IMG/VR virus record: IMGVR_UViG_3300032216_002167
Span: 1-37,048 of that record
Reading direction: 5' to 3' (one strand)
DNA from: a virus
Taxonomy: Duplodnaviria > Caudoviricetes
Length of the DNA stretch: 37,048 nt
Positions 1 to 37,048 of this stretch are shown piece after piece. How positions within the stretch are numbered: position 1 is the stretch's first letter; every line of letters begins with the position of its first letter. The notes below the pieces were generated by a model. That model did no database searches. It saw nothing but the letters and a program-made list of their open reading frames with translations, and had not been told where the DNA came from. Position numbers and translations under genes: made by a program.

Positions 1-660
1 ACAAATAGCATGAATATTTTCATAGGTCACATCAAATTTATGAGATATTTGATTCAATGTCATTCCTTTTTCTCTTAAATCTCTGATTTCTAGAATTTCT
101 TCACTTTTCAGTTTTGACATTCCACATTTCTCGCCTCTTGCTGGATTAAATCTATTTCTGTTTTTAATATCTCTCGTATTATCTTTTTTTGTTCCCAAGT
201 ATAAATGTTCAGGATTTATGCATTTTGGATTATCGCATTTATGCAAAACGCACAATCCTCTTGGCACTTCTTCTATCCATATGGCATATGCTACTCTATG
301 TAAAACTGTTTTCTTTTTTTCTTCTGCCTGTCCCCAAGAAGCGAACGCATAACCATGATTATTTAATTGTCCTTGCCATTCCCAGCATTCATTTTTAATT
401 AGTATTTTCTTTTTAAGCCTTTTCCTAGTATGTTCAAAATACTCTTCTTTGGAAAGATTGGCTCCTAGAGAACCATTAGGAAAGTCACATCCGCAACTTT
501 TTGTTTTTCCTCTTCTTAGTCCTTCTTTAACTACATTCTTTCTGGTATTCCCGCATTCACAGACGCATAAAAAAGTGTCTCTGTATCTTCTTTTTCCATC
601 ACACTCTATCACTGTCAGTTTTCCGAATTTTAATCCAATAAAGTTATTCTTTTTTTCCAT
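1..660 (-). CDS. HNH homing endonuclease (3'-truncated by window edge; missing from ORF track)
   Basis: Hand translation from ATG at 660, open for 220 codons: MEKKNNFIGLKFGKLTVIEC..LCVCECGN..KSCGC..ECWEWQG..HGY..HRVAY..VLHKCDNPKCINPEHLYLGTKKDN..KLKSEEILEIRDL (C-terminal HTH-like). Confidence 0.9.
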   Translation of the reverse strand, partial: MEKKNNFIGLKFGKLTVIECDGKRRYRDTFLCVCECGNTRKNVVKEGLRRGKTKSCGCDFPNGSLGANLSKEEYFEHTRKRLKKKILIKNECWEWQGQLNNHGYAFASWGQAEEKKKTVLHRVAYAIWIEEVPRGLCVLHKCDNPKCINPEHLYLGTKKDNTRDIKNRNRFNPARGEKCGMSKLKSEEILEIRDLREKGMTLNQISHKFDVTYENIHAIC

Positions 661-662
661 AT

Positions 663-682
663 TCCCTCTCTTAAAAGAGGGA
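663..682 (-). promoter_or_regulatory. Hairpin sequestering SD of HNH gene
   Basis: Minus strand TCCCTCTT-ttaa-GAGAGGGA-at-ATG; SD GAGGG lies in the 3' arm. Confidence 0.65.
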
Positions 683-712
683 TAATTTATCATAAACTTG
701 CTTTATATTCGA

Positions 713-3004
713 CTAAAAACAGTTTTTGCCGCCGGCTCTGCACATTGCATTTATTGCGTACAATATCCAATTCTGGTTATGGGTAGAAATTTGATTCATT
801 AGCGAATCGTTATAAGTAATATTGATGCTAAAATATTGCGCTGCAAGAGTTGCATAAAATCTAAACCATGCATAATCTGAAGCTGGGGGATAAAATCCAG
901 ATGTTAACGCTGTGCTCATATTTGTATTTCCGACTAAGAGATTTCCTTGAACTGCCGGCGATGAATTCAAGAAAAGATTAATTGTCATAGCCGCCGTTTG
1001 TGTGGCTCCCATCAAAAAGTCAATCCTAGAAAGCTTTGTTTGCAGACTCTTACTCTGATACAAATTTATGTCTTTAGAAACTATATTCAATTTTGGAAAA
1101 AGAGCAATACTACCCCCACCAACGTAAATGGAACTAGCAAGAACAGGGGTATAACTGAAATCTGTAGCATACTCTTGTAAAGTATCACTCCAAAGTGCTA
1201 TCGATATTGTGTTTATGTCTATTACAGTAACTTGATAGATTGTATTATTTAATGATGTTGTGACAGGAAGGAATGTTGATGAGCTAATAAACATCATTCC
1301 TGTTATGTAAATCGATTCTCCATCAGCAAGATTGTGATTTATTACAGTCAATTGAACAACCCCTGTAACAGAAGCAATCGCCGTTATAGAAAGAGACTCT
1401 TCATCTGGAGTTACGTAACCATAAATATGAACAAATCCTTCCTGATTACCTGAGGTAATGAAAGGAAATAAACTCTGTGTGTCAAAATCATCCCAGGAAA
1501 TATCTTCGTCATCCCAAAATATATCTGTATTATCCCATGTAATATTTGTGCTTGATTGATACGTCCCAAAGGCCGTTATGTTGTCTCTAAAAACGGCCCA
1601 GGTATTATTTCTGTAATTAAACACCAATACTTTATTTGGAAATACCGTAGCCACACCTGGCGCGGCCTGAGTTTGCGCATCTGGATAGTTCCAGTAGACA
1701 AGTTCCTTTTGAAAGTCTCTTATCCCAAAAACCCTCTGCGGGCCGTTATTTGAGTTTTTAAAGTCGAATATTTGGTCTGGTATGTCTAAGTCGATTCGAT
1801 CGACGTTTACGGCACTAGAAGCTGTAATTCCCTTATCTCCGATGGTGAGCCTGTGATTGTCAAATAGAACGGGAGAAAAAGTAGACTCTCCTCCAAAATC
1901 TGAAGATATCCTTTCCCATATAAAAGGAGTGCCATACTCTCCAAGATATCTCAGTTGCCATGTTGTTCTTTCGAAATCTACCACTAGAGTATTCTTTACG
2001 AATGTGGCTCCTGTGATTTCTTCGCTTGTGGGAGCGTCAATGAATCCACCCTTTCCGAAAATATCCGACCTCCACGCATTGACATCGACCGGAGATGCAT
2101 TGTACTGGGAAAACCTGCATCGGTTAGCTATCTGAGAAGCTCCCCCATAACCACCGGCCGTTGTTCCCTCAAAAACATTTAGAGCTATCAGTCGTCCATA
2201 GTATGCAATAAGAATTCTGGCCTGAAATAGAGTGGTAGTAGCCGATACCAAAGGAGCGAAGTTTGTCCATGTCGCCCCATCTGTATATCTCATGGGATTG
2301 GCAGACGCACAGACAAAGTCGGTTACAAAAAGAAGTCTGTCGCCCGGATTTATCCCTCTATAGTTAAATCCCCAAAAGAAATCAGAATTGGAAGCGTTCC
2401 ATGTAGTGCCCGGAATAAACTCCTGGAAATTCATTCCACCAAATATGTATGCGTAGACAGTATCGAACCAGATAGTTTGCTCGTCATTCAGAAGAGCAAT
2501 TTCTCTTTGAATAATGCCCATTACAGGTAAACCTGGGAAATAAGACAGAGCGGCCGTAATCGCCGCGCCCCCTGTTAGAGACGTAAACTTAAGAACAATT
2601 TTACCAGTCACGTAATCTACATAAGACCCAGCTGAAACACCTGATCCGGTTACTGAAAATGTCCCATCTCCATTATCTGAGAAAGTTGCTGAATCTGGAG
2701 CCGCAACAGTTATGTCCACAGATCCCGGCTGTAATTCTCCAGTGGCCTCAAGTGATAAAGTTGAAAAAATGTTAGTAATCGTAACCGTATTTGGAGGACC
2801 TGCCGCAGTATTTCCTAGGGACTGTCCTGTCAGCGCCCTTCGCAACCTTCCTAGAAATTTGTTTCCTTCCCTTTTCTTAACCCTTTCTCGCCACGTGTAT
2901 GCGTTCTCCATTTTTTGCCACGCCCTATCAGGTAACAAAAATGGTTTTTTATTTGTCTGAAGTCCCGCGCTGTACCCAGTGATAAAAAACGGTTCTAAAG
3001 ACAT
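713..3004 (-). CDS. Tail tubular/nozzle or head-stabilisation protein (podovirus gp10/TTPB-like)
   Basis: About 763 aa from TAATG-coupled ATG at 3004; beta-rich, propeller-like; follows adaptor and precedes ejection genes on the circle. Confidence 0.65.
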   Translation of the reverse strand: MSLEPFFITGYSAGLQTNKKPFLLPDRAWQKMENAYTWRERVKKREGNKFLGRLRRALTGQSLGNTAAGPPNTVTITNIFSTLSLEATGELQPGSVDITVAAPDSATFSDNGDGTFSVTGSGVSAGSYVDYVTGKIVLKFTSLTGGAAITAALSYFPGLPVMGIIQREIALLNDEQTIWFDTVYAYIFGGMNFQEFIPGTTWNASNSDFFWGFNYRGINPGDRLLFVTDFVCASANPMRYTDGATWTNFAPLVSATTTLFQARILIAYYGRLIALNVFEGTTAGGYGGASQIANRCRFSQYNASPVDVNAWRSDIFGKGGFIDAPTSEEITGATFVKNTLVVDFERTTWQLRYLGEYGTPFIWERISSDFGGESTFSPVLFDNHRLTIGDKGITASSAVNVDRIDLDIPDQIFDFKNSNNGPQRVFGIRDFQKELVYWNYPDAQTQAAPGVATVFPNKVLVFNYRNNTWAVFRDNITAFGTYQSSTNITWDNTDIFWDDEDISWDDFDTQSLFPFITSGNQEGFVHIYGYVTPDEESLSITAIASVTGVVQLTVINHNLADGESIYITGMMFISSSTFLPVTTSLNNTIYQVTVIDINTISIALWSDTLQEYATDFSYTPVLASSIYVGGGSIALFPKLNIVSKDINLYQSKSLQTKLSRIDFLMGATQTAAMTINLFLNSSPAVQGNLLVGNTNMSTALTSGFYPPASDYAWFRFYATLAAQYFSINITYNDSLMNQISTHNQNWILYAINAMCRAGGKNCF
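729..832. repeat. Exact 104-bp direct repeat, copy 1
   Basis: Identical to 36945-37048 (offset 36216). Confidence 0.97.
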
Positions 3005-3585
3005 TAGTTTCCTATAGCAGTCCAATAAAAGTTTTGATTAGCACCAAAGGTTCCTAGGGACCGGCTCGCTGTAAACCCCGTAGACGTCACGTTCGTTACA
3101 TCAAATGTGTTATTAAATCCAATTCCAGTGAGACTGACATTGAAACAAGCCGCAGTAAAATTCACGTTAGACGTCACAAATAGAACATTCACATTGCTCG
3201 CATTCCCTACAAAAGCTCCAATTCCCCACTGAATGATAACCCCTCCAGGAAGAAATGAGTAACCATTCACAGCAGCCTTCACTCCCGTATCCAACCTAGA
3301 CATCTGAACATCTGATGCTCCAGATAGTTGACTTTCTTTTTGAAGAAAAAGCTGAGCGACACTTTGTGCCTGTTTTGCATAGAGAGCACATTCATCGACA
3401 GAAGTTGCTGGAGATGTTGATTGCTCCACGAATTCGGCAAGATTGTGCTTTCCTGCTCCTGATAAATTCACATCGATGTGGTTTGTGGCTATCGTTGATC
3501 GCAAAACAGCAAAGTTATTTCGAATTGGATCCTTAGTAAATCCTAGCGATTGACCCGTATTTGGGATACCTGGCGTAAATGTCAT
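3004..3585 (-). CDS. Tail protein with C-terminal gp53-like fibre domain
   Basis: NGYSFLPGGVIIQWG...FYWTAIGN motif typical of phage tail fibre C-terminal domains. Confidence 0.65.
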   Translation of the reverse strand: MTFTPGIPNTGQSLGFTKDPIRNNFAVLRSTIATNHIDVNLSGAGKHNLAEFVEQSTSPATSVDECALYAKQAQSVAQLFLQKESQLSGASDVQMSRLDTGVKAAVNGYSFLPGGVIIQWGIGAFVGNASNVNVLFVTSNVNFTAACFNVSLTGIGFNNTFDVTNVTSTGFTASRSLGTFGANQNFYWTAIGN

Positions 3586-4868
3586 GGGCCTCCTGAACCT
3601 GTGCCACCAAATCCTGCTCCATAATTGAACTGGTTTTGATCCGCAAAAATTGTATTAATTCTTTGTTTTCCTAATTGAGCATAAGTTCTCGTATATGCCA
3701 CTTCATATCGTTCGCTAAGCATCTTATCCATTAGCATTATCCCATCACTATCTAGACGGTCTTCAAATATCTTCTTGGCAGCGCCCATGGCAATGCACTC
3801 CCACCATTCAGATAATTCTGGGACTCCCGTTTGTGATGGAGCATTCATCAATGCCTGTGTTGGCTGCCTGTAGGCTGTAAGTTCGATGGTGTAGCCTTGA
3901 TCCGGAACAGGACGAAGAGTAAATTGATTTTGAAAGAATAATATTGATAGTGGGATTGCTGGAGTTACTGGATTGTATTGGATTTGAATGTTAGCACCAC
4001 CAGGCACCGATTGAGTAAATACAATATTTGTTATTGATCCTGTAGAATAGTTTATCGATCCTGAAAGACAATCTCCTATCAAATTTCCGAAACCATCATC
4101 AGTGACGTTTAAAGTGTCCCCGTTTGAGACATTAGTCGTGATGAGTATGTTCTGTACCCTAGAAGCAGGATAGTTGATTGCAGGGCCCGCTGTGTTAGCC
4201 GTTCCTCCGCCAGTGTAGGTTAATCCAGTAGAAGTTGCAGGAATTACTATGCTTGTTGTGGTCGCCGAAGTGATGGTGAACGTGAAACCGTTCAAAATTG
4301 CGCCCACTGTCCCTGTGATGCCAGAAAAAACAACTTGTTGGTTTGCTGAAAAGCTACTGGAAGCAAAGTTTATAGTTGTAAATCCAACCGAAGGAGAATC
4401 AACCACAATTCCAGCTATCAACTGCTCATAAAACGGAATGTTGTTGACAGATCTTATTATTGGAGTAGCTGAAGTTGTTCCTGAGTAAGGTCCAGCTGTT
4501 CCATTTCCTTGAGTAAAATTATTTTGGAACTGCCAATTGAAATTTACTCCATAAAAGCTCCAACAATCGTTAAAAAGGGCGATTTCCCTTTTTGCGCAGT
4601 AGCAAGGCTGCTCGATGGTAGTGTAATGTTCTGAATCAAAAGCATAGGTGTCTACGCCGTAGACTGTATTGAATGTATACTTATCCTTTAGCTTTAAACT
4701 TCTAAACTGAGATGGAAAATCATAGAGGTAGAAACTGTTTATGTAATCGGCTATCCCCACACTATTGGGGTTAGTAGGATCTGCGTAATTTGGCAATTGC
4801 AAAGGATCAGCAGATCCCGTTAGGCGCCTGATTTTCGCGAAGATGGCTGCTAGATTTACGATCGCCAT
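3582..4868 (-). CDS. Head-tail adaptor/tail tubular protein A-like with inserted beta domain
   Basis: IRRLTG..YINSFY at N-terminus; LRPVPDQGYTIEL..PELSEWWECIAMGAAKKIF at C-terminus; position after capsid genes. Confidence 0.6.
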   Translation of the reverse strand: MAIVNLAAIFAKIRRLTGSADPLQLPNYADPTNPNSVGIADYINSFYLYDFPSQFRSLKLKDKYTFNTVYGVDTYAFDSEHYTTIEQPCYCAKREIALFNDCWSFYGVNFNWQFQNNFTQGNGTAGPYSGTTSATPIIRSVNNIPFYEQLIAGIVVDSPSVGFTTINFASSSFSANQQVVFSGITGTVGAILNGFTFTITSATTTSIVIPATSTGLTYTGGGTANTAGPAINYPASRVQNILITTNVSNGDTLNVTDDGFGNLIGDCLSGSINYSTGSITNIVFTQSVPGGANIQIQYNPVTPAIPLSILFFQNQFTLRPVPDQGYTIELTAYRQPTQALMNAPSQTGVPELSEWWECIAMGAAKKIFEDRLDSDGIMLMDKMLSERYEVAYTRTYAQLGKQRINTIFADQNQFNYGAGFGGTGSGGP

Positions 4869-4874
4869 TTTACC

Positions 4875-5228
4875 TCATGTAGGAACATTATCAAATGCAT
4901 CCTGTAAATTTGTTTGCGCAGGATAAGTTCCCTGCAAAATTCCAGATCCCGCCGGAACAACCATTGCTGGCTGAGCTTGGCTAGTCGGCTCTATAAACAC
5001 AAAAGGCGTATAATTCAGGCTGTTTATGGGCACAGTTATTGTATTACTAGTAGCTGACGTAACCGTCGTTTGCTGGTTATTCAGCTCTCTCATTCCGCTT
5101 GCAGAAGACACCCTGAATGAGACAATTTCTCCCGCAATAAAATCGCAATTGGCCGTGAACGTGACAACAGTTTGTTGCCCCTGGGAAATCGACAAAATGA
5201 AACTATACTGCGGAACAAAAGTACTCAC
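4875..5228 (-). CDS. Small virion structural protein (FCCH-like beta domain)
   Basis: Similar to C-terminal domain of 6166-7227 (ISQ..Q..V.F....GEIV.F; PAGSGI; TNLQDAFDN shared). Confidence 0.55.
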   Translation of the reverse strand: MSTFVPQYSFILSISQGQQTVVTFTANCDFIAGEIVSFRVSSASGMRELNNQQTTVTSATSNTITVPINSLNYTPFVFIEPTSQAQPAMVVPAGSGILQGTYPAQTNLQDAFDNVPT

Positions 5229-5584
5229 ACCATATCCATAGGGATGAATCTTGTACGGCTAGTTTTGCTAACGACATCCTTCCCTTGATCTGCGTTTTCT
5301 CTGATCATTCGGACTTTTTTGTAAACATTGTTCAGGTGTTTAGCAACGTCCATGGGGATTTCTACAGTCTCACCATGATAAATCTTCACGGTTCGAATGG
5401 GCTCTCCTGGATAGAATCTATAGCTAAAATCCAACCATCCACCTTGAGCATCTGTAAACTCAAAGATCCCTTTAATTAATTTCTCTCCAATCTTTTGGAG
5501 CTTTTTGATCTGCTCAGCAGATTTCGCTTTTGCTTCTGCTGACAGAGAGCAAATGTGTCTTGCTCTAGTTTCTTGTATGATCAT
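5225..5584 (-). CDS. Hypothetical head-region protein
   Basis: 119-aa ORF, ATGA-coupled within late operon. Confidence 0.6.
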   Translation of the reverse strand: MIIQETRARHICSLSAEAKAKSAEQIKKLQKIGEKLIKGIFEFTDAQGGWLDFSYRFYPGEPIRTVKIYHGETVEIPMDVAKHLNNVYKKVRMIRENADQGKDVVSKTSRTRFIPMDMV

Positions 5585-6114
5585 CTTCTACCTTTTTGTT
5601 TATGTATTGCCATATGGCATTTTCTACAGACCCAAATCACTTCTAGAGGTTTTTCATAATCTGCGTGGTGACCATCTAGCGCCTTTTCTTCATTACAAAT
5701 CTGACATCTATTAGGCTTTATAATATTCTCTCGCCTAAGAGCATCATTTAATTTCCTGTTCGCTATAATTTTTTTCTTGTCATATACATTTTGAAGATAA
5801 AACAACTTTGCTTGTTTTTGATCTTGAGAATTTCTGAAGGCTGCCCTTCTTAATTCCATTCTCTTTTCCCTATCCTCATCAGAAAGATTTTGTTGATAGA
5901 TTTTTACTTTCTCTATCCTTTTCTTCCTGTTTTTTTCGTATGACTTCTTTTCTTGTTCTCTTTTTCTTGTCAGTTTCTCAGGATCTTCTAAACGGCTTCT
6001 CCTTTTTAAATTCTGACAATCGCTACAGATCGTCTGATATCCAGAAGATCTATTATTTCTTTTCCAAAACTTTTCTAACTCTTTATCTACTTCGCATTCC
6101 AAACACTTTTTCAT
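5581..6114 (-). CDS. HNH-like endonuclease with N-terminal Zn finger
   Basis: CLEC..CSDC, basic helix, CQIC..DGHHADYEKPLEVIWVCRKCHMAIH. Confidence 0.75.
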   Translation of the reverse strand: MKKCLECEVDKELEKFWKRNNRSSGYQTICSDCQNLKRRSRLEDPEKLTRKREQEKKSYEKNRKKRIEKVKIYQQNLSDEDREKRMELRRAAFRNSQDQKQAKLFYLQNVYDKKKIIANRKLNDALRRENIIKPNRCQICNEEKALDGHHADYEKPLEVIWVCRKCHMAIHKQKGRR

Positions 6115-6169
6115 AATAGCCTCGGTTTTTAAACGAGGCTATCATAACTAAGGAGCGCTTGGAAATCAA
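6112..6169 (-). promoter_or_regulatory. Sigma70-type promoter overlapping an SD/start-sequestering hairpin
   Basis: TTGATT (6169-6164)-17 nt-TATGAT (6146-6141); perfect inverted repeat ATAGCCTCG (6116-6124)/CGAGGCTAT (6134-6142) containing SD GAGG. Confidence 0.75.
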
Positions 6170-7227
6170 GCATTACTTAGGTTCCCGTAGTCTGCTTTCC
6201 ACGCAGTCCATTGCATTGTTGCGCTATTAGCACCTACCACACTTGAACCGATGTACATGTAGTACTGGTTTCGGTTGTCAAACGCATCTTGGAGGTTTGT
6301 TCCAGGAGGCGATTGCGGCACAGTTGCACTACCATTTAAAGGAACGATCCCACTACCTGCTGGGAAGCAGAAAGGAGGTGATGCTTTTCCTACAGATCCA
6401 GCAGAAGTTGGATAACTGAATGCTGTATATCCAGTAGTGTTAATGTTTATTGTGATTGAGGATTCAGTAGCTGTATTAGTTACGACCAAAACCCTAGCTG
6501 CTCCACCAGGCTGTTTAGTTAAGAAAGTCAATTGGGTCATTCCATAGGTAGATGGGATGTTGAAATCCACGATCTCCCCAGGAGTGTAATCATTTGGCTT
6601 TGCAAAATAGACTTTTGCCTGAGTTGCTTGGCTGATGTACATAATCTGGCGCTCTCTTGGGTAGAACTGACCAGGAATGTATTTCAGAATTGTTGTGGTA
6701 GTAGCGTCAGCTGTGAAACTTACGCCCGCTGTAACTGCTGTAGCAATAAACCCAAGAGTGATACTTGAGTTAACCGATACTGCTGTGACTTGAGCAGTGA
6801 TTCCACCAGCTTGTTGCATGCCGGTAGGATTGATCAATCGTACTGTGTCACCTACAGAAATGCTCCCTGTGTTAGCCATACTTACTACAAATGTAGTGTG
6901 GTTAATGGCTGTTGCAGCAAGACCTGCAAAAGTTGGAGGATTAGAAGGATTAATGAATGTAAATCCATTAGCTGTGCCAGTTCCACCATAGGTGTAATTT
7001 GACGCAGCAGCGGCAGAAATCTGTCCCAACTGTCTGTATGACCCTGCTGCCATGGTATTTGGATAAATCCAACTTTCCATAGCTGCTACGGCAGTATTTG
7101 CTGCGCCCCAATTAGTAATATCTCTGACCATGAAAAGATCTGGCGTATCACTTAAGGGTACAGTCGTCGGAAGAGCCGACGCAGCATTGACATAAGAGCC
7201 AGTGCCGATAAATGAAAAAGGTAACAT
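6166..7227 (-). CDS. Capsid decoration/virion structural protein
   Basis: 353 aa, Thr/Ala/Gly-rich, immediately after the major capsid gene, SD GGAGG. Confidence 0.6.
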   Translation of the reverse strand: MLPFSFIGTGSYVNAASALPTTVPLSDTPDLFMVRDITNWGAANTAVAAMESWIYPNTMAAGSYRQLGQISAAAASNYTYGGTGTANGFTFINPSNPPTFAGLAATAINHTTFVVSMANTGSISVGDTVRLINPTGMQQAGGITAQVTAVSVNSSITLGFIATAVTAGVSFTADATTTTILKYIPGQFYPRERQIMYISQATQAKVYFAKPNDYTPGEIVDFNIPSTYGMTQLTFLTKQPGGAARVLVVTNTATESSITININTTGYTAFSYPTSAGSVGKASPPFCFPAGSGIVPLNGSATVPQSPPGTNLQDAFDNRNQYYMYIGSSVVGANSATMQWTAWKADYGNLSNA

Positions 7228-7237
7228 ATTGTGCCTC

Positions 7238-8185
7238 CTATATGCCTGTTGATCTTAAATTTTGAATCCACAGGTCATTGGTGATGCACTGTCCTTGATA
7301 GAACGAGCATCCCGCAGTGTGTCTCAACATACATGGGTCGTTGTTGTAGCCAGGAGGTAGGTAGATAAATCTAGCCTTGCCACCAGCTTGCCAAACGACT
7401 TTGTAAGATTCCTTAGCTGCCACAAAACAGTTGGCAATATCATTACCAAGTAATGAAGCGCTAGGAGTTACAGACCCTTGCTCTGAAATGAAGAAACGAA
7501 CGTTGTCCACGCCGCCCCATTCCGCAGCCAAGGTTTTGTCTATATGGGGATATGCAAACTTTCTTACGAAACCAGCAATATTATTTAAAACTGGAATCAT
7601 TCGAGTTGTAAGCATACAGCCATAAGAATCCCCGATAGGACTTGTGCCGAATTTCAGGTCAGCTTCAACGATACTTGTGATGTACTCACCAGAATTGTTT
7701 TGCAGAACTGTAACGACATCATCCACGTCAGAGATTGCCATTTCTGTAGGTAGGTCTCCGTCAGTACCGCCAACGCAGTTAATGACAGAAGCAGAAGATT
7801 CCAGTTGATCTCTTACTAGAGCATCTTGAGTTTCACGAAGCGCTTGTCCAAGACGAGCAGCAGCAGAGTTCAAAACTGGGTCTTCGTTAGTGATTGTAAC
7901 CTGTCTAGTTAAGACTATGTAGGTTGCATACACGCGAACACGGCAATCCACGTCAACGCGATTAAGCTGTTGAGCAGGGGGATTAACTTGACTGTCGTCA
8001 AGTGGTACAGGGAATAAATCAAGACGATCATAACGTGACTGTCTATCAATGAACCCTTGGTTGTCTGGAAGCTCCACTGGAGTAGCGAAGAGCATGTGAA
8101 CTAAATTATGCTCTGGCGTACTGAGAAGCTTCGCATTATAACGCTGCTGAATTTGAGGCGGCAGCGTAGATATGGAAACTGTCAT
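7238..8185 (-). CDS. Major capsid protein (N4-gp56 family-like)
   Basis: 315 aa; LPPQIQQRYNAKLL, RYDRL, EDPVLNSAAARLGQALRETQD, EWGGVDNVRF, NDPC..R motifs; follows scaffold. Confidence 0.85.
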   Translation of the reverse strand: MTVSISTLPPQIQQRYNAKLLSTPEHNLVHMLFATPVELPDNQGFIDRQSRYDRLDLFPVPLDDSQVNPPAQQLNRVDVDCRVRVYATYIVLTRQVTITNEDPVLNSAAARLGQALRETQDALVRDQLESSASVINCVGGTDGDLPTEMAISDVDDVVTVLQNNSGEYITSIVEADLKFGTSPIGDSYGCMLTTRMIPVLNNIAGFVRKFAYPHIDKTLAAEWGGVDNVRFFISEQGSVTPSASLLGNDIANCFVAAKESYKVVWQAGGKARFIYLPPGYNNDPCMLRHTAGCSFYQGQCITNDLWIQNLRSTGI

Positions 8186-8201
8186 TTAGTGCCTGTATGG
8201 G

Positions 8202-8939
8202 TTAATACCCACCAGCCTGATTCGCAAATCCGTACATCTCGCTTCTAAGTTCTTTCTTCATCGCATCCGTCATTGCAAAAGCTTGAGCCATAGGCCGTTT
8301 TTCGAAAGCCTGAGGAGTATTGATAGTTTTTTTGTTCTGCTCAATTTTCCTCTCCGTTTCGACTGCTCTTTTAGAAGGAGCTTTTGGAGCAAGCCCTTTA
8401 GCCTTGATATACTCGTAGGTTTGAACCGCTATCATATAAGGGTCATTACTACTAGCTATTGCGTTAGCAAGCCTGGGGTTTGTTTCATCTAAAATTGCTA
8501 TCGTGTCAGGATTTACAACGTCGTCGAAATCAGGGAATTCCCGCTTCAGATCGTTCAGAAGAGAATTTTGCTTTTGGTGAGAATAGGTTTTTTTAACCTC
8601 TTCCAACTCCCTGCGAAATTCTTCTTTCTGTTGTTGCAGAGCTTGTGCCACTTTGTTTCCAGGAACGTATTCTTCCTGTGAAATTTCATGTATAAGATCT
8701 ACTTTCTGTACGGGAGCTGCCTGAGGAGGTTGCTGCGTCATTACTCGCTGCAAAAGCTCTTCCTGCATCTTCACCTTTCTTTCTAAATCGCTATTAACTC
8801 GTCTAATTTCCCGCCAATTCCGATCTTGTCGGCTTTCTTCTTGGCTAGGTTCATTCGAGACATCCTGAGTGGTCTCTGTCGTAGGAGAGGCGACTTCCTG
8901 AGCTTCCTGCTCTACAGCCTGATTTTCGACTTCGTCCAT
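8202..8939 (-). CDS. Scaffolding protein
   Basis: Acidic N-terminus, coiled coil, FPDFDDVV motif, directly upstream of capsid gene. Confidence 0.7.
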   Translation of the reverse strand: MDEVENQAVEQEAQEVASPTTETTQDVSNEPSQEESRQDRNWREIRRVNSDLERKVKMQEELLQRVMTQQPPQAAPVQKVDLIHEISQEEYVPGNKVAQALQQQKEEFRRELEEVKKTYSHQKQNSLLNDLKREFPDFDDVVNPDTIAILDETNPRLANAIASSNDPYMIAVQTYEYIKAKGLAPKAPSKRAVETERKIEQNKKTINTPQAFEKRPMAQAFAMTDAMKKELRSEMYGFANQAGGY

Positions 8940-9068
8940 GAATTTTCCTTTTTTTGCCTTGGTGAATGGCCAATGACACCGCGCACTATTGAGGCCAGTG
9001 GAGCCTTTCTCTGGACATTATTTAATAAAAGTTTTAAATCAAACAAAAAGTTTAGACGGTGGTTTAAA

Positions 9069-9323
9069 ATGATTTGCCCTGAGTGTGAAAAGGAAAGAGA
9101 CGAGAAAGATTTTTTTGTTAGTAAATCTGAATGCTATAAGTGCGTTTTCTCTAAGAAAATGAAGGATTTAAGAAATAAGAAATACGTTGGTCTTTGTAGA
9201 ATATGCGGGGATAAATGCGAGAAAAAAAGATGGGTTTATTGCTCAGAAAATTGTTCTGCAATAGGGAAAAAGTCCCAGAAAGAAAGATATTGGACGCTAA
9301 ACGTTAAATCTGTTTACTACTAA
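9069..9323 (+). CDS. Small double Zn-finger protein
   Basis: MICPEC..CYKC..CRIC..YCSENC; ATG at 9069 more plausible than 8826; fills the gap between late genes. Confidence 0.6.
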   Translation: MICPECEKERDEKDFFVSKSECYKCVFSKKMKDLRNKKYVGLCRICGDKCEKKRWVYCSENCSAIGKKSQKERYWTLNVKSVYY

Positions 9324-9324
9324 A

Positions 9325-9876
9325 CTAATTTTGTGGAATTACCTCATCTTTCCATGATGGATTTGGAATCCACTTAAGTTTTTCGTCGTAATAGAACCCA
9401 AATGGGGTTAAATCTTCTTTCTTCCAAGCCTGTACTTGGTGGATATATTCCTTGATATACCCATCTGGATTCGCAAGAAGATTGTCCATCTCAGACCAAT
9501 GCGGTAAGCACCAGCAGAATCGCAATTCTTGTGTCTTGGGATTCTTCCAGAATACTACTGTGTCATCTTCTGGATATGGTCTATAACCGAAATACAAGAT
9601 CCTGCGTCGTATGGCTGTCTTCATCTGCCTGTCCTTCGACTCGTGAATCATTAGCCAGTATGGTTTTCCCTTGATATCGAAATTCTTGATTGCGTCGTTG
9701 ATGTCCTCTACTAGGGATGTAGTAATCTCACGAGACATATCCCCAACTTCGATATAATCTTCGTGATTATTCATATTGGCATCGCGATAGATCTTGCCTA
9801 CAGTATCGCGAGATTGATCGTATAGGGATTTAGTTCTGTCTAAGACTTTTTTAACAACATTGGGATCTTCATTCAT
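9325..9876 (-). CDS. Hypothetical phage protein
   Basis: 183-aa ORF between portal and scaffold. Confidence 0.7.
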   Translation of the reverse strand: MNEDPNVVKKVLDRTKSLYDQSRDTVGKIYRDANMNNHEDYIEVGDMSREITTSLVEDINDAIKNFDIKGKPYWLMIHESKDRQMKTAIRRRILYFGYRPYPEDDTVVFWKNPKTQELRFCWCLPHWSEMDNLLANPDGYIKEYIHQVQAWKKEDLTPFGFYYDEKLKWIPNPSWKDEVIPQN

Positions 9877-9880
9877 TTTA

Positions 9881-9908
9881 AAGGCCGAGTTAAGTTTAAC
9901 CCGACCTT
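9881..9908 (-). terminator. Stem-loop, possible weak terminator or processing site
   Basis: AAGGUCGGGUUA/UAACUCGGCCUU; the two mismatches become G-U pairs only on the minus strand; short U tail. Confidence 0.5.
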
Positions 9909-9922
9909 AGCCAAACAAGAAT

Positions 9923-10096
9923 TTATTTTCTAGAAGTTTTAGGCATATGCAATGTCATAGTTTGACCACTACGACGAAGTGCATTTTGCTCGATTGCTTC
10001 CTTAACATTTTGCCTGTGACTTTGTTGATTCATCGTCATAGGATTTGGATCAATCGGGCCCTTCTGTTCTTCTACCTTGCTACGAGATTTACTCAT
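9923..10096 (-). CDS. Small hypothetical protein (57 aa, not in ORF track)
   Basis: MSKSRSKVEEQKGPIDPNP...MPKTSRK; ATGA-coupled to 10093-10290. Confidence 0.6.
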   Translation of the reverse strand: MSKSRSKVEEQKGPIDPNPMTMNQQSHRQNVKEAIEQNALRRSGQTMTLHMPKTSRK

Positions 10097-10290
10097 GAAT
10101 AGCGCCCTTTATAGGATTGCTTTTCTACTTGTTTTGCTTCGCGCATCTTGAACGCATCTTGACGCTCAATATATTCATCTGTCTTGCTGAATCCACGTTC
10201 CGGGAACTGTGATTCTGAAGCTTGGTAGTCTTTAACATGAGGAGACATGTCCCCATTTACGTACCCAGCTTTGCCCATTTTTTCTTTCAT
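10093..10290 (-). CDS. Small hypothetical protein
   Basis: 65 aa, ATGA-coupled to portal. Confidence 0.6.
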   Translation of the reverse strand: MKEKMGKAGYVNGDMSPHVKDYQASESQFPERGFSKTDEYIERQDAFKMREAKQVEKQSYKGRYS

Positions 10291-12317
10291 ATAGCCTGCT
10301 GTTGTTGTTCGGGTTGTTTGCCTGTCTCCCTAGTCTCAAGACTATGGAGGATATTCAGAGATTGCTCAATATGAGTTAAATCAATCCCCTGAAGTTCTTT
10401 AAGAGCTTTTAATACATTGAGCAAACCAGCAGTCTTTTCTTCTTCTGCACGTTGTATTCTCTCAACATTAACTGCTTTATCTGATTGTATCTTAGCCAAA
10501 CGCTCTTTCGCAAGACCATCCTGCGATCGCGAATACGACATTTTAGTTTCGTTATCGACTTGAAGCTGCTGCATTTGAAGCTGAGCCATTTGAGACTGCT
10601 GTTCCGAAGCCGCCTTCTCGCGCTGTGTAATCTTTTCTAAAAGCTCCTCTTTGCCCTGAATATTCAATTTAGGAAGAATATCAGACCATTCGATAGGGGC
10701 TCCGATTTCTTTAGCATAAAGCAATTGCTGAGCCTCGAGCTGCTGTTGGGTTTCTGTTAAAACCCCTGTGGCCACCTTGCAACCGTACTTCATGAAAAGC
10801 TTGTTATCGAATTCGGACGTCGGTTCTTCTCCGATAATCTGTCTAATTTTCCCGAAGGTGTAGTTCTTCTGAGCCATCTCGATCGTCAGATCTCCGTCGA
10901 GCCTCTGGAACTCGTCAAACTGATCGAATAACGTCTGTAACCTAGTGATAGAGGCAGATTGCCGGATCATTGTAATTATTCCAGCCTTATCGTCGATCTC
11001 TTGCCCCATCATCTCAGGAGTAACCCCGGCGATCTCCATCATGTAATGCTTGAGAGTATCAACCATTTGAAGAAAGACAGGTGAGGGTGGGTCAATATGT
11101 AGCTTTTCAACCTTATCAAACATTCCAAGCTGAGTAGTGAGTACACGGCCGTTTCCTTGGTTTAGAGAGTCATCTGGTGTTACTAAAGCCCCCTTTTCCA
11201 TTTTTATGCCAGATTGCTGGGCCTCAACCTGATCCATTCCATTAACTTGAAATCTATTAAAACAATATTGAGCATCTCTACAATCTCTTGCGATGCCACG
11301 AAACTTATAAGCGTAGTATGGAGTGTCTGGATTGAAGTAACCAAGACACGGAACTATAGGATAACGATCGATTCCATACGGATTGGGCTCATCTACCAGA
11401 ACCCTGTCGTTGACTATGATCGTTCTGCGAACAGTAGGCTTCATTTGCTTTACTACAGTCAGTTTCTTGCGCATCTCTATGCCATCTTGCGGATCTTTCT
11501 TCCGCATCAAATCCCTCAACTGCTCATCGTCGCCATACCACTCTTGACACTCTTCCGATTCCTTATCCACTAAATATATAGCCTCACGCGAGGCTGCATA
11601 GAAATATTCATCCCAAGCAATCAAGTTTGGGAACTGAATTTGATAAACCTCAGGCATATAATAGAATTTATCATCTCTATAAGTCCCTGATGGTAGAGCC
11701 AGAAGCTCATCTCGGAAATTAGGATTTAAAGTAGCGGCTTCGTCTCGATCCAAGAACTGCCTTGTCCACCAGAAGCGGCAATCACTCATGTCATGTTTTC
11801 TAAAGTATGGATCATATAAGCATGAAGCCATGTCAACATATCTTTTTTTGATATCTCCCGAAATAACATCTTCAGATTTATCCAAATAAGAATATACAAA
11901 TCCTAGTCCTTTAGTAAGAGCTCCCTTCTCAAATGCATCTGAATAAATTTGATATGTTCCAGTGTGATTCAATATATGGAACAAAACCTTTGTCATCTGA
12001 TCAGCTGTCTTCTGAGCTCCATTTAACACAGGAACCACAGTAGAGGTTTTTCTATTCCTTCGCTGATATCCTGATGGAGTTTGAATCAGGCCGTTGGTAA
12101 TGTTGAAATTAAAAGTCTTGCGCCTGTATGTAGCCACACCAGGAAATATCAGTCCCCACAGATCTTGATCTCCCATCACAAAGCGCTGGTCTAGATCACC
12201 CTGATACCACTGAGTTTGCAGAATATTGATGCAGTCACTATAATTTTTATTAATCTGCTGACGCAGATGAAGGTCTGTCGTTGTATCTGGCCAAAAGATG
12301 GGATCATTGTTCTTCAA
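10287..12317 (-). CDS. Portal protein (P22-like)
   Basis: 676 aa; FNFN, YDPY..DMSDCRF, GIARDCRDAQ..N, GVTPEMMG motifs; Gln-rich C-terminal barrel; TTG start. Confidence 0.85.
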   Translation of the reverse strand: MKNNDPIFWPDTTTDLHLRQQINKNYSDCINILQTQWYQGDLDQRFVMGDQDLWGLIFPGVATYRRKTFNFNITNGLIQTPSGYQRRNRKTSTVVPVLNGAQKTADQMTKVLFHILNHTGTYQIYSDAFEKGALTKGLGFVYSYLDKSEDVISGDIKKRYVDMASCLYDPYFRKHDMSDCRFWWTRQFLDRDEAATLNPNFRDELLALPSGTYRDDKFYYMPEVYQIQFPNLIAWDEYFYAASREAIYLVDKESEECQEWYGDDEQLRDLMRKKDPQDGIEMRKKLTVVKQMKPTVRRTIIVNDRVLVDEPNPYGIDRYPIVPCLGYFNPDTPYYAYKFRGIARDCRDAQYCFNRFQVNGMDQVEAQQSGIKMEKGALVTPDDSLNQGNGRVLTTQLGMFDKVEKLHIDPPSPVFLQMVDTLKHYMMEIAGVTPEMMGQEIDDKAGIITMIRQSASITRLQTLFDQFDEFQRLDGDLTIEMAQKNYTFGKIRQIIGEEPTSEFDNKLFMKYGCKVATGVLTETQQQLEAQQLLYAKEIGAPIEWSDILPKLNIQGKEELLEKITQREKAASEQQSQMAQLQMQQLQVDNETKMSYSRSQDGLAKERLAKIQSDKAVNVERIQRAEEEKTAGLLNVLKALKELQGIDLTHIEQSLNILHSLETRETGKQPEQQQQAI

Positions 12318-12441
12318 GGTACACCTATTGTATACCTTCCTCTTATGTAAGAAAATTTATTTAATCAAACAATAAGTGTTACTTCCATTCTTAGTGACGT
12401 GCCCGTATAGTAGGAAGGAAAAGTAGGTGGAAAGTCGATTA

Positions 12442-12672
12442 TCATTCCAGAATATCTACTTTCAATTTCCAGAACTCCAAATCTTCTTGCATCCCTGAGA
12501 TTAAAGCCTCTTCCAATTCCTTGGTGTGATTAAGATCCATTGTTTCCCAGACATTTGAACAGAATTTAATGAAAGATTCTTTGTTATACCCAAGATCTCT
12601 ACATTCTGTCGCGCTTTTTAGAGCGTCATAAAACATGAAACTAATTTTTGGAATAGAATCTTTTTCGTACAT
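12442..12672 (-). CDS. Hypothetical protein
   Basis: 76-aa ORF with SD GAGGA. Confidence 0.55.
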   Translation of the reverse strand: MYEKDSIPKISFMFYDALKSATECRDLGYNKESFIKFCSNVWETMDLNHTKELEEALISGMQEDLEFWKLKVDILE

Positions 12673-12762
12673 AAAACAATGGTCCTCAGTTGTCGTATTT
12701 TATGAACAAAACTATCACTATTGATGATGCGACTAGAAACCAAAACCAATCAGACATTATTA

Positions 12763-12783
12763 CCCGAAAAAATTCCTAAGAGC
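12763..12783 (-). repeat. Duplicate of terL 3' end (copy 2)
   Basis: GCTCTTAGGAATTTTTTCGGG, 20/21 identical to 13182-13202. Confidence 0.85.
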
Positions 12784-12807
12784 ATTAAAATTAAATTCCA
12801 TGTTAGG

Positions 12808-13176
12808 CTATTTTATAAATCTTTCTATTACGTATAGACCAGGAGCAACGCGTGATTTTATTGCGTTACAAGCACAGTTTGTCATAATTATAAAGCACAA
12901 ACCGCTGACTAAAAAGAAAACAACTGTCATTATCCAAACTTTTTCACAATTATCATACATACTTTTCTTTACGAAGGTCTTCGCCTTTTGAAAAGTAATA
13001 AATGATAAGCATAAAAACAAAGACATAACAATAAACATGGAAATAGATGATATCACATTGGAATAAAATCCATAATCAGCTACTTCTCTAACAAATCCTG
13101 GCACTTCATCGTTCACTACTGACCCCATATTTGAGAGCCATTCAACAATTTTAGAGTATAATTCTTCTTTTTCCAT
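12808..13176 (-). CDS. Two-TM membrane protein (accessory/moron-like)
   Basis: Two hydrophobic segments; TAATG-coupled to terL; flanked by 21-bp direct repeats. Confidence 0.65.
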   Translation of the reverse strand: MEKEELYSKIVEWLSNMGSVVNDEVPGFVREVADYGFYSNVISSISMFIVMSLFLCLSFITFQKAKTFVKKSMYDNCEKVWIMTVVFFLVSGLCFIIMTNCACNAIKSRVAPGLYVIERFIK

Positions 13177-13961
13177 TACTGCCCAAAAAAATTCCTAAGA
13201 GCTTTGTAATCATTTTCAAGAGATCCGCTTGCAGAAGTAACGCGCTTGACCCCAGCCGCCAGATATCTCATGGCATCGGAGCAATGAGAACAATCGTCGT
13301 GCACTGGCTCGCTCGTCCATCCACCGAAGGAGTTATTCCACTTCTTCTTATAATTCTCAAGCATTTTTAGTCCTTCGAAGCATTTCGTTTTGTCGAACCA
13401 GCACTTTGATAACGTTGTCTTAACGAGATTAACGCCCTGCAAAAAACTATGAGGCTCAAGAACGACACCAGTGAGGCCCAGCGGTCTAGCTTGATCGACG
13501 AAAGTAATGCCGCTGCGATCCCTAGCACCAGCATCGTGAGGCCATATGTGAATACCATAATTGTACCCCTTGGACTTAAGCAAAATGGAAACCTGATCTA
13601 ACGGTGTGTTATTTTTTTGCCAAAAGTCAATGATATTGATATCGTCTGATCTATTTACTTGAAAGAACCAGATAGCCATAGAGTCCGCCTGTCCTAGGTC
13701 CCAGGCAGTGTGACAGGGAATTGCTCTATCATAAGATACGTTTGTGATATGCCCGGTATCGTAAAGTTCCTTTATATTGCTGGCATACCAATATCCATCC
13801 TGTGAAGCGGAGAAGGCTTCTTCCGGAGTGGAAGGATACTCCCGGCTCATGAACTCGCCTTGAGTTTCCTTTTTTTTCGAGTACCACCACTTTTGCGGAT
13901 CTGTTAGTTTTACCCCATCTAGTTCTAACTTATCGAAATACTCCTTAAGATCTTGGTTCAT
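13176..13961 (-). CDS. terL: Terminase large subunit, C-terminal part (ATPase lid + RNase H-like nuclease)
   Basis: REYPSTPEEAF, TAWDLG..D, WPHDA, PVHDDCSHCSDAMRY. Confidence 0.9.
   Translation of the reverse strand: MNQDLKEYFDKLELDGVKLTDPQKWWYSKKKETQGEFMSREYPSTPEEAFSASQDGYWYASNIKELYDTGHITNVSYDRAIPCHTAWDLGQADSMAIWFFQVNRSDDINIIDFWQKNNTPLDQVSILLKSKGYNYGIHIWPHDAGARDRSGITFVDQARPLGLTGVVLEPHSFLQGVNLVKTTLSKCWFDKTKCFEGLKMLENYKKKWNNSFGGWTSEPVHDDCSHCSDAMRYLAAGVKRVTSASGSLENDYKALRNFFGQ
13182..13202 (-). repeat. terL 3' end (copy 1)
   Basis: GCTCTTAGGAATTTTTTTGGG encoding ALRNFFG. Confidence 0.85.
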
Positions 13962-14691
13962 TTACTGTATATCCGTGTTCTTTCAAAAAACTTATACATT
14001 CTTTAATCTGGTTCTCTGTTGAATATCTAAATTCCATAGCTTTAATGCTGTTTTTGCTAATCGTTATCCATTGACAATTTTCTGGACAATAATCTTTATT
14101 GGAATTAATTCGATCGATGCAAAGCTTGTCTTTTCTGCAACAATTTTTTTGGTACATCCAACCATTCTTTTCTGACCATTGAATGAATTTTATGGGAAAT
14201 CTCATCCATTCTTCGTAAACTTTTATTCCTTTTCCTCCGTACCATTTGAAAGACTTCTCTGAAGGATTGGTGCATCTATCAATCATCCTTTGTAAAACAT
14301 TTTTAAGGGGGTGTTTATTAGGGCCACAAGAACATTTTAGATATTTTCCTTTTCTTAAGTTAGATATTTCCACATCAAATTCTGTTCCGCAATCGCATTG
14401 AACCAAATAAGTTGTGGTATGTAATCTTACATCGTGTATTCGTTTTAAAACATTGATTGAACCTATTCTTTTCCCCGAATAATCAATAAAATTAACAGGA
14501 GTTTTACCTGTAAACATTCTTTTAGCGCAGATCGCCATCATCTTTTTTTTTAAACACCCACAACTTGAAGTGTTCCCAGATTTTACGTTCCACCAGTCTA
14601 ATCGCTTTTCAACCCCACAATCGCAACGACAAAGAATCTTATCGTTTTTGTCCCACTTCTCTTCTAATAATGTAAGATTTCCATATTTCAT
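13945..14691 (-). CDS. HNH-family homing endonuclease interrupting terL
   Basis: Two CxCDCG..SCG repeats; RCTNP..YGGKGIKV..W; IDRINSNKDYCPENCQW. Confidence 0.85.
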   Translation of the reverse strand: MKYGNLTLLEEKWDKNDKILCRCDCGVEKRLDWWNVKSGNTSSCGCLKKKMMAICAKRMFTGKTPVNFIDYSGKRIGSINVLKRIHDVRLHTTTYLVQCDCGTEFDVEISNLRKGKYLKCSCGPNKHPLKNVLQRMIDRCTNPSEKSFKWYGGKGIKVYEEWMRFPIKFIQWSEKNGWMYQKNCCRKDKLCIDRINSNKDYCPENCQWITISKNSIKAMEFRYSTENQIKECISFLKEHGYTVNEPRS

Positions 14692-14695
14692 GGAT

Positions 14696-15466
14696 TCATT
14701 CTAGCAGATCGCCATTTTTCCTTCCTAGGGAATACGAATTTTCCTTCCACCAGGGAAGAAAAAACGGCTTAAAATCCATATTTCCATATGGCTTTCCAGA
14801 AAGATGATGTTCCCAAGCCTTTTGCCACAGGTCGTGAAAGAACCCATCTTTTCCCTCGGCGGTGCTCTCGATAAATATATGCTGACCCACATGGACCGTG
14901 TTTAACGACCCAGAGATTATTTCATTAGCCCTTTCAGGGTAACGTGCACATATCTTCCCGAATTCTGATATATGTAAGTATTGAAGTGTCGACGAACGCA
15001 ACGATGTACCGACTCGGATAGTGCTTCCATGGGAAAAAGAGAGTTCCTTTGCTGAATCTCCAATGGGTCTAAATAGCTTTCGTAGGTTGGGATGCAGATT
15101 GTCAAATGCGAACTTAAGCTTGTCTTTGAAGATGTTGGAAGCGTCGTCCAAAGTTTGCGCGATAACACCACATTGTGTGTTTTCCTTCCACAGAACCTTA
15201 TCAAGAAGAAAGATACAGTAGAAGGTTGTAATCCCGAGCTGACGTGCTTTGAGCACGATGTTATATTCATGCATTTCCTCGTACAGTATTTTTTGTGCCC
15301 AGTTTAGACTAAATTTCTGCTTCTTCCCCTGTGAGTTCTTGATGAAGTACAGATTGTTCATCCGAAACGTCTGAGAGCTTAATTCCTCTCGAGAGTAAGG
15401 CAGATTCAAGTTTTTCGAATTTCTCTGATAAGCAGATGATAGTTCTTGCTTCAGATCCCTCATCAT
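14696..15466 (-). CDS. terL: Terminase large subunit, N-terminal ATPase part
   Basis: RMNNLY, NWAQ, Walker A LKARQLGITT, Walker B LHISEFG, coupling motif ESTA; start placed at SD-preceded ATG 15466. Confidence 0.9.
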   Translation of the reverse strand: MMRDLKQELSSAYQRNSKNLNLPYSREELSSQTFRMNNLYFIKNSQGKKQKFSLNWAQKILYEEMHEYNIVLKARQLGITTFYCIFLLDKVLWKENTQCGVIAQTLDDASNIFKDKLKFAFDNLHPNLRKLFRPIGDSAKELSFSHGSTIRVGTSLRSSTLQYLHISEFGKICARYPERANEIISGSLNTVHVGQHIFIESTAEGKDGFFHDLWQKAWEHHLSGKPYGNMDFKPFFLPWWKENSYSLGRKNGDLLE

Positions 15467-15785
15467 CGTCTCGCTTTCCTTGTCCAAGCCACTCCTTTCC
15501 AAGTAGTGTTAACATTTGATTGCTGCCGCGCATAGCCGACTGAAATTGCTTCAGCTTGACCATTCCCAATCCCCCTGGTCTCCTATTGGGGAGATACTCG
15601 GAGAAAGTAACCCCTTTTTCAATCGTAAATCTGTCATAAAAAGTGTCGGTACAAACTCCCAGTGCACCCGAAATTTCTCTTCCATTGCATCCAGACAGTA
15701 TCATATTTTCAACCAACTTCCAGTCGATTGGAATTACAGGCCTATACGGTTGTCTTTTCTTACCTGGATTTTTTTTTCTCGGCAC
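15309..15785 (-). CDS. terS: Terminase small subunit (HTH)
   Basis: IDW..V..GC...EI...LGV..DTFY; QF..AM.G...ML..LGKEWLGQ; directly upstream of terL. Confidence 0.7.
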   Translation of the reverse strand: MPRKKNPGKKRQPYRPVIPIDWKLVENMILSGCNGREISGALGVCTDTFYDRFTIEKGVTFSEYLPNRRPGGLGMVKLKQFQSAMRGSNQMLTLLGKEWLGQGKRDDDEGSEARTIICLSEKFEKLESALLSRGIKLSDVSDEQSVLHQELTGEEAEI

Positions 15786-15808
15786 TATTATTTTTTACCT
15801 TTAGTTTT

Positions 15809-16003
15809 TTATACTTCATCTGGTTCTGTTCTCTCTATATATCCGGGACTAAACGGATTTGCACAATACACCCTGCATAAAACTGGAATGTCTTGCGCCG
15901 CTCTAGATTGGACAATGATATCCGCTCCCTCTAGTATGTTCAAAGCGTCCGTCTTTGTTAACTCTACAATAACATATGTTGTGTTAGTCGCATTAACTAT
16001 CAT
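15809..16003 (-). CDS. Hypothetical protein
   Basis: ATGA-coupled to ParB-like gene. Confidence 0.45.
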   Translation of the reverse strand: MIVNATNTTYVIVELTKTDALNILEGADIIVQSRAAQDIPVLCRVYCANPFSPGYIERTEPDEV

Positions 16004-16479
16004 TTTTTCTTTTTCCTTATTTTCTGTCCACATGAACTACAAGTTTCTTCTTCAGGCTTTTCTTTTTCTCCTTCTTCCTCTTCTTCTAAAAGAATTCCCA
16101 GATCATCAGCTGTAAATCCCCATTCAGCCAAATCATGGAGATCGAACGAATTAGATAGAACATCCTCATCCCACTCGCCTTTGTTCTTGTTACTTCGTAT
16201 GAGATATTCTCTCATTTCTTCTAAAGATAGTTGTCGGCTAGGGACGCGCACATCTATTTCGTGCTTTCCCCATCCTAACTGAAGCATCGCCTTAACCCGC
16301 ATGTGTCCAGCAATGATAGTATTATCTGGCTGAATTGCCACTGTTTCGGCGTAATCGAATTTCTCTAGAGATCTCTTGAGATGAGCAAGTTGGTCTTTTT
16401 TGATCTGCCGTGGATTATCGGCATAGGGAATCAGAGATTTTACAATTCTCTTTTCATTGTGCCATGTAATTTTTTCCAT
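16000..16479 (-). CDS. ParB/Srx N-terminal domain protein
   Basis: LIPYADNPR..SLEKF..IIAGHMR..IRSNKNKGEWD; C-terminal CxxC. Confidence 0.85.
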   Translation of the reverse strand: MEKITWHNEKRIVKSLIPYADNPRQIKKDQLAHLKRSLEKFDYAETVAIQPDNTIIAGHMRVKAMLQLGWGKHEIDVRVPSRQLSLEEMREYLIRSNKNKGEWDEDVLSNSFDLHDLAEWGFTADDLGILLEEEEEGEKEKPEEETCSSCGQKIRKKKK

Positions 16480-16656
16480 TTATCCTTGGATGATTGAGAT
16501 GGTAATTTCGGCCGAAGACACTATGACAATAACCGCCATTACTACCATGGAAAGAAAAGTAAAAACATCTACTACTTTTTGGGCTTTCCTGGAGCGGATA
16601 CAGGCGGCTTTCCTTGGGGTGGCTTTTGGGATGGCTTTGAAGGGCATGACATACAT
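16480..16656 (-). CDS. Small protein with C-terminal TM (58 aa); alternative 26-aa Pro/Lys ORF at 16572-16652
   Basis: MYVMPFKAIPKATPRK..VFTFLSMVVMAVIVIV; abuts both neighbours. Confidence 0.35.
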   Translation of the reverse strand: MYVMPFKAIPKATPRKAACIRSRKAQKVVDVFTFLSMVVMAVIVIVSSAEITISIIQG

Positions 16657-16821
16657 CTACCTTTTTTTGTTTTTTTCTAGTTTATGAAGCTTTTTAATTT
16701 CAGGATCACGGACGCGCTCGTCGTAATTAGCAAGTTTCATATTAGAGCGTTCAGCCTTCTTAAGAATCTTCTCAGCCTTTCGAATCGGCTTAGTAACCTG
16801 AGAGCGCATCTTCTTGTCCAT
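16657..16821 (-). CDS. Small basic protein (54 aa, not in ORF track)
   Basis: MDKKMRSQVTKPIRKAEKILKKAERSNMKLANYDERVRDPEIKKLHKLEKNKKR, SD AGGA. Confidence 0.65.
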   Translation of the reverse strand: MDKKMRSQVTKPIRKAEKILKKAERSNMKLANYDERVRDPEIKKLHKLEKNKKR

Positions 16822-16830
16822 ACCTGGGTC

Positions 16831-16971
16831 CTATTTTTTCTTCTTGGATGGCATAGCTGATTTAGCTTTTGCGTGATGTTTTTTTGGCATAGAGTGCATG
16901 TGAGGCATTTCATGCTCCTCATGGTGTTTCATCATTTTTTTCTTGCTGGATGCTTGTTTTTTTGCGTGCAT
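16831..16971 (-). CDS. Lys/His/Met-rich peptide (46 aa, not in ORF track)
   Basis: MHAKKQASSKKKMMKHHEEHEMPHMHSMPKKHHAKAKSAMPSKKKK, SD AAGGA. Confidence 0.65.
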   Translation of the reverse strand: MHAKKQASSKKKMMKHHEEHEMPHMHSMPKKHHAKAKSAMPSKKKK

Positions 16972-17050
16972 ATAATTTCCTTGTGGTGATTCACATGGTT
17001 TTTACATAGCAAATATTTATTATTATGGGATAGTGAAATTTGTCATATTT

Positions 17051-17482
17051 TTAGTTTTTAGATTCTGCACTCTTGAAAATTCCTCGATCTATCCGATTTT
17101 TATAGATGGGAAACTTCTTCAAAAATTCAATTGTATTTTCTTCGTGAACGTACCAGAAGATATTTAAAACATCGACTTTATAAACACAATTTTTTCTAAA
17201 TTCTCTATCCTGACGGCAGTATCTAGATATAGATTGCGGAGAGACGAAAATGTACTTACTACAAAATGAAACGATGCTAATATATCCAGGCGGAATAATA
17301 CCTAGAAGGAGATCTGGGCATTCTGGTTGGACTTCCTTTAGTCCTTCTTTATCAAGAATGTACTCGGCTATTGCTATAAGAAGAGAGTCTGATTTACCTA
17401 ATGGACTACAAGCATTAGCGTAGTATACTCTTAAACAGTCGATTTTTTTTCTGATTTCTGGTAATCGATATGTATTATTCAT
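17051..17482 (-). CDS. Hypothetical protein
   Basis: ATG 17482 with SD GAGG. Confidence 0.6.
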   Translation of the reverse strand: MNNTYRLPEIRKKIDCLRVYYANACSPLGKSDSLLIAIAEYILDKEGLKEVQPECPDLLLGIIPPGYISIVSFCSKYIFVSPQSISRYCRQDREFRKNCVYKVDVLNIFWYVHEENTIEFLKKFPIYKNRIDRGIFKSAESKN

Positions 17483-17548
17483 TTGTAACCTCAGGTTGAA
17501 GGCTACACATGACACTTTTGGTTTTTTTGGACAACTAAATTTTCTAGT

Positions 17549-18091
17549 TCATAATAATTTCTTCAAATCTAATCGACAGTGAGGATAGTTGGAAAGGGGT
17601 TCAAAAACGGTATTGTTCTTCTTTCGATTGATTTCTTTAGGAAGCCATTGAAGATTTTCTAAAGAATGTTGACCATGTTTAGAAATAGGAATGATATGAT
17701 CGATTTCATGTCCACTAGGACAATCCTCGTAGAACTTCTTCATTAATAATTTTTCATCTTCAGAACTTATTGCAGAATGAATTGAAGATCGTTTTTTGAT
17801 TCTGTATAGAGAACGTCCTATTTTTGTAGAAGATCGTGAATTTTCACGTTTACGAAATTCTTGATGAATCTTTTTCACAATTGGTTCATATTCTTGATCG
17901 ACACTTTTCATGTCTCCAAAAAAATTAAACCTTGGATCAGAAATTATTTTAAAATAAGGTTTTAAAGGAGAAAACTTTTCTTCAATTTTTGCTTTGAAAA
18001 AAGAAAGTTTTTCTTGTCTTTCTTTAAAGAGGCTTTTCTGTTCCTCGACCCAAAAACTCTTTATCACACACCGAAAATCCATAATGTGCAT
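17549..18091 (-). CDS. HNH endonuclease
   Basis: CPSGHEIDHIIPISKHGQHSLENLQWLPKEINRKKNN. Confidence 0.85.
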   Translation of the reverse strand: MHIMDFRCVIKSFWVEEQKSLFKERQEKLSFFKAKIEEKFSPLKPYFKIISDPRFNFFGDMKSVDQEYEPIVKKIHQEFRKRENSRSSTKIGRSLYRIKKRSSIHSAISSEDEKLLMKKFYEDCPSGHEIDHIIPISKHGQHSLENLQWLPKEINRKKNNTVFEPLSNYPHCRLDLKKLL

Positions 18092-18275
18092 TATCAGACG
18101 TTCCCCTATTAATTACTTCTTTAGCTATTGATTGTGAACACTTTAACTTTCTCATCAAATACGATTCCGAGGTTTTTCCGTATTTTAGCACTGCTTCCCT
18201 GCATATTTGAGAAGCATAAGCATAAAAGGAGTTAGAATTTGGCTCGAGTGCTAATTTTTTAGTCATTTTTACCAA
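18024..18275 (-). CDS. Small protein resembling FtsK gamma winged helix
   Basis: EAVLKYGKTSESYLMRKLKCSQSIAKEVI resembles the FtsK-gamma pattern V....KAS.S.LQR.L.IGY..A..II. Confidence 0.4.
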   Translation of the reverse strand: MVKMTKKLALEPNSNSFYAYASQICREAVLKYGKTSESYLMRKLKCSQSIAKEVINRGTSDNAHYGFSVCDKEFLGRGTEKPL

Positions 18276-18308
18276 AAACTGTGAATCTTAATTTTCTAAT
18301 TTTATATT

Positions 18309-18494
18309 TCACTTTCCGGGAACTTTGGAGAAAGTGAATCCCCTTCTTTCATCGGCCGGCTTCCACCACTTATATCCATTTTTAGAAAAATGCTTCACAA
18401 GAAGTTTTAGATCACTGGTTGAAATCGACGGACTAGGAATCACACAGACCTCTGATTCATCGTCGGAGTATTGAACCTTGTACTCTTTTTTCAT
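18309..18494 (-). CDS. Hypothetical protein
   Basis: 61 aa, ATGA overlap, SD AGGA. Confidence 0.55.
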   Translation of the reverse strand: MKKEYKVQYSDDESEVCVIPSPSISTSDLKLLVKHFSKNGYKWWKPADERRGFTFSKVPGK

Positions 18495-18565
18495 TTTCCT
18501 ACCAAAGGAAACTTAAGGTCTGGAGATATGGTGCTCGTTGGCTCTTGGGTTTCCGTTATGTCATC
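18491..18565 (-). repeat. Diverged duplicate of lipoprotein 3' end (within a 39-aa ORF, 18491-18610)
   Basis: DDITETQEPTSTISPDLKFPLVGK vs DDITETQSPTNTVSPDIQIPLVGK at 18635-18709. Confidence 0.85.
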
Positions 18566-18634
18566 TTCAGCGTTCTTACCTTTCGAGGATAAAAATAACA
18601 ATTCCTTCATCAGAATAGTCACCAAAACATGGCA

Positions 18635-18847
18635 TTATTTCCCCACTAATGGAATTTGAATATCGGGCGACACCGTATTCGTTGGCGATTGAGTTTCTGT
18701 TATGTCGTCCGTGGAACCCCCAGAGGCATGGCTCATGACCACGCTATAGGTGCAGCCTGAAAACAAAACGATGAACCCAAAGAACACCACTATCATACAC
18801 GCTATTGCAGTTACCCATCCACAAACAAAAATAAACTTGTCTCTCAT
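18635..18847 (-). CDS. Small putative lipoprotein
   Basis: Hydrophobic leader ending in lipobox-like LFSG-C. Confidence 0.6.
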   Translation of the reverse strand: MRDKFIFVCGWVTAIACMIVVFFGFIVLFSGCTYSVVMSHASGGSTDDITETQSPTNTVSPDIQIPLVGK

Positions 18848-18851
18848 GGAT

Positions 18852-19058
18852 CTAACCTACATCTACATATAATCTTGACTTCGCTTTTTTAGGTCCAGGA
18901 ATTTTAGCTCCTGTCTTACGGGCCTCGCTGAGCGCTATCGCCGTAGCTTGAGGTTTAGATTTAACGACGGGGCCTTTTTTTGATCCGCTGTGCAGTTTTC
19001 CAGCCGCAAACTCATGAAACACCTTCTCGATCTTATTCTTCCCAGCTTTCTTCTTCAT
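18852..19058 (-). CDS. DUF6496-like small basic protein
   Basis: KVFHEFAAGKLHSGSKKGPVVKSKPQATAIALSEARK; SD GGGAGG. Confidence 0.8.
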   Translation of the reverse strand: MKKKAGKNKIEKVFHEFAAGKLHSGSKKGPVVKSKPQATAIALSEARKTGAKIPGPKKAKSRLYVDVG

Positions 19059-19227
19059 AATCGTCCTCCCAGACATTTCTCATGCGCACGCCCACGAAAC
19101 ATCGTTTCTTGCCAAGCATGCTGTGGCCGTCAACCATCTCTCCGTACTTCATTCTTTCTAATTCTTTTGCAGAAACGATAATGTCCGCATATGCTGAACC
19201 CTCAATCATTTCTATTAAAATCTGCAT
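19033..19227 (-). CDS. Hypothetical protein
   Basis: 64-aa ORF in operon. Confidence 0.5.
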   Translation of the reverse strand: MQILIEMIEGSAYADIIVSAKELERMKYGEMVDGHSMLGKKRCFVGVRMRNVWEDDYEEESWEE

Positions 19228-19633
19228 TTATCTTCCTATATTCGTCTAATGTGTAAATTTTCATAAAAATACACCCTTTATCACGATATAGCTTTTCAGA
19301 CGTTATTTTTACAACATAACGATCATCTTTTATGACAATATTCTTTAAACAGTCTTCGTAGAATTTCTGAAGATTTGTGCAATCACAGTTTGTCGGTAGT
19401 ATTTCTCCGTCCAACATTCTTTGTTTGTTTTTTTTTGAAGTGGAATTTGGAATTGGAAACGCAAATATTAATTGGATGACTATATATCCATCCAGAACAT
19501 CGCCCCTGTAGGCGGACTTGATCTGCCACCGGGTAAAATCTCTTTCTTTTGCTCTGGGGTTGAATGCGCCCCTACTAGATATTCTCGCCGCTGTCCACGG
19601 GACAGGAGTGTTTGGGATTTCTAACTGAATCAT
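19202..19633 (-). CDS. rusA: RusA-like Holliday junction resolvase
   Basis: F.FPIP.STSKK, DCTNLQKFYEDCL..IVIKDDRYVV catalytic motif. Confidence 0.85.
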   Translation of the reverse strand: MIQLEIPNTPVPWTAARISSRGAFNPRAKERDFTRWQIKSAYRGDVLDGYIVIQLIFAFPIPNSTSKKNKQRMLDGEILPTNCDCTNLQKFYEDCLKNIVIKDDRYVVKITSEKLYRDKGCIFMKIYTLDEYRKINADFNRND

Positions 19634-19838
19634 TTTTGTTGTGTCTATGATAGTAGGACAAAAGGTCGTCTATCGTCACCTTCCCCTTTGTGTATGTCTC
19701 TATCATCCTACCGATTTCCAGTGAAGGCTTTCTTGTGCCGGCTATGTAATTACTGATTGCGCCGGGAGAGATCCCAAGGGAATTGGCGAATTCTTTCTGA
19801 TCAAAGTTCCTGCTTTCAATAAATAACTTCAAGTCCAT
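19575..19838 (-). CDS. Cro/XRE-family HTH regulator
   Basis: QKEFANSLGISPGAISNYIAGTRKPS..IE..TKGKVT..DL. Confidence 0.85.
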   Translation of the reverse strand: MDLKLFIESRNFDQKEFANSLGISPGAISNYIAGTRKPSLEIGRMIETYTKGKVTIDDLLSYYHRHNKNDSVRNPKHSCPVDSGENI

Positions 19839-19921
19839 ATTACGCCTATTTTTATGAGCGTATCTTAACAAATGTTAACAATTTTACCAGAACACAATCT
19901 TTATTTTAATTCACAAACGTG

Positions 19922-19951
19922 TTGCAAAAAACAAATCCACGCAGATATACT
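19922..19951 (+). promoter_or_regulatory. Rightward early promoter
   Basis: TTGCAA-18 nt-TATACT in the divergent intergenic region. Confidence 0.6.
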
Positions 19952-20072
19952 GTGAATCGTTTTAGGAAAAACTCATGGAGCTTTAGTAAGATTCTGTGAA
20001 TACGTGAAAGTGGCTCCTGCTGAGTCTAGCAACAGGAGCCATGGAATACCAACGACAAACATAAGGTGTGTT

Positions 20073-20261
20073 ATGTATGACGGGAAAGATCGTAAAACAA
20101 ATTTCGATTTGTGTACACAAAAAGAAATTAAATTCCAGATTGACGAAGCATCCTATCACCTGGAAGGACTTCGTCTTGCCCTAAAAGAAGCCTCCTACCA
20201 CTACAAAAAATCTATCTATCACGATTTGTTACTGCAAGAAATAAAAGAAAAAATTAAATAG
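20073..20261 (+). CDS. Hypothetical early protein
   Basis: SD AAGGTG before ATG 20073. Confidence 0.5.
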   Translation: MYDGKDRKTNFDLCTQKEIKFQIDEASYHLEGLRLALKEASYHYKKSIYHDLLLQEIKEKIK

Positions 20262-20267
20262 GTGTGT

Positions 20268-20471
20268 ATGAATTGGGAATATGAGCCTGAACCAGATGAG
20301 ATAAAAGAATGGGAAGATGAGATGAAGGCGTCTTATCTCGCCTATCTAGTGTTTTGCAAACACGACGATGACCACATTTCATTTTATGATTTCAGAAAAC
20401 AAGCTTTAAAAGATCTAGAAAGCCACTTCGATGGACTGGACGAACAAGACTATAGGGAGATGATATTATGA
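20268..20471 (+). CDS. Small acidic hypothetical protein
   Basis: SD AGGTG; ATGA-coupled to bet. Confidence 0.55.
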   Translation: MNWEYEPEPDEIKEWEDEMKASYLAYLVFCKHDDDHISFYDFRKQALKDLESHFDGLDEQDYREMIL

Positions 20472-21253
20472 GCATTTCAAATGTACCAAACGGTCAGATC
20501 CAGGTATTTGACATAGAATCTAAAAAGGACCTTCTCAAGAGAACCATATGCAAAGGAAGTAGCGACGAAGAGTTTGAGCTTTTCATGATGGCTTGCAAGA
20601 GAACTGGCCTAGATCCTTTTATGAAGCAAATTTATGCAGTCAAAAGATGGTCTAGTTCAGACAAGAAAGAAGTCATGTCGATGCAAACATCCATTGACGG
20701 ATTTAGACTCATTGCCGAAAGGACTGGAAACTATGCGCCAGGAAGAGAGACCACATTTTGCTATGATGAAACAAAGCAGCTGATATCAGCGACCTCGTAT
20801 GTGAAAAAAAGAACCCACGACGGAACTTGGCATGAAATTGGATCTAGTGCCTACTTTGAAGAATACGCTCAAAGGACGAAAGATGGAAATGTGACTCAGT
20901 TTTGGAAGAAAATGCCACACGTCATGCTAGCCAAGTGCGCCGAGTCACTCGCACTAAGAAAAGCATTCCCTGCTGACCTTTCCGGAATATACACAGCGGA
21001 AGAAATGACCCAGTCTGACCCCGTATCCGAGCAAAAAGAGCTTACAGAGGAGCAATGTGCAAGAATCGACTCATTGATGGTTCAAGTACAAGACGAAGAG
21101 TATCTTGATAAGCTAGAAAAACACCTGAACGTTTCCAGTATCTATAATATTGCCCCTAGGGATTTTGAAAGAACAATACGATCTCTGGAAAAAAGAGCCT
21201 CCTCAAACCAAGAAAAAAAGGGAACATTAGATGGATCAGCAAGCGTGGCTTGA
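20468..21253 (+). CDS. bet: Phage recombination protein Bet/RecT (ssDNA annealing)
   Basis: GLDPFMKQIYAVKR, TSIDGFRLIAERTG, WKKMPHVMLAKCAESLALRKAFP. Confidence 0.92.
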   Translation: MSISNVPNGQIQVFDIESKKDLLKRTICKGSSDEEFELFMMACKRTGLDPFMKQIYAVKRWSSSDKKEVMSMQTSIDGFRLIAERTGNYAPGRETTFCYDETKQLISATSYVKKRTHDGTWHEIGSSAYFEEYAQRTKDGNVTQFWKKMPHVMLAKCAESLALRKAFPADLSGIYTAEEMTQSDPVSEQKELTEEQCARIDSLMVQVQDEEYLDKLEKHLNVSSIYNIAPRDFERTIRSLEKRASSNQEKKGTLDGSASVA

Positions 21254-22112
21254 GTGGAGAAGAAGCGGGATAGGATCATCTGACGCTCCTATAATAATGG
21301 GAGTTTCTCCCTGGAGAACGCCACTAGAACTGTGGGAAGAAAAGGTTTTTGGATACAAAGAAATGAAAGAAAACCCCGCCATGACGCGGGGGAAGGAACT
21401 TGAGGAGGTTGCAAGAAGAGACTTCGAGCTTCTCATGGACATAAGCCTGTTCCCCTCTAACATAGTACACGAAGAGCATGAATGGATAAGGGCCTCTCTC
21501 GATGGAATAGATATAGACGGAAAGGTGATGGTAGAAATCAAGTGGCCCAATAGAGAAGACCATGAATTGGCCAAGAATGGCAATGTTCCAGAAAAATACA
21601 CCCCACAAGTTCAGCACCAGCTATTTGTTAAGAATTTAGATGGAATGTTTTATTACAGCTGCCACGGATCTGACAGACAGGTAGTGGAGGTTGAGAGAAA
21701 CGAAGACTACATAAAAGAAATGATGGAAAGACACATCTCCTTCTGGGACAGAGTCGTTAAAAAGACGCCACCAGAACTAACAGACAGGGACCACATTTGT
21801 TTTGAAGGGGACGACCGATGGATTCAGCTTGCCAGTGAATGGAAAGAATCAAAGCATGAGCTTGAAAAACTAACATCTTTGGTTGAAGAATTTAGAAAAG
21901 AAATGATCGAATATTCACAAAGCAGAAATGCGAAAGGTTGTGGAGTAAAGATGAGCAAGTCTATATGTCCGGGAGCCGTAGACCACAAAAGAGCCCTGGA
22001 TGACTACGAAGAAAAGATAAAGGCACTTTATCCCAACATAGATCTGCCCCCCTTGGACTTGGAACTATATAGGAAAGAGCCGTTTACTAGGTGGTCGATT
22101 CGTAAAGACTAA
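21231..22112 (+). CDS. YqaJ/lambda-exonuclease family protein
   Basis: WLEWRRSGIGSSD..IMGVSPWRTPLELW, ASLDG..EIK, QVQHQL. Confidence 0.92.
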   Translation: MDQQAWLEWRRSGIGSSDAPIIMGVSPWRTPLELWEEKVFGYKEMKENPAMTRGKELEEVARRDFELLMDISLFPSNIVHEEHEWIRASLDGIDIDGKVMVEIKWPNREDHELAKNGNVPEKYTPQVQHQLFVKNLDGMFYYSCHGSDRQVVEVERNEDYIKEMMERHISFWDRVVKKTPPELTDRDHICFEGDDRWIQLASEWKESKHELEKLTSLVEEFRKEMIEYSQSRNAKGCGVKMSKSICPGAVDHKRALDDYEEKIKALYPNIDLPPLDLELYRKEPFTRWSIRKD

Positions 22113-22329
22113 AAACGACCCCGCCTTCTCTTGGAACGGTTACTTTTTCCTCGACAAGACGGTCTAGCTTTTTGCTTAGCTCCAGGAGGATATACTCAAC
22201 CTCGTTGTATCTAGCAAAGAGACCACGGATTGAGTTGGTAGTCTTTTTTTTAAATTCCTCATGCTCTAAAGCCTGCAATTGAACTTTTTCGTTTATAAAA
22301 AGATCTAGTTGGATGGGTTTTGCCGACAT
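22087..22329 (-). CDS. Small coiled-coil protein with QLDLF clamp-binding motif
   Basis: MSAKPIQLDLF; SD GAGG. Confidence 0.6.
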   Translation of the reverse strand: MSAKPIQLDLFINEKVQLQALEHEEFKKKTTNSIRGLFARYNEVEYILLELSKKLDRLVEEKVTVPREGGVVFSLYESTT

Positions 22330-22399
22330 AATGACCTCATACTTACAGAATATTAGAATTATATTCCTAAAGAGAAAAACCCTATCAGATTTTTATAAT

Positions 22400-22428
22400 T
22401 TGATGCAAATGGTTTTTTTTTATAGCCT
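22400..22428 (+). promoter_or_regulatory. Promoter of rep leader
   Basis: TTGATG-17 nt-TAGCCT; predicted +1 near 22435. Confidence 0.5.
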
Positions 22429-22433
22429 TAGGT

Positions 22434-22466
22434 AAAAAAAAGAGCCCCGAGTATTATTCGGGGCCC
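22434..22466 (-). terminator. Intrinsic terminator on minus strand
   Basis: GCCCCGA-7 nt-TCGGGGC followed by TCTTTTTTTT on the minus strand. Confidence 0.85.
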
Positions 22467-22528
22467 AACTTTGGAGCGCCAGCTGAAGACTGGACTTGAT
22501 AAAAACCACTATCGTTCTCTAAGGAACG
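22434..22528 (-). ncRNA. Predicted ~95-nt antisense (countertranscript) RNA to rep leader
   Basis: Promoter TTGCGA (22562-22557)-16 nt-TAGAAT (22540-22535) plus terminator at 22434-22466, no evident ORF between. Confidence 0.6.
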
Positions 22529-22632
22529 TCATCGATTCTACTGATTGATGATTTAATCGCAAGATAAAATAGTCTGGTTTTTTTTAAAAGTCTTTTTCAA
22601 CGCCTGGCGCTCCTACAATTAAAATAAGGAGT
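22473..22632 (+). promoter_or_regulatory. Structured rep 5' UTR with alternative anti-SD pairing
   Basis: GGAGCGCCAG (22473-82)/CTGGCGCTCC (22604-13) closing stem; CTCCT (22610-14) is also complementary to SD AGGAG (22627-31). Confidence 0.7.
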
Positions 22633-22638
22633 TGTCCA

Positions 22639-23547
22639 ATGTCAATCGTTCGCACCGTACACAACAAAGAAAATCCATTTGTCCAAATCAACAAAAAGGC
22701 TCTCTGGGACAAAGAATTGTCTTTAGAGGCTGTTGGTTTATGGGCGCGATTATTATCCCGACCAGATGACTGGATCGTCAGAGTCAATGAAATCTCTAAG
22801 TCCTGCAAGTGCGGCAAGGACAGAATATTTAGAATATTAAATGAATTAATTGATAAAGGGTATGCTTTTAGGAGGCAAGTGAAAATCAATGGAAGATTTT
22901 CTTGTCTAGAAACCTATGTGTTTGAATTTAAGATGACTAAGGATGAGATTAAAGAAATGTTTCCGGAACGGGATTTTCCAGTTACGGAACCCTCGATCAC
23001 GGAGATCACCCCCCCTACTAATATAGACTCTACTAATCCTTCTTCACTACGTTCAGAAGTAAAAAGAAGAAAGAATAAGAAAGCGCCCGCGGCGCCTCCC
23101 ATTCTCCTAAATCAAGAAACCAAGAAATTCGAAGGGATAACTCCCGAAGACATAAAAAGATGGCAAGATACCTTTCCGGCCGTAAACGTTCGTAAAGAGT
23201 TACAGGAATGCCTACTTTGGGCTTTAAGAACCTCAAGAACGAACTACCGAGGGTCGATTGACGCTTGGATGCGTAATGTGAACACAACCCACACAACGCC
23301 GTTTAAAGAAGAAATAAGGCCATCCGAGGTTGTCCCCGAGGGAGAAGTCTCTAAAAACAAAAAACAAGCCGCTGTTTGGGAGAAATGTTATGTCCAAACC
23401 CAACACACTGCTATTTATGCCTTTCCAGACAAAATTACATTCGTACTGCCTAACAACGAGACCTTTTCAGTAGAATATTCCCATGTCAACAAGGAGTTTT
23501 TAAAATTATGTATACCAGCAATAAAGAGAATGAATCTTCCGTTTTAG
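22639..23547 (+). CDS. Replication initiator (N-terminal winged HTH, replisome-organiser type)
   Basis: HNKENPFVQI..DKELSLEAVGL..LLSRPDDW..GKD..LNELIDKGY; strong SD TAAGGAG. Confidence 0.75.
   Translation: MSIVRTVHNKENPFVQINKKALWDKELSLEAVGLWARLLSRPDDWIVRVNEISKSCKCGKDRIFRILNELIDKGYAFRRQVKINGRFSCLETYVFEFKMTKDEIKEMFPERDFPVTEPSITEITPPTNIDSTNPSSLRSEVKRRKNKKAPAAPPILLNQETKKFEGITPEDIKRWQDTFPAVNVRKELQECLLWALRTSRTNYRGSIDAWMRNVNTTHTTPFKEEIRPSEVVPEGEVSKNKKQAAVWEKCYVQTQHTAIYAFPDKITFVLPNNETFSVEYSHVNKEFLKLCIPAIKRMNLPF
22960..23004 (+). repeat. Three degenerate 15-bp repeats, possible iterons/origin
   Basis: TTTCCGGAACGGGAT/TTTCCAGTTACGGAA/CCCTCGATCACGGAG in the rep linker. Confidence 0.4.
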
Positions 23548-23849
23548 AAGTTAAAAAAGAATTAGAGATCGAGATTGGTAGTTTCCACATTTCAGATGAA
23601 TCTTATGCCGTTTCTGTCGATGTCCGCTTTACTGAATGGTCGATGACAATATTAGGATTTCAAGTATTTTATAGTATTAATGATGATAAAATTAATGTAG
23701 AAATTCCTGAGAATTTTTGCCCGTCCACTATGAGAGAATTTAAAACTCTTCACTTTGATAAAACTTCGAATTGGATTCAAATAAAAGAATATATAGAAGA
23801 GGAGGTGAGAGACAGAAAATGGCTCATGGACTATTTAACACATAGATAG
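23508..23849 (+). CDS. Hypothetical protein (weak SpoVG-like pattern)
   Basis: 113-aa ORF downstream of rep. Confidence 0.5.
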   Translation: MYTSNKENESSVLEVKKELEIEIGSFHISDESYAVSVDVRFTEWSMTILGFQVFYSINDDKINVEIPENFCPSTMREFKTLHFDKTSNWIQIKEYIEEEVRDRKWLMDYLTHR

Positions 23850-23854
23850 CAGTA

Positions 23855-24130
23855 ATGAACTTCGACTGGAAATATTTTAAAAACTCCGCCCCAAGAAACA
23901 AAAGTAAAATTTTAGTTGAAGACCACGAAGGAAATATTGGGATTGGGATTTACAGGAGCGGTGCCTTCGAAAACCTTAGTGGGTTTCCTATAGGATTCCC
24001 CTTGAAGTGGATGAAATTAATCATTATAGTGGAGAAAGAAAATGGAGAGTACACTGCCGCCCGGGCGTTCACCATGGACATGGAACCCATTGATGTGTAT
24101 TCTTTTTATGACTTTAACGATCCAATCTAA
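23855..24130 (+). CDS. Hypothetical protein
   Basis: 91-aa ORF in early operon. Confidence 0.55.
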   Translation: MNFDWKYFKNSAPRNKSKILVEDHEGNIGIGIYRSGAFENLSGFPIGFPLKWMKLIIIVEKENGEYTAARAFTMDMEPIDVYSFYDFNDPI

Positions 24131-24141
24131 ATGGAGAAAGT

Positions 24142-24408
24142 ATGCTAGCTAAATTTTATAGAACGTGGATTATGATGAGATTCTTTGCCATCGCCTCTGC
24201 TGTGGTTGTTATGACGTTCGTGATGATAAGAGCAAACTGCATGACCGCCGAGATGGACTACCGAGGTCCAGGCAGTGAGATGGAGGCCTCAGAAAGACAC
24301 TATAAAGACGAAGATAATAGGGAAGCCTCTGAAAGATGCGGGTCTGATCGAGAAAGATCCGAGGATAGAGAGAAAGCTGGCGACTATTACGACGACCATA
24401 GCGCTTAA
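24142..24408 (+). CDS. Membrane-anchored/secreted charged peptide
   Basis: SD GGAG; hydrophobic leader followed by D/E/R-rich tail with EASER twice. Confidence 0.55.
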   Translation: MLAKFYRTWIMMRFFAIASAVVVMTFVMIRANCMTAEMDYRGPGSEMEASERHYKDEDNREASERCGSDRERSEDREKAGDYYDDHSA

Positions 24409-24581
24409 TGGAAAAAGAAAAGGTAATAAAGTCCTCAAAGGTTATATTAACGACCATACTTGTGTGTATTTTTTTATTTCTTTGTTATAGTCTTTATAAG
24501 AAAAACAAAGAACAGGAAGAGATCACGCCTCTACAGAAAGAGGTAAAAGAGTTCTTGGCTAAATGGAGAGAATGCTGCTAA
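24408..24581 (+). CDS. Small single-TM protein (57 aa, not in ORF track)
   Basis: TAATG-coupled; MEKEKVIKSSKVILTTILVCIFLFLCYSLYKK. Confidence 0.55.
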   Translation: MEKEKVIKSSKVILTTILVCIFLFLCYSLYKKNKEQEEITPLQKEVKEFLAKWRECC

Positions 24582-24626
24582 GATTTACGCTCTATAAAGG
24601 CGCAAACTTTAAGCAGAGGTACTCCA

Positions 24627-24818
24627 ATGGTTGATATTTTCCAATACGTAGACAGCATTCCACAGGCTGACTATGTTCGTTTTTGGGATGGGTTTTACTT
24701 CAAGAATCAAGATGACACAGACGCCCTGTGGATGCTTTGGTACAATAAGACTTATCAAGAGTGGAGGGATGGGCTGCCTAAGAAAATAGTACAGTATTTG
24801 CCAAAATGCACTACATAA
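24627..24818 (+). CDS. Hypothetical protein
   Basis: SD GAGG, 63 aa. Confidence 0.5.
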   Translation: MVDIFQYVDSIPQADYVRFWDGFYFKNQDDTDALWMLWYNKTYQEWRDGLPKKIVQYLPKCTT

Positions 24819-24879
24819 AAACATACCAACCGCATCTGGTATTATGACCGTTAGGATCTCTGCCTTTATGAACACAGGA

Positions 24880-26163
24880 CTATGCACTACATAAGTAAAA
24901 TCCAGATATAACAAATGCTGAAGTGTTTGAGAATGCTGTGTTTGAAAGAAGGCTTACCCCTGATGCCGTTGTTACATTTACCATTTCCCCGGTTGTTGTT
25001 CCTGATAAGAATAGAGATTCAACGTAATTTCCTGCGAAAGTTATGCTAGTGCACTCCGTTACAGCCCTAGGGGAGTTTCCTGCGACAGTAAATGGAAGTC
25101 CAGTAAATGTCATAGTACCTGTTTGAGAGCCCTTGCTTGTTAATATAATATTTATTATTACAAAAACAACGTTTGCTATTCTAGTGTAGTTTGCAGACTG
25201 AGTTGAATATGTTATTCCGGTAGATGAACCCCCAAACGCTATTGCGGGAGTAAATGTTCCACCATTTACCTGGGTTTGTGTCGTTGCGTTTATTGTCTGA
25301 GACGACCCTGGAAAATCTATTAATCCATATTTAGCTGTTCCTGCTCCTGTAACCGCGTTTGTGTTCGAGCAGGTAAGAGAACAATGAGTTATTACTACTG
25401 TTGTTCCTGTTCCAATTGAAACACAAGATGCTGTTCCCGTTCCAAGATTAGATAAATTTATGAAAGACTGTCCGGTTCCAGCTGTGGTTAAAATAGTTGT
25501 ATTTATGGGACTAGAATCCATTTGACACAGCACAAACGTGTATGCACCAGTGCTAGAGGTTGACATCGCAAACCTTAGCGCGCTGTGAGTAATAATGTGA
25601 CCAAGCGTGCTTGTTGTTGACGCCGTAGTGGAGAGTCCTGTATTAAGCAGAGTAGAGCTCATCACGGTCATGACACCAGACGCGGTTATGGTCCAATAAG
25701 CTATTCCTGTAGTTCCTAGGTTTCCTGTGCAATTTGTTATGTTTATTGCCGAAGATGCACTAGAAGAGCTAAAAGTTATTCCAGTGTTATTTGTGCAATT
25801 TAAAAAGCAGTTATTAAGGTTAACTACTGAGGCTAGAGTGCCCGTAACCGCCAAAAGTGCTGCGCTGTTTGTCTGAAGCTGTATTCCAGATATTGTAACG
25901 CTTCCTGCTGTAGTAAGCGTGCATGTTCCGGAAATTATTACATCTCCAGTCGCATTAAGTGAGCTATCCGAACCAAATGCCGTTAAGTTTACACCAGCCT
26001 TTAGTGTTGGGTTCTCTGTATACGTTCCTGGACGTATAAATATTGTGTCTCCCGAAGAAGCAGCTGTTAACGCTGCGGCTATTGTTGTGTGGGTTCCTTG
26101 GCCGGCGGTAGCAGAGACTATCCATTTAGCTGTGTTAAAGCCGCTGACTGGGGCAATTGACAT
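24880..26163 (-). CDS. Tail spike/fibre with pectin-lyase-like beta-helix
   Basis: HTTIAAALTAASSGDTIFIRPGTYTEN cap; C-terminal GTFTP..YTRIANVV..TGLPF domain. Confidence 0.75.
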   Translation of the reverse strand: MSIAPVSGFNTAKWIVSATAGQGTHTTIAAALTAASSGDTIFIRPGTYTENPTLKAGVNLTAFGSDSSLNATGDVIISGTCTLTTAGSVTISGIQLQTNSAALLAVTGTLASVVNLNNCFLNCTNNTGITFSSSSASSAINITNCTGNLGTTGIAYWTITASGVMTVMSSTLLNTGLSTTASTTSTLGHIITHSALRFAMSTSSTGAYTFVLCQMDSSPINTTILTTAGTGQSFINLSNLGTGTASCVSIGTGTTVVITHCSLTCSNTNAVTGAGTAKYGLIDFPGSSQTINATTQTQVNGGTFTPAIAFGGSSTGITYSTQSANYTRIANVVFVIINIILTSKGSQTGTMTFTGLPFTVAGNSPRAVTECTSITFAGNYVESLFLSGTTTGEMVNVTTASGVSLLSNTAFSNTSAFVISGFYLCSA

Positions 26164-26181
26164 AGAATTTCCTATTTAAAA

Positions 26182-28083
26182 TTATGTTTTGTTCCACGCA
26201 CCAACAAATGACACTGCGTTCCACTGTGTGTTTGTACTATCGTAAACAAGAGTGCAGGCATCGCCAGTGGCAGTGTTCGCTTGAGTGCCAGCAGCTGTAG
26301 AAAGGTTTGATGATATTTGTATGGCCTGACCAGTATTTCCTGTTATCGTTACAGTGAAAGCCCCCTGAACGAAGAATGCGATAGTATCTCCAATAGATGG
26401 CGCCGCCGGGAGTGTTGCCACAGCATTTCCTGTTATAAAATATCCGTTGCTTACAGCGGCATTAAAGTTTGTGCTTTTCACAGACCAAGTCAGCCCCTCT
26501 CCTGATGCGGCTATTGTTATGGAATTTGCGCCGTTTGTTATTGAAATTCCAGTTCCTGCCGTCAAGGTTGCAGCAGCAGGAGCTCCAGCTCCAGAGCCAA
26601 TGATCAACTGACCATTAGAAGCCAGTGCAGTTATTACTGGAATCCCTGATGTTCCTGTGGTCAGCACTCCGTTATTCGCTGTTGCGAGACCACCTACAAC
26701 GTTGGCAGATGAAGAATATAGTATTTGATTGATTGTAGTGGTAGATGGATAAGTAGCTGTCGACCATGTAGGATCTGCGGTTGTGTTTGTTTGGAGGACT
26801 TGACCAGTTGTTCCTGCTCCAAGCTGAGTTAGCGTTGCTGTTCCTGCACCTATCTGGATTGCGTGATTTGTTAATCCAGTAAGCTGAACAGTTTCTGTGT
26901 TAGCGCTTCCAGCTACCGTAATGCTACCGGTACCTAAAATATTAAAATTTCCAGCTGACGGAGATTCGGCTCCCCCAGTATTACCAGTGATCGTTTTAAT
27001 TGTTGTGCTTCCACCTGCAACCTGTAGACTTAGCGTGTTTGCACCAGTGGTGAAGGAGATGGAACTATCGGAGCTTGTAAGCGTAGCAAATGCTGGATCT
27101 GCTGTTGTAGCTCCGATTAAAACCTGTCCATTTGTTCCTACTGATAATTGAGTAAGAGTAGCTGTCCCAGCTCCTACTTGAACTGAATGATTGGTAAGAC
27201 CAGTCAACTGTGTGGTTAATGTACTTCCAGATCCTGCAATGGTAATGCTTCCGGTTCCTAGAGTATTTATGTTACCAGCAGCTGGAGAAATTGCGCCTCC
27301 ACTATTGCCAGTCAATGTGTTCAAAATTCCTGTTCCAGAAGTGGAAACGAAACCATTTGCATCTACGGAAAATTGAGCAGAGTTGAAGTTTGACAGACCA
27401 ATCTTTGTAGCGTCCGTGGCAGCTATTGCTTGAGATTTTTGCACGTTCAAAGTGAGAGTGCTTCCCGCTCCTGATGATGTCACAGGAGAAGTTCCCGCAG
27501 CAGTACTTGCTCCAAATATATTCCAATTGCCAGCAGTCGGAGACAATGCTCCACCAGACTGACCTGTAATAGTTTTTCCTACTGTAGTTCCGCCGCTTAC
27601 TTGTAAAGTCAGAGTATTTGGCCCAGCAGTAAAAGTAATTGACCCGTCAGGACTGGTTAGTGTCCCGAATGCAGGGTCTGATGCATTAGAGCCTATGATT
27701 ACCTGTCCATTTGATCCAACTGGCATTTGAGTCAAAGTCGCAGACCCAGCGCCAATCTGGACTGAATGATTTGTAAGCCCTGTTAATTGTGTTGTTAGGG
27801 TATTTCCAGCCCCAGAGATCGTTATACTTCCCGTTCCAACGGTATTAATGTTATTAGCTATTGCAGAAATAGCTCCGCCTGAATTTCCAGTCAGGGTCAG
27901 ATTAGAAGGGGCTCCTGTAAACGAGATGGTAACTGTGTTCCCAGATCCTGATGTAGATATCCCGGTTCCCCCAATGATGTTTAACTCATTAAGAGCCGGC
28001 GTCGCAGTCCCAGTATTCTCTACAAATAGGATAGGAATCGCAGGATGACTCGATACAATATCTAATATTCCTTCCTGGCTCAT
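26182..28083 (-). CDS. Tail fibre with internal repeats
   Basis: Three QLTGLTNH..GAG.ATLTQ..GQV units and four TG.SGGA.SP.AGN-like units. Confidence 0.75.
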   Translation of the reverse strand: MSQEGILDIVSSHPAIPILFVENTGTATPALNELNIIGGTGISTSGSGNTVTISFTGAPSNLTLTGNSGGAISAIANNINTVGTGSITISGAGNTLTTQLTGLTNHSVQIGAGSATLTQMPVGSNGQVIIGSNASDPAFGTLTSPDGSITFTAGPNTLTLQVSGGTTVGKTITGQSGGALSPTAGNWNIFGASTAAGTSPVTSSGAGSTLTLNVQKSQAIAATDATKIGLSNFNSAQFSVDANGFVSTSGTGILNTLTGNSGGAISPAAGNINTLGTGSITIAGSGSTLTTQLTGLTNHSVQVGAGTATLTQLSVGTNGQVLIGATTADPAFATLTSSDSSISFTTGANTLSLQVAGGSTTIKTITGNTGGAESPSAGNFNILGTGSITVAGSANTETVQLTGLTNHAIQIGAGTATLTQLGAGTTGQVLQTNTTADPTWSTATYPSTTTINQILYSSSANVVGGLATANNGVLTTGTSGIPVITALASNGQLIIGSGAGAPAAATLTAGTGISITNGANSITIAASGEGLTWSVKSTNFNAAVSNGYFITGNAVATLPAAPSIGDTIAFFVQGAFTVTITGNTGQAIQISSNLSTAAGTQANTATGDACTLVYDSTNTQWNAVSFVGAWNKT

Positions 28084-28691
28084 GACTTGATTTTCTCTAG
28101 TATTTCGTTCATTTTTCTATTAAGAATCTTTATCTCAACTCCTATCCTTTCTGCAATTTCTTTAGACTGTAAGGAAATTGAAATAGCCTCTGAACTTTGT
28201 TTTGAAATTTTTTCATGAGACAATATAACTTCAGAAAAAGGAACGCACATTGTTTTGTCTATTCTATTTAAATGACCACTTAACTCTGTTTTTTGATTTT
28301 TCTGTTCGTTTTTTATTTTTTCCAATTCACAAGGAATTTCGATGAAATCGAACATGGTTCTGAATTCTTTTAATAACAAAGAAAGAGACCATTGGTTTTT
28401 GGAAATATCAGTAATACTTTCTTGTATTTTAGTATTTTCCATCCCATGATCATTTAATATTGAGTTAACTCGATTTATTTGTGATAAAATTGACTTTAAA
28501 TCATCAGAAAACTCTGAATTTAGCTGAGATTGATTGTTTTTGAATTCTTCTTGTCTAGAAATGAATTCACACTTTTTGCAGCAGTCTGCAACGAGAATTT
28601 TCATCTCACAAATATTCTTGCTTAACGAGTCTATTTCTACTTTGTGTTCACTGTTTCTTTTTTTAAGATCGAATATCTGTTTTTCAAGCAT
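28080..28691 (-). CDS. Coiled-coil hypothetical protein
   Basis: TAATG-coupled start; K/E/I/S-rich heptads; AT-rich. Confidence 0.6.
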   Translation of the reverse strand: MLEKQIFDLKKRNSEHKVEIDSLSKNICEMKILVADCCKKCEFISRQEEFKNNQSQLNSEFSDDLKSILSQINRVNSILNDHGMENTKIQESITDISKNQWSLSLLLKEFRTMFDFIEIPCELEKIKNEQKNQKTELSGHLNRIDKTMCVPFSEVILSHEKISKQSSEAISISLQSKEIAERIGVEIKILNRKMNEILEKIKS

Positions 28692-29023
28692 TATTCTCCC
28701 CAGAGACATTCTATGTAGACAGATCCTTTTGAGGGAACTGTGCTTTGTCTTACATAAAATTGAGTGTTAACAGCGAATGCCCATATAGTGTCTATTGTCA
28801 GTCTATTAGTAGTTATGTCAAATAACTTGAATGACCCTGCTGGAAGAAACAGTTTATCGCTTATTCCATCGTCACTAAAAAACATGTCGCCATCTGTGGC
28901 ATTAACAAAAGTAATTAGACGTACAGGTTGTGTTAGTGGGGTTCCAACAGCAGCGAATGTTCCTGAAATAGATCCAAAGGCTAAATTTCTAATTGGGTCA
29001 ATTGTTACTGCTTGCCTGCTCAT
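28691..29023 (-). CDS. Small beta-sandwich virion protein
   Basis: MSRQAVTIDPIRNLAFGSISGTFAAVGTPL; located in tail operon. Confidence 0.6.
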   Translation of the reverse strand: MSRQAVTIDPIRNLAFGSISGTFAAVGTPLTQPVRLITFVNATDGDMFFSDDGISDKLFLPAGSFKLFDITTNRLTIDTIWAFAVNTQFYVRQSTVPSKGSVYIECLWGE

Positions 29024-29225
29024 CTTTAGCCTCTGGTGTTTTTTGCTCTTCTGTTGAACATTCCGCTTTCTTGGCTTCAGCGGCCATGTTTTCAACTTTT
29101 ACTACGTACCCTAGAAATTGAGTTAAAGCGTCTTTGACTTCATTCAACGGAGAATCTGAATCACATAACATGTGATAAACTCTATCTCCAACTGTGTGCT
29201 CTAGCCTTACAATGTTCTTTAGCAT
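28998..29225 (-). CDS. Hypothetical protein (possible fibre chaperone)
   Basis: 75 aa, SD AAGGA. Confidence 0.6.
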   Translation of the reverse strand: MLKNIVRLEHTVGDRVYHMLCDSDSPLNEVKDALTQFLGYVVKVENMAAEAKKAECSTEEQKTPEAKDEQASSNN

Positions 29226-29297
29226 GGGAACTTCCTTTTAAGGGGTGTTTGGTGTCCACCCCTCATATCAACAAAACTTAATTTTGTCATCATCCCA

Positions 29298-31787
29298 TTA
29301 AATAGGTCGAATGATGATGTATGCAAAGCTGGACACATCGGCTGTTTGCACTGAACCAGGGGTCCCTAAAATCGTTGAGTTAACAGTAAAGCTAGCGCCA
29401 TTGCTAATTGTGTATGTCAATTCTCCTGTAGTAACGGATGCATTCACAGCCGTTCTTGTAAGGAAAATCATATCTCCAGTAGCGATGTTTGTATTATTTA
29501 TCTGTAGAGTTCCCGCAACTAGAATCCCGGTTCCTCTAAAGTCGGTGGCAGCGCCGCCTTTCCACTGTAACATTTTCGCTGAAGTTGCAATCGCCAGAGA
29601 TCCTCCAGTGATTAGAACGTTTCCAGAACCAGCATTGACTGTGGTTGTGGAGGTAGAGTTTGTAGAACCAATCGTCACAGTATTAACAGCAGCGGCAGTT
29701 CCTATAGCAATCGTTTTTCCGCCTGTAGAATTTCCAATATTTATTGTCTGAGCGCCCGTGCCGCCGGCTATGGTAATGGTTCCGGTATTAGCTCCTGTGC
29801 CGCCAAAGTTAATGGTTCCAGAGGTTGTGCTAGGAGCAAAAGTATAGGTAGAGGTTGCTGCGCCGTCTAAGGAGAAGTTACCTGTGCCAACTAACATTGA
29901 GATAGAGGCTGCACCAGAGACAGTACCTATTGTGATGACATTAGCAACCGCTCCGGTTGCAATGTTTACTGCTTTTGCGCTTCCTGCGCCTCCGGCGACG
30001 TTTACTGTTGTAGCTCCAGTTCCAGCTCCAATTGCTACGATATTAGTACCAGAACTTGATCCTAGTGTGATCGTTCCTGTTTCTGCCGTACCGCCAATGG
30101 TTATTGTCCCTGTAGTTGCACTAGCACCAACTGCGTAAGTAGAAGTTGCTGCACCATCTAGTGAGAAATTCCCCGTTCCGACTAACATGGAAATCGAAGC
30201 AGCTCCAGATACGGTCCCGATTGTGATAACGTTTGCGACAGCCCCGGTTGCTATGTTTACAGCCTTTGCTGCTGTAGCACCACCAGCGATATTGACCGTA
30301 GTTGCGCCCTCTCCAGCTCCCACTGCAACAATGTTTACTCCCGAAGAAGATCCCAGTGTGATTGTGCCTGTCTCGGCTGTTCCACCAATTGTAATCGTGC
30401 CAGTTGTTGTGGAGGCTCCTATAGCGTATGTGGAGCTCGCTGCACCATCTAGTGAGAAGTTGCCTGTACCAACTTTTAGGGCGAGAGAAGCCGCCGCGGT
30501 TACAGTTCCTATTGTTATAATGTTTCCAATAGCACCAGTACCGATGTTGATCGTTTTTGCTCCAGTTCCTCCAGTACCAATTGCTACAGTTTGAGCGCCA
30601 GTACCGCCAGCTAAAGTTACAGTTCCTGTTTGAGCGCCAGTACCGCCAATGTTAATTGTTCCTGTGGTCATGGCAGCGCCGACTGCAACCGATCCTCCGG
30701 TTTGTACGTTAGCAAGCTGAAGTGTTGTCGCTCCAGAACCGCTAGCTATTGCAACAGTATTAGACGCAGAGCTTGATCCCAGAGTAAGAGTGCCAGATTC
30801 AGCCGTACCGCCAATTGTGATTGTTCCGGTAGTTATGCCAGCTCCAACATTGACAGCTCCATCAGTTGTCACATTTGCGATGTTTACTGTAGTCGTCCCG
30901 GATCCGTTACCAATGGCTATCGTGTTAGAAGCAGAAGAGGATCCAAGTGTGAGAGTTCCTGTTGCAGCCGTGCCACCGATAGTAAATGTTCCGCTAGTTT
31001 GAGCTGCGCCCATTGTGACAGTTGTTGTTGCAGCAGTAGTAAGAACAAAGTTTCCTGTACCAGCCTTTAGTGTTAAGGCGGCAGCGCCTGTAGCCGATCC
31101 AACAGTTACCAAATTAGCTTGAGTCGAGTCCCCGATGTGGATGGAACGGGCTGCGGCTCCAGTTCCTATATTAATAGTGTCAGTTGTCGCGTCAGCGCCG
31201 ACAGATATGGCTGTTCCACCAGAAGCCCATGTCCCGCCAGCAGTGAAAGTTACTGTGGTTGCTCCAAGTGTAGTGAACACAGCAGCAGCAGGAGTTGTTC
31301 CGCCTGTAGCAGGAGGAGCGGCAAAAACAGCGGCTAAGTTGCTTGGTTGAACCGCAAGGGCAACAAGTCCTGTAGATGCGGTGCCGGCAACTGCTTTAGC
31401 ATCGGTAGCAAGAGTAACGATACCCTGGGTAGTAGTTGTAGCAACGGGAGCGCCTGCGATAGCCACCCCGTCAACGTAATCTTTAATTTCTTTTACTACA
31501 GGCACAAGAGTCATTGAAGCTGCGTCACCAACGATGGAAGAGGAAAGCTGAACAATCCCTGGAGCTGATGTGGTCGCATAAGCGTTTCCACCCTGGTTCC
31601 ATGTAGACGACCCATTGAATGTATACTCAATAGCTGGTGTCACAGAATTATCCCACCACGTTTGTCCCTGTGGATAGGAGGTGTCTGAAGATGTTGGAGC
31701 CCGATTGGCCTCAATTGGAACAGGAAAACAAGAGATTAATGGCCCACCTACTCCGTACACTTGACTAATTCTAGTACCCATACCCAC
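29298..31787 (-). CDS. Long T/G/A-rich tail fibre with 97-aa repeats
   Basis: ATTT.QGIV.LAT fibre motifs; VGTGNFSLDGAA.STY recurring every 291 nt. Confidence 0.75.
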   Translation of the reverse strand: MGMGTRISQVYGVGGPLISCFPVPIEANRAPTSSDTSYPQGQTWWDNSVTPAIEYTFNGSSTWNQGGNAYATTSAPGIVQLSSSIVGDAASMTLVPVVKEIKDYVDGVAIAGAPVATTTTQGIVTLATDAKAVAGTASTGLVALAVQPSNLAAVFAAPPATGGTTPAAAVFTTLGATTVTFTAGGTWASGGTAISVGADATTDTINIGTGAAARSIHIGDSTQANLVTVGSATGAAALTLKAGTGNFVLTTAATTTVTMGAAQTSGTFTIGGTAATGTLTLGSSSASNTIAIGNGSGTTTVNIANVTTDGAVNVGAGITTGTITIGGTAESGTLTLGSSSASNTVAIASGSGATTLQLANVQTGGSVAVGAAMTTGTINIGGTGAQTGTVTLAGGTGAQTVAIGTGGTGAKTINIGTGAIGNIITIGTVTAAASLALKVGTGNFSLDGAASSTYAIGASTTTGTITIGGTAETGTITLGSSSGVNIVAVGAGEGATTVNIAGGATAAKAVNIATGAVANVITIGTVSGAASISMLVGTGNFSLDGAATSTYAVGASATTGTITIGGTAETGTITLGSSSGTNIVAIGAGTGATTVNVAGGAGSAKAVNIATGAVANVITIGTVSGAASISMLVGTGNFSLDGAATSTYTFAPSTTSGTINFGGTGANTGTITIAGGTGAQTINIGNSTGGKTIAIGTAAAVNTVTIGSTNSTSTTTVNAGSGNVLITGGSLAIATSAKMLQWKGGAATDFRGTGILVAGTLQINNTNIATGDMIFLTRTAVNASVTTGELTYTISNGASFTVNSTILGTPGSVQTADVSSFAYIIIRPI

Positions 31788-31930
31788 CTGAATTGTTGGT
31801 TGTTTTTTGTTAAGCCCAAAATCAATAATAAAAATTTTTATGTCAACGCATTAAATAAAATAATGTTTCAGATTGTTCTTAAGATAGCTTTTATGCTAAC
31901 GTCAGCGCGTTAAAACTAGAAGGAGGGTTT

Positions 31931-32110
31931 ATGAGAGACGATGATGCACTAGGTGGATTTTTGGGTCTTCTTACTTTAGGCGCTGTGTTTTTCTTAGGAA
32001 ATAAGTCAGGTCAGAAACAGGGGTATAATGATTGCGAAAATAGGCATCGAGATGATGAAATACAGGAACTAAAAAGACAGATTGAGTACCTAAGAATCGA
32101 GAGAAAGTGA
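31931..32110 (+). CDS. Small TM + coiled-coil protein (59 aa, not in ORF track)
   Basis: SD AGGAGG; MRDDDALGGFLGLLTLGAVFFLGNKSG..EIQELKRQIEYLR. Confidence 0.7.
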   Translation: MRDDDALGGFLGLLTLGAVFFLGNKSGQKQGYNDCENRHRDDEIQELKRQIEYLRIERK

Positions 32111-32203
32111 GGGTTATATCCCTCCAGGAGCCCTGGATTTAAATATTTTTTATGGACGTTTATCTTCTTTTGAAGAAAGATATATGCATCCACTTCAGGC
32201 AAT

Positions 32204-32509
32204 ATGGGGAAAAATATGATTTACCAGGTAAGAACTTACAATACACTATGCGGATCAAAAAAGTATTTTGAAGACAAGAAAGACGTGCAATCTTTTGTAA
32301 AAACCGTTGTTAGTAAGACCGAGGAGTTCAGGGTTTTTTCGAGAAAAAACCTTCCAATTCACATTAGAACTAAGGTTTCTTCAGACGAAATACAGGCAGG
32401 AGTGGAAATTATCAGGATAGATCCGGCAGTCCTACCTGAGTGGCGCACTTTTTTTGGAGAAGAAATAGAGATATGCAATCCGAGTATTATAGCAGAAAAA
32501 AATGACTGA
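32204..32509 (+). CDS. Hypothetical protein
   Basis: 101-aa ORF overlapping the next gene. Confidence 0.55.
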   Translation: MGKNMIYQVRTYNTLCGSKKYFEDKKDVQSFVKTVVSKTEEFRVFSRKNLPIHIRTKVSSDEIQAGVEIIRIDPAVLPEWRTFFGEEIEICNPSIIAEKND

Positions 32510-32747
32510 CAAAGACACTTTTTATACGGTGAAAGAATTCGCAGAACGAATCAAGGTTCACCCGAGCACAGTCCTAAAAGGCATAAAAAGCGGACGATTC
32601 CAGGCGTTTAAGATAGGCCAAGGAGCTCGCTCTGATTACCGAATATGCGCATCCGAAGAAAGACGTCTGTGTGAACTGGACATGTCAAAGCTCATCAAGT
32701 CTATCGTCGACACAGAGATCAATAACAGGCTGGAAAAAAATAGCTAA
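32502..32747 (+). CDS. Excisionase-like/MerR-type HTH protein
   Basis: FYTVKEFAERIKVHPSTV..IKSGRFQAFKIG..YRI. Confidence 0.8.
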   Translation: MTDKDTFYTVKEFAERIKVHPSTVLKGIKSGRFQAFKIGQGARSDYRICASEERRLCELDMSKLIKSIVDTEINNRLEKNS

Positions 32748-32895
32748 ACTAAAAAGCTAAATCTAAGTTTATGTCCCATATATAAAAACTTTTAAGCAGA
32801 TTTCTTTTTCCCCTTAAGAGCCTGGGCTAGCCTGTTTATGAAGTAATTTATTAATCCAACTGATTTCTTATCGGGAGTGGATTGTTTTTTTTCTT

Positions 32896-34404
32896 TCATC
32901 TTCCGGCCTTCCTTTTTTGTTTTCGCATTTCTTTTACTGCTTGAGATAGCTTACCGAACATATTATACCCCACGCTAAGCTTTGTGAATGGGTATTTTTC
33001 TTTATTTTCACTGATCTTTTTAAATGGGCTTCCTCTAGAATCAGCTGTATTTACATCCCACGTTCCCGGCAATCCAGTACCGCCAGATGTTTTTGGCTTG
33101 GTACTTGCAGAAATTATCTCCTCATAAAGCTCTGGCTCGACATTTTTATAAGTATAAAGAAAGTTGGGAGAGTCTGGAAACGCAGCTACGAGTTCATTCT
33201 TTTCAGGATCATAAGCCATGATAGACAATGCATCAGATAGACTTCCCTCTCCCTCTTTTGGGAACGTGTCGAAATAGGACTGTGCAATTGATTCGTAGTT
33301 TTTATTTACAAGATCTTCGGGAACAGAAACTAGTTCATCACTTTTAATTTTATGAAGCTTTCCGTTTTCATCTTTTACTAGAGCCTCTTTATTTCTTACA
33401 GACTCTACATTCCCAATTATTCCGCCAGCTGTTGAAACAGAATCGCCCTTATTTATATTTCCCTGCATTCTTTCAACATCTTCTTCAATACCACGCATAA
33501 GAGGAGATTGTTTTGACTGTCTCTTCTCAAACTCTTTTCGCATCTCATCTATGGGCCTTTTGTCCCCTTGGTCGTACTGCTCCACAGCATATTGCTTAAG
33601 CTCGGGAGAAGCATTGAAAACCTGGGAATTAGAAGAGGAAATAAAATCATTAATCGTTTCCTCTAATGGCTTTGCTGCTCCAGACTTAACCTGCTCCTCG
33701 AGCCACTTCTTTTGGCTAGGTTTCAGGGAAACGCTAACAGCTGTAGCAATCGCTTCTGGAGAATTCCCTATCTTCTGTAAATTTTTAATTTGATTCGCCA
33801 CTCCAAGCTGATCTATAATCCTTACAGACGCCTCTGGGGACACAATACGTTCCTGTGGCGGAGGAGGAGGGGCTTGTGCAGGCTTTAAGTTGGATTGCTG
33901 GTATCCTTGCTGTGTCTGTAATTGTTCATCTGCTTCTGATGGCAATAAAGCAGGATTTGGAATAGGCGCCTGTGAAGGCTTGGGAATGCCTGGAGGTTTG
34001 ATTGGAGCATTGGCCATTGGAGTAGGACCAATTTTAGGCGTTGGTATTGATGGAAGAACTTCCTTTTGACCCTGAAAGGCACCCTTAACTCCTTGAATAG
34101 CGGCCGGGAGAGCTTTAGAAACACCATAAAAAGTTCCCGTGGCAACGGCTGTTTTTAGTAGATCCTTTGTTATTTTTTCTCTTCTTGATGCTACTTTTTT
34201 ATGTCCTGCTTCTTGGCTAAGAGAAGGATCATGTTCATCATCCGACATTGTTTTTGAAATAAAGCCTAAAATACTAGATGCCGAATGTCCCGCTCCCACC
34301 GCCTTGGAAATTGATTTAGATAAAGACGGAGCTAACTTAGAAAGATATTTAAGAATCTCATCTTCACTATATCCTAATGCTGTGGCTTGCATTATCGGGG
34401 TCAT
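32896..34404 (-). CDS. Putative ejection/internal virion protein with C-terminal KTSC-like domain
   Basis: Third gene of ejection cluster; Pro/Gln linker; MAYDPEKNELVAAF..YTYKNVEPELYEEI. Confidence 0.55.
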   Translation of the reverse strand: MTPIMQATALGYSEDEILKYLSKLAPSLSKSISKAVGAGHSASSILGFISKTMSDDEHDPSLSQEAGHKKVASRREKITKDLLKTAVATGTFYGVSKALPAAIQGVKGAFQGQKEVLPSIPTPKIGPTPMANAPIKPPGIPKPSQAPIPNPALLPSEADEQLQTQQGYQQSNLKPAQAPPPPPQERIVSPEASVRIIDQLGVANQIKNLQKIGNSPEAIATAVSVSLKPSQKKWLEEQVKSGAAKPLEETINDFISSSNSQVFNASPELKQYAVEQYDQGDKRPIDEMRKEFEKRQSKQSPLMRGIEEDVERMQGNINKGDSVSTAGGIIGNVESVRNKEALVKDENGKLHKIKSDELVSVPEDLVNKNYESIAQSYFDTFPKEGEGSLSDALSIMAYDPEKNELVAAFPDSPNFLYTYKNVEPELYEEIISASTKPKTSGGTGLPGTWDVNTADSRGSPFKKISENKEKYPFTKLSVGYNMFGKLSQAVKEMRKQKRKAGR

Positions 34405-35666
34405 TTTGCTCCACTCAGGTAGCTAGCAAACCTGTCCCACCCTTGGAAAATATCTGATAATGATTGAATAGGAGGACTGGTTTCTATTGTTGTCATTTCT
34501 AGTTTTTGAAAAGGGGACATTTTATCTTCTATTTTTTTCATAGACTCAGCTATTTCCTTCCAGTCGTACCCCTTTTCATTCCATAGCCTGTGTCGTATTG
34601 CCAAAAGAGATTCATCTTTAGAAAAGTTCTCTTCTAAAAGCTTATCTAGTCTTTTTGCATGAGAAGCCTGAGGAATTTTGCTGGCCTCTGGAATAGAATT
34701 TATAGAATGTATAGTTTTTTCATTAAGAGGGTGTATTAATTCTTCGACTTCCGTCGGAGAAAGTTTGTGTTCTTGAGAAAGAATTCCCCTAGCTTCTGCT
34801 TCATAACCTTTGTCTATTAGCCTTTTTACTGATCCGCTAAGATTTTTAACTGCCTGATCCCTTGTCTGTCCTCCCTGAGCAAATGCGCTAGTAATGCCTA
34901 CTAAGCCTTTTGCTTTTTGTAGCCCCCCCCGAAGGGCACCAGGAACATATCCATTTTGCAATGAATCTAAGTCTCTATTAGTTCCCAGCCTAAAAGACTC
35001 CCTAGCTTTTTGTACTATTTCATTGGGATCTTTAAGGTGAGAATATTTCTGTAATTCTTCCTGAAAAAAAGGAGTCCTCTCTGGGTGGGCTTTAAGCTCG
35101 GGAACAGTTCCTTCCGCGATAGACGTCAATCGGTTTAAAGCATTTTGCGCTGTATTGTTCTGGGATTCCGCTATGGCCTTCCCTTCAGCATATTTTTGAG
35201 GATCGTTAAATTGACGAGCATAATTTTCCGAGAATCTCTCAATCTCTGCTGGTGATTTTATCCTAGGATAGAATCCACCAAATTCTTTTTGGTTTTCAGA
35301 TCTTTGTCCAGGCTCTGGAGTCTGAGCAGGTTGCTGGGCCTGAGCGGGCCCTTGCATTTCTTGCTGAGGCTGCCCTCCTTCAGGGAATATCATCTCGTTT
35401 CTTCCCTGTCCGAGAAGCATAGGCGCCAAAGCCTGCAAAATCCTTCCTTGATCCGGAAGTCCAGCGGTCGCCTGTATTAAATATTTGGTTTTTTCTAGAG
35501 GAGAAGAGTTGGGGTTAAGCTTGTCTAGACCGCTTAAGGCATTTTGAACCATTCCTCTTTGAAATCCAACCTCTCCACCTTTTTGTATTCCTGAACTTAA
35601 CCCAGATCCAAGAGCCTGACCAAGAGTATTAGATAGACTTGTTTTTGGAGGTAGAATTTGTGCCAT
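34401..35666 (-). CDS. Putative ejection (DNA transfer) protein
   Basis: LGQALGSGLSSG N-terminus, Gln-rich, helical; position. Confidence 0.55.
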   Translation of the reverse strand: MAQILPPKTSLSNTLGQALGSGLSSGIQKGGEVGFQRGMVQNALSGLDKLNPNSSPLEKTKYLIQATAGLPDQGRILQALAPMLLGQGRNEMIFPEGGQPQQEMQGPAQAQQPAQTPEPGQRSENQKEFGGFYPRIKSPAEIERFSENYARQFNDPQKYAEGKAIAESQNNTAQNALNRLTSIAEGTVPELKAHPERTPFFQEELQKYSHLKDPNEIVQKARESFRLGTNRDLDSLQNGYVPGALRGGLQKAKGLVGITSAFAQGGQTRDQAVKNLSGSVKRLIDKGYEAEARGILSQEHKLSPTEVEELIHPLNEKTIHSINSIPEASKIPQASHAKRLDKLLEENFSKDESLLAIRHRLWNEKGYDWKEIAESMKKIEDKMSPFQKLEMTTIETSPPIQSLSDIFQGWDRFASYLSGAK

Positions 35667-35667
35667 T

Positions 35668-36390
35668 TTAACCCGTCGTTTTTATGTCTGTGCCTGTTGC
35701 CGGACCTTTCATTAGATCAGCTATTCTCTGGCTTATTGACAATCCAGCCCCCTGACCGGCTGATGAACCAGCCCCTTGCAAGAAACCAGAAGCTGCATTT
35801 CCTAGTAGTCCAAGTTGTCCAGGTTGATATTGAGTTTCAACAGCTCTTGTCCCTAACCCAAGTCCTGCAAGATGATTGTATTGTCCCATTGCCTGCTGCG
35901 CGGCTTGTTGCCTGAGCTGCGCATACAATTGAGCAAGGTTAGATCCATACTGAGATGCTGCTCCACCTACTGCCTGTCCAAATCCAGAGGAAGACCCTAG
36001 ACCTCCGCCTAGTCCACCACCTAGACCAGAATATCGCTCTTCTATTCCAGGAAGAATTTGCTCGTTGAATTGAGTTTTATAGGGAGCTGCCCACTGTTCA
36101 TATGCCCCAGGGTCTCCGGATAACATATTGCCTAGATAGTCTTGGGATTTCTGATAATTTCCGCCAGCACCCCCTGACATACCAAGCTGCTCGAGAATCC
36201 TTTGCAAGGCGTCACTTTGGCCAGGCGTTATGGTGGGATTTTGAATATTTTTATCTCTAGTCTTTCCTCTGCCGAAGAGACCACCTATTCCACCAAGAAG
36301 ACCACCTGCGGCAGCTCCTATCGGTCCAAATGCACTCCCTCCGGCGGCGCCTGCGGCAGCTCCACCTAATCCAGATCCCCAGTTCGGCAT
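35668..36390 (-). CDS. Gly/Ala-rich ejection (pilot) protein, P22 gp7-like
   Basis: GGAAAGAAGGSAFGPIGAAAGGLLGGIGGLFG N-terminus. Confidence 0.65.
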   Translation of the reverse strand: MPNWGSGLGGAAAGAAGGSAFGPIGAAAGGLLGGIGGLFGRGKTRDKNIQNPTITPGQSDALQRILEQLGMSGGAGGNYQKSQDYLGNMLSGDPGAYEQWAAPYKTQFNEQILPGIEERYSGLGGGLGGGLGSSSGFGQAVGGAASQYGSNLAQLYAQLRQQAAQQAMGQYNHLAGLGLGTRAVETQYQPGQLGLLGNAASGFLQGAGSSAGQGAGLSISQRIADLMKGPATGTDIKTTG

Positions 36391-36442
36391 ACATCACCTA
36401 TTTTCTTTTGATGCTATAATGCAGAAAAATGACAACATCAAT

Positions 36443-36919
36443 TTAATTTTTCAAGTATTCGCATACGGCTATCACAGACTTTAAAGGAACGCCGATCGGA
36501 TTTGTGAAATTAATATTTACTGAATCCAAATAAATTGTTGGTTGTCCCATGACAGAAAAATAAGTAGGCGTCGTAGAAGTACATCCAGCATATATCATCG
36601 TCCCCTCAAATAGACCAGTGATACCATGAGGAAAGGAAACGGTTCCACCTGCCGGGATGTTTCCTCCGTTTAGATCAACCAAGTCAAAACATTTTCTATA
36701 AACATTTCTAAAGGTCTGCGGATCCCCAACGGTGTAGTATTGCTTAAAGTTGAAAAACTCCTGTAACGAGTATAAAGAGCCTTCCTTAGTGTTAACCGCA
36801 TTTCCTACTCTTTTTGCCCATAGAGAAAGAGTATCCAGGAATCTTTCTTCATCTTTGGGGAAGTCAATAGAGATTGGAAGCTGATTAACCTGAAGACTTG
36901 GATCAGAGCTAGATGACAT
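36443..36919 (-). CDS. Tail-associated structural protein
   Basis: SD AAGGA directly after the tail gene stop at 36929; HGI motif; ends VCEYLKN. Confidence 0.6.
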   Translation of the reverse strand: MSSSSDPSLQVNQLPISIDFPKDEERFLDTLSLWAKRVGNAVNTKEGSLYSLQEFFNFKQYYTVGDPQTFRNVYRKCFDLVDLNGGNIPAGGTVSFPHGITGLFEGTMIYAGCTSTTPTYFSVMGQPTIYLDSVNINFTNPIGVPLKSVIAVCEYLKN

Positions 36920-36928
36920 AAATTTCCT

Positions 36929-37048
36929 TCAAAACACGTTTTTCCCGCCGGCTCTGCACATTGCATTTATTGCGTACAATATCCAATTCTGGTTATGGGT
37001 AGAAATTTGATTCATTAGCGAATCGTTATAAGTAATATTGATGCTAAA
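36929..37048 (-). CDS. 3' end of the 713-3004 tail gene, alternative allele (..CRAGGKNVF*)
   Basis: Same frame and stop position as 713 at offset 36216. Confidence 0.85.
   Translation of the reverse strand, partial: FSINITYNDSLMNQISTHNQNWILYAINAMCRAGGKNVF
36945..37048. repeat. Exact 104-bp direct repeat, copy 2
   Basis: Identical to 729-832. Confidence 0.97.

Follow-up and report, generated by a model that had tools for sequence, protein, structure and literature searches.

The window, that is, the whole stretch of DNA analysed here, is a 37,048-base virus record (Caudoviricetes, IMGVR_UViG_3300032216_002167) that CheckV places at 98% completeness, and it encodes a portal, terminase pieces, an N4-gp56-type major capsid, RecT/Bet, YqaJ and RusA. 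Late genes on the minus strand converge on the block that holds rep, a plus-strand gene (22639-23547) for a winged-HTH protein of 302 amino acids. This protein matches PHROG 186 (E 9.6e-14) and PHROG 4707 (E 3.7e-11), both DnaD-like or replication-initiation PHROGs, as well as Pfam HTH_36 (E 2.2e-6), and PF04492 (phage O domain) is present in homologues that share its C-terminal half. Because of these matches, the product is likely an O/DnaD-like replication initiator. Upstream of rep lies a non-coding gap of 309 nt, and the nearest ORF beyond it is divergent (22087-22329, minus strand, 80 amino acids), with no function assigned from the ORF list and PHROG/Pfam searches. This ORF has its own Shine-Dalgarno (SD) sequence and is oriented against the recombination-replication block, and a short divergent ORF was seen by eye at the same place in several relatives.

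Elsewhere in the window, the gene for the terminase large subunit is split over two ORFs (13176-15502) with an HNH endonuclease in between, an arrangement that suggests a group I intron or an insertion. More endonuclease genes lie nearby (5581-6114 and 17549-18091), and the capsid gene is in two pieces in several relatives.

Anatomy and modelling of the rep leader

A predicted rep promoter (TTGATG-17-TAGCCT; plus strand, 22400-22428, from motif scoring) places the transcription start at ~22435 and gives a leader of ~204 nt (22435-22638, plus strand), which is predicted to fold into a hairpin and a long rod. On the minus strand, promoter scoring predicts an antisense promoter (TTGCGA-16-TAGAAT; 22535-22562) at the apex of the rod, and the terminator scanner recovered the U-tailed intrinsic terminator that had been claimed for this strand (22434-22466; stem 22466-22442, eight U at 22434-22441). 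The promoter and terminator positions, with folding, define a predicted antisense RNA of ~95 nt and three hairpins (22434-22528, minus strand), at -111 to -205 relative to the rep start, with the divergent ORF downstream of its terminator. The 5' closing arm of the rod, GGAGCGCCAG (22473-22482), acts as the anti-anti-SD in the blocking model described below, and the 3' arm, CTGGCGCTCC (22604-22614), holds the anti-SD CTCCT (22610-22614); the SD AGGAG follows at 22627-22631 and the ATG at 22639. These motifs all lie where the preliminary description had put them, including TTGATG at 22400, TAGCCT at 22423 and, on the minus strand, TTGCGA at 22562 and TAGAAT at 22540.

The sense promoter scores 9.1 vs 3.1 in a control stretch and has look-alikes in loci L084 and L087; in the 2.5-kb region it falls below the threshold of the promoter scanner. 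Promoter-like sites occur here about as often as expected by chance (6 vs 5.1), as do terminator-like sites (4 vs 2.7), and the antisense promoter of the window taken alone reaches p=0.07 against shuffles. The leader does fold into the rod that had been described, at -70.7 kcal/mol (z -5.41; 0/200 shuffles as good). G-U pairs had also been said to favour the plus strand, which holds in the window (5 G-U pairs; -70.7 vs -63.4) and not across relatives, only 9/25 of which have the more stable fold on the plus strand. Contigs from the sequencing run that cover the window are short, and over 22370-22539 they show no differences, so that they are uninformative on expression and covariation. No clear iterons were found, and no conserved leader peptide was seen by eye in the leaders.

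The central claim, that the antisense RNA frees CTCCT to pair with the SD, was reproduced in the folding model, where the predicted probability of CUCCU:AGGAG pairing goes from 0.00 in the free leader to 0.99 with the antisense span blocked. On the same blocking, the cost of opening the SD rises from 2.4 to 5.8 kcal/mol, a shift reached by 1/150 shuffles. Blocking 22473-22482 alone flips the modelled switch, and blocking 22435-22466 or 22484-22528 has no effect; since blocking these ten bases suffices, they are the predicted trigger. The free-state SD is partly open in the model (unpaired 0.93, 0.24, 0.12, 0.19 and 0.54 along the motif), and cofolding of the leader with the antisense RNA predicts a full 95-bp duplex. 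The OFF hairpin has no U-tract, CAAUG coming after it, and the scanner found no plus-strand terminator in the leader.

Initiator homologues, a sister sub-family and clade genomes

Initiator scans yielded 80 viral and 80 metagenome loci, which together with the window gave 161 with a start; 118 non-redundant homologues had 300 nt upstream, and the 51 scoring at least 75 bits are called close homologues here. With a strict terminator rule adopted in place of a lenient one, a reverse terminator was found before the initiator in 34/51 close homologues (window included) and was missing in 17/51. The comparison rates are 7/51 for the sense strand, 15/67 for the reverse strand of distant homologues and 9/194 for control genes (further genes from those loci and from the window). 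When only gaps of at least 100 nt are counted, the reverse terminator precedes 24/33 initiator homologues vs 2/57 controls. In the 34 terminator-bearing loci the best promoter score is higher on the antisense than on the sense strand (7.9 vs 6.0, Wilcoxon p 1.7e-5, using approximate score weights); taken one at a time, only 9/34 of these antisense promoters pass p 0.05. The window's own family shows no enrichment of a sense promoter just upstream (p 0.54) or of YUNR loops (10/34 vs 8.8).

The shift test, which blocks the 5' half of the leader and counts a rise of at least 3 kcal/mol in SD opening cost, was run on 33 of these 34 loci. A shift of this size was found in 14/24 leaders of at least 130 nt, was missing in the other 10/24, and occurred in 0/9 shorter leaders. 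Fold z-scores of -2 or lower were obtained for 22/24 long leaders (20 shuffles each). A clean three-part switch was seen in 12/25 long leaders, and in 11/12 of them the antisense start, which was predicted separately, falls between the arms.

The layout is conserved among relatives without sequence identity. The leaders of the homologues could not be aligned to the window leader, and the only match to it among them is 52 nt over the sense promoter of L084. Searching 43 capsid-related records with the leader DNA turned up chance-level matches only; scans of viral contigs with a single protein or with a C-terminal alignment returned no matches, and neither did a rep scan of genome contigs. A short form of the layout (A-run, GC hairpin, 40-110 nt, start codon) stands before some non-initiator phage genes, for example in L085 (gene at 1964), L014 (1283), L136 (1489) and L140 (4065), and such short forms may belong to a broader class of small antisense units. 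Upstream of one initiator gene (L291:14800-15133, genome G019), three A-run and hairpin units stand in tandem, for which no switch was predicted with the start used.

Covariation could be assessed in a sister sub-family, A6, which is drawn from one initiator family (38 loci, 33 inspected) and has alignable leaders of ~120-135 nt. The alignment holds 17 leaders that are 48-76% identical, 16 picked by eye plus that of G045, which has a different initiator; rows and helices were chosen by eye. Its invariant columns comprise the sense extended -10, the terminator, and the antisense -10 and -35, which lie on either side of the anti-SD; the antisense elements appear as invariant A..TA and CAA columns, with TGn in 15/17 leaders, and the distance between reverse promoter and terminator stays at 70-79 nt in 17/17. 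The ON and OFF helices are mutually exclusive, the anti-SD columns being common to both. The ON helix is 79.8% paired with 16 double changes and the OFF helix 83.7% paired with 17, and in each case 0/500 shuffles reach the score or the cells; the number of pairs with a double change is less distinctive, its observed value being reached by 35/500 and 120/500 shuffles. U/C changes at column 143 have A/G counterparts both at column 91 and at column 174. In both helices, pairing is better between cognate arms than between swapped ones (permutation p 5e-5, for related sequences and with no phylogeny correction). A shift of at least 3 was found in 12/17 A6 leaders, and YUNR is enriched in A6 only (16/17 vs 8.9, again among related sequences). 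RNAalifold recovered the terminator and only 4 ON-helix pairs, a partial recovery that is expected because the structures compete.

The preliminary description had named covariation among related leaders as a check. Both alternative helices show it in A6, and the window's own leader is not alignable to that sub-family (nhmmer against the A6 profile, no match at E up to 1). As the window leader is not in A6, the covariation is indirect for the window and bears on the logic of the clade, not on these bases. The reading of the locus as an antisense unit with an anti-SD switch is supported by the modelling, the enrichment at initiator genes and the covariation in the sister sub-family.

Many close phages came up in a capsid scan, with identities of 83-93% for the best of them. 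The clade set comprised 20 records (17 by capsid, 3 by rep) and the window, or 21 genomes, to which we applied thresholds fixed earlier on the initiator family. Among 850 SD-bearing genes, a reverse terminator precedes 34 and a shift occurs at only 6. The six shifting genes are initiator-like, ~300 amino acids long, and belong to unrelated families with unrelated N-termini; four match initiator PHROGs (the window rep and three more; one weakly, E 3e-4), and the remaining two are unannotated (303 and 313 amino acids). Under a relaxed terminator rule, 10/17 hand-picked initiator candidates shift by at least 2.9 (two with starts adjusted by eye), and 1 further hand-picked candidate does so in a separate run. 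In one of the 17 the layout precedes a short ORF upstream (2.8), and 5 were not picked up by the script. A short co-oriented ORF or coding-like stretch precedes the initiator in G001, G033, G012 and G023, and the switch layout stands before that first short ORF in G033 (computed) and G001 (by eye).

Proposed mechanism, precedents and alternatives

We consider it probable that the rep leader is a two-state switch in which a ~95-nt cis antisense RNA limits the initiator by copy number through translational attenuation of the pSK41 RNAI kind. In the leader alone, the 5' arm at 22473-22482 would hold the anti-SD, and the ribosome site would be cheap to open. The antisense RNA would start at the rod apex, end at the reverse terminator and cover the 5' arm; the freed CUCCU would then pair with AGGAG and Rep translation would fall, so that synthesis of the initiator would be limited in proportion to genome copy number. 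That the RNA is expressed and represses rep, and that it sets copy number while the phage is in a non-integrating form (plasmid-like or carrier), we infer.

The precedents named earlier were pSK41 RNAI, repABC ctRNA and pT181 RNAI; we compared the leader with these and with phage systems as described in the cited accounts. The best fit is pSK41 RNAI, an 83-nt RNA read from the opposite strand of the rep leader ~100 nt ahead of the start, which on binding gives rise to a stem-loop that occludes the ribosome site and does not stop transcription (PMC5703833). The predicted ~95-nt counter-transcript here likewise lies in the rep leader, ~100 nt from the start (-111 to -205), and in silico its binding would also close the ribosome site in a hairpin and form no terminator. 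The setting differs in that the genome is that of a tailed phage (portal, N4-gp56-type capsid) and not a staphylococcal plasmid, and the protein is an O/DnaD-like HTH_36 protein and not a RepA_N initiator. The repABC and pT181 precedents did not hold to the same degree, as they end in transcription termination, for which the OFF hairpin here lacks a U-tract. In repABC (RepE/incA), the leader forms a single large stem-loop with an accessible SD, and the counter-transcript refolds it into a Rho-independent terminator (PMC6090056); the leader here is likewise predicted to form a large stem-loop that the counter-transcript would refold, but it lacks that U-tract and no repA or repB lies upstream. 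With pT181 RNAI and pIP501 RNAIII, which act by transcriptional attenuation (PMC5703833), it shares a pre-emptor logic in which the antisense RNA frees one arm for a downstream hairpin, whereas the OFF state here forms no intrinsic terminator upstream of rep.

Among phages, the known analogue of the layout is lambda OOP, which the preliminary description did not mention: a 77-nt RNA in the order tO-oop-pO that overlaps the end of the cII coding sequence and targets cII (PMC3349717). Both are self-terminating antisense units directly upstream of the O-like initiator of a tailed phage, here by prediction, but the target here is a non-coding leader and no cII-like 3' end is overlapped. Extrachromosomal mycobacterial prophages have RNA-based origins, where replication is started by RNAs and not by a Rep (PMC7157519); the parallel with this locus lies in the use of RNA by the replication systems of non-integrating prophages, whereas the RNA here would control a Rep and not replace one. 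Rfam at gathering score gave 0 matches in the window and 11 further loci, lambda's included, and at E up to 10 only sub-threshold matches. In literature searched mostly outside subscription journals, we found no report of an antisense anti-SD switch on the O-like initiator of a tailed phage. The mechanism is established for plasmids, and the locus is most likely a pSK41-type variant of it on a tailed-phage O-like initiator.

An antisense RNA placed here might instead act mainly through RNase III duplex decay, as lambda OOP does, or through interference between convergent promoters, the anti-SD pairing being secondary. This we regard as unlikely. The order of terminator, RNA, promoter and initiator is the same as in lambda tO-oop-pO-O (J02459; PMC3349717), a full 95-bp duplex is predicted and the two promoters face each other, yet duplex decay needs neither the anti-SD nor the anti-anti-SD, both of which covary in A6, and the lambda O leader has no anti-SD shift in the same test (3.6 to 2.5-3.0), a result that also led us to reject identity with OOP. 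The switch could also be the one proposed and differ in purpose, serving timing in a purely lytic cycle or the exclusion of a superinfecting like phage, to which we give a similarly small probability. The window genome has no ParA, resolvase or CI-type repressor, and leaders cannot be aligned even where capsids are 83-93% identical, as expected for specificity groups; against this, recombinases or ParA in some of 34 relatives suggest persistence in the cell for some of them, and negative control of an initiator would be of little obvious use in strict lysis.

Finally, there might be no regulatory RNA, with the terminator only insulating the divergent gene and promoter from read-through and the rod being self-contained, as a ligand or temperature switch, an mRNA stabiliser or a DNA-level element. 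The divergent ORF (22329-22087) just beyond the terminator, the minus-strand late genes that converge on the rep block, and a strand asymmetry of the fold that is not seen family-wide all fit this view. It nevertheless seems very improbable in any of these forms, given that 17/17 A6 leaders have a reverse promoter at 70-79 nt from the terminator, its -10 and -35 columns invariant, and that the predicted antisense start tracks the rod interior; a ligand switch in particular is disfavoured because it would conserve sequence and these leaders do not.

Lifestyle, host and wider meaning of the proposed switch

We found no integrase, serine recombinase, S24/CI-type repressor, ParA or resolvase in the window genome (98% complete). 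Phage-plasmid criteria call for the lack of an integrase, which is seen here, and for partition or multimer-resolution genes, which are not; a ParB-like gene lies near the terminase (16000-16479). In 34 genomes at least 90% complete, a tyrosine recombinase match occurs in 3/34 (one strong), a large serine recombinase domain in 3/34, ParA in 5/34 and an S24 repressor in 0/34. A non-integrating state of the window phage is plausible.

The switch proposed above for the window may be central to a large uncultured clade of 35-41 kb tailed phages, possibly of environmental chlamydiae, that persist as plasmids without integrase or CI repressor. This reading, which we put forward tentatively and as a whole, would also have a rapidly diverging switch set copy number, lysogeny and incompatibility, and be kept while the initiator is swapped among unrelated families. 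If the whole clade uses the switch, it would mark plasmid-like persistence that lifestyle calls based on integrase or ParA miss, and it might lead to tailed phages that infect environmental chlamydiae. The dozens of leaders that differ in sequence and follow one logic are, in addition, candidate orthogonal antisense switches.

The best plasmid match of the window Bet (60% identical) is on the Simkania negevensis plasmid pSn, a weak hint that the host is possibly an environmental chlamydia. Chlamydial plasmids with phage genes have been described (PMC7846284). On pSn (L371:7150-8576), a divergent HTH gene and the Bet gene are arranged as at 19575-21253 of the window, and the segment is possibly a remnant of a phage of this clade. 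Genome bins were not used for host assignment, since the 7 capsid-bearing contigs fall in bins of five unrelated groups and are likely mis-binned. In one 360-kb genome contig (L286), phage DNA of ~0.4 GC is joined to DNA of ~0.6 GC, a jump that may reflect either an integration or an assembly chimera.
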